From the sequence record SRR2962707_2035: DNA of 50,966 nucleotides, one strand, 5' to 3'. The stretch's first letter is position 1. Each line of letters begins with the position of its first letter. The notes beneath the pieces are model-generated. The model was not told the DNA's origin, ran no database searches, and worked only from the letters and a program-made list of their open reading frames with translations. A program made the translations under genes and the position numbers. This document shows, in pieces, positions 1 to 50,966 of this stretch.

Positions 1-924
1 CAGCGCGCCGCGCTCCTCGTCGTCGGCCACGGCCTGGATCATCGAGCCGAAGATGTCGGGGTTGATCTTGGTCCAGTCGAGGCTGCCGATGTTGATGAGG
101 TAGGACCGCGCGATACGGGAAAAGCGCGGCACGTCCAGATCGCCCGAGAACAGGCCACCATTCACATAAGGAAAGGCATCGGCCCATGGCCGCAGCCCCG
201 CGGTCTTGCGGTAGCGATCGTCTGGCGATCCGTTGTGCGCGGTCGGGGTGTTCATGGCGGTGAAGATGGCGCCGATCACCTCATGGGTATTCGACCCGTC
301 TCGCTCGGTGAACTGTTCGACCGTGGCGGTGAACAGGCGCTTGCCATTGAAGATGTCAGTGTCTTCGGCGAAAAAGCAGAAGATCAAGCGCGCCATGAAG
401 TGGTTCATATCCGGCCGCCGCGCCGCCGTGCCCCAATCGGGGTTGTCCTTCAGCAGTTCGACATAAAGCCGGTTGAGCCGGCTGGTGGCGCGGATGTCGA
501 AGGTGCTTTCGCGTACCTGCTTGACCGTGGAGATTCCCGCCAGCGCCAGGAACGCGCCGAAATGGTTCGGGAAATCGGTGTAGACGCAGATGACCGGCGC
601 TTCGTCGGAATTCAAATCCTCGGCGTAGAGCTCGACGCCATCAGTGGCGAGTACGAACTTGGCTTTGAAGCGCTTGGTGGCAGGGCTGGCCTTGAGCGCC
701 TCGAAGGCGTCGGCCACCTTCCCCTGCTCGGCAACCTTGATGTGGATCTGGTTGGTCTGGAGCACCCCGCCCACATCGGACTTGTTCGATTCCCCGCTGC
801 GCAGGCGCTTGATGGTGGTTGCCTTGTTGCCGAAAGCCTCGAGAAACGCGAACGGAAACTTGGCCGCGTCGAAGGGCTGCTCGACCAGCTCAGAGACAGC
901 CTGTTCGATTTCGACAGCATTCAT
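1..924 (-). CDS. MmeI/YeeA-like type IIL restriction-modification DNA methyltransferase, N-terminal part (continues beyond left edge)
   Basis: Not in the ORF track. Manual translation from ATG at 924 (GAGGA RBS upstream) gives MNAVEIEQAVSELVEQPFD...MNHFMARLIFCFFAEDTDIF...LDWTKINPDIFGSMIQAVADDEERGAL, characteristic MmeI-family motifs. The frame is open to position 1. Confidence 0.88.
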   Translation of the reverse strand, partial: MNAVEIEQAVSELVEQPFDAAKFPFAFLEAFGNKATTIKRLRSGESNKSDVGGVLQTNQIHIKVAEQGKVADAFEALKASPATKRFKAKFVLATDGVELYAEDLNSDEAPVICVYTDFPNHFGAFLALAGISTVKQVRESTFDIRATSRLNRLYVELLKDNPDWGTAARRPDMNHFMARLIFCFFAEDTDIFNGKRLFTATVEQFTERDGSNTHEVIGAIFTAMNTPTAHNGSPDDRYRKTAGLRPWADAFPYVNGGLFSGDLDVPRFSRIARSYLINIGSLDWTKINPDIFGSMIQAVADDEERGAL

Positions 925-1149
925 GCCTTGATATTCCTCACGCGCCATTTTGGCAGCAACGGGCAAGCCGGCCATCGCGCGCCAAGCCCTCTTCTCGCCG
1001 GATTCGGCCGTGCCGCCAACTGTGTGCAGAGCCTACGATCGTCTCGGAGACTCGGTCGTCACAACCATTCAATATTGCATAAGCCCATGGAAGTCTTCTA
1101 CCACTGGACGGAAGGGTACTATTGGTTGTCTGGGTCGGGGGGGTCAGCA

Positions 1150-1851
1150 GTGAACCACGTCAAACAGATTACGCCCATCACGATCCGTGACATTGACTTC
1201 ACGGTCTCGCGGCAGATCGAGCAGTGCCCCCAGACGATGATGCTGAGGGAATTGGTGATGAACGCCGTTGAAGCGGCGGCCAAGGCTCCATCAGAACGCC
1301 GCCTCGTGGAGATCAAGGGCAAGGCGGTCCCTGAATGCGGAGATGCGCGAAAGCTCACTATCTGGAACACCGGCCCGGGCATGAGCAGTTCCGAGCTCGA
1401 CCACATCTGCGATCTTGCAGCGTCGCTCGGCGAAGACATGGCGCTTGAGGGCGACTTCGGCATGGGCGCCAAGGTCGCTTCTCTTCCGTCTAACACTCTC
1501 GGCATGCGATATCGCTCGTGCCACAACCGGGTGGTCAGCCAAGTCGTCCTTGGCAAGCGCGAGGGCGTTTACGGTAAAATTTGGATTCCGGTCGACGACT
1601 CGTTCGAGGAGGTCGTCGATGTTACCGATCAAGTCCGCGACGAGGCCGAATACCGGTTAGATGAGGATTGGACCGAGGTAGTCTTGTATGGCGACCAAGC
1701 CGACCAGGACACAGTGGCCGACCCATACGATGGTGACCCCAAGCAGGATTGCCAGTGGATAACCACCTATCTTTATCACCGCTTCTACGGCCTTCCTGAC
1801 GGTGTCGAGCAATGTGCTTTCGTTTTGCAAGTAGCCTCAAGGGGTTCATGA
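1150..1851 (+). pseudogene. GHKL (HSP90/MutL-like) ATPase domain protein, probably C-terminally truncated
   Basis: 3' part of track ORF 235..1851, with a plausible GTG start at 1150. GHKL boxes: LRELVMNAVEA (N box), WNTGPGM (G1), GDFGMGAK (G2). Only 233 aa with no further domain, so truncation is inferred. Confidence 0.55.
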
Positions 1852-2094
1852 TCGCAATTCTACAACGACACCCATCAAGCGATCGCCACTCGGTCGGTTT
1901 CTGACGCCGCACGTCGGATTTCGCAATTTGTGGCCCCTATCCGTACAGTCAGGTGCCGGCCACATTGTACCTGGCGGGACCCCAACGATCATCGCCGCCG
2001 CCAGGTCGCGCCACCCCAGTTGGAGTTGCGCCCGATGTCCCTATGACCCGACACAGGCACTGATCCTCCTGTCCTATGTTGGCGGCCAACGGTA

Positions 2095-2201
2095 TTGACG
2101 ATTGGCCACCAACATGGTCCAGTGGCCAAGTTGGCTACCTGAAACCCTCAATTTTTTCAGTGACTTAAGGGCCTCATTTAGTTTTGCTACGAATCCAGGT
2201 T
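2095..2201 (+). repeat. Left copy of ~107-bp att-arm direct repeat with a 12-nt tRNA-like core
   Basis: ttgacgattggccaccaacatggtccagtggccaagttggctac...ttttcagtgacttaaggg...atttagttttgctacgaatccaggtt aligns with 40378-40484. Confidence 0.9.
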
Positions 2202-2388
2202 TCGTTCGCCTTAACTAGGTGCGTTGGCCTCCAAGCAATCTAACAATGCGAAAGTAGTCGTTCGGGCCGATACATTTTTCGCCCTTGGCTGAGCAGATGA
2301 ATTTGCCCATCCCGGCCATTCGACTATCCATCCTTCGCCGCAATGTGTTCTCAGACGTTTTGCTGCGCGTGCGCGACAAGCCAATCAA

Positions 2389-2426
2389 AGACAAAAAGCG
2401 TATCGCCCTATCTAACAGAAGGTATT
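2389..2426 (+). promoter_or_regulatory. LysR-type box AGAC-N7-GTAT plus downstream GTATT half-site upstream of the TAXI-TRAP operon
   Basis: agacaaaaagcgtat at 2389-2403, then ggtatt at 2421-2426. Confidence 0.6.
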
Positions 2427-2524
2427 GGTGGCGAAAGCCGGGGCTAGTCTAAGGTCACGTTTCCCGTGCCAGCGCGACAACACGCATCACTGGCGCAACC
2501 GACGTTTCAGCGCGCAACGGCTTT

Positions 2525-4495
2525 ATGTCTAAAAAAACCGAAGAATTGGCCAATAAACACGATAGCGAACGCTCAAGATTTAGGCGCCTGACCGGTCTCC
2601 CCAAGTTGTTCGAGTTCATTGTACTCGCAGCCATACCCGTTCTGGGAATTAGCTACATTATGGGACTGCATTACGAGGTTTCAATCACGCTCTATCAAGA
2701 GCAGTGGGTGGGACTACTGCTCTCCCTCTATTTCATTGCCGTATTTCTGGCGTTCCCGGCGAGGCCCACTGCGCAGTCGGAAACGAGCGTGCCTTGGCAT
2801 GACTGGGTCTTGGTCGCTTTGGGCTGTCTCCCGGGCGGGTATTTGGCTCTTTATTATCCCGACATCGCCTTCTCCTTCGGCTCTACACCTTTTGAACGGC
2901 CACTGCTTGCGGCCTTGACAGTGTTGTTACTAGTGGAGGCCATGCGGCGAACCGTCGGTTGGTCGTTGGCAGGCGTTCTGCTCGTCGGCATCACCTACGG
3001 ACTGACGGCCAATTACTTCCCAGGAATTTTGCGCGGACAACCCGTCTCACCAACGCGCTTGATGGATTATATATACACCGATCCCAGCGCTATTATCGGC
3101 ATGCTGGGGATTGGGGCGACCTACGGGTTAGCGTTCGTTGCATTCGGACAAGTCTTACTAGTTTTCGGTGCGGGGCAGGCCATGACGAATTTGGCGCTGC
3201 TGGCGTTCGGCCGTTTCCGAGGCGGCGGTAGCAAGGCGGCGATTGCGGGCTCCACTCTGGCCGGCACTATTTCTGGCGCCCCCATGGCCAATGTGCTGCT
3301 GACCGGCAGCATCACGATACCCTTGATGCAGCGCTCCGGCTACAGCGCCAAAACGGCCGGTGCCATTGAAGCAGTGGCATCGAGCGGTGGGCAGGTCCTC
3401 CCGCCCGTAATGGGGATTGCCGCCTTCCTGATTGCAGAAAACCTTGGCATCCCTTTTGCGCAAGTCGCGCTTGCCGCCCTGTTGCCGGCCGTAATCTTCT
3501 ACCTCGTCCTCTTTCTCAGTTCGGATCTTGCAGCTCGCAAAAACGGGATCCAGCGTTTGCCCGAAGCCGAAATGCCTAAGGCGGCGCCGACATTCCGTGT
3601 CGCCTGGGTGCTGCTGCCAACGTTCGGACTGCTGCTTTATACCCTCTTTATTTTGCGGCTGGACCCTAGCTATGCCGCTGCCAGTTCAAGCCTTTTCGCA
3701 CTTCCCATCATGCTACTGATCCGGACCAACAGGACCGCGCTGATCACAAAATTACTGCTCTTGCTGCGCAGCACCGGTCTCGTCCTGCTCGACCTTGCTG
3801 GCGTCTTGGTTGTGGCTGGCATTGTCGTTGGCGTGATGTCGGTCACCGGACTATCGTTTCAGTTTGCTCACGGCATCATCGGATTGGCACAAGGCAATAT
3901 CGTATTGCTTATGTTGCTCGGTGCTGTTGCGGCAATCATCCTTGGGATGGGCATGCCTTCGGTCGCAGCCTATGCGCTCGTTGCTGTATTGCTCGTGCCC
4001 GGCATGGTCGAAGGTGGCATCCCTCCCTTGGCCGCCCATTTGTTCGTTTTCTATTTCGCCGTCGCATCCAACATCACGCCGCCAATCGCAATCGCGTCCT
4101 TTGCGGCGTCGACCATATCGGGTGCCTCACCGATGGGAACTGCGATAGAATCAATGAAAGTCGGCTGGATGTTCTTCGCCATGCCGTTCTTGTTTGTTCT
4201 CTATCCCGCCCTGCTATTTCAGAGCGATCCGGCCACCGTTGCCTTGACGCTTGGGAAAGTCGCTATCGGTGCCGCTTTTATGACGGTCGCGATCTATGGA
4301 TATCTTCGTCGGCCAATGGGAATAGCGAGCCGCGCCCTCCTTGGGCTTGCAGGAGCGGGTTTATTGATCCCAGCCCATCTCTTCGCAATCGGAAATATCG
4401 CCGGAGTCGCCGTGGGTTCTTCGCTCATTGCCTGGCAGTTTTCGCGTCCAAGACAACTAGAAGCCGCGACTGATACCCATCACCAAACTTCATAG
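2525..4495 (+). CDS. TRAP transporter fused permease (4TM/12TM, TAXI-associated)
   Basis: 656-aa polytopic membrane protein with AIEAVASSGGQVLPPVMG, LGMGMP and SNITPP motifs; adjacent to a TAXI receptor. Confidence 0.92.
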   Translation: MSKKTEELANKHDSERSRFRRLTGLPKLFEFIVLAAIPVLGISYIMGLHYEVSITLYQEQWVGLLLSLYFIAVFLAFPARPTAQSETSVPWHDWVLVALGCLPGGYLALYYPDIAFSFGSTPFERPLLAALTVLLLVEAMRRTVGWSLAGVLLVGITYGLTANYFPGILRGQPVSPTRLMDYIYTDPSAIIGMLGIGATYGLAFVAFGQVLLVFGAGQAMTNLALLAFGRFRGGGSKAAIAGSTLAGTISGAPMANVLLTGSITIPLMQRSGYSAKTAGAIEAVASSGGQVLPPVMGIAAFLIAENLGIPFAQVALAALLPAVIFYLVLFLSSDLAARKNGIQRLPEAEMPKAAPTFRVAWVLLPTFGLLLYTLFILRLDPSYAAASSSLFALPIMLLIRTNRTALITKLLLLLRSTGLVLLDLAGVLVVAGIVVGVMSVTGLSFQFAHGIIGLAQGNIVLLMLLGAVAAIILGMGMPSVAAYALVAVLLVPGMVEGGIPPLAAHLFVFYFAVASNITPPIAIASFAASTISGASPMGTAIESMKVGWMFFAMPFLFVLYPALLFQSDPATVALTLGKVAIGAAFMTVAIYGYLRRPMGIASRALLGLAGAGLLIPAHLFAIGNIAGVAVGSSLIAWQFSRPRQLEAATDTHHQTS

Positions 4496-4505
4496 GGAGG
4501 AAGAT

Positions 4506-5534
4506 ATGAAACAACTTTTCGCAACAACGCTCGCCGTGGCGAGTCTGACATCTGGCGCAGCGTTTGCTCAAAGCTGGGATGCTGCTATAGGCACGCACCG
4601 GGTCGGCAGCTCTTATTACAGCGTGGGCACCGCGCTCGCCGCACTTTTGTCCGACAACACCACAGCTCGTGCTGCCGTTCAGCCCCACTCGGGTCCTAAT
4701 GCTTGGATGACTGCGCTCTCCAATGGCGAAATCGCCTTTGGCCTGGCGTCGGTTGTCGATACGTCTTGGGCGTTCAATGGCGGGCCTGGCTATGAAGAAG
4801 CTGTCACCAATTTGCGTATGCTGGTCAACGGCGGGTCTCAAGACTTTATCGGGCTGGCAACGCTGGAGCAATCAGATGTTACCAGTACCGCAGACGTCGC
4901 CGGCAAACGCGTTACAGTCGGATTTGGCGGCAACTTTTTTTCAAACGCTCTTGTGGAGGCCCACCTGGCATCAGTAGGGATAGACTTTGACGATATTCAG
5001 TCGGTTCCTGTTCCCGATACTCAAACGTCGATCGACATGCTGCGCAGCGGACGAGCAGATGTATCGGTGGGACTCACGCCGACGACGCCCGCGATCATGG
5101 ACCTGAACTCCGCCAGAGCCGTCAGGCCGCTGTCGTTCGGCGATCTGGCAATGGAGGATATCGCTCAAGGCATTCCAGAGAACATGATAGACGTTCTTGA
5201 TGAGTATCTGCCGGGCGCGACATTGGGCGTTGTCGAAGCTGGTACAGGAATCGTCAAAGATGGGCTGGTCTCGATCAGGTTCGATATTCAGATGGTTTCG
5301 ACCACTGAAATTTCCAATGAGCATGTCTATGAAACCACCGAAGCGATCTGGGCAAACTACGAACAGCTCCACGATTCCCACCCAATCGGGGTCTGGACGC
5401 CCGAGCGAATGGTACCAACGAGCTTCAATGTTCCCTATCATCAGGGTGCCGTAGACTTTTTTGAAGATGAAGGCATCTGGACCGACGAGCATCAAGCCCG
5501 TCAGGACGAGCTGCTTTCCGGTATTGAAGGCTGA
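4506..5534 (+). CDS. TAXI-family TRAP solute receptor
   Basis: Signal peptide, GTHRVGSSYYSVG, C-terminal VPYHQGAVDFFEDEG; GGAGG RBS. Confidence 0.92.
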   Translation: MKQLFATTLAVASLTSGAAFAQSWDAAIGTHRVGSSYYSVGTALAALLSDNTTARAAVQPHSGPNAWMTALSNGEIAFGLASVVDTSWAFNGGPGYEEAVTNLRMLVNGGSQDFIGLATLEQSDVTSTADVAGKRVTVGFGGNFFSNALVEAHLASVGIDFDDIQSVPVPDTQTSIDMLRSGRADVSVGLTPTTPAIMDLNSARAVRPLSFGDLAMEDIAQGIPENMIDVLDEYLPGATLGVVEAGTGIVKDGLVSIRFDIQMVSTTEISNEHVYETTEAIWANYEQLHDSHPIGVWTPERMVPTSFNVPYHQGAVDFFEDEGIWTDEHQARQDELLSGIEG

Positions 5535-5548
5535 CCCCTGAGAACCTG

Positions 5549-5576
5549 CCCCCGCCTCTCTCAATCCTGGCGGGGG
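5549..5576 (+). terminator. GC-rich hairpin after the TAXI gene
   Basis: cccccgcc...ggcggggg inverted repeat with a weak U tract. Confidence 0.4.
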
Positions 5577-5891
5577 TTATCATGCATGAACGAATTTGGG
5601 TGATCGAACTATCGACAATCGAAATCGGCATGCCGATGATTGCCCGGGTCTCCAACGCACGATAAGTGTCCAACAGCCTCTCGAGCGTGAAGTTCGCCAA
5701 TTACCTTAATACTGATCCGGCCGTGCCAGTGCGGTCGAAATCCAAGGCGCACGCTTGCGAAAGACTGGTGCAGTATCGATGCAGTCTGCGAGCGCATCTC
5801 TGCTTCGACCAAAGCCGGGCCAAGAATGAAGACGTTGCGCAAGACGACTGGTGAATTTCATGCCAAAGCTACCGCTCTGAAGTGCACGCAT

Positions 5892-6950
5892 TCAAGGTTT
5901 TACGTGCTGTCCAGTCCTGCCGACCAGCGTCGGCTCAGCAGACGAGGTGGTGAGCAGAATCTTTCCTATCGTGTTGCCGGCCTCCAGCGCTTCGTGAGCC
6001 GCTGCAGCATCCTCGAGAGCGAAACGGGCGCCCACAACCGGCCGGATGTGCCCCATTTCAAACAGCGGCCAAATCCGACTTTCCAGATCGGCCAAAATTT
6101 TGCATTTTTCAGCAACGCTGCGGTGTCTCAAGGTGCAGCCGGTGATTTTCGCCCGCTTGAGCATGACCTTCCGGGTGCTGAACTCAGATTTGGGATTCTC
6201 GTCACTCGCAATCGCGCATATTGTGCCCCGTTGAGCAAGACAGTCCAGATTGCGCTCAAGATACGATCCGCCAACCATGTCAAGTATGACGTCGACCCCT
6301 TGTCCTCCGGTATATTCAAGGACCTTTTCAACAAAATCCTGCGTGCGATAATTGATAGCCCTGTCGGCACCGAGGTCCAAGCAAACTGCAAGCTTTTCCT
6401 GCGTGCCAGCCGTCGCGATAACGGTCATCCCAAGAGACTTCGCAATCTGGATTGCCGCGGTACCAATGCCGCTCGTCCCTCCGTGTATTAGCAGAGACTG
6501 GCCCGGCTGGATGCCGACTTGCTCGACAAGAGCCATCCAGACTGTACAGAAGACCTCTGGCAGGGCAGCAGCGTCAATGATGTTGCAGCCTTTGGGGACG
6601 GGAACACATTGCGCAGCCGGCGCCGAACAATGTGTAGCGTAGCCTCCGCCCACAAGAAGTGCGCAGACGGCATCCCCAGGGCCGAATTCAGTTACGCTCG
6701 AACCGACGTCGGTCACCCAGCCGGAAACCTCAAGTCCCAAGCCCCACGGGAAGTCCTTGGCCATGGGATAGTCACCCATGCGTTGCTTTACGTCACCCCT
6801 GTTCACACCTGCGGCGGCCACCTTAATGATCACCTCGTCGGACGCTGGGCCGGGAATTTCCATTTCCCGAATTTGCAGGACGTCCAGTCCGCCGGTTCCG
6901 GCCAATTTGATCGCGAAAACATCGGGCAGGGGTTCAACTCTATCGCTCAC
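5892..6950 (-). CDS. NAD(P)H:quinone oxidoreductase, PIG3 family (MDR)
   Basis: AAGVNRGD, GLEVSG, HGGTSGIG, ILDMVGGSY and IGKILL motifs. Confidence 0.9.
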   Translation of the reverse strand: MSDRVEPLPDVFAIKLAGTGGLDVLQIREMEIPGPASDEVIIKVAAAGVNRGDVKQRMGDYPMAKDFPWGLGLEVSGWVTDVGSSVTEFGPGDAVCALLVGGGYATHCSAPAAQCVPVPKGCNIIDAAALPEVFCTVWMALVEQVGIQPGQSLLIHGGTSGIGTAAIQIAKSLGMTVIATAGTQEKLAVCLDLGADRAINYRTQDFVEKVLEYTGGQGVDVILDMVGGSYLERNLDCLAQRGTICAIASDENPKSEFSTRKVMLKRAKITGCTLRHRSVAEKCKILADLESRIWPLFEMGHIRPVVGARFALEDAAAAHEALEAGNTIGKILLTTSSAEPTLVGRTGQHVKP

Positions 6951-7030
6951 TAGAACTTCCCTCTTTTTTGAAATTGCTGGCGCTCCGATCGACCCCTCAC
7001 CAAGCTGCTCCCGTGTCCTATCCGCCGCCC

Positions 7031-8188
7031 CTACGCGTGGTAGACAGTACCTGAGAACAATCGTCTCGCAGTCCGGACGACCTGCACGCTATCAGCACGC
7101 CATTCGGGCTCCGCTCGAACGCCGTCGATCGCAACCTCCATCAGTCCTGATGCGTGCGCTATCGTCACACCGTTGCCATGCCCTGGTCGCGCGCACGTGT
7201 GCGCCAATGTGCCCTCAACACGCGTAGCGACCGCAAGCGCCATGGCGCCTGTGAGCGGGACGGCGCGATGCGCGAGGCCTGCTGAGAGCACCACGACGCT
7301 GATATCGTGGTCGACCGCTTTAATAGAGGTTCCGTCCGAGGCGGCAAAATCGACAGGCTGGCCGATCAGCCCGACCAGAGGAAGGTTGGTCACTCGCGTT
7401 CGCGCAACCTCCTCGCTTTCGACTAATCCCATCGCCAGTGCAGCCGCTACGCGGATATCGTCCAGAAGCGGCAGATGGCGGGACATCACGGCAGGATCGG
7501 GCACTAACTGATCCGCGATAACATCGTTGATGGTCAAAAGTGCGAGAGGGTTGGCAACGTCGATCAACGTGGCGGAAAATCTCCTGCCATCGGATATCGT
7601 CAGGGTATCGACTACGTTCCCGGTCGGCAACAATTTGCCGGTTGTTGCGCCCCCGGGGTCCATGAAGCTCAGACGGATCGGCGCTCCCGTGGTTGGCAGA
7701 CCCGCAAGCGCGACGTCACCGACAACCACCGGCAGTCCGCCCCGGCACGCAAAGCGAGACACGATGATCTTTCCGGTGTTGGCGTTATAAATGCGCACCA
7801 CGGCCTCATCGCTCCGTGGCACGACCCAGCCCTTTTCCACTGCATAAGGACCAACAGCCGAACTGATATTGCCGCAATTGCCACGATAGCTCACAGTCGC
7901 AGTCTTGATCCCGACTTGGCCGAAAATGTAATCTACGTCGGCATCGTCGCGTTCAGATGGCGCCAGAACAGCAATTTTGGACAAGGATGATTGTCCCCCA
8001 CCCATGCCATCTAGCTGTTTGCCACCGACATCCGGGCTACCCATGACTGCAAGAAAAATTTTGTCCCACGGCGCACTATCGACAAACGGATCACACTGAG
8101 GCAGGTCGGCACGTTCAAAGATCACGGCCTTGCTGGTGCCGCCCCGGTAGAACGTCGCCGGCATCCCGGTCTGAATCCTTGAAGTCAT
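7031..8188 (-). CDS. PrpF/FldA-family isomerase (aconitate/methylitaconate/oxalomesaconate isomerase-like)
   Basis: YRGGTSKA, QLDGMGGGQSSLSK, GNCGNISSAVG, TGKLLPTGN and RTARRLFSG motifs. Confidence 0.9.
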   Translation of the reverse strand: MTSRIQTGMPATFYRGGTSKAVIFERADLPQCDPFVDSAPWDKIFLAVMGSPDVGGKQLDGMGGGQSSLSKIAVLAPSERDDADVDYIFGQVGIKTATVSYRGNCGNISSAVGPYAVEKGWVVPRSDEAVVRIYNANTGKIIVSRFACRGGLPVVVGDVALAGLPTTGAPIRLSFMDPGGATTGKLLPTGNVVDTLTISDGRRFSATLIDVANPLALLTINDVIADQLVPDPAVMSRHLPLLDDIRVAAALAMGLVESEEVARTRVTNLPLVGLIGQPVDFAASDGTSIKAVDHDISVVVLSAGLAHRAVPLTGAMALAVATRVEGTLAHTCARPGHGNGVTIAHASGLMEVAIDGVRAEPEWRADSVQVVRTARRLFSGTVYHA

Positions 8189-8203
8189 TGCCTGATCGTC
8201 TCG

Positions 8204-9076
8204 CTATTTGTCCCAGACCGAATGCGCGCCTTCCGAAGTGCCCATGACATTGAGCATCATCTCGCCCACGCCACCAATCTGGATGGTCAGCACATCGCCA
8301 TCAACTATCGGCCCCACGCCCTCTGGTGTACCCGAAGCAATTATATCGCCTGGCTGAAGCGTCATGACGGCTGACGCCATCTCTACCATGGCCGGAATAT
8401 CGACGATGAGGTCTCTGGTATTGGCCGATTGCCTGACCTCACCATTGATGGACAACGACAGGTTGATATTGGTCACATCTGCAACTTCGTCCTTCGTCAC
8501 GATATAAGGACCCATAGGACAGAACGTATCAAAGGACTTGCGCATCACCCGCTCTTCCTGTCCACGGACCACGACATCCACCAGACACGAATAGCCCAGG
8601 ATATGATCAAGCGCATTCGCGCGTGAGATGGAGCGGCCCCCCTTCCCGATTATGATCGCGAGCTCGCATTCATGATGAATTTCGCGGCCCGGAATGGGTG
8701 GAAGCAAAATGGGTTCATTTGGCCCGCTCAGGCTCGAATTGGACTTAAGAAAGAAGCCCTGCCCCTTGGATGTAAATGCCGATATCCGCTTCTCGCCCAT
8801 TTCCTCAAGGTGCTTCTGATAGTTTGCCGGAAACGCGATCAACTTGTTGGGCCAGACCACGGGGCAGTCGAGATGCACCGCGTCGAACTTGTGACGGGGC
8901 GCATCCCGGGCGAGAGTTTCAAGAACATCGAGGTGTTCGGCAAACCGGGCAATCAACTGGACCATTCCGACAGGTGGCCAAGCTTTTGGATCGATTCCTG
9001 CCGCATCGGTAATATCGGCGATCATGTCATTGTCGACAACACCTACGCGACCATTGTCAAAACGTGCAAGTTTCAT
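8204..9076 (-). CDS. Fumarylacetoacetate hydrolase family protein
   Basis: FFLKS, HHECELAIIIGK, RKSFDTFCPMGP and LQPGDIIASGTPEGVG motifs. Confidence 0.92.
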   Translation of the reverse strand: MKLARFDNGRVGVVDNDMIADITDAAGIDPKAWPPVGMVQLIARFAEHLDVLETLARDAPRHKFDAVHLDCPVVWPNKLIAFPANYQKHLEEMGEKRISAFTSKGQGFFLKSNSSLSGPNEPILLPPIPGREIHHECELAIIIGKGGRSISRANALDHILGYSCLVDVVVRGQEERVMRKSFDTFCPMGPYIVTKDEVADVTNINLSLSINGEVRQSANTRDLIVDIPAMVEMASAVMTLQPGDIIASGTPEGVGPIVDGDVLTIQIGGVGEMMLNVMGTSEGAHSVWDK

Positions 9077-9085
9077 GTCACGCCC

Positions 9086-10132
9086 CTAGGCAGCGGATTC
9101 GCGATATAGCCCAAGCGCCTTGAGCGCGGGAATATCATTGACTTGAAACATCACCGCATCATCGCTCGACGAGCGATTTTCGTGGGCATGGGCAGCCCAA
9201 GGCGGCACCGCGATAAAATCGCCTTTACCCCACTCGAACACGTCACCTTCCACAGTGGTTTTGCCTTGGCCGCGTACGATGTAATAGACGACACTGCCGG
9301 TATGGCGGTGCGGCTTGCCTTTCATACCCGGGCGAAGCTTCTGGATTGCCGTGCCGATGGTAGGCAAAGCAGGCCCGCCCGTCATCGGATTTTGATACTC
9401 AAGTAGCGTGTCGTCGAAAGGATCGGGGTCAAGCGCCGACATATGATCGAGAGCGTCTTCGGCACGTGCCTTGGTGTAGGCCAGAACTGGGCTGGGGCCG
9501 CCATGCTGCTCGGCATGCATGGGCCGCATCAGCCCGGAGCCGAATTGGCGATAAGACGCGTCAGAAATCCGGTTGACCTCCTGGCGTTCGAGGTCGCTGC
9601 CTTCGAAAAAGACCGCATGCATATGTCGAACAAGGGAAACATCGAGAACATCAAGCCAAATCATCGGCTTATCCCCCTTATGCTCGTGATCGTGCCAAGT
9701 CCAGCTCGGCGTCAAAACCAAATCCCCCTCGTTGATTACGAACTGTTCACCGTTCACAATGGTGTCGGCCCCCTCCCCTTGCATTATGAACCGCAAGGCC
9801 GTGGCAGAATGCCGATGCGGATCAGCGATTTCACCGGGCAATATATACTGTATCGAGCACCAGATCGTGGGTGTCGTACCAAACGGCAGCCCCGGGTTGG
9901 ACAGACGCAAAGTGCGGCGTTGGCCACCTTTTTCGAGCTTGAGCGATTGCCCAATCTTATCGAGCAAATTCTCCAGATCGGCCCATTTCCAATGCAGAGC
10001 CTTCATTGAGGAGGCCGGCGTCTTGGTGAAAAGGGGGGGGTCGTCCGGCTGAGCAACCCGACAGTTGTAGCGGTCCAACTCCTCAGCGAGCGCCTTGCGC
10101 TCGCCAACATCGGTCATCACATCCATTGCCAT
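9086..10132 (-). CDS. Gentisate 1,2-dioxygenase-family bicupin ring-cleavage dioxygenase
   Basis: RRTLRLSNPGL, PHRHSATALRF, TPSWTWHDH, WLDVLD and a second PHRH. ATG at 10132 follows AAGGAG. Confidence 0.88.
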   Translation of the reverse strand: MAMDVMTDVGERKALAEELDRYNCRVAQPDDPPLFTKTPASSMKALHWKWADLENLLDKIGQSLKLEKGGQRRTLRLSNPGLPFGTTPTIWCSIQYILPGEIADPHRHSATALRFIMQGEGADTIVNGEQFVINEGDLVLTPSWTWHDHEHKGDKPMIWLDVLDVSLVRHMHAVFFEGSDLERQEVNRISDASYRQFGSGLMRPMHAEQHGGPSPVLAYTKARAEDALDHMSALDPDPFDDTLLEYQNPMTGGPALPTIGTAIQKLRPGMKGKPHRHTGSVVYYIVRGQGKTTVEGDVFEWGKGDFIAVPPWAAHAHENRSSSDDAVMFQVNDIPALKALGLYRESAA

Positions 10133-10171
10133 GGTCAATTCTCCTTTTGAATAGGTGAGCCCTTGCCCATC

Positions 10172-11098
10172 TCAGTGCCCGGCTCTGCCACGCATGACTT
10201 CGGTCAAGACTGTCTTTTTGAGCGTTTTGTCGAGGTTTTCGAATTCGTCGTAACGGATGGTGTCGTAGAGCTCGGCCCGGGTTTGCATATGGTCCAGCAA
10301 CCCGTCGAGGCGATCGTGCGCCTTGAGATGGGCATAGAGGTTTTCCTGCGCCTTGGCTGCTACACGGAAGGCACTGACGGGCCAGATCACCATCTTGAAG
10401 CCCAACTGTTCGAACTCGCTTCCCGACATGTGTGGCGTGCGACCAAATTCGGTCATGTTCGCCAACAGCGGGACGTCGATCGCCTGGGCAAAAGCCTCAA
10501 ACATTTCCCGAGTGGTCAAGGCCTCGGGGAAGATGGCATCGGCGCCGGCCTCAACATACAGCTTGGCGCGCGCGATGGCAGCATCGAGCCCCTCGCTCGC
10601 CGCGGCATCGGTCCGAGCGATAATCAGCAGTTCACGACGAGCCGCGACAGCAGCCGCGATCTTGGAGGCCATTTCCTCGGCCTCGATCAGGTTCTTGTCG
10701 TTCAAATGCCCGCACTTTTTGGGCAGACTCTGATCTTCGATATGAATAGCCGCCGCGCCCGCATCCTCGAATGTGCGCACAGCATCGATGACGTTCAAAA
10801 CGCCCCCATAACCGGTGTCTGCATCGACGACCGCGGGCAAATCGCTTGCCCGCACGACCTGACGCAGAAAGAATTCGACATCGGCCTTACCCAAAAAGCC
10901 GAGGTCTGGCAGGCCCATAGAGGCCGACATGGCCGCCCCGGACATGTAGCATGCCTCAAACCCGGCGCGTTTTGCCTGCAATGCCGTCATACCGTTATAG
11001 GCACCAGGCAACCGCACGATACCGGGCGCATCCCACATGGCCTTGAGCCTTGCGGCGGCGGAAACCATCACCCCATCCTTAACCACGGGAAACGTCAT
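10172..11098 (-). CDS. prpB: Methylisocitrate lyase-like (ICL/PEP mutase family) lyase
   Basis: VDADTGYG, HIEDQSLPKKCGH, IARTDA and LLANMTEFGRTP motifs; ATGA overlap with the upstream monooxygenase. The true substrate is uncertain. Confidence 0.82.
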   Translation of the reverse strand: MTFPVVKDGVMVSAAARLKAMWDAPGIVRLPGAYNGMTALQAKRAGFEACYMSGAAMSASMGLPDLGFLGKADVEFFLRQVVRASDLPAVVDADTGYGGVLNVIDAVRTFEDAGAAAIHIEDQSLPKKCGHLNDKNLIEAEEMASKIAAAVAARRELLIIARTDAAASEGLDAAIARAKLYVEAGADAIFPEALTTREMFEAFAQAIDVPLLANMTEFGRTPHMSGSEFEQLGFKMVIWPVSAFRVAAKAQENLYAHLKAHDRLDGLLDHMQTRAELYDTIRYDEFENLDKTLKKTVLTEVMRGRAGH

Positions 11099-12795
11099 AG
11101 TGATACCTCCGGCGCCCGAAGGCTGGGTTCGATGTAGCTGCTTGGCATGGGACTGATCGCTTCCCGCGATTCATCGACTCCGCGCACCAGGTTGAGCACG
11201 GCCTCGAAATCTCCAGGGATAGTTTCTCCGCGCCAGGATACATGACCGTCTGGGCGCACCAGGACGAGGGGCGCGCCATACATTTCAAGCACGTCGTTAC
11301 CAACGGTGAGCGAAACAATCTGAAGCGGCATACCCCCCGCTTCAGCCGCACTGCGAACCAGATCAAGGTCTCGCCCTCCGCCATTGAAAGAGAGCAGCAC
11401 AAACCCCTTGCCGAACAGGTCAATGCTCGACCGGCCGTCATCGAGCCAGAAATGGGGCGCGCGATGACCAGGCCGTCCGCTCTGTACGTAGTCGGATATT
11501 CTGTCTTCCGGCTCTTCCGTTCCGTCTCGCCAGACAACCGGCGAATGATAATAGTTAAAGCCGAGATGAACCCCGATCGAATACCATTCGGGCCGCATGG
11601 TGTCGGTGTACCACTTCCCATATTCCTGTCGGGCTGCGTCGCCCTCCGGTCCGGGGTAGAACGCCTCTTCCGGTGGCGCCTTGGATCGAGTCGCAAGCAT
11701 ACGTCCCAGATTGCGGCTGGCTTCGGAAACAGCCCGCATTGCTACAGGACGGCGTTCGATCGTGTAGGATTCGAGTAGGCCCTGGCCGCCCCAGCCCTTG
11801 ATGACGGCCTCGAGTTTCCAGCTCAGATCAACAGCGTCGGCAATGCCCATGTTCATCCCGAAACCGCCAGTGGGTGAGGTGAGATGACAGGAGTCCCCGG
11901 CGAGAAATACCCTGCCTTTCTGGAACGATTTAGCGACAAGCTGCCGCCGCACCCAAGGCATGACGGATTCGATTTCATAGTCGAAAGGCTTGCCCATGGC
12001 CCGGAACAAAAGCGCCTGTATCTCGTCTTCCGGCACCTTGCGCTTCGTCTGATCGCCAACCACGGACATGCGCCAGCGATCTTTGCCGTCAATGGCAACA
12101 ATGGTGAGCCACGTTCCTTCGCGGCCAATGAATATGAACCGATACGCCTTGCCCTTATCGTGCAGGCCCGGCAGGTCCTTGCAGCGGAAAATGACGTTGG
12201 TCGTATAGGTAAGGACCGGCTTGCCGTGCATCGTAATTCCGAGCGCCTCACGGGTGGCGCTAGCGGCACCATCGGTGCCAACCAGATAGTCCGTAGTAAC
12301 CTCGCGCACATTGCCCGTTTTAAGGTCTTTGAGTTTGACCTTTACGATATCTCCGTTGTCTTCAAACCCCATCATTTCGGTTTCGTAGGCGATCTGGGAC
12401 TGTGGATGTTGACCCACGAACCGAGTCAAAATCGGATCGAACATGTCCTGGGGGCAGCGCTCGCGCTTTTGCGGGCTCTGGGCTGGAATCGGCTCATCAT
12501 CCTTGCAGACCATGACTTCGCGGCCGAACTCATAGCCAGTCAAGCTTTCCAACCAGACATTGTCCTGAGGATAGTCGCGCGGATAAGGCGAATTCTCGAC
12601 CCAATCGACAATTCCCCAGCGGCGACAGAATTCCATGGTGCGGATACCAACCATGTCCATCTTGGGCTGCAAGATCGTCCCGTCGCTGATCTCGACGAGA
12701 AGATTTTCAATTCCGCGCCATCCTAGGTCTCCCGATAACGAGAGGCCAACAGGGCCTGCGCCAACAATTAGTACTGGGTAGTGGGTGGCGGACAT
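11095..12795 (-). CDS. Class A FAD-dependent aromatic monooxygenase (PheA/TfdB-like, FAD_binding_3)
   Basis: GAGPVG, DGAAS, AGDSCHLTSPTGGFGMNMGIADA, GHRAPHFW and LVRPDGHVSWRG motifs. Confidence 0.9.
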   Translation of the reverse strand: MSATHYPVLIVGAGPVGLSLSGDLGWRGIENLLVEISDGTILQPKMDMVGIRTMEFCRRWGIVDWVENSPYPRDYPQDNVWLESLTGYEFGREVMVCKDDEPIPAQSPQKRERCPQDMFDPILTRFVGQHPQSQIAYETEMMGFEDNGDIVKVKLKDLKTGNVREVTTDYLVGTDGAASATREALGITMHGKPVLTYTTNVIFRCKDLPGLHDKGKAYRFIFIGREGTWLTIVAIDGKDRWRMSVVGDQTKRKVPEDEIQALLFRAMGKPFDYEIESVMPWVRRQLVAKSFQKGRVFLAGDSCHLTSPTGGFGMNMGIADAVDLSWKLEAVIKGWGGQGLLESYTIERRPVAMRAVSEASRNLGRMLATRSKAPPEEAFYPGPEGDAARQEYGKWYTDTMRPEWYSIGVHLGFNYYHSPVVWRDGTEEPEDRISDYVQSGRPGHRAPHFWLDDGRSSIDLFGKGFVLLSFNGGGRDLDLVRSAAEAGGMPLQIVSLTVGNDVLEMYGAPLVLVRPDGHVSWRGETIPGDFEAVLNLVRGVDESREAISPMPSSYIEPSLRAPEVSL

Positions 12796-12891
12796 GGACC
12801 CCTCTTGACATTAGGTGAGCGCTGTTCGCTTCGGCAAATAGCCGGTGCGGTCTACAGTCTCAGTTATCCGAGCCGAGGGTAGTAATTGTCT

Positions 12892-12928
12892 AAGACTTAA
12901 AAAGAGCCGCGCCAGACTAAGATGATAT
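12892..12928 (-). promoter_or_regulatory. Bipartite LysR-type site upstream of the monooxygenase operon
   Basis: + strand AAGAC at 12892 and AGAC-taagatg-ATAT at 12914-12928; 22-nt spacing as in the other copies. Confidence 0.65.
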
Positions 12929-13053
12929 GGTTAGGAAAAGCCATCTGGATCAAACACTTAGATTAGGAATGCCTTTAAGAAGCCTTCCGCAAGCGGTTCC
13001 GTTGCCACTCTGCAATATCATGGCATTAGCGGCAGGAATGCTGAGCCGCCAGT

Positions 13054-14040
13054 TTAGCGGTCGCGACCCTCCCTCGAACCAAAATCAATCGATTTAACAA
13101 CGCTAACCAAGTGACCAAGTGTATGGGTCAACGATTCGCGACGCCAGGCGAGTTGCAACGTTGTCTTTGGGGTGGAACCAATAAGTGGACGATAAACCAG
13201 TTGGTCGGTAAAGATTGAACTGAACGAGGCTGGCACTAAAGATATACCCATACCAGCGGCGACAAGGCCAAGCAGCGTATGCGTGTCGGACACTTCATGG
13301 GCTATCCTGAGGTCGGCCATGTGATTGGATAACGCTCCAAACATCTGACGACGATAATTCAGGCTCGATGTTGCTGCCAAGCTGATAAGGGGTTCGCGCA
13401 TGATCTGCTGAATATCGAGCGCATTCTCCTTGGCCAGACTGTGCTTGCGGGACATCACGGTGACAAACGGTTCTTCAAAGATCGTGGCCGTTTCTATTTC
13501 TTCATACGCAACTGGTCCGCGCAGGATACCCACGTCGATACGGTCTTCGCGCAAAGCCGATAGCTGCTGGCCCACCGTCAGTTCCTGAAGATGAAACTTA
13601 ACCTTGGGGTACCGTTCAACAAACGTTTCGAGCAATGTCGGGATGATTGTATACAGCGACGAGAACACTGCCCCTATTTCAAGCGAGCCCTCCTCCCCAT
13701 CTCGAATGGCAACAAGCTGCTCGGCGGCCATCTGCGTATTGTTGATTATGCGCCGTGCGTGCAGAATGAATGCTTCACCTTCAGGCGTCAGAGATACTTG
13801 GCGGTTTCCCCTTATGAGCAGCTTGACCTTGAGCTGCTGCTCAAGATTAAGAATTTGCTGACTTAGGGGCGGCTGAGCGATGCCCATGCGCTCGGCGGCA
13901 CGTGTGAAATTGAGCTCCTCGGCCACAGCAAGAAAATACCGCAATTGGCGCAGTTCAATGCGTGGCAAATTCCCACTAAGCTCCGCCCGTTTGCTCGCAG
14001 GATCCACGATTGAACTCAGATTGTCTTCCGTTTTGGCCAT
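13054..14040 (-). CDS. LysR-family transcriptional regulator (HcaR/BenM/AlsR-like)
   Basis: ELRQLRYFLAVAEELNFTRAAERMGIAQPPLSQQI HTH and LVAAGMGISLVP. The track ORF's N-terminal extension overlaps the SDR gene, so the ATG at 14040 was chosen. Confidence 0.92.
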   Translation of the reverse strand: MAKTEDNLSSIVDPASKRAELSGNLPRIELRQLRYFLAVAEELNFTRAAERMGIAQPPLSQQILNLEQQLKVKLLIRGNRQVSLTPEGEAFILHARRIINNTQMAAEQLVAIRDGEEGSLEIGAVFSSLYTIIPTLLETFVERYPKVKFHLQELTVGQQLSALREDRIDVGILRGPVAYEEIETATIFEEPFVTVMSRKHSLAKENALDIQQIMREPLISLAATSSLNYRRQMFGALSNHMADLRIAHEVSDTHTLLGLVAAGMGISLVPASFSSIFTDQLVYRPLIGSTPKTTLQLAWRRESLTHTLGHLVSVVKSIDFGSREGRDR

Positions 14041-14183
14041 AGGTGACGCTGTCTCGGCGAATGTTGTCCACGGGCCATCGATAGCAGGCAAAGGCTGTCC
14101 CGGCCAATCGCTGTTTCTTGAGGACGTCATATCAAGACTGCTCTCGCATTTGCCAAGCCATTCTATTGGTGACCGCTTGCCGG

Positions 14184-14945
14184 TCAGACCATCGTTACAC
14201 CACCGTTGATGTCCAGAACTGCGCCTGTGATGAAACCACTGGACGGGCCGACGAGAAAGCTGACAGTCGCCCCGACTTCGTCGGGCTTTCCGGCTCGACC
14301 AACAGGGATTTCCGCTTTGAGCGCGGCCAGCATTTCCGCCGACCCCTGCTCTGAGAGCGGAGTTTCGATACGTCCTGGCGCAATCGTATTGACCGTAATC
14401 CCGTGTGCAGCAAACTCTCCCGCCATCATGCGCGACAGCCCAATCAAGCCTGCTTTGGTGGCGGTATAGTGAGCTCCAGCCGTTTTGACGTATGTACGCC
14501 CGGCGCGTGATGCAATGTTGATGATACGGCCCCAGCCGTTCTTGCGCATTAGAGGCATGGCAAGACGCGAAAGATGAAACGGTGCCGTCAGATTGATGGC
14601 CAGAACCTCGTGCCACTGCGCCAATGGCATGGTTTCAGAATCGGCCCGTTTTCCGTCGATCTTGGGTGAAATGCCAGCATTGTTAACCAGAACGTCAAGT
14701 CGACCGTGGTTGTTCTCAACCCACATGATCAGCTTCCCGATCGCATCGGTGTCGGCAAGATCCAACACCTGCGCTTCAACGGAAAGTCCATTTGCCTGCC
14801 AGGTCTCAGCAACGGAAACGACGTCGGAATCGCGGTCAACGGCGATTGTATGAAAGCCATCCTGCGCCAGACGCTCCGCGATCGCGAAACCGAGACCGCT
14901 TGCCGCTCCAGTTACCAATGCGATTTTGACTGTAGCATCCACCAT
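14184..14945 (-). CDS. SDR-family oxidoreductase (FabG-like)
   Basis: TGAASGLG, NNAG and YTATK motifs. Confidence 0.9.
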   Translation of the reverse strand: MVDATVKIALVTGAASGLGFAIAERLAQDGFHTIAVDRDSDVVSVAETWQANGLSVEAQVLDLADTDAIGKLIMWVENNHGRLDVLVNNAGISPKIDGKRADSETMPLAQWHEVLAINLTAPFHLSRLAMPLMRKNGWGRIINIASRAGRTYVKTAGAHYTATKAGLIGLSRMMAGEFAAHGITVNTIAPGRIETPLSEQGSAEMLAALKAEIPVGRAGKPDEVGATVSFLVGPSSGFITGAVLDINGGVTMV

Positions 14946-14956
14946 GAGATTTATCC

Positions 14957-15952
14957 TTAGAGTGAAATACGTATGCGGCGTTGCAGGCTGCCGACAATGC
15001 CGTTGCGGAACAAAAGCACGAACGCGACAAAGCAGACGCCTTGGACGATGGCGAACCAAGGTCCGAAGGGGGTGAGGAAATGTTCGAGAGCGAGCACACC
15101 CAGCGCCCCCACGATCGGACCAAACACTGTAGCTGTACCACCAACCAAGACGATCAGGACGACTTCGGTGGTCGTTGAGATCGATACGTCCGTAAGGGTG
15201 GCGATGCCCAGCCCCATGGCTTTGATGCTCCCTGCAAGGCCAGCAAGACCAGCGGATAAGACAAAGCTCAAAAGCCTGTAGCGCATCACATCGAAACCAA
15301 GAGACTCAACGCGCTTGTCATTGTCACGCACGGCTCTAAGCACGCGTCCAAAAGGCGAGTGGATGATCCGGTGTACAACGACCACTGTGAGTACAAGAAT
15401 GGTGGCTGAGAAGAAGTAAAATGCATCGTTGCTGCTCAGATCGAATACACCGAAGAGCACACCGCGGGGGATACCCTGGACTCCATCCTCACCTCCCGTC
15501 AGCGGAGATTGAAGACAAACAAAAAACACCATCTGCGCAAGCGCCAGGGTAATCATCGCAAGGTAAATTCCGCGGCGACGAATGGCCAGAAGGCCAAAAA
15601 CCGCGCCCGTGGCGGCACCCATGCCGATCCCGGCCAGAAGTGACAGCTCGGTCGACAGGCCCAGCCTTGATGCGAGCAGACCGGATGTGTAGGCCCCAAG
15701 CCCGAAAAACGCGGCATGGCCAAAGCTCATGATACCCGTATATCCGAGCAGGAGATTGTAACCGATAGCAAAGATCGCAAAGGCAAAGACTTTGACCAGA
15801 AACAGCTCATAGAGAAAGAAGGGAGCCAGAAAGATGAACATCACCAGCACTAGTAGTGCCACACCCTGGCCGGTGCTGAAGCCGAACACAGACAACTGCG
15901 CATCAGATTGCTTGCTAAATGGACCGGACCTAGACCGAAAAATCTCTGGCAT
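14957..15952 (-). CDS. livM: Branched-chain amino acid-type ABC permease
   Basis: GYTGIMSFGHAAFFGLG, YLAMITLALAQ, TGGEDG and SPFGRVLRAVRDN motifs. Confidence 0.88.
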   Translation of the reverse strand: MPEIFRSRSGPFSKQSDAQLSVFGFSTGQGVALLVLVMFIFLAPFFLYELFLVKVFAFAIFAIGYNLLLGYTGIMSFGHAAFFGLGAYTSGLLASRLGLSTELSLLAGIGMGAATGAVFGLLAIRRRGIYLAMITLALAQMVFFVCLQSPLTGGEDGVQGIPRGVLFGVFDLSSNDAFYFFSATILVLTVVVVHRIIHSPFGRVLRAVRDNDKRVESLGFDVMRYRLLSFVLSAGLAGLAGSIKAMGLGIATLTDVSISTTTEVVLIVLVGGTATVFGPIVGALGVLALEHFLTPFGPWFAIVQGVCFVAFVLLFRNGIVGSLQRRIRISL

Positions 15953-15956
15953 GTGC

Positions 15957-16823
15957 TCAACCCTTCCCGAATAGGCCCTGTGGGCGAACGATCAGAACCA
16001 AAGCCATAATGATGAACACCGCTGTTGAGGAGATTTCCGGAAATACGGCGCGGGCGAAGCCTTCCGCCACTCCCAGGAACAGGCCGGTAGCGATCGACCC
16101 GAGGATGGATCCCATGCCGCCGATCACGACCACGGCAAAAATAACTACGACGATATTGGTCCCCATAAACGGGTCCACCGAGTAGATCGGCGCGGCCAAA
16201 ACCCCCGCGAGCGCCGCCAGTGCAACGCCGGCCCCATAGGTTAGCGTCAGCATAAGAGGCACATTGATCCCGAAACTCTGCACCAGCTGCGGATCTTCCG
16301 TAGCCGCCCGCAGCCGAGCCCCGATCGACGACTTTTCGATGGCCAGCCACGTCAGGATGCAGATAACCACGCCGAAGACCACGACCCACACTCGGTATGT
16401 CGGCAGAAACATGAAACCAAGATTGACCGCACCGCGCAATTCGGCTGGCACAGAATAGGGCAAGCCCTGGGCACCAAAAATGAGCCGCACCAGCCCTTCG
16501 GCCGAGATAGCAAGGCCGAGCGTGATCAGCAGGCTGTAGAGGTGATCGAGACGATAAGCGAACCGTATGACAGACTTTTCCGTCGCCATACCGATTAGAC
16601 CAACAATGGCCGGAGCAAGAAACAGAGCCCCCCAGTACGGGATGCCGGCAAACTCAAGCAGAATCCAAGCGAACACGGCCCCGAGCATGAAAAACATGCC
16701 GTGGGCAAAGTTGATTACTCCCAGCATGCCAAAAATCACCGACAGTCCGAGTGAGAGCAGAGCATAGAAGACGCCGTTAACAACGCCAAGCACCATCTGA
16801 CCCAAGATGAGATTCAGGTTCAT
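15957..16823 (-). CDS. livH: Branched-chain amino acid-type ABC permease
   Basis: GLSVIFGMLGVINFAHG, VVVIGGMGS and RPQGLFG motifs. Confidence 0.9.
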   Translation of the reverse strand: MNLNLILGQMVLGVVNGVFYALLSLGLSVIFGMLGVINFAHGMFFMLGAVFAWILLEFAGIPYWGALFLAPAIVGLIGMATEKSVIRFAYRLDHLYSLLITLGLAISAEGLVRLIFGAQGLPYSVPAELRGAVNLGFMFLPTYRVWVVVFGVVICILTWLAIEKSSIGARLRAATEDPQLVQSFGINVPLMLTLTYGAGVALAALAGVLAAPIYSVDPFMGTNIVVVIFAVVVIGGMGSILGSIATGLFLGVAEGFARAVFPEISSTAVFIIMALVLIVRPQGLFGKG

Positions 16824-16824
16824 T

Positions 16825-17517
16825 TCACAGGCCCAATACGCGGTTGATCTGGCCGCGCCGCGTGTCGAACTGGTTCGCCTCGACACAGTCGATCACCTTG
16901 CCGTCCTGGACGAGGTAATGACGATCGGCGATCGATTTGACAAATGCAGCATTCTGTTCGACCAGAATGATGGTGTAGCCCCTCTCACGGATGCGGTTGA
17001 GGGTGTGAGCGATCTGTTCGATGATCACCGGAGCAAGACCTTCCGTCAGCTCGTCCATCAAAAGAAATTTCGCACCGCTGCGCAGGATACGCGCAATGGC
17101 CAGCATTTGCTGTTCGCCGCCTGAAAGCGTTGTGCCCTTGCTCTTGCCGCGCTCGAAGATATTCGGAAACAGGGCTTCCAGTTCATCAACCCCCATGCCG
17201 TCTTCGGCTAGCGTCGGCGGAAGCATTAGATTTTCCATGACTGTAAGCGAGGCAAAAATGCCGCGATGCTCGGGACAGGTCGCTATCCCCTTGCGGGCAA
17301 TGGTATCTGGCCGCAACCCCAGAAGCTCCTGCCCTCGAAACTCAACGGAGCCCGAAGATTTCGCCATCATGCCCATGATAGTCTTGAGCGTTGTGGTCTT
17401 GCCGGCGCCATTGCGGCCGAGAAGTGTCACCACCTCTCCTTCCTTCACCTCAAGGCTCATGCCGTGCAGTACGTGACTATCGCCATACCACGCGTTGACG
17501 TCGGTTAACTCAAGCAT
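16825..17517 (-). CDS. livF: ABC transporter ATP-binding protein
   Basis: GRNGAGKTT and LSGGEQQMLAIAR motifs. Confidence 0.92.
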   Translation of the reverse strand: MLELTDVNAWYGDSHVLHGMSLEVKEGEVVTLLGRNGAGKTTTLKTIMGMMAKSSGSVEFRGQELLGLRPDTIARKGIATCPEHRGIFASLTVMENLMLPPTLAEDGMGVDELEALFPNIFERGKSKGTTLSGGEQQMLAIARILRSGAKFLLMDELTEGLAPVIIEQIAHTLNRIRERGYTIILVEQNAAFVKSIADRHYLVQDGKVIDCVEANQFDTRRGQINRVLGL

Positions 17518-18337
17518 GGCCTGTTCCGATGTATGCGGACGTTACTTCAGGATTTGCTGCCACCTCGGCATATGTGCCTTCGGCCAGAACCGCGCCGCGC
17601 GCGAGAACCGTTACCCGGTCACAGATCGTTTCAATGACGGGCAGATTGTGCTCAACAATGATGATGGTACGTCCGACGCGCACCTCCTGGAGGAGCGAGG
17701 TTATCCGCCCGATATCTTCCTGCCCCATGCCCGAGGTCGGTTCGTCGAGCAGCAAAACCTCGGGATCGAGCGCCAGTGTGGTCGCAATTTCGAGAGCACG
17801 TTTGCGACCATACGGAAGTTCACCCGATGTACGGTCGCGATATGGCATAAGATCGACCTGTTGGAGCAGCTCCTCGACCCGGTCGTCGTGCGCGGTCAGA
17901 ACGGCTTCGGACCGCCAGAAATCGAAATTGGTTCGGCGTTTTCGCTGGAGCGCGAAGCGGATGTTGTCGGCAACAGAAAAACTGTCAAAAATCGATGAAA
18001 TCTGAAAACTGCGCACTAGACCGAGCCGGGCCACGGCGACGGCAGAGAGCTTGGTAATGTCGATGTCACGCAGCATGATCTTGCCAGAGGTCACCGGCAT
18101 CGCTCCGGTCAAGAGGTTAAAGCAGGTCGTCTTGCCCGCCCCGTTGGGACCAATAAGGGCGTGAATATCACCCTTGCGCACGCTGAGGTCCACTTTATCG
18201 ACGGCCAGAAAACCGGCGAATGATTTGGTCAGACCAACCGTTTGAATTTCTATGTCCGGCAACGGCAGCTCCTCCCGGGCTTTCGGACGGGGCGCGTGTT
18301 CCGCGCCACGTCCGGTTGCATTATTGAGCCAGCTCAC
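17510..18337 (-). CDS. livG: ABC transporter ATP-binding protein
   Basis: GPNGAGKTT, LPYGRKRALE, LLLDEPTSG and AYIG motifs; exact start uncertain. Confidence 0.9.
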   Translation of the reverse strand: MSWLNNATGRGAEHAPRPKAREELPLPDIEIQTVGLTKSFAGFLAVDKVDLSVRKGDIHALIGPNGAGKTTCFNLLTGAMPVTSGKIMLRDIDITKLSAVAVARLGLVRSFQISSIFDSFSVADNIRFALQRKRRTNFDFWRSEAVLTAHDDRVEELLQQVDLMPYRDRTSGELPYGRKRALEIATTLALDPEVLLLDEPTSGMGQEDIGRITSLLQEVRVGRTIIIVEHNLPVIETICDRVTVLARGAVLAEGTYAEVAANPEVTSAYIGTGHA

Positions 18338-19526
18338 AGGCGCTTGCTTCGAGCGGTGGCGCCGCCTCTTCTTTGTCGAGCGTGCCCGTGATTTCCATCA
18401 CAGCCCATTCACTCTCGCCATCATCCGGCATGCGCACCTGGAAGGTGTACATATCGCGCATCACGCGACCGTCTTCGCGAATGTAGGCCATCAGACCGGT
18501 CTCATCTTCGATAGGCATTTCGCGCATGGCCTCGGCGACAGCAACTGCCTCATCAGTACCCGCTGCTTCCACTGCCTTGAGGTAGTGCAAAACGGAACTG
18601 TAATGTTCTGCATTCTGGAAGGTTGGCGGACGGCTCCAGCGTTCTTCGTAGCGTTCGGACCAAGCCCGGCTTTCATCCGTTCGATCCCAATAGAAAGACG
18701 TCGCCGAATAGGTATTTTCGAGGTTTTCGAGCCCAATGCCCTGAATGTCGGTGAGGGTGAGAAAGTACGGGACGACCTTAAGGTCCATCCCAAACTCGCG
18801 CGCCTGCTTGATAGCGTTGACGGTGAAGGTGCCGAATGTCGCCAGAGCAAGAGTGTCCGCACCTGCAGCTTGCGCTTCGAGTAGGAATGAGGAAAAATCG
18901 GTTGCGGTGGTCGGATGGCGCACCGAGCCTACGACATTGCCGCCTGCCTCTTCGATAAGTTCGATGGACTCTTGCTCAAGATCATGACCGAACGTGTAGT
19001 CGGCAGTGATAAAAAACCAATTGTCAAAGCCCTGATCGACCAATGGCACTGCTATCGAGCGGGCAAGCATCTCGGTATCAGCATTCCACTGAGTGGTCGT
19101 CAGCGCGCACTGTTCACCGACGATATCAGGCGAAGACGCGCCCGACATGAAAATGCGATTTTCCTGCTGCGCGATATCATTGACCGCGAGCGCCACAGCG
19201 GAACTGTTGACATCCACAACAACATCTACGTTGTCTGACTCAAACCACTCCCGAGCGATTGACAGACCCACATCAGGCTTGTTGAGCTGATCTCCGACGA
19301 GAAGTTCAATGGGTTCGCCCAGAACTTCTCCTCCAAAATCTTCAATAGCCATGCGAACCGCTTCGGCGGTGCTTTCACCACCCAGCGCAGATGCCCCGCC
19401 ACTCATATCCGTGAGAAAGCCAATCTTTACGCCATCGAAATCCTGCGAATAGCCTGATGCGGCCAAAAGCATAATCGGTACTGACACTGCAGCCATCAGG
19501 CGCAGCTTTTTTGACAACTTTGCCAT
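18321..19526 (-). CDS. ABC transporter substrate-binding protein (LivK/Peripla_BP_6 type)
   Basis: Signal peptide, KIGFLTDMSG, DQLNKPDVG, ITADYTFGHDL and IREDGRVMRDMY; GGAGG RBS before ATG 19526. Confidence 0.9.
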   Translation of the reverse strand: MAKLSKKLRLMAAVSVPIMLLAASGYSQDFDGVKIGFLTDMSGGASALGGESTAEAVRMAIEDFGGEVLGEPIELLVGDQLNKPDVGLSIAREWFESDNVDVVVDVNSSAVALAVNDIAQQENRIFMSGASSPDIVGEQCALTTTQWNADTEMLARSIAVPLVDQGFDNWFFITADYTFGHDLEQESIELIEEAGGNVVGSVRHPTTATDFSSFLLEAQAAGADTLALATFGTFTVNAIKQAREFGMDLKVVPYFLTLTDIQGIGLENLENTYSATSFYWDRTDESRAWSERYEERWSRPPTFQNAEHYSSVLHYLKAVEAAGTDEAVAVAEAMREMPIEDETGLMAYIREDGRVMRDMYTFQVRMPDDGESEWAVMEITGTLDKEEAAPPLEASACELAQ

Positions 19527-19564
19527 CTTAGTTTCCTCCCTAGGTGACATCGTAATTGTTGAAT

Positions 19565-20542
19565 TTAGAAGCGCCCGCCGGCAAAAAACCGGATAGGGTT
19601 TTCGTCGAAAACTGGCATAATCTGCGCATCAGTCAGCCCCTCGTCGCGCAACATTGGCACGAAGGTATCGAACAAATAGCGCTGGTCCGGGGGCCAAATC
19701 CCCTCGTCAACGAGCCGCTTGAGCTCCACCGGATCTTCGGTCGGCGGCTTGCGGATGGATTTGCCCTGAATGTGACAGCAACTGTCCATGCTCATCATGA
19801 GCTGCTTTTCAAAGCCAGATGCGATCAGTTTGGCCGCGTTGACCGCTATTACTTCGGAGGGCGGGTTGTCGAACCCTATGCGGTCGAACCCAATGTATGT
19901 ACCTCCGCGTGCCACTTCGTGATGGTAGTGAGAGTCTGGGTTATCGCAGCAATGACCGATTAGACAGCGATGTGGCTCGACACCATTCTTCGCAAAGATT
20001 GCCTGCTGTTCCGGCCCTCCAAGCCCGCCGGTGGTGTGGGTAAGGATCGGGACGCCCGTCTCCCGATGCGCCATAGACGCTGCGGTTAGGAACCGCTCTT
20101 CGAGTTCGGTTGGCACCTTGGAGGTGGCACATTTGATGAGCCCGGGCTTTACACCGGTCTTGCCGATGCCATGGGTGATTTCTGAAATATAGAAATCGGC
20201 AATCTCTTGCATCGACTGGCCCTGCCAGTAGTACGGAATGCCGGGCCCCTCATGATAGAATCCTGTTGCACAGACAATATGGACACCCGTTTTGCGCGAA
20301 ACGTCAGCCATCAATTCGACATCACGTCCCATTTCGATGGGACAGGGGTCAACGAACGTACGGACGCCGATATCCTTGAGCCGGCCCAAACGGGAGACAC
20401 ATTTGGCGGTCAATTCTTCCTTCGAAATGTAACGCAGCGGATCGAACGCGGCGCCGGGGAAAGACGCAAAGAGGTGTTCATGAATAAGAGTGCGGCCCAG
20501 ATCGGCCGAATCCACGGCGCCTAGAACAGTGTTCACAATCAT
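19565..20542 (-). CDS. Phosphotriesterase-family (PTE/PHP/lactonase) amidohydrolase
   Basis: TLIHEH metal ligands, MGRD, ATGFY, IKCA (carboxylated Lys position), THT, IGH, FDR and NPIRFF; AGGAGG RBS. Confidence 0.9.
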   Translation of the reverse strand: MIVNTVLGAVDSADLGRTLIHEHLFASFPGAAFDPLRYISKEELTAKCVSRLGRLKDIGVRTFVDPCPIEMGRDVELMADVSRKTGVHIVCATGFYHEGPGIPYYWQGQSMQEIADFYISEITHGIGKTGVKPGLIKCATSKVPTELEERFLTAASMAHRETGVPILTHTTGGLGGPEQQAIFAKNGVEPHRCLIGHCCDNPDSHYHHEVARGGTYIGFDRIGFDNPPSEVIAVNAAKLIASGFEKQLMMSMDSCCHIQGKSIRKPPTEDPVELKRLVDEGIWPPDQRYLFDTFVPMLRDEGLTDAQIMPVFDENPIRFFAGGRF

Positions 20543-20589
20543 CGTCTTCCTCCTTTCGCGCACCCTGACAGGCTGCCTCGATTGGTCAA

Positions 20590-20626
20590 AATACCTTAAG
20601 CATTTAGGCGCAAACGGTTTTCGTAT
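20590..20626 (-). promoter_or_regulatory. Bipartite LysR-type site upstream of the PTE-ABC operon
   Basis: AATAC at 20590 and AAAC-ggttttc-GTAT at 20612-20626. Confidence 0.65.
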
Positions 20627-20803
20627 GTATCGCTGTGACAGAAGAGATGCTGCGTGGTGCGATGGTTTGGCATAGCCGCCACACCTTCCACCTAGCTCGA
20701 ATGCTTGATGGTCGCCGTTACCACCCTAGACGCTGTCGCAGGACCGACCCTCGCGACAACATCTGGAGTCCGCTCCCCGCAGAACGGATGCATCGGAATT
20801 TGT

Positions 20804-21814
20804 TTAGCTCCCGACGGGATCGAGAATCAGCGATCCCGTGAACCCGCCGACCTCTACGGCTGCATGCGCCTTTGCGGCGTCGCGCAATGCATATGTGCGG
20901 TGGATATTGATCTCAATCGCGCCCTCTGCGACGAGGCTGAACACCTTCGAGGCCACTCGGCGGAACGATGTGGTGTCATGGATGTGGCCAGTCACGCCCA
21001 CTCGGCAGATCGATAGGGACTTGCTGGCGAGCGTCATCACATCAAAAGGGGGAACATTCCCCGAGGCGTTGCCATAGTTCACAGCTATGCCGAATTGCTG
21101 CAAACAGCGGAGTGAGGGTAGGAACGTATCTTTGCCTACCCCGTCGAACACGGCTGCTATGCCCTTTGGAGCGATACGCAAGACTTCTTCAACAAAATCG
21201 GTTTCGCGGTAAAGAATGACGTGATCGCAACCGAGCCGTTGCGCCACCTCCGCCTTTTGGACTGAGCCGACGGTACCAATCACTGTGGCGCCCAGGTGCT
21301 TCGACCACTGGCACAGGATTGATCCGACCCCGGCTGCTGCAGTATGAATCAGAACAGTGTTTCCCGCAGCAGGAGTGAAAACACCCTCGATTATCAGGGA
21401 AGCAGTGCAACCCTTAAGAAGGATCGCTGCCGCTTGGCGATCGGTAACGCCTTCCGGGATGGCAACCAGCCGTGACACTGGAACGTTGCGAAATTCGCTG
21501 TAGGCACCCGTGTCCATATAGAACTGCCTGAGCATCCCGGCATACGCCACACGATCGCCGACTTGAAAGTCAGTTACGCCCTCACCAACGCTCTCGACCA
21601 CGCCCGCTGCCTCATTCCCGAGCCCAAGGGGAAATGACGGATTGTGATTGGGGTAGAAACCGCCGCGACGTACGTTCACGTCCGAAAAATTGACACCAAT
21701 CGCAGTGTGGCGAAGTCTCACCTCTCCCACAGCAGGATTATCAATCGGCGTATCTTCCCACTCCATTTCTTCGGCGCCGCCGTGGCGATGAATCCGGACT
21801 GCCTTATTCAACAT
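20804..21814 (-). CDS. Quinone oxidoreductase (zeta-crystallin/Qor family)
   Basis: AIGVNFSD, GNEAAG, HTAAAGVG, FDGVGKDTF and YGNASG motifs. Confidence 0.9.
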   Translation of the reverse strand: MLNKAVRIHRHGGAEEMEWEDTPIDNPAVGEVRLRHTAIGVNFSDVNVRRGGFYPNHNPSFPLGLGNEAAGVVESVGEGVTDFQVGDRVAYAGMLRQFYMDTGAYSEFRNVPVSRLVAIPEGVTDRQAAAILLKGCTASLIIEGVFTPAAGNTVLIHTAAAGVGSILCQWSKHLGATVIGTVGSVQKAEVAQRLGCDHVILYRETDFVEEVLRIAPKGIAAVFDGVGKDTFLPSLRCLQQFGIAVNYGNASGNVPPFDVMTLASKSLSICRVGVTGHIHDTTSFRRVASKVFSLVAEGAIEINIHRTYALRDAAKAHAAVEVGGFTGSLILDPVGS

Positions 21815-21895
21815 GGCCACTTCTGGCTCCGATAATTGATGTCCAATTTGGCTTCCTGCCCACAAGTATCAATTCAATACGGGCATGCTCGAAGA

Positions 21896-23284
21896 TCACT
21901 GAATGTGCGATTTTGCAGCATTGCGGCCAGCCAAACGGCCAAAGACAGCGGCCTTGCCCATTCCGGTCCCACTCATATAGCCCTTGCCATGGAAGCCGCC
22001 GATAACCTCCCCGGCTGCATACATGCCGGGCAAGACCAAGCCTTGGGCATCGACCAATCGCATGTCGCGGTCCACCTTGACGCCGGCATAGGTCGAAAAC
22101 AGCACCGCCGTCGACGGCATGATATAGAACGGCCCGGCATCGATCGGCACGATGGTGCCCACGTTCTTGCCCAAGGTCGTGCGACCGAATTGGGTGTCCC
22201 TGCCCGCGCGCGCATCGCGATTATAGGTTTCGACGGTTTCAGCCAACACTTGGGGGTCAAGCCCGACGGTTCCGGCAAGCTCTTCGATCGTATCGGCCTT
22301 GCGCAGATAGCCCTCAGCTAACGCCTTCTTGTAATTATGCGTGCGCGGTAATTCGACTGCCTGTTCGAAAATCTTGGTATCCAGAATCTGGAAGGCGGTC
22401 GCGTTGGGCTGGCTCAGGCAGATGTCGCCCAGTACCTTGTATGACTGGGCCTCGTTGGTGAACCGCTTGCCGGTTTCATTGACCAGAATGGCGCCGCGAT
22501 ACATGGCGTGCACGAGCGGAGGTGCACCCTCGATATCGTTTTTCTGCGGCTCCGGGTAATCGATCAGGGGCACCCCGAACGTGGCCGTTACGAACTCCAT
22601 GTCCGCGACCTCGCCACCGATGCCCAAAGCAATCTCGATCCCGTCACCGGTCGAACCCTTGCCACCGAGCCGCATCGCAGCGGCCTGAGAGGGCGCAAAG
22701 TCTTCAACAAGAGTCTTGCTGCGGGCAAAACCGCCCGTTGCTATCACGATACCCTTTGCCACGTCACACCAAACGGACCGCCCGTCCTTTGCAAACAGGA
22801 TACGCAAGCCGGACGCGGTCTCGACGCGTTTTGCTGCGATGTTGGCCTGGTAGTCGACACCGAGTTCGAGGGCACGGACATGAGCCAGATCGAGAATCTG
22901 GCGTGGCAAGGCCGGATGGCTGCGCGGCACCGACATGTTTGAACTCAACTGCACCTCGGAGAAGGAAACACCCAGGCCTATGAGCCAGTCGAAGGTTTCA
23001 AGCTGATGGTCGAGATACGCCTCGATAAGTTCCGGATCGTTCTTGTGTCCACCAACATCCAACAAGTCGGCCCGGAACGTTGCAGTGCTGTCGTCGATTC
23101 CCTGCTGCCGCTGCAATTGGGTATCGGCGAAGGCAAAGGTTGCACCGCTATAGAGAGAGCTGCCGCCAAACTCCTCGCACTTTTCCGCCATCAAAACCGA
23201 AGCGCCGGCTTCCGCCGCCGCAATCGCCGCCGCGTGCCCGGCCATTCCAGCACCAATAATCACTACATCATACGAACTTTGCAT
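21896..23284 (-). CDS. FAD-dependent oxidoreductase (FAD_binding_2; flavocytochrome c/ketosteroid dehydrogenase-like)
   Basis: YDVVIIGAGMAG, GGSSLYSG, IATGGF, STGDG, GKRFTNE and YAAGEVIGGFHG motifs. Confidence 0.88.
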   Translation of the reverse strand: MQSSYDVVIIGAGMAGHAAAIAAAEAGASVLMAEKCEEFGGSSLYSGATFAFADTQLQRQQGIDDSTATFRADLLDVGGHKNDPELIEAYLDHQLETFDWLIGLGVSFSEVQLSSNMSVPRSHPALPRQILDLAHVRALELGVDYQANIAAKRVETASGLRILFAKDGRSVWCDVAKGIVIATGGFARSKTLVEDFAPSQAAAMRLGGKGSTGDGIEIALGIGGEVADMEFVTATFGVPLIDYPEPQKNDIEGAPPLVHAMYRGAILVNETGKRFTNEAQSYKVLGDICLSQPNATAFQILDTKIFEQAVELPRTHNYKKALAEGYLRKADTIEELAGTVGLDPQVLAETVETYNRDARAGRDTQFGRTTLGKNVGTIVPIDAGPFYIMPSTAVLFSTYAGVKVDRDMRLVDAQGLVLPGMYAAGEVIGGFHGKGYMSGTGMGKAAVFGRLAGRNAAKSHIQ

Positions 23285-23442
23285 TACGACCCTCTGCAGC
23301 GGGCGCCTGATCATAAAGTTTGAAAATGGGCGGCTTCACCAACACTAATGACACGTTGGTTGCCGGCTCATTTTCCTGACCATTCGCCCGGCTCCTCCTT
23401 TTGCGTTAGGCGTACCGTGCAGCTTACCACCGCTCAATCTCC

Positions 23443-23479
23443 AAGATTATGAGCGATCCCAACGAGACGGAAATCGTAT
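23443..23479 (-). promoter_or_regulatory. Bipartite LysR-type site
   Basis: AAGAT at 23443 and AGAC-ggaaatc-GTAT at 23465-23479. Confidence 0.7.
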
Positions 23480-23733
23480 GTAAGGCTTAAACGGCGACCA
23501 CCGCGGCCGAATTCAAACGCGTCAAAGAACACTCCGCATGCTGGGCAGCAAGACGCAACGCATTGTCAGGATTCCTCAAAATACCCTAGGAACTGTCTTC
23601 AACCCCGAAACCATTACCAGTGTCGCGACCATGCTTACCTAGCGCGGAGCCTGATAAATGGTACGGATTCCCTTTAGTCCGAACCGTCAGATCGAAATAA
23701 CCAGGCCGGAGAAGCAATGTGCATGTCATCGCC

Positions 23734-24720
23734 TTATCTTAATGCATCTGGGTTGATGACATCTGTTGGCATACCGGCAAGAAACGCTAAAACATTTTTC
23801 ACTGCAGGGGTGAGAAGCGCAGCGTAACCTTCTTTGGTAAAGCCACCCATATGCGGTTGAAGAAGGACATTCATTTCGTTGCGGAGCCAGTGGTTTTCTG
23901 CGAGTGGTTCATCCCAATAGACATCAAGACCTGCTCCGGCGATCACACCTTTGGCCAGGGCATCCCGCAACGCTGCCTCGTTAACCAGAGCTGCACGAGA
24001 CGTATTAACAAGCAGCGCGTGCTGTTTCATGCCCGCCAGTTCCGCTTCTCCGATGAGATTTTCGCTATGCGGTGTCAGATTGGCGTGAATGGAAACAATG
24101 TCGGACTGAGCGAGCAATTCACGCAATTCAACGCGTGCAGCCCCGGCGGCCCGGGCCTGTTCCTGGGTCAGCGAGGGGCTCCACGCAACAACATTCATTT
24201 CAAACGCCCGCGCGACACGGGCGACACGCTGGCCAATACTGCCCAGACCAATAATGCCAAGCGTCTTTTCAGCCAGATCCCGACCGGCACGGGTCTGCCA
24301 CCCCCCCGAGCGCACCACGTGGTCGTTAATTACAACATCCTTGGCCAATCCAAGGATCAGGTTCCAAGTGGTCTCGACCGTTCCTGTATGGGCGAACCGG
24401 AGCCGCCCCCCGCGGGCAGGAAGTGAGACCGCAATACCGTGCGCAGTGGCCGCGGCAACGTCTATGTGGGGCGCTACTCGCGGACCGCAGACCGATATCA
24501 GCCGGACATTGGGCATATTGGCTATCGTGACAGCGTCGAAAATCACGCGATCGCGTACAGCAACGACGATATCCACCTCCCGCAGACGCCGGAAAAGTTC
24601 TGCTGATGACGCGGCGCGAGTTGTATGGATTTTCACCCGCGCCTGGCGCTCCATCTCTTTTACGCAGTCAAGACCGCGGGCGAAATCCAAATAGTCGTCC
24701 ATTATCGCAATGTTCGGCAT
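23734..24720 (-). CDS. D-2-hydroxyacid dehydrogenase family protein
   Basis: GLGSIG, NTSRAALV, DVYWDEP and QPHMG catalytic motifs. Confidence 0.9.
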   Translation of the reverse strand: MPNIAIMDDYLDFARGLDCVKEMERQARVKIHTTRAASSAELFRRLREVDIVVAVRDRVIFDAVTIANMPNVRLISVCGPRVAPHIDVAAATAHGIAVSLPARGGRLRFAHTGTVETTWNLILGLAKDVVINDHVVRSGGWQTRAGRDLAEKTLGIIGLGSIGQRVARVARAFEMNVVAWSPSLTQEQARAAGAARVELRELLAQSDIVSIHANLTPHSENLIGEAELAGMKQHALLVNTSRAALVNEAALRDALAKGVIAGAGLDVYWDEPLAENHWLRNEMNVLLQPHMGGFTKEGYAALLTPAVKNVLAFLAGMPTDVINPDALR

Positions 24721-24823
24721 TAGCTACCACTCTCGCCTACTCGACCGATGGACGGGCGACAGATGCGGCATTCGGCAGTGACCCGACTGCCGGCAGGCGT
24801 GCGCTTGAAGCGCCCTCAGCGGA

Positions 24824-25579
24824 TCAGGTCATGTAAGACCCACCGTTCACATCGAGAACCGTGCCCGTTATGAAGGACGCTTCGTCGGAAACAAGGAATG
24901 TAACCGCTGAGGCAATTTCTTCAGCCCGACCATAGCGGCCCAGCGGTACGATTTTGGTCATCGATTCCCTTATCGAGGCGTCTCCGGTTGTAATCGCTGT
25001 GGTTACCGGCCCCGGCGCTACGCAATTGGCGGTAATCCCCTCGGAGGCAACCTCCAATGCGGTGACGCGCGTTAGGGCGATCAGACCGGCCTTGGATGCT
25101 GAGTAATCTGCAGCTGCAATCGGCGACAAAGTACGTCCCGCGCGTGAAGTAATGTTGACAATCCGGCCATAGCCTCGACCACTCATCCAGGGCAGGCACT
25201 CCCGAATGAGCAAGAATGGTGCCGTGAGATTGACGGCCATAACCAAATTCCACTGCTCGGTGGCCATTTCTTTGAGCAAAGGTTTTCCTCCATCCTTTTT
25301 AGGATGAATTCCGGCTGAGTTCACGAGCACATCGATATGCCCATGCCTTTCGCCCACTTGTGCAATGAGAGACTTGATGTTGCTTTCAGATGAGAGGTCT
25401 AATTGATGGAAATCGAACCTGCTCCCATCAAGGCTGTCCAGCATATCCTCAGGTAGCGGATTTCGATCAACAAGAACTAGGTGGCAACCTTTTTCATAAA
25501 GCTGCTCAGCGATGGAACGGCCTATGCCGCTTGATCCTCCTGTGACGATGGCAATTTTCCCCGATTTCCGCTCTGACAT
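24824..25579 (-). CDS. SDR-family oxidoreductase
   Basis: TGGSSGIG, NSAG and YSASK motifs; similar to the SDR at 14184-14945 (PKxDG, SRAGRT). Confidence 0.9.
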   Translation of the reverse strand: MSERKSGKIAIVTGGSSGIGRSIAEQLYEKGCHLVLVDRNPLPEDMLDSLDGSRFDFHQLDLSSESNIKSLIAQVGERHGHIDVLVNSAGIHPKKDGGKPLLKEMATEQWNLVMAVNLTAPFLLIRECLPWMSGRGYGRIVNITSRAGRTLSPIAAADYSASKAGLIALTRVTALEVASEGITANCVAPGPVTTAITTGDASIRESMTKIVPLGRYGRAEEIASAVTFLVSDEASFITGTVLDVNGGSYMT

Positions 25580-25688
25580 ATTCTTTCCCAACACTTTTCC
25601 GCCGACCGGCCGATCACACTTTCACCGAGGACCGCCTGCCACACTCCTAAATCGCAGTCACCCTACTGCCAGCATCGATTTATGTTTA

Positions 25689-25703
25689 ATATGAATATCG
25701 TAT
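25689..25703 (-). promoter_or_regulatory. Possible LysR box upstream of the SDR/D-2-hydroxyacid dehydrogenase genes
   Basis: ATAT-gaatatc-GTAT; the second half-site is not evident. Confidence 0.4.
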
Positions 25704-25725
25704 GCCACCGCATCCGATTAGTATT

Positions 25726-27159
25726 CTAAGTATACTTTAACAAAAACTCATATCCGATCAGTATAGATGAGAATACGACAATCACGACGAACGCCGTTGC
25801 GCCGTTCCATCGAAGGCCGACTTCCAGGACCGGACGTCCGGCCAGCCGGGCCGCTATGATGATCGTGGCCGTCATGGGGGAGAGCAGCATCGCTGTTGCC
25901 CATCCAAGCAGGATGGATAAAACCAGCATAGAGCTCGGAAGGAGTGCGACCTCCATAGTGCTCATTGATGCCATGATAATAATGGCCGTAATCATTGGGT
26001 TGAGACCAATGATCGACAATATGACAATGGAAACACTGATTAGGCATGCCAGCACGCCCCCTGTAAGTCCGAAACAGGACGCGAGGTCAGCCAACAGTCC
26101 GCTGGGGACGAATTCCGCGAGCACTAGGCCGATATAGCTTGAGGCAAGCAATATGCCGATCTCATTGGCAATTTTATTCCATTCCACGAACCCCGCCTTG
26201 AGAACCGTGCGAGATGTATCGGGGCGCATACCTCTCATCAGGCAGGAGACGACATGCCAAATGATGGCATAGCTCGGAATTACGAGCAGAATGGAGGCGC
26301 GCAACGAAACTCCGAAGCCATATTCAACTGATGTGGTGAGCAATATTATCGTGGCGAGGTGGAGCACCATCGCCAATAGTTGGTGCAGACCCGCGGACCT
26401 CGAGAATGATGCTGGGCGGGTCGAACGGGGAGACTCCAGACGGTCCATAACCCACCCAACGAGTAAGAACAGAGCGCTGGACAGCAGACCAATGGGAAGG
26501 AATTCGATCCAGCTGAAGTCGGGCAGCAAAGTTAGCCCTAGGGACATACCCACCCCAAACGGGGACCAAAAAAGCGTGGCGGCAAACCCCCTAACCACCG
26601 CGCTGGTCATGCGCCGCGCCTGGATCGCCCTAACGCGGTCATCGCGCTTGTCTTCCTCCCCGCGCCCGTGCAAGGCAATATCGAGCAGCATCAGCAAGCC
26701 GCCGACATTAAGCAAGACGCCAAAAACATTGGTTCCCATCGCCAACATGGCAAACCGTCTTCCGGGGGGCTGGTTCACGATGTATCGCCCAGCGGCCTCC
26801 AGAGCAGGAGACGCGGTGGCCGCAGCCCGGAGAAACGCCAAAACTGCCAGCAAGGATGGAAGGTACATTGCCGTACCGGACACTTCTTGTAGCGTCTCGA
26901 ACAGGGCTCTCTGGTTGACCAGGAATATTGTCAGCCCCGCCCCGATCAAGCCCAGGACCTTCGCAACAAGCGTTAATCGGAACCATGAAAAGAGAATATA
27001 GAGCACCGTTAGCGCGAACGCGACCACAGAAAAAGTCGGCACATCCGCAAGAAGGTCGACCAGTGTGAGACCGACCGCAACGGCCAGGAAAATTGATCCC
27101 GCGAGACCGAAATATCTCTGGGGTCCGGAACAACGCCCGATATTCAAACGACGTTTCAT
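25726..27159 (-). CDS. Polytopic membrane protein, putative secondary carboxylate transporter
   Basis: About 12-13 hydrophobic segments, with YIVNQPPGRRF and RGFAATLFWSP; family uncertain. Confidence 0.65.
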   Translation of the reverse strand: MKRRLNIGRCSGPQRYFGLAGSIFLAVAVGLTLVDLLADVPTFSVVAFALTVLYILFSWFRLTLVAKVLGLIGAGLTIFLVNQRALFETLQEVSGTAMYLPSLLAVLAFLRAAATASPALEAAGRYIVNQPPGRRFAMLAMGTNVFGVLLNVGGLLMLLDIALHGRGEEDKRDDRVRAIQARRMTSAVVRGFAATLFWSPFGVGMSLGLTLLPDFSWIEFLPIGLLSSALFLLVGWVMDRLESPRSTRPASFSRSAGLHQLLAMVLHLATIILLTTSVEYGFGVSLRASILLVIPSYAIIWHVVSCLMRGMRPDTSRTVLKAGFVEWNKIANEIGILLASSYIGLVLAEFVPSGLLADLASCFGLTGGVLACLISVSIVILSIIGLNPMITAIIIMASMSTMEVALLPSSMLVLSILLGWATAMLLSPMTATIIIAARLAGRPVLEVGLRWNGATAFVVIVVFSSILIGYEFLLKYT

Positions 27160-27378
27160 GAAATCGCCCGCCAATACGCCCTTACCCCGGTTATGGATAA
27201 CTCGGGGTGATCACGCCGAGCGCGTGTATCTTGATAAGCGGCTACCGAAAACAGGCTCCGAATTGCCATGAGGGGGGCAATACGGAGCGACAGAGGTCCA
27301 GACCGCGGCGGATCGCGCTCGTAGCCTGTAGGAGTGCTTGGGTGGGGGCCGCCGCTCGCAATCAGTGCGCGAACGTCG

Positions 27379-28788
27379 CTACGCTGCGTGTTGGTCTCCT
27401 AGCATGAATCCGGCGGCACGAAACCCGGTCACGGCAGCCTTTGACAGGCCGCCTACATACCCAAAATTGGGGCCGCCTTCGAGCCCTCCCGACGCGGACC
27501 CCGCAGCAAAAAGACCATTTATTGGTGCTCCGGACGGATCAAGCGCCCGGGACCATTCATCGATCGCAATGCCGCCCATCGTATAGGTCACGCCCGCACT
27601 GGCGGGTATGGCGTAATACGGCGCCTTGGAAATCGGTCGCGCTGGCATCGACTTTTCGCTCCGCGGCGGCGTCAAGCTGCCAAGGCTACCATTGGCGACT
27701 GCGTCATTGTGCGCCTCGATGGTCTGACTGAGCTGGATCGGGTCCACGCCGATCTTAAGTGCGAGGTCTTCAATCGTTTCAGCGACATGAACCTCGGCTC
27801 CTTCCTTTTCCAGGTTCGGATTGGGTGGCAGCGCGCGCGATTTCTTTGCTTCAGCCCAAGCCTCGGAATCGAAAATTACAGTCGTCGAGAGCGGATCATC
27901 GCGCAAGGCGATAACGTTGGCGGCATAAATTCCGCCCCTGCCTTCATCGAGAAAACGACGGCCCTTGTCGTCGACCAACATCCCGTCCATCATCAGTTCA
28001 TCGAGCCAGGGGTAGGGCCACAGCCTATTGTTTTCCCTCGCGGCGCGCGCGAGCACGTGGCCGTAAAATCCGCTAAGTTCTGAAATGGCGGCTCCGAACT
28101 CGAGCGCCATCCGGATCCCGTCACCCCTGCCCGTTCCCGCGTTGCGCTGAACAACTAAATCGGGAGCAACAATGCCGGCATCCTGAAGCCGAAAGTCGTC
28201 ACACTGAAACCCGCCATCGGCTATCAGTGTATTTTCGGCCATGACCTGCACCACACCCTCTTCAGTTTCGGCTTCAACGCCGATGCAAGCAGACTCGCTT
28301 TGCAAAAGCCGCTTGACCCGGTGCCCGCGCAGGACTTTGCCTCCTGCCTCATTCAGTTGTTGCTCCAGGCTGCGGAGCAACACATCGCCTGCCCGACCTT
28401 CGAATTGAAGGCCAACGCGGACAAGCGCAGGCGGCGCCAAGGCAACACTATGGTGAGGTGCCGGACTGGCGCGCATGAACCGTATGCCGCGGCCCTGCAG
28501 CCACTTCACCACCCTTTTTGCATCGCGCGCGACGGCGCCGGCGAGCGCAGTATGAGCTTGGCCATTCGTTGCGTCGACAATGGCCTGCTCAAGGTCTTGC
28601 TCGGGCGAGTTGATATCGCGAAGACAGACGTGGAAGACACCGCCTGTTACCCGAGAATTGCAAAGATACCTCTCGTCGCTGCCCGCCTCGAGCACGATGA
28701 CGGACTTACCGCCAACAGCGGCCCGCAGCGCACAGACCATACCGGCAATGCCGCCGCCGATAATGACCAGATCCGCTTCATATTTCAT
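27379..28788 (-). CDS. FAD-dependent oxidoreductase (TcuA/FAD_binding_2-like)
   Basis: VIIGGGIAG, CNSRVTGG, ADGGF, GDG, GRRFLDEG, GVTYTMGGI and GLFAAG motifs; AGGAGG RBS before ATG 28788. Confidence 0.87.
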   Translation of the reverse strand: MKYEADLVIIGGGIAGMVCALRAAVGGKSVIVLEAGSDERYLCNSRVTGGVFHVCLRDINSPEQDLEQAIVDATNGQAHTALAGAVARDAKRVVKWLQGRGIRFMRASPAPHHSVALAPPALVRVGLQFEGRAGDVLLRSLEQQLNEAGGKVLRGHRVKRLLQSESACIGVEAETEEGVVQVMAENTLIADGGFQCDDFRLQDAGIVAPDLVVQRNAGTGRGDGIRMALEFGAAISELSGFYGHVLARAARENNRLWPYPWLDELMMDGMLVDDKGRRFLDEGRGGIYAANVIALRDDPLSTTVIFDSEAWAEAKKSRALPPNPNLEKEGAEVHVAETIEDLALKIGVDPIQLSQTIEAHNDAVANGSLGSLTPPRSEKSMPARPISKAPYYAIPASAGVTYTMGGIAIDEWSRALDPSGAPINGLFAAGSASGGLEGGPNFGYVGGLSKAAVTGFRAAGFMLGDQHAA

Positions 28789-28798
28789 GGTAGACCTC

Positions 28799-29017
28799 CT
28801 ATTTCGGCAGCAGCATGTCCGCCAAAAGCACCACAAGTTCGACAATGAGCCGGGTTAAAAAGAAAACCACCGCCGCCATGAGAATGGCCGCCGCATAGAA
28901 ATCCGGAATACCCGAACGCAAGGCCACATAAACGAATACGAACAATATCAGAGCCGATGCGAGCGATGGAATATATCGTTTTAATTTCAAGAATGCTTCT
29001 ATTGTATTGTATTCCAT
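28799..29017 (-). CDS. Small two-TM membrane protein (72 aa)
   Basis: Two hydrophobic helices, ends LLADMLLPK, and fills the gap between co-oriented genes; its stop overlaps the RBS region of the next gene. Confidence 0.7.
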   Translation of the reverse strand: MEYNTIEAFLKLKRYIPSLASALILFVFVYVALRSGIPDFYAAAILMAAVVFFLTRLIVELVVLLADMLLPK

Positions 29018-29064
29018 CCTATTCCCTTAAATTCGCGACCTACAATTTTCACCAAGTTTACGTT

Positions 29065-30483
29065 CTAATTAACCTCAAGCGATTTCCGTGCTTGAGATTC
29101 GGCGTCTTTAGCGAGCGACAATGCGCCGAACAATGGCTCAAGTCCCACTTGCTGATCGAGATCAAGGATGGCATCGCGAAGCCGTACAGCGCCGCCACTG
29201 CCGAGCAACGGACTGGTTAAAGACAAGTACTTTTCTTCAACCTCATCATCACTAAGAGGATTGGAGGGGCTACCCTTGGGCCGGTTGTTGGTTCTGCTCA
29301 CAACTTGGCCATTGGCAAAATGAATTTCGATCTGCGATTGGTGGTAGTGGGTGAGATCTGAACTGCTCCGCACCAATATTTTAGGAATAAAGCCAGTGAT
29401 TTCGGGTCTGGCAAGGTGCTCGGAATATTGGGCACTGTGATCAGGGCGGACCACGTCCAGCCCACCAAGCGCCAGTGCAAGAATGTATTGAAGATGAAAC
29501 CGGGCTTCGTTCTCGGATGCCGGCTCGCCCTTTTTACTCACGGCGGGCACGATATAGGCTGGCAAGGTGACAACGACGCGCGCTATGTCTGCGATTTTGA
29601 AACTCTCCTGATGCCTGGCCTCCACGATCGCCTCGAAAGCGGAGTGGATATAACCGCAGCAGGCGTGCAATTTTCTGCGCGGGCGCTCAAGGGCCCATTC
29701 CGCAGATGTTATCGCGTTTCCATCCCATTGGGTTGCGGCCCCGTTGAAATAGCCAATGGGACTATCGAGAATCGCCCACGGCCCGCTCATTCCCGCCTGA
29801 GCAAGTTTTGCGCCGTTAATACCTGCGCTTGCGGGCATGGCGCCAAACATCATTGGCTTCACGCTGCCACCGCTCCCGAAAAGGACCTCTGCCGGGCACC
29901 AATTTGCCAATGCCGCCGCGATCGCCAAAGCCTCGGTGGTCTGTTTGCGCGTCAAGCCGAGCAAGCGCGCTACGGCCGCCGCGCTACCGATGGTTGAGGG
30001 CATTCCAACACTGACAATGCCGGACTCGTCTAGTGGCTTGAGATATGGGTAAAACGCGTTGTAGACTTTTGCCGTGACCTCAATGCCGGCCACGACCGCC
30101 AAGACTAGCTCTTCGGCTGTTCGACCCAGCCTTTCCGCCTCCGCCAAGGCGGCAGAAACGACGCCAATACTGGCGTGACCAGAAATCAGATCGTTGAGTT
30201 CGAAGATATCGCCCATATAGGCATTAACGCGCGCAGCCGCATCGGAAGACAGGCGGCGCGATGATCCGGCAACGGTGCTATCGCCTTTGCCGTGGGAGGC
30301 ATGCTCGACTTCGAGCAAAGCGCGCGCTTCCTTTGTCTGAGAGCCTGCAATCATGCACCCCAGGGTATCGAGAATGCAGAGCCTGGCTTGTTTAGTGACA
30401 ACGTCGGGTATGTGGGCAGGAGCCAAGTCAAAAACAAAATTTGCCAATTGCTCGATAGGCGTCGGCTGCGATGTATTTTGCAT
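29065..30483 (-). CDS. MmgE/PrpD-family protein
   Basis: CILDTLGCMIAG, AARVNA, ELND...GH, KLHACCGYIH and PKGSPSNPLS motifs. Confidence 0.9.
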   Translation of the reverse strand: MQNTSQPTPIEQLANFVFDLAPAHIPDVVTKQARLCILDTLGCMIAGSQTKEARALLEVEHASHGKGDSTVAGSSRRLSSDAAARVNAYMGDIFELNDLISGHASIGVVSAALAEAERLGRTAEELVLAVVAGIEVTAKVYNAFYPYLKPLDESGIVSVGMPSTIGSAAAVARLLGLTRKQTTEALAIAAALANWCPAEVLFGSGGSVKPMMFGAMPASAGINGAKLAQAGMSGPWAILDSPIGYFNGAATQWDGNAITSAEWALERPRRKLHACCGYIHSAFEAIVEARHQESFKIADIARVVVTLPAYIVPAVSKKGEPASENEARFHLQYILALALGGLDVVRPDHSAQYSEHLARPEITGFIPKILVRSSSDLTHYHQSQIEIHFANGQVVSRTNNRPKGSPSNPLSDDEVEEKYLSLTSPLLGSGGAVRLRDAILDLDQQVGLEPLFGALSLAKDAESQARKSLEVN

Positions 30484-30611
30484 CTAAGCTATCCCGTGGA
30501 TGGTCTGTGTCGCTTGGGAAAGAAACATCTACCCATCCAGCCTCGAGATGGGCCCGATGGGAAGATGACTTTCAGCCCTCGGCATTTTGGAACGTGTTCT
30601 AGCCCGACCAA

Positions 30612-30648
30612 AATACGGTTCTCGGCTCTAACGAGACGAAAATGCTAT
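30612..30648 (-). promoter_or_regulatory. Bipartite LysR-type site upstream of the MmgE/PrpD operon
   Basis: AATAC at 30612 and AGAC-gaaaatg-CTAT at 30634-30648. Confidence 0.68.
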
Positions 30649-30726
30649 ATCAGTCCATCCGCACCTGATGTCAGGATCGCCTTACATCTTTGAAACGGAC
30701 CGAGAGTTCTGGCGCTGGTCGCCTGA

Positions 30727-32235
30727 TCAGGGGGTAAAAACCCGCGCCCGGATGGCGGAGAACCCTTTGGTCAAAAGCGGCAATACGATGATGGCCAAGG
30801 CAATCGAAAGGAAAACCAGACTGTACGGACTTTGAACGAACGCCATTGGATCACTTCCGCTGACCAACATCACGCGGCGGAAATTTTCTTCAATCATTGG
30901 GCCTAGAATGAAGCCCAAGAGAAGAGGAACGACGGGCAGTCTTGCCAACCACATTCCATAGCCAATAAGACCGAAAATAATGACAAGAAACACATCAAAT
31001 GCACTGAGAGAGATACTGTAGACACCAACGCAGATGAAAAACAGCATTGTAGGATACAATATTCTGTAGGGTATCGAAAGCATTTTCACCCAGATACCAA
31101 TCAAAGGTATGTTGAGGACGAGCAATATTACGTTGCCAATCCAGAAGCTGGCGACCAGAGCCCAGAACATGTCTGGATTGGAAGATATGAACTGAGGGCC
31201 AGGCGTGATGCCATGCATCAGAAGAGCCCCCAAGAGAACCGCCATAACCGCATCCCCGGGAATGCCCAGGCTCAGCGTCGGTATGAAGGCTGCCTGAACG
31301 GCAGCGTTGTTGGCAGCTTCCGGTGCGGTGATGCCCTCCACAGCTCCCTGCCCGAACCGTTCTGGCGTCTTGGAAATCGATTTTTCGGTCGAATAGGCCA
31401 AAAAGGAAGCTAGGGTCGGCCCTGCTCCTGGCAGAACGCCCATCAGCGAGCCCAACGCAGAACCTCGTACGGTTGGCATTACGGTTTGGCGAAGTTCTTG
31501 CTGGCTCGGCATCATATCCTTGAGCCGGACCGAGGTGATTTTGGCGCGTGCTGTTGTAATACCATGCACGCTGATGATGATTTCTGCCACACCGAACAGG
31601 CCCATGGCGAGCGGCACAAGGCTGATGCCGTCGGCCAACTCCAAAACACCGAACGTCATGCGGTATTGGCCGGTTGTTACATCCGTCCCGACAAGCCCCA
31701 AGGCGATTCCGACTGCCACCATGAGAAGGCCTTTTAGGGGAGCCTTCCCACCCGAGAATGACACTGCCACCAGGGCCAGCAACATGACCGAGAAATAGTC
31801 GACCGACTGAAAGTCCAGGGCAAGGTCCGCCAGCACGGGAGCAAACCACATCATAGCGACGATTGCCACCGATCCGCCAAAGAACGAGGAAATTGTTGTG
31901 AGAAAAAGGGCCTGCCCGCTCCGCCCCTTTTTTGTCATGGGATACCCATCAAGGCAGGTTACAGCCGCAGTGGATGTGCCTGGAATATTTAACAGTATGG
32001 CCGCGATCGAGCTTCCATACTGCGAGCCGTAGAATATGCCGGCCAACATGATTATGGCCAAAGTCGAGTCGATATAGAAGGTTACCGGCAACAGCATAGA
32101 GATCGTCGCCAGCGCGCCGACGCCCGGGAGGGCTCCAACAAGTGTTCCCACCGCGACGCCGACGAAACAGAAAAATACGGCTTCGTAGGATAGGGCGACA
32201 GAAAATCCCTCGAGCAAATTATAGAGCGGTTCCAC
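30727..32235 (-). CDS. tctA: Tripartite tricarboxylate transporter large permease
   Basis: GALPGVG, YGSQYGSS, NIPG, CLDGYPM, APEAANNA and LGIPG motifs. Confidence 0.93.
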   Translation of the reverse strand: MEPLYNLLEGFSVALSYEAVFFCFVGVAVGTLVGALPGVGALATISMLLPVTFYIDSTLAIIMLAGIFYGSQYGSSIAAILLNIPGTSTAAVTCLDGYPMTKKGRSGQALFLTTISSFFGGSVAIVAMMWFAPVLADLALDFQSVDYFSVMLLALVAVSFSGGKAPLKGLLMVAVGIALGLVGTDVTTGQYRMTFGVLELADGISLVPLAMGLFGVAEIIISVHGITTARAKITSVRLKDMMPSQQELRQTVMPTVRGSALGSLMGVLPGAGPTLASFLAYSTEKSISKTPERFGQGAVEGITAPEAANNAAVQAAFIPTLSLGIPGDAVMAVLLGALLMHGITPGPQFISSNPDMFWALVASFWIGNVILLVLNIPLIGIWVKMLSIPYRILYPTMLFFICVGVYSISLSAFDVFLVIIFGLIGYGMWLARLPVVPLLLGFILGPMIEENFRRVMLVSGSDPMAFVQSPYSLVFLSIALAIIVLPLLTKGFSAIRARVFTP

Positions 32236-32238
32236 GGT

Positions 32239-32679
32239 TCACCAGTCGATTAGCGGGATCGAAAGCCGGAGTCCCACGACAAAAATCAGGTATCCAATAG
32301 CGGTTAGAGCGAGGCACATGATGAGGATGGCGGCCCAGCTTAATCTGTCTTTGATCATCGTGCTGATCAGGACCAAACTCAACGTTGCCGGCATGAAACC
32401 GTAGTCTTGGATCAGGAACGCCCAAGATGCCATTCCCATGATGACAACAAATACAACACGAAAGGGCACAAGCTCGAGCGGAGCATCACTACGAATGTTC
32501 TGAATGGCGACGAATGTCGCCAGAACGCAGATCACAACGCCCATTGCGGTAGGGACAGCGCCGGGACCGAGGCGCTGCAGCGAGCCCATAGGCAATCCCG
32601 CGTTCGAAACAATGATCGTCACTCCTAGAAGCCATGCCAGCAGAACGGATATTGCTTCTTGTATATTGTAACCGCGCAT
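32239..32679 (-). CDS. tctB: Tripartite tricarboxylate transporter small permease
   Basis: Four TM segments, RLGPGAVP, located between tctC and tctA. Confidence 0.8.
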   Translation of the reverse strand: MRGYNIQEAISVLLAWLLGVTIIVSNAGLPMGSLQRLGPGAVPTAMGVVICVLATFVAIQNIRSDAPLELVPFRVVFVVIMGMASWAFLIQDYGFMPATLSLVLISTMIKDRLSWAAILIMCLALTAIGYLIFVVGLRLSIPLIDW

Positions 32680-32758
32680 CGTCACCACAGAGTGAGAGTA
32701 AATGCCTGCTAAGATGCCACCTCTGCCGCGCCAACGACAGAGATGGCGGGAGTTGGAG

Positions 32759-33736
32759 TTACTGGGCGGTTGCGCCGGAAGCCTCGACGATTGGAGCCCA
32801 CCGCTCCAGTTCGCTTTCGACAAACGCCTCAAACTCTTCCGGACCATTTACTTCAGCGGGACGCATTCTGACCTGTGCCAGCCCATCGACCCACTCGTCT
32901 TTCTCCCGGAAGGCCGCGACCGCGTCGCTCAGGGTCTGGATGATTTCTTCGGGCGTACCTTCGGGCGCAAAAAGGCCGTACCAGCTATCAATGGTCAATT
33001 CCGGATATCCCAATTCAGAGACTGTTGGAACGTCCGGAAGGAAGGGCAACTGCTCGGAAGATGACACTGCCAGGGCCCGTGCTGAGCCGTCGTTAACGAA
33101 TTCAACGACATCGGTTGTCGCAAACATCATGGATGTTTCACCGCCCACAAGGCCCACAACGGCCGGCGCGTTACCGGTATAAGGCACGTGAACAAAATTG
33201 GTGCCTGCAACCTGGTTAAGCAGCACGCAAGACAGGTGCAGGGTTGTGCCGGGACCCGACGATCCGCAAGTCAAGTTGCCATTAGCGTCGCGTCCGGCCT
33301 CGACTAGACTGTCAATGGTGTCATAGGGGCTGTCGGCAGGCACGACCAGAACATTCGATCCCGATGCAAAATGGGTGATCGGAGCAAAATCGTCCACCGG
33401 ATCCCACGGCAGGTCTGAGCGCATGGCCGGCAACATCGTGGTGGTGCTGATGACACCCATCAACAGGGTATATCCGTCAGGCTCCTGTTTGCTTACATAA
33501 TCGTGGCCTATAGCGCCCCCAGCTCCTGGGCGCGTTTCCACATAGAACTCGCTGGCCAGTTCCTCGCTCAGAAGCTGCGCTAAAAGGTTGGTGACACCAT
33601 GACCTACACCTCCCGGCGCGAACGGCATCACAATCTTGACTGGCTCCTTGCTGGGATAGTCTTGGGCCAACACGCCGCTGAACGGGAGCATAGTGATGCC
33701 CGCCGCCATAGAAGCTGTCCAGAATTTTGAAACCAT
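32759..33736 (-). CDS. tctC: Tripartite tricarboxylate transporter substrate-binding protein (Bug)
   Basis: YPSKEPVKIVMPFAPGG, RPGAGG, PDGYTLL, HVPYTG, PDVPT and WYGLFAPEGTP motifs. Confidence 0.92.
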   Translation of the reverse strand: MVSKFWTASMAAGITMLPFSGVLAQDYPSKEPVKIVMPFAPGGVGHGVTNLLAQLLSEELASEFYVETRPGAGGAIGHDYVSKQEPDGYTLLMGVISTTTMLPAMRSDLPWDPVDDFAPITHFASGSNVLVVPADSPYDTIDSLVEAGRDANGNLTCGSSGPGTTLHLSCVLLNQVAGTNFVHVPYTGNAPAVVGLVGGETSMMFATTDVVEFVNDGSARALAVSSSEQLPFLPDVPTVSELGYPELTIDSWYGLFAPEGTPEEIIQTLSDAVAAFREKDEWVDGLAQVRMRPAEVNGPEEFEAFVESELERWAPIVEASGATAQ

Positions 33737-33812
33737 TTTCCCTCTCCCTTTGTCGCTAGCACTTAAGTGTGCATGTACGGCTTTCAGCCTAGAGCCCCAT
33801 CCGTTCTGAACA

Positions 33813-33849
33813 AATACTAAGAGCCTTGGTAGTGAGACGCCAAACCTAT
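33813..33849 (-). promoter_or_regulatory. Bipartite LysR-type site upstream of tctCBA
   Basis: AATAC at 33813 and AGAC-gccaaac-CTAT at 33835-33849. Confidence 0.68.
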
Positions 33850-34131
33850 CTGCGGTCCTGCTAGTAGGCCCGGCGGCTATAAGTCCGGGGTCGACACTGT
33901 CTTTCCGGCTGGAAAATTGACTTGCTATAACGGCCCGAAGATAGGGCTGGGCGTCGGAGACGACGACCTCGTCTCTCGCCATATCGGTTCCGGTCCGCGA
34001 TTAGCTGCCCCGGACAATTTCCTTCAGCGATCGGCCAGCTTATTGACCGCAATTTGCTTTGGCCCGAGCGCTCTCCCCGCAGCGCTGACTACCCCGTCAT
34101 GCTCTCTTGCACTACACATCTCGAGCAGGTC

Positions 34132-35442
34132 TCAAGACATGAGGTTGGGGAGAAACAACGTGATCTGCGGAAACGCTATGAGCAAAGCCATTACCACCAC
34201 CTCAGCGAGTAGGAACCAGGCTACGCCCTTAAAAATTTGGACCAGCGTTACCTGATCGCCCAGAACTCCTTTCATGGCAAACACATTCAGCCCGACAGGC
34301 GGGGTCAGCAAACCGATTTCGATCAACTTGATGAGGATGATGCCCATCCAGATCATGTTCATGTCGGCACTTTCGAAGACCGGCAAAAGTATCGGCAGGG
34401 TCAGCAGCAAAACACCAAGCGGATCGAGAAAGCAGCCCAGCAAAAGGTAAGCTGCAGCCACGATCAGGATGATCATTAGGGGGGATGCGCCCGCGGATGC
34501 AATCACGTCGGACAAGAAGTTAGGCATCCCTGTGAACGCCAGAAATCGGATGAAGAGCGCGGCGCCGATCGCAATCAGCATTAGGCTTGCTGTGCTTTTC
34601 GCCGCATCAACAAGACTCGCGACGAAAATCCGCCACGTCAGTTTTTTCTGAACCAGTGTGAGCACGATGGCGAGAACGACCCCAAGGGCTCCTGCTTCGG
34701 TAGCTGTCGTAACGCCGCTATAAATTCCTCCGATCACTCCTATGACCAGAACCGGTAGCGGCCAGATTGGCACAGCCAGTTTGAGCTTTTGGGCAAAGCT
34801 CATTTGCTCGACTTCTGATCGCGGTGCCAGCGTCGGGTTCACCATGCAGCGCACGATGATCAGCACGGCATATGCCAGTGCAGTCAAGAGACCCGGCACG
34901 ATACCGGCAATCAGCAACTGGCCAACCGGTTGCTCGGCGAATATTGCGTAGAGAACAATGATGATGCTGGGGGGAATAATCGCGCCTAAAGTGCCAACGG
35001 AGGTCGCGACCCCTGCAGACAGACCCGGCTGGTAGCCATGCTTGAGCATTTCAGGCACCGCGATGCGTCCCAGTGTTGCGGTGGTAGCCAGGCTGGACCC
35101 GCTGGCCGCGGCAAATCCGGCTCCGGCAAACGTCGTTGCAACGGCAAGGCCGCCCGGCAACCACCGCAGCCAGACACGCATCGCGTGAAAGAGACTCGCC
35201 GTCATACCCGAGTTTGCAATGATCGCCCCCATAAACAAAAACATTGGAATGGCTGACAACGTCCAGTGGGCCCCAAAATCGTAGGGTACTGACTTCATGG
35301 CGGCGATTGCGGCATTCTCGTTGCGGACCGTCGCAATCCCTACGACCGAAACCGCGGCAAGGGCCAACCCCACCGGCAACCGGATCGCAAGCAACACCAA
35401 AAGAACGAGAAAGCCGATGAGCCCGATGACAAGCGGGGTCAT
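34132..35442 (-). CDS. dctM: TRAP transporter large permease
   Basis: AIPMF, SGSSLAT, GTLGAIIPPS, TATEAG and LTPPVGLN motifs. Confidence 0.93.
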   Translation of the reverse strand: MTPLVIGLIGFLVLLVLLAIRLPVGLALAAVSVVGIATVRNENAAIAAMKSVPYDFGAHWTLSAIPMFLFMGAIIANSGMTASLFHAMRVWLRWLPGGLAVATTFAGAGFAAASGSSLATTATLGRIAVPEMLKHGYQPGLSAGVATSVGTLGAIIPPSIIIVLYAIFAEQPVGQLLIAGIVPGLLTALAYAVLIIVRCMVNPTLAPRSEVEQMSFAQKLKLAVPIWPLPVLVIGVIGGIYSGVTTATEAGALGVVLAIVLTLVQKKLTWRIFVASLVDAAKSTASLMLIAIGAALFIRFLAFTGMPNFLSDVIASAGASPLMIILIVAAAYLLLGCFLDPLGVLLLTLPILLPVFESADMNMIWMGIILIKLIEIGLLTPPVGLNVFAMKGVLGDQVTLVQIFKGVAWFLLAEVVVMALLIAFPQITLFLPNLMS

Positions 35443-35960
35443 GTTTCACTCCTCGTGCGATCAACTATGGGGCCTCGAATTGCGGTTCTGATCAGTTGCA
35501 TTAACAACACCAGTGAGAACAGTCCGAAGCCAAGAACCGGCATCCAGCGCGAGGGCCAGAGCGGGAGATTGAAATATTGGGTGACTGTATATTCAGCGAT
35601 GACGGATTTTTCGAGCGCAGCAATTGTAGAATAGTATGCTACCATCCCGGCGGTAATGGCACCGAGCGCGTCAGCGAGAATCTGGAACCGCCATTGCCAG
35701 CTAGCAGACATGCCCATCACGACGAAATCCACCGTGATGTGGTCGCGGTGGAGCTGTACCGCGGCGAACGGGAGAAAAGTCGCCGCGATCATGTAATAAT
35801 AGGTCCCGATTTCGAGCGTTGCGGCAAGCGGTGCGCGCAGGAGATATCGGAAAAAAACGTCTAGCGTTACGTGCGCCGCCATTGCTGCGATCAGTAAACA
35901 GGTTAATGCTAGGAAGGCGTTTGCGATGGAAGCAATTGCCTTTTCGAGAGCATGCGCCAA
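35439..35960 (-). CDS. dctQ: TRAP transporter small permease
   Basis: Four TM segments, DVFFRY and HITVD; overlaps the dctM start. Confidence 0.88.
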   Translation of the reverse strand: MAHALEKAIASIANAFLALTCLLIAAMAAHVTLDVFFRYLLRAPLAATLEIGTYYYMIAATFLPFAAVQLHRDHITVDFVVMGMSASWQWRFQILADALGAITAGMVAYYSTIAALEKSVIAEYTVTQYFNLPLWPSRWMPVLGFGLFSLVLLMQLIRTAIRGPIVDRTRSET

Positions 35961-36009
35961 GGGTTGGATCTCCTCCGGAACAGGGACGCCATTGCCAAAG
36001 CAGGCCCAA

Positions 36010-36372
36010 CTAATCCATATCGACGATGAATTCCTCGGTGATCAAGATTTTCATGGCGCTGTAGTCGATCAGCTTTGAGCTGCTGGCACGCCTTTTGTCG
36101 TTGAGCCACCCCGGCCCATGCATGTCAGCCTGGAAATCATCCATGGAATCGAAATGCAGTTCGACGATGAGGTCCGCGTCCATAACGCCGCCGCGAACTT
36201 CGATGCCCCATTTATCGGCGCGCCCATCTTCGACGACAAAGTTGCCGACATACTTTTTAAGGCGCGGCAGGGCTGCTTTGACCAAGGGCACATGGACCTC
36301 TTTCCAGTAGGTCGCGAACTCTTCCATTGTCACGCCTTCGTGCCGCTTGATGTAGCTTATATGCTTGACCAT
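36010..36372 (-). CDS. EthD-family protein (dimeric alpha-beta barrel)
   Basis: KRHEGVTMEEFATYWKEVHVPL...IVELHFDS; GAGG RBS. Confidence 0.82.
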   Translation of the reverse strand: MVKHISYIKRHEGVTMEEFATYWKEVHVPLVKAALPRLKKYVGNFVVEDGRADKWGIEVRGGVMDADLIVELHFDSMDDFQADMHGPGWLNDKRRASSSKLIDYSAMKILITEEFIVDMD

Positions 36373-36431
36373 TGACCTCACTCCTCTTCCTGCCTGCGGC
36401 ACACCCTGCAGCGGACCATCATCCAATCTCC

Positions 36432-36468
36432 AAGATTTTGAGCGAACCCTGTGAGACGGAAATAGTAT
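36432..36468 (-). promoter_or_regulatory. Bipartite LysR-type site in a divergent promoter region
   Basis: AAGAT at 36432 and AGAC-ggaaata-GTAT at 36454-36468. Confidence 0.7.
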
Positions 36469-36572
36469 GTGAGGCGCATAAAATAACGACCTAGGGTCGG
36501 GGTCAGGTACATTTCAATGCGCCTTGCATTTCACGCGACAAACGCGATGCAGGGCGAGAAAGTTCAGATGAG

Positions 36573-37997
36573 ATGAGCAGAACTGCCCAGTTGGCCGCCT
36601 TCGTTTCGAGAACCAAATTTGACGATATTCCAGAGCCTGTTAGGACGGCCAGCAAACGGATCATCCTCGATACAATCGGTTGCGCCATAGGTGCACTTGC
36701 CACCGAAGTGGGAACCGAAACCGTGGCCGCTGCCGCGGCGCAGGGCAAAGGAAATGCCACTATACTGGGCGCCAGAGACAAGGTCTCGCCGGCGGCGGCA
36801 GCATACGCCAACGGGCGTCTGGGCAATGTCTTGGATATCGATGAATGCTACATGATCCAGGGCCACCACGCGCAAGCCGCTTTGGGCGCCGCACTTGCTA
36901 TCGCCGAGGAGCGAAAGCTGAGTGGAGCCGAGCTCATTGCCGCATTTGCCGTGGGGTTCGAAGTTGGCATCCGGCTCGGATATTATTTTACGCCGCGCGT
37001 CCCCGTGAGCCCGGACGGCAAAGCTCTGGGATGGACGGGCCTCGTCGGCCCCAGTCAAGGCGTGCACGCCGCGCTGGCAAGTGTCAGCAATCTGCTGCAC
37101 ACCGCCCCAGCAAAGATTGCGCATGGCTTGGGGATGGCGCCGCAATATTCGGTACATCGGGCCTGGTCACCACAATGGGGCAAGCAGCTCGATTTGGGCA
37201 CGATCAAATATGCCGATACCGGCTGGAACGCTCAGGGAGGGCTCGTTGCAGCACTGTCGGCCGCCCACGGGGTTACCGGAATTGCCGATATCTTCGATAC
37301 CGATGCCTATCAGAACGTCTTCCCCGAAGCAGTGTTTACGCCCGCCGCGCTAACGGACGGACTTGGTCAAGTGTGGAACGTTCAGAACACATCGATCAAA
37401 TTCTGGCCGTGTTGCCGCTGGATACACTATGCGCTGACGGCGTTTGATACCGTCGTGCGCGATCAGCAACTTTCAGGTGATGATATTGAACACGTTCAGT
37501 TGCGCTCGTTCCCCCTCATTAGATACCCCCGGTTCAGCGATGGAAGCGACCCATCAAACCTAGTGGCCGCCACCTTCAGCTTTCACCACGCCGCAGCTAT
37601 GGTTGCGATGGGCGTGCCACCGGGGCCAGAATGGTTCACGCCCGAAAACATGTCAGGGAGCGCAGCACGTGCAATGCGCGCCAAAATCGAACTGGCCCAC
37701 GATCCGCTGGGAGATGATCCCGGCAATTGGGGACAAGAAAACCGAGAACTCAAGGTCCCTTCAAGCGTAGTTGTTCACGCAAAGGGACAGACATTTGAAC
37801 AGCGCTCTGATTACGCCAAGGGCGACCCCTGGTCGGGCGCGCCCGAGATCACCGAGCACGATTATATCGCCAAGTTCACCATTCTGGCTTCAGCGGCTGG
37901 CATGGCCCCGGATGCGATCGAAGCTCTTGTCGGAGCGGTTCTGAACCTTGAAACGGTTGGCGATGTCGGGGAAATGCTCGCCCTTACACGGATCTGA
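36573..37997 (+). CDS. MmgE/PrpD-family protein
   Basis: IILDTIGCAIG, AAYANG...LDIDE...GH, KFWPCCRWIH and AKGDP motifs. Confidence 0.9.
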   Translation: MSRTAQLAAFVSRTKFDDIPEPVRTASKRIILDTIGCAIGALATEVGTETVAAAAAQGKGNATILGARDKVSPAAAAYANGRLGNVLDIDECYMIQGHHAQAALGAALAIAEERKLSGAELIAAFAVGFEVGIRLGYYFTPRVPVSPDGKALGWTGLVGPSQGVHAALASVSNLLHTAPAKIAHGLGMAPQYSVHRAWSPQWGKQLDLGTIKYADTGWNAQGGLVAALSAAHGVTGIADIFDTDAYQNVFPEAVFTPAALTDGLGQVWNVQNTSIKFWPCCRWIHYALTAFDTVVRDQQLSGDDIEHVQLRSFPLIRYPRFSDGSDPSNLVAATFSFHHAAAMVAMGVPPGPEWFTPENMSGSAARAMRAKIELAHDPLGDDPGNWGQENRELKVPSSVVVHAKGQTFEQRSDYAKGDPWSGAPEITEHDYIAKFTILASAAGMAPDAIEALVGAVLNLETVGDVGEMLALTRI

Positions 37998-37998
37998 G

Positions 37999-38832
37999 AT
38001 GTCTGAACATCACTCTGGAATTCTTAGTGGTAAAATCGCCGTTGTCACCGGAGCCGCCCGCGGCATAGGACGGGCAGTGGCGCTTCGGTTGGCTTCGCTG
38101 GGCGCAGATATCGTGCTGCTCGACATCAATCTGTCTGCAGCGAAATCGATGGACGAGGTCCTATCGCACGATTCCGTAGCCGCAGAAGTCGAAGCCTTTG
38201 GGGTGTCCTGTCTGGCGCTTGAGGTTGACCTGACCGATGCACGCGCAGTTGCCCGTGCTTTCGCCACTATTGGCGAGCAATTTCCCGGTATCGATATCGT
38301 TGTCAATTGCGCCGGCGGGCTAATCACGGCAACCGATCGTGGCAGCGCAGCGGAGGTTTCCTCACAGGACATTGACACGCTGCTCTCAATTAACCTCAGG
38401 ACAACGATCAACGTCTGCCAGAACGCCATACCGCTGATGAAAGCGAGAGAATCGGCATCGATTATCAATATCTCCTCCCTGTCAGGGCAATTAAGTTATG
38501 CGAGCGGCAAGAATGCGGCGTACGGGTTTTCCAAAGCGGCGCTCGACAGTTACTCTCGCTCCCTGGCTGTTGAATTGGGACCGGACGGTATACGTGTCAA
38601 CACGGTTGCCCCCGGGCTGATCACAACGTCCAGAGTCGTCAAACAGGCCGCCTCGAGAGGGATCGGTAGCGCTGCCGAAGCAGCTCACGTTCCGCTGCGC
38701 AGGCTCGGGAGACCTGACGATATCGCCGATGCCGTCGAGTTTTTTGCCGGTCCACTTTCGAGCTTTATCACCGGAGAAACGCTGGCGGTGTGCGGAGGCT
38801 CGAAATTGTCGGTCGGCACAACGCGATCCTGA
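37999..38832 (+). CDS. SDR-family oxidoreductase
   Basis: TGAARGIG, NCAG, YGFSK and RVNTVAPG motifs. Confidence 0.9.
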   Translation: MSEHHSGILSGKIAVVTGAARGIGRAVALRLASLGADIVLLDINLSAAKSMDEVLSHDSVAAEVEAFGVSCLALEVDLTDARAVARAFATIGEQFPGIDIVVNCAGGLITATDRGSAAEVSSQDIDTLLSINLRTTINVCQNAIPLMKARESASIINISSLSGQLSYASGKNAAYGFSKAALDSYSRSLAVELGPDGIRVNTVAPGLITTSRVVKQAASRGIGSAAEAAHVPLRRLGRPDDIADAVEFFAGPLSSFITGETLAVCGGSKLSVGTTRS

Positions 38833-38924
38833 CGGCTTCCCATCCATTATCGCTCGACAGGCAAAAAGTATTGGCCGTTGCGCGTGACAACGGCAACCGT
38901 TGCACCTCTAAGAAGGAGGAGATC

Positions 38925-40031
38925 ATGTCAGTTTTCAAACGCGGCGCTTTTTGCGCGGCAATCGCCCTGCCCCTGCTTGCGACTTCGGTAAGCGCGCAGG
39001 ATATTTCGATCGCCTATGGTGCCTACAGCCCGCCGACGTCAGATTCGATCGACCAAGGGATCAAGGTATTTCTCGATTCCATGAAAGAGATGAGCAACGG
39101 CTCTATCGATTACGAACTGTTCGCGGGCGGAGTCATGGTCGCAGATCGCACCACACTTGCCGGCGTGCGCGATGGACTCGTGGATGGCGCGCAGATAGCC
39201 ACCATCTATTTTCCGTCTGAACTGCCCCAGAACAGCCTGATCACCAATCTCTCGCCTGCCCTGAATGCAGATGCCCGTGCCGTATCGGCCGCTGTGAGCG
39301 AATTCGTGTTGTTAAATTGCGAAGATTGCATGGAGGAACTGCGCGGTTGGAATATTGAGTATTTGGGCGGGTATGCGATTTCGACCTATGACCTGATATG
39401 TGTGGAGCCCGCCGAGGCGCTGGCAGACTTATCCGGCCGCACTGTGCGTGCCGCGGGCTCGCTTGGTCCGATCGCCACCACCCTTGGCATGGTGCCCGTC
39501 AATCTTGGACAGAGCGAAGCCTATGAAGGCCTGCAGCGCGGTCAGCTTGACTGTACACTTGGCTCGCCTGGCGCTTTGAAAAGCTTTTCTTATGGCGACG
39601 TCGCCAAGAACGTCATTTTAATCCAGACCTCGACACCATTTGGTGGGCCCTACTACGATCTCAGTCTGGATATCTGGGGACAGATGAGCGACGAGCAGAA
39701 GGCGATTGCCTATGAGAGCGCAGCCAAAGCCCAGGTTTCAGCGGCAGCCTCCTTCCTCGACAACGACCAGGCAGCGATCGACAGTGCCGACGAAAATGGC
39801 TACATCTTTATAGAGCCTGGCCCTGACATGCAGGCGGCGCTTGAAGAGTATCGCGAGGGTGTGGTCGAAGAGGTAATCGCAAATGGCGAAGCCGCTGGTA
39901 TTGACGATGCTGAGACGAAGGTCCGGACCTTCCTCGATATCGTCGAAAAATGGAGCGGTATCGTTGCAGAAAGCGACGACAACGATGCGATAGTCCAAGC
40001 CATGATGTCGGAAATATACGACAAGCTCTAG
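38925..40031 (+). CDS. dctP: TRAP transporter substrate-binding protein (DctP family)
   Basis: AGGAGG RBS, signal peptide, GVRDGLVD, DLSGRTVRA and EAYEGLQRGQLD motifs. Confidence 0.88.
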   Translation: MSVFKRGAFCAAIALPLLATSVSAQDISIAYGAYSPPTSDSIDQGIKVFLDSMKEMSNGSIDYELFAGGVMVADRTTLAGVRDGLVDGAQIATIYFPSELPQNSLITNLSPALNADARAVSAAVSEFVLLNCEDCMEELRGWNIEYLGGYAISTYDLICVEPAEALADLSGRTVRAAGSLGPIATTLGMVPVNLGQSEAYEGLQRGQLDCTLGSPGALKSFSYGDVAKNVILIQTSTPFGGPYYDLSLDIWGQMSDEQKAIAYESAAKAQVSAAASFLDNDQAAIDSADENGYIFIEPGPDMQAALEEYREGVVEEVIANGEAAGIDDAETKVRTFLDIVEKWSGIVAESDDNDAIVQAMMSEIYDKL

Positions 40032-40054
40032 GTTTCAACATTTGCCACAGGTAT

Positions 40055-40091
40055 TGAGCCAGCGCGGATCTTGCGCTGGCTCATTTTATTT
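40055..40091 (+). terminator. Rho-independent terminator after dctP
   Basis: tgagccagcgc...gcgctggctca followed by ttttattt. Confidence 0.85.
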
Positions 40092-40377
40092 ATTCTCTTT
40101 TCACGCAGGTGGGGGCTTCGGACCGGTCAGCAAACCTCGGCCTAATCTCCCTTCACCGGTTTGGTTTGTCAGCTAGCTCGTACAAACTCGAAATTCGTAT
40201 CTGATTCCTCGATGCGCAAGTTAGTCGATATGCGCTGCAGTACGGCAGACACAGTTTTGTCCTCCATCCCTGAAGCCCAGGCATGAGAAGTCAATCGGCA
40301 GCTTTTGGCTGTTCCAGCGCAGTTGAACTTGCGAGAACCTGGCCGCGCATGACGACGCTGCGGACGACTAAACGTCC

Positions 40378-40493
40378 TTGACCGTTGGCCACTGACATGG
40401 TCCAAGTGGCCAAGTTGGCCACTGGCGACATCAATGTTTTCAGTGACTTAAGGGACATATTTAGTTTTGCTGCGAATCCAGGTTCCCCAGCCA
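40378..40493 (+). repeat. Right copy of att-arm repeat ending in a tRNA-Gln-like 3' end (attR-like core 40473-40493)
   Basis: Aligns with 2095-2201 and ends cgaatccaggttccccagcca, i.e. T-loop, acceptor stem and CCA of a tRNA; no 5' tRNA half precedes it. Confidence 0.85.
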
Positions 40494-40728
40494 ATCCTTC
40501 CAGCATCGTGGGCAAGCTGGTTTCGTCGGAAATTTCCTGCAGTCTGCCTGAGGCGCAAAGATTTTTTCGGCCGAGCGGCAGATTCACTTGGGCCCTACTG
40601 AGAAAGGACCTTCCCAATGTTGGCGGCTTTCCCGTTTATGGTGCTGGCCCTGCCGGCAGTCGTCTCGCAGCCTTGGTTGAGGGCTTTTGTCGTGGCCGCG
40701 GTCTGGTTTGCTTGAAAGGGCAGCCGGT

Positions 40729-40902
40729 CTAGAAGGCATGCCGTGTGACGGGGACGGGTTCGACCTGTGCAAAAAGCACGGTTTCCGTCCGCTCGACCGG
40801 CGCAGGGTGCGCTTCAAATTCCGCTTTTCCGGCCAGCGCCGCGTGCAGCGCGAAGGGCGGCAGCAGGAAGACGAAAAGGAACGCCCAAAGAGGGTAGCGC
40901 AT
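40729..40902 (-). CDS. Small hypothetical exported/membrane protein (57 aa)
   Basis: Below the ORF-track cutoff. GGAG RBS, then MRYPLWAFLFVFLLPPFALHAALAGKAEFEAHPAPVERTETVLFAQVEPVPVTRHAF; hydrophobic N-terminus. Confidence 0.55.
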   Translation of the reverse strand: MRYPLWAFLFVFLLPPFALHAALAGKAEFEAHPAPVERTETVLFAQVEPVPVTRHAF

Positions 40903-40975
40903 GACGCTTGTTCTCCAACTTCATCGAACGCGATGAAGTGGGGCCACTATGGGCCTTAGCGCACCAACGGGCGTT

Positions 40976-42814
40976 TTAGGAAGTTGGTTGCATTTTATCT
41001 TGTGTTACGGCGGGCGGCGGCAACAGCAGTTGTGCCTCACGCGGGGCCGTTTCGCCGAACGCTATTGAAAGCACGGATTCGAGCGTCAGATAGGACCGCA
41101 CCAGCCTGAACGCTATATATTCGGGCAACCCGATCAAAGCCCCGATCCGGCCGTTGGCCAACGCTGCAAAAGCTGCCATGAGGGCCGGCGCCCCCAGAAC
41201 CACAGCAAAAACCGCCTGAACCGTCAGTGGGCTTTGCGGATTGAAACCCACGAAATAATACAGCACGCCAAAGATCACCAAGGGCACCGTCATGGCCCGT
41301 CGGCCCGAGTTGAGCAGCATGAAGGGCAGGATGATCTTGCCGCGCACCGAGGGCATCCAGCCGTCGAGATAATCGCGGTTGCGCGACGAGACGTGATAGA
41401 CCGAGCGGAACCAGCGCATGCGCTGTTCGCGCAGATGCTTCCAGCTTGCAGGAACTTCGGAGACATAGGTGATCGTCGGATCGCCGACGACGCGGAAGCC
41501 CATTTCGCCGATGCGCAGCGACATATCGGTATCTTCCCCATTCATGCCTCCGGTAAAGCCACCGGCATTGCGCACGGCCTCCGTACGATAGACGGCAAGC
41601 ATGCCGGGTACGCCGACGATGGCGTCAACCGCGCCATAGGCGACCTGATAATAGCCGTGCTTGAGAAGCGTTTCGAGGTTGCGCGCCCTGTCAAATTTCC
41701 CGGTGCCCGGGGCAATGGGCAATCCCCCTACCACGCCGACGTCGCCGCGCCAGAAGTGGCGCACGGCCCGCCGGACCGAAGCCGGAGATACCTGTGTATC
41801 GGCGTCGATCCGGATAACGATTTCAGTCGTGGTCCGGGCGATGCCCGCATTGAGCGCGTTCGACTTGCCGGGGATCGGCACGTCGACAACCTGTCCTCGC
41901 AGATTGGGCAGATCGGCAAAAATGCGAAGTGCCGTTTGGGCGGTCCCGTCGGTAGAGCAGTTGTCGAGCACCAGCACATTGACCTCGCCACCATATTGGG
42001 CGGCCGCTTCTTCGAGCGCGTTCAGCGTGCGCGGCAGGATATGGGCCTCGTTGTGCGCAGGAATGATGACCGTGACCGGCGGGCAGTATCCGGGCCGACG
42101 CCGCAACAGGGCGCAGAGCGTCCCCAATACATAGAGCAGGAAGAACAGCACCGGCAGGAACAGGAACACCCCCGGCCCCGTGCCGCCAAGCAAAGCAACC
42201 GAGCGCAGATCGCCCACCAGCGGCAGATCGAGCGTATCGATCCAGAGGGAAACGGCAATTGCCGCACCGACGGCAAGCACAATCAGAATGAACGACGTCA
42301 CCTTGAACCGCGGGTTGAACGGGGCAAACGGAGCCCGGCGGGGCATCGTCGCCTGGTCGAGCAGGCGGATCGAGAAGATATAAAAGCCGAACAGGCCGGA
42401 AAGAATTTCGACCACGTGGATCGAATAGACGAAGCCGGTCAGCCGGTAGGCCGCGATGTTGATGAGATCGAACGCGGCGCAAACGACGATGTAATAGAGC
42501 GTGACTTCAAGGAAAAAACGCAACCGCTGGGGCGCCCTGGCGCCCACCACCGCCGAAAAGGCGACGAAGAACGAGACCATGAAGATGCGCAGCGGAATTG
42601 AGTGGATGCCCAGATAGGGCGAGAATACTACGTCGCCATTGGGAAAGATTGCGGCCAGCGGCCCGGCGCTGATGGCGGCCAGCAATGCCGCGGCCACTGC
42701 CGTAAAGATTACCAGAAGGGTCGGCGCCGCCCAGATCGAAAGCGGTCGCGTCAGCTTTGCAGGCGCGCTGTCCACCGACCAGTAATCGTGATCCTTTGGC
42801 GCGCGCTGCAGCAT
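40976..42814 (-). CDS. Processive family-2 glycosyltransferase (synthase type) with N- and C-terminal TM segments
   Basis: IPAHNE, LDNCSTD, GKSNALN, RIDADT (DxD), GEDTD and QRMRW (QxxRW) motifs. Confidence 0.9.
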   Translation of the reverse strand: MLQRAPKDHDYWSVDSAPAKLTRPLSIWAAPTLLVIFTAVAAALLAAISAGPLAAIFPNGDVVFSPYLGIHSIPLRIFMVSFFVAFSAVVGARAPQRLRFFLEVTLYYIVVCAAFDLINIAAYRLTGFVYSIHVVEILSGLFGFYIFSIRLLDQATMPRRAPFAPFNPRFKVTSFILIVLAVGAAIAVSLWIDTLDLPLVGDLRSVALLGGTGPGVFLFLPVLFFLLYVLGTLCALLRRRPGYCPPVTVIIPAHNEAHILPRTLNALEEAAAQYGGEVNVLVLDNCSTDGTAQTALRIFADLPNLRGQVVDVPIPGKSNALNAGIARTTTEIVIRIDADTQVSPASVRRAVRHFWRGDVGVVGGLPIAPGTGKFDRARNLETLLKHGYYQVAYGAVDAIVGVPGMLAVYRTEAVRNAGGFTGGMNGEDTDMSLRIGEMGFRVVGDPTITYVSEVPASWKHLREQRMRWFRSVYHVSSRNRDYLDGWMPSVRGKIILPFMLLNSGRRAMTVPLVIFGVLYYFVGFNPQSPLTVQAVFAVVLGAPALMAAFAALANGRIGALIGLPEYIAFRLVRSYLTLESVLSIAFGETAPREAQLLLPPPAVTQDKMQPTS

Positions 42815-42816
42815 GG

Positions 42817-44472
42817 TCAGCGGTCGATCAGCATGACCGCTGCGTTATCATCGAGGTGCTCGATCAGCGCAGCGGCGCGTGGGTCGGCAACCGCGATCAA
42901 GGTCGGGTCCTTGTCCTCATTGGGCACGACCAGCCAGATGGTCTGCGCACCGGCACCGAATTGACCTGCAAGGCGCAACGCGGACTTAAGGCCGCCCGCC
43001 GTGGTCATCTGGATCTTTGCCGGCGCGGTATCGACTTCCGTTCCGAACACTACGCTGCTCCGGACCGGCAGGAAGCTTCCCAGCAGCGCCGCTGCCGTCC
43101 GGACTTCGCCGCGCGACAGGGTCGTTGCAACCTTGAGCCCGATCGTCTGGTCCGCGGCCAGCGCCCGCACCATCTGCGGCCACCCCTCGGTGGGCTGGAC
43201 GCCTTGTGGGGTCAGACGGGAGGTGGGCAACAGCTGCGCCTGTGCGTCCGGGCCGGCCCGGCAGATCGAATCGTTGGGGCTCGTGTCGATCAACTCGATC
43301 AGAATGGCGTTGGACAAGGTCTGGATTTCGAACGGCAGTGTGACGTCGAGAGAAATCGTATCCTCCTGCCCGTCGAACCGCTCGGTCTTGAGCAGATTGC
43401 CGTTGAGCGAAACGCGCACCACCCAGTCATTGCCGGGCGCCAGCGTCGAGGTCTTGAGATCGATCGCAAAGCGCCGCGGCATCAAGCCGTCGGGCAGATC
43501 GGCAAGAGCGTAGGGAATTGTCCAGCGCCGCGATCCACGAAAATTCTTGAGCAAGGTTTCGGCCGAAAGCTCGTCAACGGACACCGGCCAGGCATCGGGT
43601 GCAGGCAGCATTGAGGCAGACATGCGGGCGGCGAGCAAAGCATCGATCCCTGCTGCGCCTGAAACCGCGACGCGGCCATCGGGATCGAGCGTTAGCGCCG
43701 AGCCGCCGACCTGTGCCATGACGAGATCGGGCGTGGCATCAGCGGCGGCAAAGCGCACTTCCATGCCCTTGCGGGCAAGGCCCTGCCGCGCCCAAATGGC
43801 CTGCGCCTGCCCCTCGGCATCGCTCCCCAATCCGAGCCACGCCGGGTCCCCCATCGTAGCGATGCGCACTGCACGGGTATCGATGGGATCGTCGGTAAAC
43901 AGCGCCAGTCCGCTATCGGCGCTCAGAGTGATCGCCGCGCCCGAATTGGCGGCATCGACCGGGCAGATCTGGCCGCCGCTTGTCGTGCCGCGGCCATCCA
44001 GCGTCACAACCACCGCATTCGACAGCAATTCGTCGGGGGCAAGTGCGATCTCGACTTCGTGGCGGGTGAGGCCCGCATCGAGCACGACCTCGCCACGACG
44101 CACGCCATCTACGCTGATCGTGACGCGCCCGTCCCCATCCGCACCCAGTTGCGAGTCGAGCGCGAGCTTGAGGGTGCCGGCCGAAAAATTGATCCCCGAT
44201 GGCAGGGCGAAGCGGATTTCGGCCGAATCGGGGAAACCGGCAAGCCCGACCCATTGGTCGGCTCGGGGCCGGGAAATCCAGATTTCGGTGGCGCCGTCGT
44301 CATCGGGTGCGTTGGGGTCGGCTGCGGGAAATTCCAGCCTCGGCAACGCCGAGGTGTCCACGGCCGTTGTCAGCCGCGCCAGCACATCGCTATCGCGTGT
44401 GTAGGCGATGGCGACGCCGACAATCACAAAGCTCAGAATCGCGATAAACAGCAGGCGCAGAAAGTCTTTCAT
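42817..44472 (-). CDS. BcsB-like periplasmic co-polymerase protein
   Basis: N-terminal TM/signal and two jelly-roll-like repeats (IRFALP..GTLKLAL..VTISVDG and WTIPY..FAIDL..VRVSLNGNLL..SNAILIEL), each followed by a Cys (QICP, SICR), resembling BcsB CBD1/CBD2. Confidence 0.65.
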   Translation of the reverse strand: MKDFLRLLFIAILSFVIVGVAIAYTRDSDVLARLTTAVDTSALPRLEFPAADPNAPDDDGATEIWISRPRADQWVGLAGFPDSAEIRFALPSGINFSAGTLKLALDSQLGADGDGRVTISVDGVRRGEVVLDAGLTRHEVEIALAPDELLSNAVVVTLDGRGTTSGGQICPVDAANSGAAITLSADSGLALFTDDPIDTRAVRIATMGDPAWLGLGSDAEGQAQAIWARQGLARKGMEVRFAAADATPDLVMAQVGGSALTLDPDGRVAVSGAAGIDALLAARMSASMLPAPDAWPVSVDELSAETLLKNFRGSRRWTIPYALADLPDGLMPRRFAIDLKTSTLAPGNDWVVRVSLNGNLLKTERFDGQEDTISLDVTLPFEIQTLSNAILIELIDTSPNDSICRAGPDAQAQLLPTSRLTPQGVQPTEGWPQMVRALAADQTIGLKVATTLSRGEVRTAAALLGSFLPVRSSVVFGTEVDTAPAKIQMTTAGGLKSALRLAGQFGAGAQTIWLVVPNEDKDPTLIAVADPRAAALIEHLDDNAAVMLIDR

Positions 44473-45689
44473 CGCAGGGCGAAACGCGGCGCTTCGAGTT
44501 GTGGCGTTTCAGGCTCGCGCCGGCCGGGCCACAGCGCGGTTGCCGGAATTGTGTCGAGATTGGCCCGCTCGATGAAGCGCAGGGCAATGTCCACGGTCTC
44601 GGTCAGCAACTCGTCGCGCAGCAGGATCGGTTCGAGACCGAGACCCTTCAGGGTCTTGCTGGAAACCGCGAGATCGTTTTCAGCGGCCTCGCTGCGCGGG
44701 TTGTCCAGATACTCGATGTCGGCGCCAGTGAGTTCGGCAACCAGTTCGGCCAGATCGCGTACGCGATGGGTCTCGGCCACCTGGTTGATGATGCGAACCG
44801 GGTCGCCGGCGGCAGGCGGATTTTCGATCGCCAGGGCGACGCAGCGCACCGTGTCCTGGATGTTGATGAAAGCACGGGTCTGCCCACCGGTCCCGTGGAC
44901 GGTCAGCGGATGCCCGGCGGCCGCCTGCATAAGGAAGCGGTTGAGCACGGTGCCGTAATCGCCGTCATAGTCGAACCGGTTGATGAGCGCAGGATCGAGC
45001 CGGGTTTGCTCGGTCTGGGTGCCCCATACGATGCCCTGGTGCAGATCGGTGATCTTCATCCGGTCATTTCGGGCATAGAACTGAAACATCAGCTGATCCA
45101 TGGATTTGGTCAGGTGATAGATGCTTCCGGGCTTGGTGGGATAAAGGATCGAGCGCGGATGCCGGGCACCGTCGGGTCCTTCGACGACGACGTCGAGATA
45201 CCCTTCAGGGATTTCCAACCCGTCGCCCTCATAACCATAAACGCCCATCGTCCCGAGATGGACAAAGTGCGTATCGAGCCCGAGTTCGACAATAGCGGAC
45301 AGCACGTTGTGGGTGCCGTTTATGTTGTTATCGACAGTGTAGGCCCTGTGCGCTGCGTCACGCATCGAGTAGGGCGCGGCGCGCTGTTCGGCGAAATGGA
45401 CTATGGCATCGGGCCGGACCGACGCCAGCAAGCGCCGCAGCTCGCACCGGTCCCGGGCGATATCGAGTTCGACAATATCGATGTCGTTCCCGCTCACCTC
45501 TTTCCAGGTGTTGAGGCGTTCGTCGATGCTGCTGATGGGTGTCAGGCTCGGAGCGCCAAGTTCTTCGGCGATATGCCGGCGCACGAAGTTGTCAACTATA
45601 ACGACTTCATATCCAAGTGCCGAAAGATGAAGCGATGTGGGCCAGCCACAAAAGCCATCGCCGCCAAGAACAAGAACCGTTTTAGACAT
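44469..45689 (-). CDS. sqdB: UDP-sulfoquinovose synthase
   Basis: VLGGDGFCGWPTSLHLS, HFAEQRAAPYSM, HLGTMGVYG, PGSIYHLTK, TDLHQGIVWG and NRFDYDGDYGTVLNRF are SqdB/SQD1 signatures; AAGGAAGG RBS. Confidence 0.93.
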   Translation of the reverse strand: MSKTVLVLGGDGFCGWPTSLHLSALGYEVVIVDNFVRRHIAEELGAPSLTPISSIDERLNTWKEVSGNDIDIVELDIARDRCELRRLLASVRPDAIVHFAEQRAAPYSMRDAAHRAYTVDNNINGTHNVLSAIVELGLDTHFVHLGTMGVYGYEGDGLEIPEGYLDVVVEGPDGARHPRSILYPTKPGSIYHLTKSMDQLMFQFYARNDRMKITDLHQGIVWGTQTEQTRLDPALINRFDYDGDYGTVLNRFLMQAAAGHPLTVHGTGGQTRAFINIQDTVRCVALAIENPPAAGDPVRIINQVAETHRVRDLAELVAELTGADIEYLDNPRSEAAENDLAVSSKTLKGLGLEPILLRDELLTETVDIALRFIERANLDTIPATALWPGRREPETPQLEAPRFALR

Positions 45690-45895
45690 AGAGGGACCTT
45701 CCTTCGCAAAGCCTTTCGGCTCGGCGAATTGTAAATTCTTCTGAAGGTTTCGGCTGTCCCCCAACAACGACTGGCGCTCGCGCCGTACGCGCTTTTACGA
45801 AAACCTTCGTTGTTGATAACGCTTACGCGGTTTAACTCAAGTTAGGAATTTGTGAACGGTACGTTCTTGTAGCCGGTCAAATCGGCCAAAGTCCG

Positions 45896-45936
45896 CCAGA
45901 AAAAAGGCGCCGCCCGAGGGCAGCGCCTTTTTCTGG
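45896..45936. terminator. Bidirectional-type intrinsic terminator after the MFS gene
   Basis: ccagaaaaaaggcgc-cgcccgagggca-gcgcctttttctgg. Confidence 0.85.
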
Positions 45937-45937
45937 A

Positions 45938-47434
45938 TCAGTGCCCGGGCACCGGTTCGGCCCCCAGGGGCTCGGCCGGTGGCCGTCGGATGAAGAACGC
46001 CGCCACGATCGCGAACATCGAGATGATCGCCCCGCACAGGAATGCGAGCTGGATGCCTTGCGACATGGCCGGGACCGCATCGATGCCATCTGCAACGAGA
46101 TCGGCGGCGCGCAGCGTCATCAACGAGACGAACAACGCGATGCCCGCCGCGCCGGCGACCTGCTGGATGGTGCCGATCACCGCGCTGCCATGCGAATAGA
46201 GATGACGGGGCAACGAGCCGAGGCTCGAGGTGAACAGCGGGGTGAACATCAGCGCCAGCCCAAGGCTGAGCGTGATGTGAAGCCCGAGGATGAAATAGAT
46301 CGACGTGAACTGATTCAGCGTCGTCATACCCCAGAGCACCCCGCTCACCAGCACGGTTCCCGGCACGATCAGCACCGTCGGCCCGAACCTGTCGAACAGC
46401 CGTCCAACGAACGGTGCCATCAGGCCCATGACCAGCCCGCCCGGCAGCAGGGTCAGCCCGGTCTGGGACGCATCGAGCCCCAGAACGTTCTGCATATAGA
46501 TCGGCAGCAGGATGAGCGAGCCGAACATGGCCATCATCGAAATCGCCATCATGATGACGCTGACGGTGAACACCGGCGTGCCGAAGGTTCGCAGGTCGAG
46601 TAGCGCCGCGTCGCGCTTCTGGAGTGCGAACTGACGCGTGATGAACAGGCCGAGGCCGATCACGCCGACGACGACGGGCACCCACGCCGGGAACATGGAT
46701 GTGCCGCCGCCATGAGAAGCGTCACCGCCCAGGCTGCTCAATCCGTAAACCAGCCCGCCAAAACCCAGCGCGGACAGAATGATCGACAGGACGTCGAGCG
46801 GCGCCTTGGTCGGCGTGGTCACATTCTGGATCTTGGTGGCTCCCAGGGCCAGCGCGCCCAGCGCGATGGGCAGCACCAGATAGAACATCCAGCGCCATTC
46901 GAGGTGCTCGAGAATGAAGCCGCCAATGGTCGGGCCCAACGCGGGCGCCACCGAAATGACGATGGAGATATTGCCCATGGTCCGGCCACGCGATTCGGGC
47001 GGCACGAGGTTCATGATGGTGGTCATGAGCAGCGGCATCATGATTGCGGTGCCGCAGGCCTGAATGATGCGCCCCACCAGCAGCACCTCAAAGCCCGGCG
47101 CCACGCCCGACAGCAGGGTTCCCGCACTGAATGCAGACATGGCGAGAATAAAGACCGGGCGCGTGTTGAGCCGTTGCAGCAGATACCCGGTAATGGGGAT
47201 GACCACAGCCATGGTCAGCATGAAGGCCGAGGTCAGCCATTGCGCGGCGCTGGCGCTGATTTCCAGGTCGGCCATCAGGTGTGGAATGGCCACGCTCATG
47301 ATGGTTTCGTTGAGGATCACCACGAAGGCCGAAACCAGCAGCAGGCCAATGACGAGCCTGTTGCGGGCCGTGTTATCGGGTTCGCCCAAAGGCGTTTGGG
47401 GCGCAGACGCGCCGTTCACATCGGTCGGTGACAT
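45938..47434 (-). CDS. DHA2-family (EmrB/QacA, LmrB-like) MFS efflux transporter
   Basis: LNETIMSVAIP, QWLTSAFML, GRIIQACG, APALGPTIGG and WRWMF motifs; about 14 TM segments. Confidence 0.92.
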   Translation of the reverse strand: MSPTDVNGASAPQTPLGEPDNTARNRLVIGLLLVSAFVVILNETIMSVAIPHLMADLEISASAAQWLTSAFMLTMAVVIPITGYLLQRLNTRPVFILAMSAFSAGTLLSGVAPGFEVLLVGRIIQACGTAIMMPLLMTTIMNLVPPESRGRTMGNISIVISVAPALGPTIGGFILEHLEWRWMFYLVLPIALGALALGATKIQNVTTPTKAPLDVLSIILSALGFGGLVYGLSSLGGDASHGGGTSMFPAWVPVVVGVIGLGLFITRQFALQKRDAALLDLRTFGTPVFTVSVIMMAISMMAMFGSLILLPIYMQNVLGLDASQTGLTLLPGGLVMGLMAPFVGRLFDRFGPTVLIVPGTVLVSGVLWGMTTLNQFTSIYFILGLHITLSLGLALMFTPLFTSSLGSLPRHLYSHGSAVIGTIQQVAGAAGIALFVSLMTLRAADLVADGIDAVPAMSQGIQLAFLCGAIISMFAIVAAFFIRRPPAEPLGAEPVPGH

Positions 47435-47685
47435 TGGATATCTCTTGGTCTGGCGGGCCCGCCGCTCCAGCGTGCACGCAAAATTAGGCCGTGTTGAATC
47501 TGCCTGTTGAAAACGAAAGTCAACCCGTCGGATTTCAATCCTTTTATTCCGGGAGCGCACGGCGGGCGAATAACACTTGCCCTGCCCCCCATATCGGAAT
47601 TGACTGAACGCGCTGACCCCCGGGACAGCCACACTAGAACCGGGCTGCGCCGTCTTGGGGGAGGCCAAGCAGCCCGAACCAAAGG

Positions 47686-49428
47686 ATGAGGATTATCATG
47701 CATGTTCTACGTCACGGCGGAGCCTTGCTCTCCGCCGCTCTCCTTTCATCAGTACCCGTCTGGGCACAGGACGTTCCCCAGCCCGAAGATACGACAGCCA
47801 TTGCCGATAACGAATCCGTGATCGCTCAGGATTTCATGATCGCTTCGGCACACCCGCTGGCCACCCAGGCCGGTTATGATGTTCTGGCCGCAGGCGGTTC
47901 GGCGGCCGACGCCGCAGTTGCCGTCCAGACAATGCTCGGGCTGGTCGAGCCGCAGAGCTCGGGGCTCGGCGGTGGTGCGTTCCTGCTCTACTGGGACGCA
48001 GCGACCAGCGAATTGACCACTTACGACGCGCGCGAAAAGGCGCCGCTGGCCGCCGATGGCGACTACTGGCTCGACGAGAACGGCGAAACCATGGGCTTCA
48101 TGGACGCTGTTGTCGGTGGACGGTCGGCTGGCGTACCCGGCACGCCGATGCTGCTCGAAACGCTCCATACCGATCACGGCAGCATGGATTGGGCCGAACT
48201 GCTGCAACCCGCCATCGACACTGCCGAAGACGGCTTCACCGTCACCCAGCGGATGGCGGACTCGGTTGCCGGCGCCACTGGCCTCGATACCTTCGTTGAA
48301 GCGTCCGAGTATTTCCTGCCGGGCGGCGAACCGATTGCAGAAGGCTCGACGCTGACCAATCAGGCTTATGCCGATACGCTCAAGCTCTACGCGGCCGAGG
48401 GCGCTGCGCCGTTCTATACTGGCGAGATTGCCGAGGATATCGTCGCGGCGCTCAACACCAATATCAATCCGGGCATCCTCACCATGGAGGATCTGGCAGC
48501 CTATGAGGTGGTCGTACGCGATCCGGTCTGCATGGATTATCGCGGCTATGAAGTCTGCGGCATGGGCCCACCCTCCTCGGGTGCGCTGGCCGTCGGCCAG
48601 ATCATGGGCGTACTCGAACCGTTCGACATCGGCGCAATGGAAGATGGGGTCGAATTCCGGCACCTGTTTGCCGAAGCTTCGCGGCTGGCCTTTGCAGATC
48701 GGGGGCTCTATCTGGGCGATAGCGACTTCGTCGATATCCCCGAAGGCTATCTCGACGATGGCTATCTGGCCGAACGCAGTGCGCTGATCGATCCCGAAGC
48801 CTCGATGGGCACGGCCTCCCCCGGCGTTCCTCCGGGATGGGATGAGGCGCTTCTGGCCTCCGACATCGAGCGCCCACGTGCCGGGACCTCGCATTTCGTC
48901 ATCGTCGATGCCGAAGGCAATGCGATCTCTGCGACAACGACCATCGAAAGCGGTTTCGGCAGCCGTGTCATGACCCGCGGCTACCTGCTCAACAACGAGC
49001 TGACCGACTTCTCGTTCGCGCCCGAAGCCGATGGAGCCCCCATCGCCAACCGGGTCGAACCCGGCAAGCGTCCACGCTCGTCAATGGCCCCGACCATCGT
49101 CTTTGAGAACGATGCTCCGGTGCTTTTGACCGGCAGCCCCGGCGGTGCGGCGATCATCCACTATACGGCCCTATCGCTGGTCTCGATGCTCGATTGGGGC
49201 ATGGACCCGCAAGAGGCCATCGACCTGCCGCATGTGACCAATTTCAATGGCCGCACCAATATCGAAGAGGGTGAAGGTTCGGCTGAGCTGGCTGCCGGTC
49301 TCGAAGCTCTGGGACATGAGGTCAATGTCACCAACCTCAACTCCGGCCTGCACGTCATCGCCATCACCGATGAAGGCCTAGTCGGTGCCGCCGACAAGCG
49401 CCGCGAAGGCGTCGTGATGGGCGAATAG
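47686..49428 (+). CDS. ggt: Gamma-glutamyltransferase
   Basis: Signal peptide, EPQSSGLGGG, YDARE, PPSSG, TSH nucleophile motif, LNNELTDF, KRPRSSMAP and GSPGG. The start may be ATG 47698. Confidence 0.95.
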   Translation: MRIIMHVLRHGGALLSAALLSSVPVWAQDVPQPEDTTAIADNESVIAQDFMIASAHPLATQAGYDVLAAGGSAADAAVAVQTMLGLVEPQSSGLGGGAFLLYWDAATSELTTYDAREKAPLAADGDYWLDENGETMGFMDAVVGGRSAGVPGTPMLLETLHTDHGSMDWAELLQPAIDTAEDGFTVTQRMADSVAGATGLDTFVEASEYFLPGGEPIAEGSTLTNQAYADTLKLYAAEGAAPFYTGEIAEDIVAALNTNINPGILTMEDLAAYEVVVRDPVCMDYRGYEVCGMGPPSSGALAVGQIMGVLEPFDIGAMEDGVEFRHLFAEASRLAFADRGLYLGDSDFVDIPEGYLDDGYLAERSALIDPEASMGTASPGVPPGWDEALLASDIERPRAGTSHFVIVDAEGNAISATTTIESGFGSRVMTRGYLLNNELTDFSFAPEADGAPIANRVEPGKRPRSSMAPTIVFENDAPVLLTGSPGGAAIIHYTALSLVSMLDWGMDPQEAIDLPHVTNFNGRTNIEEGEGSAELAAGLEALGHEVNVTNLNSGLHVIAITDEGLVGAADKRREGVVMGE

Positions 49429-49436
49429 CTCTTGGC

Positions 49437-49458
49437 GCGGCGCCCTTTCGGGCGCCGC
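49437..49458. terminator. Hairpin between convergent ggt and iclR genes
   Basis: gcggcgccc-tttc-gggcgccgc. Confidence 0.6.
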
Positions 49459-49459
49459 A

Positions 49460-50260
49460 TCACCTGGCCGGCAATTGCCCGCCCAAAACGAGCGTCAGTT
49501 CCTTGGCCGCCTCGGCGATCAGCCGACCGAGCACATGCAGCCGCTCGTCGCTCACACGCACCGCAAGCCCCGAAATCGAAATCGCGCACAGCGCTTCGGC
49601 CTGGGCGTTATAGACGACGGCAGCGGCGCACCTGAGGCCAGTGACGAACTCCTCGTCGTCCAGCGCATAGCCGCGCTCGCGGATAGCGGCGATGTCGGCG
49701 CGGAGCGCCGGTGCTTTGGTGATCGATTTTTCCGTAGCCTTGCGCAACCCGTGCCGGGAAATCGCAGCGTCGACATCGGCGTCGGGATAGCTGGCGAGGA
49801 TCGCCTTGCCCATCCCGGAATTGACCACAGGCGCCCTGCCCCCGACCCTGGTTATGGCGCGCATGATTTCGCGGCTTTCGATCTGGGTCAGCACCACGAC
49901 CTCCCCGTCATCGACCACACCGAGATTGACCGTTTCGCGCGTCTGGTCGCGCAGACGGCGCAGAAGGGGCAAGGCGGGTGCCACGAAATTGCGCTGCCGC
50001 ACAAAGGCGGAGCCAACCGTGAAAGCTCCGCGCCCGACATGCCACATGCCATCGGAGCGGTCGAACTGCACGAAGCGCCGCTGTTCGAGCGTGGTCAGCA
50101 GCCGGTGCACTGTGGAAACGGAAAGGCCGGTGCGCCTGGCGAGATCGGTCAGGCGATAGCCTTCCTCATCCTCGCCGAGCACTTCAAGGATGGCCATGGC
50201 CCGGTCGATCGATTGCACGATGCCCGAGCGGGGCGGCGGGCTGGTCACCATTTCATTCAT
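49460..50260 (-). CDS. IclR-family transcriptional regulator
   Basis: VQSIDRAMAIL, STVHRLLTTL, ETVNL, SGMGKAIL and RGYALDDEE motifs. Confidence 0.93.
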   Translation of the reverse strand: MNEMVTSPPPRSGIVQSIDRAMAILEVLGEDEEGYRLTDLARRTGLSVSTVHRLLTTLEQRRFVQFDRSDGMWHVGRGAFTVGSAFVRQRNFVAPALPLLRRLRDQTRETVNLGVVDDGEVVVLTQIESREIMRAITRVGGRAPVVNSGMGKAILASYPDADVDAAISRHGLRKATEKSITKAPALRADIAAIRERGYALDDEEFVTGLRCAAAVVYNAQAEALCAISISGLAVRVSDERLHVLGRLIAEAAKELTLVLGGQLPAR

Positions 50261-50444
50261 GGCCTCGTCCTCTCCTGCAACTTTCTACCATATTCGCATC
50301 CGTAATACTAAGTGGCCAGACAATAGGGGTATTTTGCCCGCCAACCAGTCACAAGCGGCGATACCCCCCATGCCCAATCGGTCACTCGCCGATCTGCTCG
50401 AAGGCCAACAGAACAGCTTCAACGCTGTGCCGGGTTGCACTCCC

Positions 50445-50476
50445 AAAAAAAAGGGCCCGCCGTAGCGAGCCCTTTT
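50445..50476 (-). terminator. Intrinsic terminator after the dehydrogenase gene
   Basis: aaaaaaaagggc-ccgccgtagcga-gccctttt (U tract on the minus strand). Confidence 0.8.
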
Positions 50477-50497
50477 CCGATCGTATCGTTTGCGATC

Positions 50498-50965
50498 TCA
50501 GCGCTTGCTGGCAATTTTGCCGGCAATGGCGGCTGCCGGATGGGTCCAGCCCTCGAACGAGAGGTCGCGTTCGCCGTTTTCGTCGCGGATCGAGGTCTGA
50601 AGGCCCATCTTGTTGAGCAGGCCCAGGAACGGCTGGGGGGGCAGTTCTTCGATATTGACCATCTTGTGGCAGTCCCAAGTGCCTTTGGCGACCAGGATCG
50701 CCGCGGCGACCGGCGGCACGCCGGCCGTGTAGGAAATGCCCTGGCTGCCCACTTCGTTATAGGCATCCTTGTGGTCAGCGACGTTGTAGATGAAGACCTC
50801 TCGGTCCTCGCCGTCTTTCTTGCCCTTCACCAGATCGCCGATGCAGGTCTTGCCCTCATAATTGGGGGCGAGCGAGGAGGGGTCGGGCAACACGGCCTTG
50901 ACCAGTTTCAGCGGCACGACTTCAAGCCCTTCGGCCGTGGTCACCGGCTGCTCGGAGAGCAGGCC
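50498..50965 (-). CDS. Saccharopine dehydrogenase family / carboxynorspermidine dehydrogenase, C-terminal part
   Basis: GLLSEQPVTTAEGLEVVPLK..VLPDPSSL..GKTCIG..EVGSQGISYTAGVP; the frame is open to the window edge. Confidence 0.85.
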   Translation of the reverse strand, partial: GLLSEQPVTTAEGLEVVPLKLVKAVLPDPSSLAPNYEGKTCIGDLVKGKKDGEDREVFIYNVADHKDAYNEVGSQGISYTAGVPPVAAAILVAKGTWDCHKMVNIEELPPQPFLGLLNKMGLQTSIRDENGERDLSFEGWTHPAAAIAGKIASKR

Positions 50966-50966
50966 G

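Follow-up and report, generated by a model that had tools for sequence, protein, structure and literature searches.

The sulfolipid SQDG carries alpha-linked sulfoquinovose (SQ), which is added by retaining glycosyltransferases of family GT4 or GT8, and the SQ of the Sulfolobus acidocaldarius N-glycan is beta-linked. Among the cellulose synthases, the structures of BcsA-BcsB complexes show BcsB with a C-terminal transmembrane anchor that packs against the synthase. Current reviews treat SQ as a lipid headgroup of phototrophs, and a 2026 FEMS review frames SQ cycling by SqdB-SqdX alone (PMC13436972). The incorporation of SQ into the N-glycan of S. acidocaldarius depends on Agl3 (PMC4388408), and the synthase-dependent NfrB-NfrA-NfrC system is linked to the N4 glycan receptor of E. 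coli (PMC8669472). The literature searched contained no description of a trio of the kind analyzed here, in agreement with the sequence-only reading of this DNA, which knew of no synthase-dependent system of such composition.

Organization of the locus

The window, that is, the complete stretch of 50,966 nucleotides from sequence record SRR2962707_2035, encompasses the following features:

40976..42814, minus strand: gene for a multi-TM family-2 glycosyltransferase (GT2), 612 aa, candidate sulfoquinovosyl transferase/synthase
42817..44472, minus strand: gene for a BcsB-fold periplasmic protein, 551 aa, with a conserved N-terminal membrane anchor (ORF listing)
44469..45689, minus strand: sqdB, predicted UDP-sulfoquinovose synthase, 406 aa from the ATG (ORF listing)
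45830..45871, minus strand: conserved block upstream of sqdB, possible promoter or operator (sequence comparison)
45900..45927, minus strand: terminator-like GC hairpin and T-run that follow the MFS gene upstream of the trio (direct reading of the sequence)

The ORF listing contains the trio as three minus-strand ORFs delimited as in the sequence-only reading, and the tight coupling described there is confirmed by the junction sequences: the ATG of the 551-aa gene overlaps the sqdB TGA in an ATGA (GCGATGAAAG), and the stop codon of the 551-aa gene is separated by 2 nt from the ATG of the GT2 gene (CGCTGACCATGCTG). Upstream of the ATG, the sqdB frame continues without a stop as far as a TTG at 45767, but the alignment with the plant enzyme SQD1 begins at residue 3 as counted from the ATG. 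The terminator-like hairpin (GGCGCTGCCC-TC-GGGCGGCGCC-TTTTTT), which is absent from the output of a pattern scan and was found by direct reading, marks the 5' boundary of the transcription unit; the same hairpin, with compensatory changes, is present in two related loci (L002 and L003). The upstream block (TACAAGAACGTACCGTTCACAAA..CTAACTTGAGTTAAA) is common to the window, L001, L002 and L003, with diverged flanks in L002, and judging from this comparison, could be a promoter or operator ahead of sqdB.

The predicted UDP-sulfoquinovose synthase

The sqdB product is a close relative of SQD1/SqdB and is predicted to form UDP-SQ. It matches Arabidopsis thaliana SQD1 over the full length (1qrr_A; PDB phmmer E-value 6.6e-97, 328 bits, query residues 3-387 aligned with chain residues 2-382), in accord with its initial identification as a clear UDP-sulfoquinovose synthase. 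The protein has the SDR/epimerase fold, with the nucleotide-binding motif of the extended-SDR Rossmann domain, GGDGFCGW, at residues 9-16, and its GTMGvYG and YHLtK stretches align with GTMGEYG and YHLSK of SQD1; we take these stretches to contain the catalytic Thr and the Tyr-His-x-x-Lys signature, as presumably established in the SQD1 structure papers. The NCBIfam equivalog NF041015 is by far the best family for this protein (E-value 3.5e-100, the next being GalE at 6.9e-14), with a score of 335.6 bits that is below the cutoff of 575. Identity to SqdB from genomes that lack the GT2 is 59-66%, including 64% to SqdB of a canonical sqdB-sqdD-sqdC operon. In a quick tree, the SqdB proteins linked to the module are set apart from most others (3 label changes compared to a shuffled mean of 10.4).

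The GT2 and its BcsB-fold partner

The only Pfam families detected in the 612-aa protein are of the GT2 type (PF00535, E-value 1.4e-23), including GT21 (PF13506), for which the score exceeds the threshold (37.4 bits vs 21.7); no PilZ domain was found with Pfam or NCBIfam. Six hydrophobic segments precede the GT domain, forming a conserved six-helix N-terminal domain of about 240 aa, and at least two follow it. The D,D,D,QxxRW signature noted in the original reading is invariant among 26 sequences (D289, D337-A-D339, G426-E427-D428, Q464-R465-M-R467-W468), with GED in place of the expected TED. The scores are below the cutoffs of the curated equivalogs (PgaC, 73.8 vs 422.3 bits; NodC, 48.6 vs 550; CelA, 20.8 vs 699.1), and the GT2 forms its own family.

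The AF2 model of the GT2 (pLDDT 83.5) predicts a membrane fold similar to that of processive synthases, in which the GT-A domain packs against interface and transmembrane helices. In VIA comparisons, the best match is PcManGT (6yv7; Z 29.1, 327 aligned residues), followed by the Chlorella virus hyaluronan synthase (HAS; Z 26.3, 367 aligned), E. coli BcsA (Z 25.9, 365 aligned) and Chs1 (Z 23.8); soluble GT-A enzymes yield Z values of about 20-22 with at most 266 aligned residues, so that about 100 more residues align with the channel-forming synthases. Thus, the synthase fold in the proposed likeness to cellulose-type synthases stands, but the closest folds are those of PcManGT and hyaluronan synthases rather than BcsA. 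Because PcManGT is non-processive, the fold alone does not settle the processivity of the GT2.

For the 551-aa protein, no Pfam or NCBIfam family was detected at E-values of 0.01 or below, and accordingly, PF03170 (BcsB) neither produced a match at this level nor reached its gathering score. Relatives of this protein show sub-threshold or better matches to PF03170: a precomputed match is recorded for 41 of the 89 homologs, and one relative (L028) scores 37.3 bits against the threshold of 21. The AF2 model (pLDDT 81.4) consists of two repeats, each with a jelly-roll and an alpha/beta domain. When this model was used as the Foldseek query, ranks 1-22 were all BcsB chains (E-values from 4.4e-22 to 4.2e-16), and VIA aligned residues 59-542 with E. 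coli BcsB (Z 14.5, rmsd 6.6, 439 aligned residues). By its model, then, the protein has the four-domain BcsB fold (jelly-roll CBD and flavodoxin-like domain, twice); absence of this fold would have been fatal to the initial interpretation. The two-repeat BcsB-like architecture proposed there is borne out, and what had to be corrected is the anchor: the single hydrophobic segment is N-terminal (residues 4-22), with conservation of 0.65, similar to that of the jelly-roll domains (0.62 and 0.66), and neither the model nor the hydrophobicity profile contains a C-terminal transmembrane segment, the C-terminus ending in a beta-strand.

Modeling of the two proteins together (GT2 residues 15-590 and residues 1-424 of the BcsB-like protein) gave a score of 0.54, graded 'weak support', compared to 0.00 for the best of three controls; at least 39% of the contacts are common to the runs, and the partner pLDDT is at least 68. 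Of 78 solved complexes, 51 attain this mark, as do 2 of 108 mismatched pairs, but at scores of 0.60 or less it covers only 5 of the 78 solved complexes and all 4 passing mismatches. Furthermore, since a solved complex of this kind (BcsA-BcsB) exists, the predictor may owe some of the score to prior exposure to it.

Conservation of the gene trio

All 18 genomes that were found via the middle, BcsB-like protein encode the trio, with the order sqdB > BcsB-like > GT2 in 17 of the 18 genome loci, and in the 18th genome, the trio is located at a second locus. The canonical trio is also present in 43 of the 52 informative metagenome loci, defined as those with at least 3.3 kb upstream (the automated count was 42, and L084 was added as canonical by coordinates). 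This recurrence of the same order is more than chance, and the conservation on which the first interpretation had been made to depend is thus apparent. The trio is kept together from marine proteobacteria to a mobilizable plasmid of Rhodococcus qingshengii, where the gene order is the same, SqdB is 62.5% identical, and the BcsB-like protein and the GT2 are recognized by their profiles with E-values of 3e-29 and 1.3e-193, respectively.

Three of the 52 metagenome loci (L086, L098 and L099) and one genome (G385) lack the BcsB-like gene, which implies that this protein is not always needed. Conversely, 4 of the 52 loci (L080, L094, L100 and L108) encode the GT2 and the BcsB-like protein with no sqdB within reach, suggesting that the machine may not be strictly SQ-specific.

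Many relatives possess a fourth gene, for an outer-membrane beta-barrel of about 300 aa that adjoins the GT2 gene or is fused with it (fusion forms of 917-922 aa); this gene is present in 19 of the 43 loci whose flanks are long enough on both sides, it was also found at L011, L017, L018 and L028, and 8 of 13 barrel members match PF10082 (BBP2_2). In one genome (G256), the three genes and the barrel gene form a rearranged, divergent layout. No barrel was found in the window or in any of five genomes of related Devosiaceae, in a search that retrieved all three positive controls, which counts against a complete synthase-dependent export system in this lineage.

These five genomes carry a single sqdB each. 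Searches with two queries taken from other genomes, a true SqdD (PF01501) and a GT4 linked to sqdB, yielded in none of the five an SqdD-like (GT8) gene or a close relative of the GT4, the only GT4 match being a weak one in one genome (E-value 4.6e-7). Likewise, no sqdC, sqdD or sqdX adjoins the trio in the window, as had been observed originally. The GT2 enzymes are inverting (CAZy), converting UDP-alpha-SQ to a beta-sulfoquinoside, and given the alpha configuration of SQ in SQDG, the GT2 of the trio cannot make ordinary SQDG.

The predicted product and its alternatives

The explanation that we favor, if by a small measure over even chances, is that the trio would be one self-contained operon and a synthase-dependent system for a beta-linked SQ glycan. 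The donor specificity, processivity and translocation activity of the GT2, as well as the role of the BcsB-like protein, we infer as follows. SqdB would convert UDP-glucose and sulfite to UDP-alpha-sulfoquinovose in the cytoplasm; the GT2, an inverting membrane-embedded enzyme with the cellulose/hyaluronan-synthase fold, would build a beta-linked chain of SQ, either by itself or in alternation with the sugar of a second donor such as UDP-glucose, and pass the chain across the inner membrane; and the BcsB-fold protein, anchored beside the GT2 by its conserved N-terminal helix, would take up the chain in the periplasm via its two carbohydrate-binding-module-like domains. In many relatives, the dedicated barrel would bring the product to the surface, whereas in the Pelagibacterium-type lineage, where the barrel is missing, the product may remain in the periplasm or attached to the envelope, or exit by another route. 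Every computationally testable part of the initial interpretation held, and as a whole it is supported, the product reading apart: sequence would fit a polymer, an oligomer and a lipid-linked beta-sulfoquinovoside alike.

A tentative, more specific possibility is a homopolymer of beta-linked sulfoquinovose, or 'sulfoquinovan', a strongly anionic, phosphorus-free chain with one C-S sulfonate per sugar. This chain would pass through the GT2 under the guidance of the BcsB-like protein; lineages with the barrel would release it at the surface, and those without, such as the Pelagibacterium-type lineage, would retain it in the periplasm or envelope. It counts against a polymer that PcManGT, to which the GT2 is structurally most similar, is an N-glycan mannosyltransferase rather than a polymer synthase, and that QxxRW occurs also in lipid GT21 enzymes.

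The main rival, which we consider rather unlikely, is that the GT2 is a lipid glycosyltransferase that attaches one or a few beta-SQ residues to diacylglycerol, ceramide or another membrane lipid, yielding a phosphorus-free anionic beta-sulfoquinovosyl glycolipid that the BcsB-like protein and, in relatives, the barrel would handle or move in the envelope. In Agrobacterium and Mesorhizobium, beta-glycosyl diacylglycerols are produced by processive GT21 lipid glycosyltransferases that carry D, D, D, QxxRW, the GT2 itself scores above the GT21 threshold, and PcManGT, as the title of the 6yv7 paper has it, reportedly uses lipid-linked acceptors. A lipid product is also compatible with the sqdB-GT2 pairs that lack the BcsB-like gene and with the lack of another SQ transferase candidate in the five related genomes. 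What speaks against this rival is the periplasmic protein of 550 aa, which combines the complete BcsB architecture with two jelly rolls of the carbohydrate-binding type and for which we know of no part in glycosylating lipids on the cytoplasmic side; in addition, the lipid GT21 enzymes known so far are far smaller and have no six-helix N-terminal domain, and the barrel partner belongs to BBP2_2, members of which occur in exopolysaccharide clusters. Unidentified glycolipids are described as major polar lipids of Devosiaceae (PMC7179689), which leaves room for a lipid product.

Still less probable is a neutral beta-glucan or other polymer made by the GT2 and the BcsB-like protein from a common UDP-sugar, with SqdB providing a minor part (a primer, cap or occasional substituent) or feeding a separate, unlinked pathway. 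The four loci without a nearby sqdB, three of which include the barrel, would fit such a polymer, as would the fold similarity to hyaluronan synthase, in which a single GT domain uses two donors. However, sqdB is the only sugar-nucleotide gene of the module and is translationally coupled, its link with the other genes survives rearrangement (G256) and transfer to Actinomycetota, the module-linked SqdB cluster apart from most others, and the five genomes yielded no further pathway with an SQ acceptor.

GT2 polyprenyl-phosphate glycosyltransferases yield beta-linked carriers and are not known to possess QxxRW, which is invariant in the GT2 of the trio. A polyprenyl-phosphate-beta-SQ carrier (made as by ArnC, GtrB or DPM1), from which an unlinked GT-C enzyme on the periplasmic side would transfer SQ to LPS, a glycoprotein or some other glycan, is highly improbable despite the ArnC chains among the sequence and fold matches of the GT2 and the SQ in an archaeal N-glycan (PMC4388408), given that the ArnC-type matches are far weaker (Foldseek E-value 3e-9 vs 1.8e-14) and limited to the GT core, with a phmmer match of about 110 residues, and that no conserved GT-C gene was found near the module.

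If the beta-linked SQ glycan is real, it would be a carbon-sulfonated glycan of a kind not yet described in bacteria, and a new kind of anionic glycan, C-S sulfonated rather than sulfated; cellulose-synthase-like enzymes and BcsB-fold partners would gain a new class of substrate in SQ, and a heterotrophic source of SQ would enter the marine and soil sulfur cycle. A sulfoquinovan, in particular, would represent a new class of natural polysaccharide and an environmental SQ source outside phototrophs, in marine and soil bacteria and in Actinomycetota. The system is compact, with three or four genes, and occurs in cultured, non-pathogenic strains; cultured carriers include Pelagibacterium halotolerans, Cucumibacter marinus DSM 18995 and Devosia albogilva.

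Comparison with known systems

With the SQDG pathways (sqdB-sqdX or SQD1-SQD2, GT4; sqdB-sqdD-sqdC with sqdA, GT8), the trio shares the first enzyme, UDP-sulfoquinovose synthase, and an operon headed by sqdB that contains its transferase. In place of their retaining transferases (GT4 or GT8), the trio encodes a multi-TM GT2, inverting as a family, which excludes alpha-SQDG as the product; partners such as sqdC or sqdA are lacking, and nothing in the lipid pathways corresponds to the BcsB-fold periplasmic protein. The Agl3 pathway likewise employs UDP-SQ for a glycoconjugate other than SQDG, but is archaeal and proceeds via a lipid-linked oligosaccharide for protein N-glycosylation, without a synthase or BcsB-type machine.

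NfrB-NfrA-NfrC, which is said to make a homopolymer of an unusual sugar, resembles the trio as a compact combination of a dedicated sugar-nucleotide enzyme, a membrane GT2 synthase and an outer-membrane partner (the barrel in relatives of the trio). The trio differs in its sugar-nucleotide enzyme, in showing no c-di-GMP-binding domain, in the BcsB-fold partner, and, in the lineage of the window, in the lack of an outer-membrane component. The class I hyaluronan synthases and the minimal cellulose-synthase-like PcManGT have the closest folds and, similarly, consist of a GT2 alone, without PilZ; the GT2 of the trio is distinguished by the extra N-terminal domain and the obligate-looking BcsB-like neighbor.

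The BcsA-BcsB systems (Rhodobacter sphaeroides 4hg6/5ej1; E. coli Bcs macrocomplex 9fmt/9b8v) share with the trio a membrane GT2 with D, DxD, (T/G)ED and QxxRW, a partner of the CBD-FD-CBD-FD BcsB fold and the adjacency of the respective genes, and in the relatives with an outer-membrane barrel, an envelope-spanning set. Unlike BcsA, the GT2 of the trio lacks PilZ and has no other bcs genes nearby, and it scores far below the CelA cutoff (20.8 bits compared to 699.1); unlike BcsB, the partner is anchored by its N-terminal helix and falls below the PF03170 threshold; and the barrel of the relatives is of the BBP2_2 type, about 300 aa, rather than BcsC. With SqdB as the dedicated donor enzyme, the predicted sugar is sulfoquinovose, not glucose as in Bcs.

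Organization of the locus

The interval 40976-45689 is filled by three minus-strand ORFs (ORF listing), and the features of this region and its surroundings are as follows.

Features of the sqdB-BcsB-like-GT2 region
45938-47668: MFS transporter gene, upstream of the trio
about 45900-45927, minus strand: terminator-like GC-rich hairpin with a T-run, following the MFS gene, read directly in the sequence
45830-45871, minus strand: conserved block TACAAGAACGTACCGTTCACAAA..CTAACTTGAGTTAAA upstream of sqdB
44469-45689, minus strand: sqdB, 406 aa counted from the ATG
42817-44472, minus strand: BcsB-like ORF, 551 aa
40976-42814, minus strand: GT2 ORF, 612 aa
40032-40975: 944 bp separating the GT2 stop codon from the convergent DctP gene, with no ORF longer than 115 aa and no Rfam match
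40055-40083: terminator-like hairpin of the DctP gene, from the pattern scan

The tight coupling of the three genes claimed in the sequence-only reading is borne out by the printed junction sequence, in which sqdB and the BcsB-like gene share an ATGA stop/start overlap and a 2-nt gap separates the BcsB-like gene from the GT2 gene. The hairpin at 45900-45927 is retained with compensatory changes in related loci, according to an upstream alignment from which the coding-sequence rows of two loci (L031 and L035) were left out and in which two others (L004 and L005) aligned poorly. The promoter/terminator pattern scan did not list this hairpin and produced no more matches than are obtained with shuffled sequences; an Rfam search of 39800-46100 yielded no match at E<=0.1. 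Because the hairpin and T-run separate the MFS gene from sqdB and are kept in relatives, the trio looks like a transcription unit of its own. The block at 45830-45871 is preserved in four Pelagibacterium-type loci despite diverging flanks and is a possible promoter or operator.

Contigs from two RNA-seq runs of one study, about 97-99% identical to the window (a related strain), cover most of 40473-45926, a kind of coverage that does not prove transcription, strand, level or a single transcript, DNA carry-over being possible. One 2228-nt contig spans the sqdB/BcsB-like junction; the BcsB-like/GT2 junction is bridged by none of the contigs listed, and the two that meet there overlap by about 5 nt. 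Such contigs are also present over 40473-40855, 3' of the GT2 gene.

The other neighbors in the window are genes for a gamma-glutamyltranspeptidase and an IclR regulator and, on the opposite side, a DctP-type binding protein. The MFS transporter, gamma-glutamyltranspeptidase and IclR regulator were rejected as module parts, being conserved solely in the closest Pelagibacterium loci, and because conservation is limited to the closest relatives, none of the flanking genes, including the DctP-type one, is counted in the system. Genes for TRAP (DctPQM) and tripartite tricarboxylate (TctC) transporters are densely packed within positions 1-40000, along with an MmgE/PrpD-family gene and an SDR gene (the Pfam scan covered 32.7-40 kb), a gene content typical of marine heterotrophic Alphaproteobacteria.

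The three proteins of the module

SqdB matches Arabidopsis SQD1 (1qrr_A) over its full length (E 6.6e-97), and the Rossmann motif as well as the GTMG..YG and YHLTK stretches, whose residues we take to have catalytic roles, align with those of SQD1. By far the best NCBIfam model is that for UDP-sulfoquinovose synthase (E 3.5e-100), at 335.6 bits, below the cutoff of 575. The protein is 59-66% identical to SqdB from genomes that lack the GT2, in one of which sqdB heads a canonical sqdB-GT8-SDR (sqdB-sqdD-sqdC) operon. In a quick, midpoint-rooted tree, which we read as clustering only and not as a guide to donor or direction, module-linked and other SqdB sequences require 3 label changes, compared to a shuffled mean of 10.4.

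The 551-aa protein has no Pfam or NCBIfam match, and a precomputed match to PF03170 (BcsB) is present in 41 of 89 homologs. A fold search was needed because a PDB profile search with the alignment of this family gave a chance match only (E 0.63). With the AF2 model (pLDDT 81.4) as the query, Foldseek ranks 1 to 22 are all BcsB chains (E 4.4e-22 to 4.2e-16); in VIA, the model aligns with E. coli BcsB over 439 residues (Z 14.5, rmsd 6.6), followed by single carbohydrate-binding modules (Z 8-9.5). The architecture resembles that of BcsB, with a jelly roll, an alpha/beta domain, a second jelly roll and a second alpha/beta domain, but differs in that the sole hydrophobic segment is N-terminal (residues 4-22). 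The conservation of this helix (0.65) is like that of the jelly rolls (0.62 and 0.66; linker, 0.28), which favors a functional anchor kept in the membrane over a signal peptide that is cleaved off.

The 612-aa protein is a GT2 enzyme (PF00535, E 1.4e-23) with six hydrophobic segments before the catalytic domain and at least two after it, and without a PilZ domain. The residues D289, D337xD339, G426-E427-D428 and Q464-R-x-R-W468 are invariant among 26 sequences of 35-89% identity. The AF2 model (pLDDT 83.5, pTM 0.85) has the following fold matches.

Fold matches of the GT2 model
PcManGT: Z 29.1, 327 residues aligned
Chlorella virus hyaluronan synthase: Z 26.3, 367 residues aligned
E. coli BcsA: Z 25.9, 365 residues aligned
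Yeast Chs1: Z 23.8, 333 residues aligned
Soluble GT-A enzymes: Z about 20-22, at most 266 residues aligned

Matches in the ESM Atlas are to generic GT2 clusters only. Because the protein scores below the cutoff of every curated equivalog model (PgaC, NodC, CelA), we treat it as a family of its own.

Conservation and spread of the module

When species-representative genomes were searched with the BcsB-like alignment, 18 loci were obtained, from Pelagibacterium, Devosia, Cucumibacter, Plastorhodobacter, an Aurantimonadaceae MAG, Pseudooceanicola and the gammaproteobacterium Alloalcanivorax, 17 of which have the order sqdB, BcsB-like gene, GT2. The exception is an orphan second BcsB-like copy in Devosia alba, which has the full trio at another locus. 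This copy (L015:7001-8695) is distant from any sqdB or GT2 gene and adjoins genes for a 739-aa AI-2E-transporter/B12-binding/GAF fusion protein (L015:4110-6329) and a ShlB/FhaC-type two-partner secretion transporter. Cultured carriers of the module include Pelagibacterium halotolerans, P. lacus XYN52, Cucumibacter marinus DSM 18995, Devosia albogilva CCM 7427 and Alloalcanivorax marinus SY10-13, the last of which also has an outer-membrane barrel gene.

With the GT2 alignment as the query, a search of metagenomes gave 166 confirmed loci, of which 80 were kept; in 52 of these, the sequence upstream of the GT2 gene extends for at least 3.3 kb.

Gene content of the 52 metagenome loci
Canonical order: 43 (42 by script and L084 by coordinates)
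Trio present, order different: 1 (L104)
sqdB-GT2 without the BcsB-like gene: 3 (L086, L098, L099)
GT2 and BcsB-like gene, sqdB not in reach: 4 (L080, L094, L100, L108)
Neither sqdB nor BcsB-like gene: 1 (L093, a short contig)

The presence counts rest on tblastn and HMM searches; the ORF caller at times chose antisense frames, and one neighbor cluster (c4) is the antisense of sqdB.

Among 401 genomes sampled evenly from the class, SqdB was found in 29 and the GT2 in 3, counting the centre genome. Besides the centre genome, the GT2 carriers are G256, where every part is present in a divergent arrangement, and G385, which has a sqdB-GT2 pair and in which a profile search found the BcsB-like gene nowhere. 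At this locus (L027; G385:C3, 5563-11672), sqdB is immediately preceded by a Porin_4-type porin gene, and two ORFs of 181 and 247 aa without a Pfam match lie 3' of the GT2 gene; these genes may replace the missing parts.

The trio is also encoded, in the same order and with overlapping starts, on a mobilizable 523-kb linear plasmid of Rhodococcus qingshengii (L126; NZ_CP054208.1, 200624-216123), with an SqdB identity of 62.5% and the BcsB-like and GT2 proteins recognized at E 3e-29 (profile) and E 1.3e-193, respectively. Thus, the module occurs in more than one phylum and can be carried by mobile DNA. Upstream of this trio, at a distance of about 3 kb and three genes, is a gene for a SulP anion transporter, and directly downstream is one for an alkyl sulfatase, which suggests a local sulfur-supply context.

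Outer-membrane barrel and other neighbors in relatives

Some GT2 homologs, about 50% identical to the window protein, are 917-922 aa long (P0175, P0180, P0188, P0193), and their extra C-terminal 300 or so residues, which have a hydrophobic leader of their own, look like an outer-membrane beta-barrel. Fused or same-frame GT2-barrel loci are L051, L067-L071, L079, L081, L087-L089 and L103. An inner-membrane enzyme and an outer-membrane barrel in one chain would be topologically odd, and these may be either genuine fusions or the result of two overlapping genes being read as a single frame. As a separate gene, the barrel adjoins the module in four loci (L011, L017, L018, L028); it is also present in 19 of 43 metagenome loci whose flanking sequence is long enough on either side. 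Of 13 barrel members, 8 match PF10082 (BBP2_2, putative beta-barrel porin), and matches to SlipAM are weak. The barrel is absent from the window, and a profile that recovers it in 3 of 3 known barrel genomes found it in none of five Devosiaceae genomes.

The neighborhood comparison identified no further gene broadly conserved beside the module. A marine lineage represented by 8 loci within L069-L076, L079 and L081, several of them almost identical, has a GH10 glycoside hydrolase gene divergently upstream of sqdB (for example, L070:3682-4872, minus strand), and some of these loci add a response regulator, TPR and HEAT-repeat proteins and a second, 478-aa GT2 downstream. The GH10 enzyme could correspond to the hydrolases found alongside other synthase-dependent systems, and it is a lead for a beta-sulfoquinovosidase candidate.

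Predicted pathway and alternatives

Other users of sulfoquinovose (SQ) were sought in five related genomes (those behind L001, L003, L005, L006 and L013). Each encodes exactly one SqdB match, located in the trio; a SqdD (GT8) query from the canonical operon matched in none of the five at E<=1e-5, and a GT4 query, taken from a neighbor of sqdB in another genome, gave one weak match (E 4.6e-7) in a single genome. Given these queries, the GT2 is the sole candidate UDP-SQ user in the five genomes. GT2 enzymes are inverting in the CAZy classification, so that UDP-alpha-SQ would yield beta-sulfoquinovosides, and the lipid SQDG holds alpha-SQ, made by retaining GT4 or GT8 enzymes. The predicted product is therefore not ordinary SQDG, whatever the acceptor.

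We consider it moderately probable that the trio is a synthase-dependent glycan pathway with SQ as a building block, because a membrane GT2, a BcsB-architecture protein, a barrel in relatives and a dedicated sugar-nucleotide enzyme fit such a scheme. SqdB would be the single dedicated sugar-nucleotide enzyme, the synthase-like GT2 would use SQ in building the glycan, the periplasmic BcsB-architecture protein would be tethered beside it, and the outer-membrane barrel would complete the pathway in many relatives. A complex prediction for GT2 residues 15-590 and BcsB-like residues 1-424 was classed as 'weak support', with a score of 0.54 (best of 3 controls, 0.00) that may partly reflect likeness to the solved BcsA-BcsB structure. 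Of 78 solved complexes, 51 attain the support mark, as do 2 of 108 mismatched pairs, and scores of 0.60 or less include 5 of the 78 solved complexes and all 4 passing mismatches; the runs share at least 39% of contacts, with a partner pLDDT of at least 68.

Several points weaken the synthase-dependent reading. PcManGT, the best fold match, does not synthesize a polymer; the QxxRW motif is shared by lipid GT21 enzymes, and the window protein scores above the GT21 Pfam threshold. The BcsB-like gene is missing from some lineages, in a few there is no sqdB nearby, and no outer-membrane component was found in the lineage of the window. Furthermore, Devosiaceae are described with unidentified major glycolipids (PMC7179689). 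The main alternative is that the GT2 is a beta-sulfoquinovosyl lipid synthase, which we regard as unlikely. A synthase for a glucan in which SQ is a minor component appears improbable, and a polyprenyl-phosphate-SQ synthase very improbable.

Comparison with known systems

Homologs carry generic names (hypothetical protein, glycosyltransferase and, once, 'BcsB'). SQDG is reportedly present in Cucumibacter and Maritalea, which we do not use as evidence. Our literature search found no paper linking sulfoquinovosyl to Pelagibacterium, Devosia, Cucumibacter, Maritalea or Hoeflea, IJSEM descriptions being mostly outside its reach, and no description of a bacterial SQ polymer or a sqdB-GT2-BcsB system, which is not proof of absence as most subscription journals were outside the search. 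Among the matches listed, nothing relevant combined SQ with exopolysaccharide, capsule, O-antigen or cellulose synthase, the names 'sulfoquinovan', 'polysulfoquinovose' and 'sulfoquinovose polymer' did not occur, and 'sulfoquinovose-containing' and 'sulfoquinovose residues' appeared in archaeal papers only. A 2026 review of SQ cycling presents biosynthesis as SqdB-SqdX only (PMC13436972). The type of machine, a GT2 synthase with a BcsB-fold partner, is known; new features are the predicted substrate and class of product, the topology of the anchor and the partner in the outer membrane.
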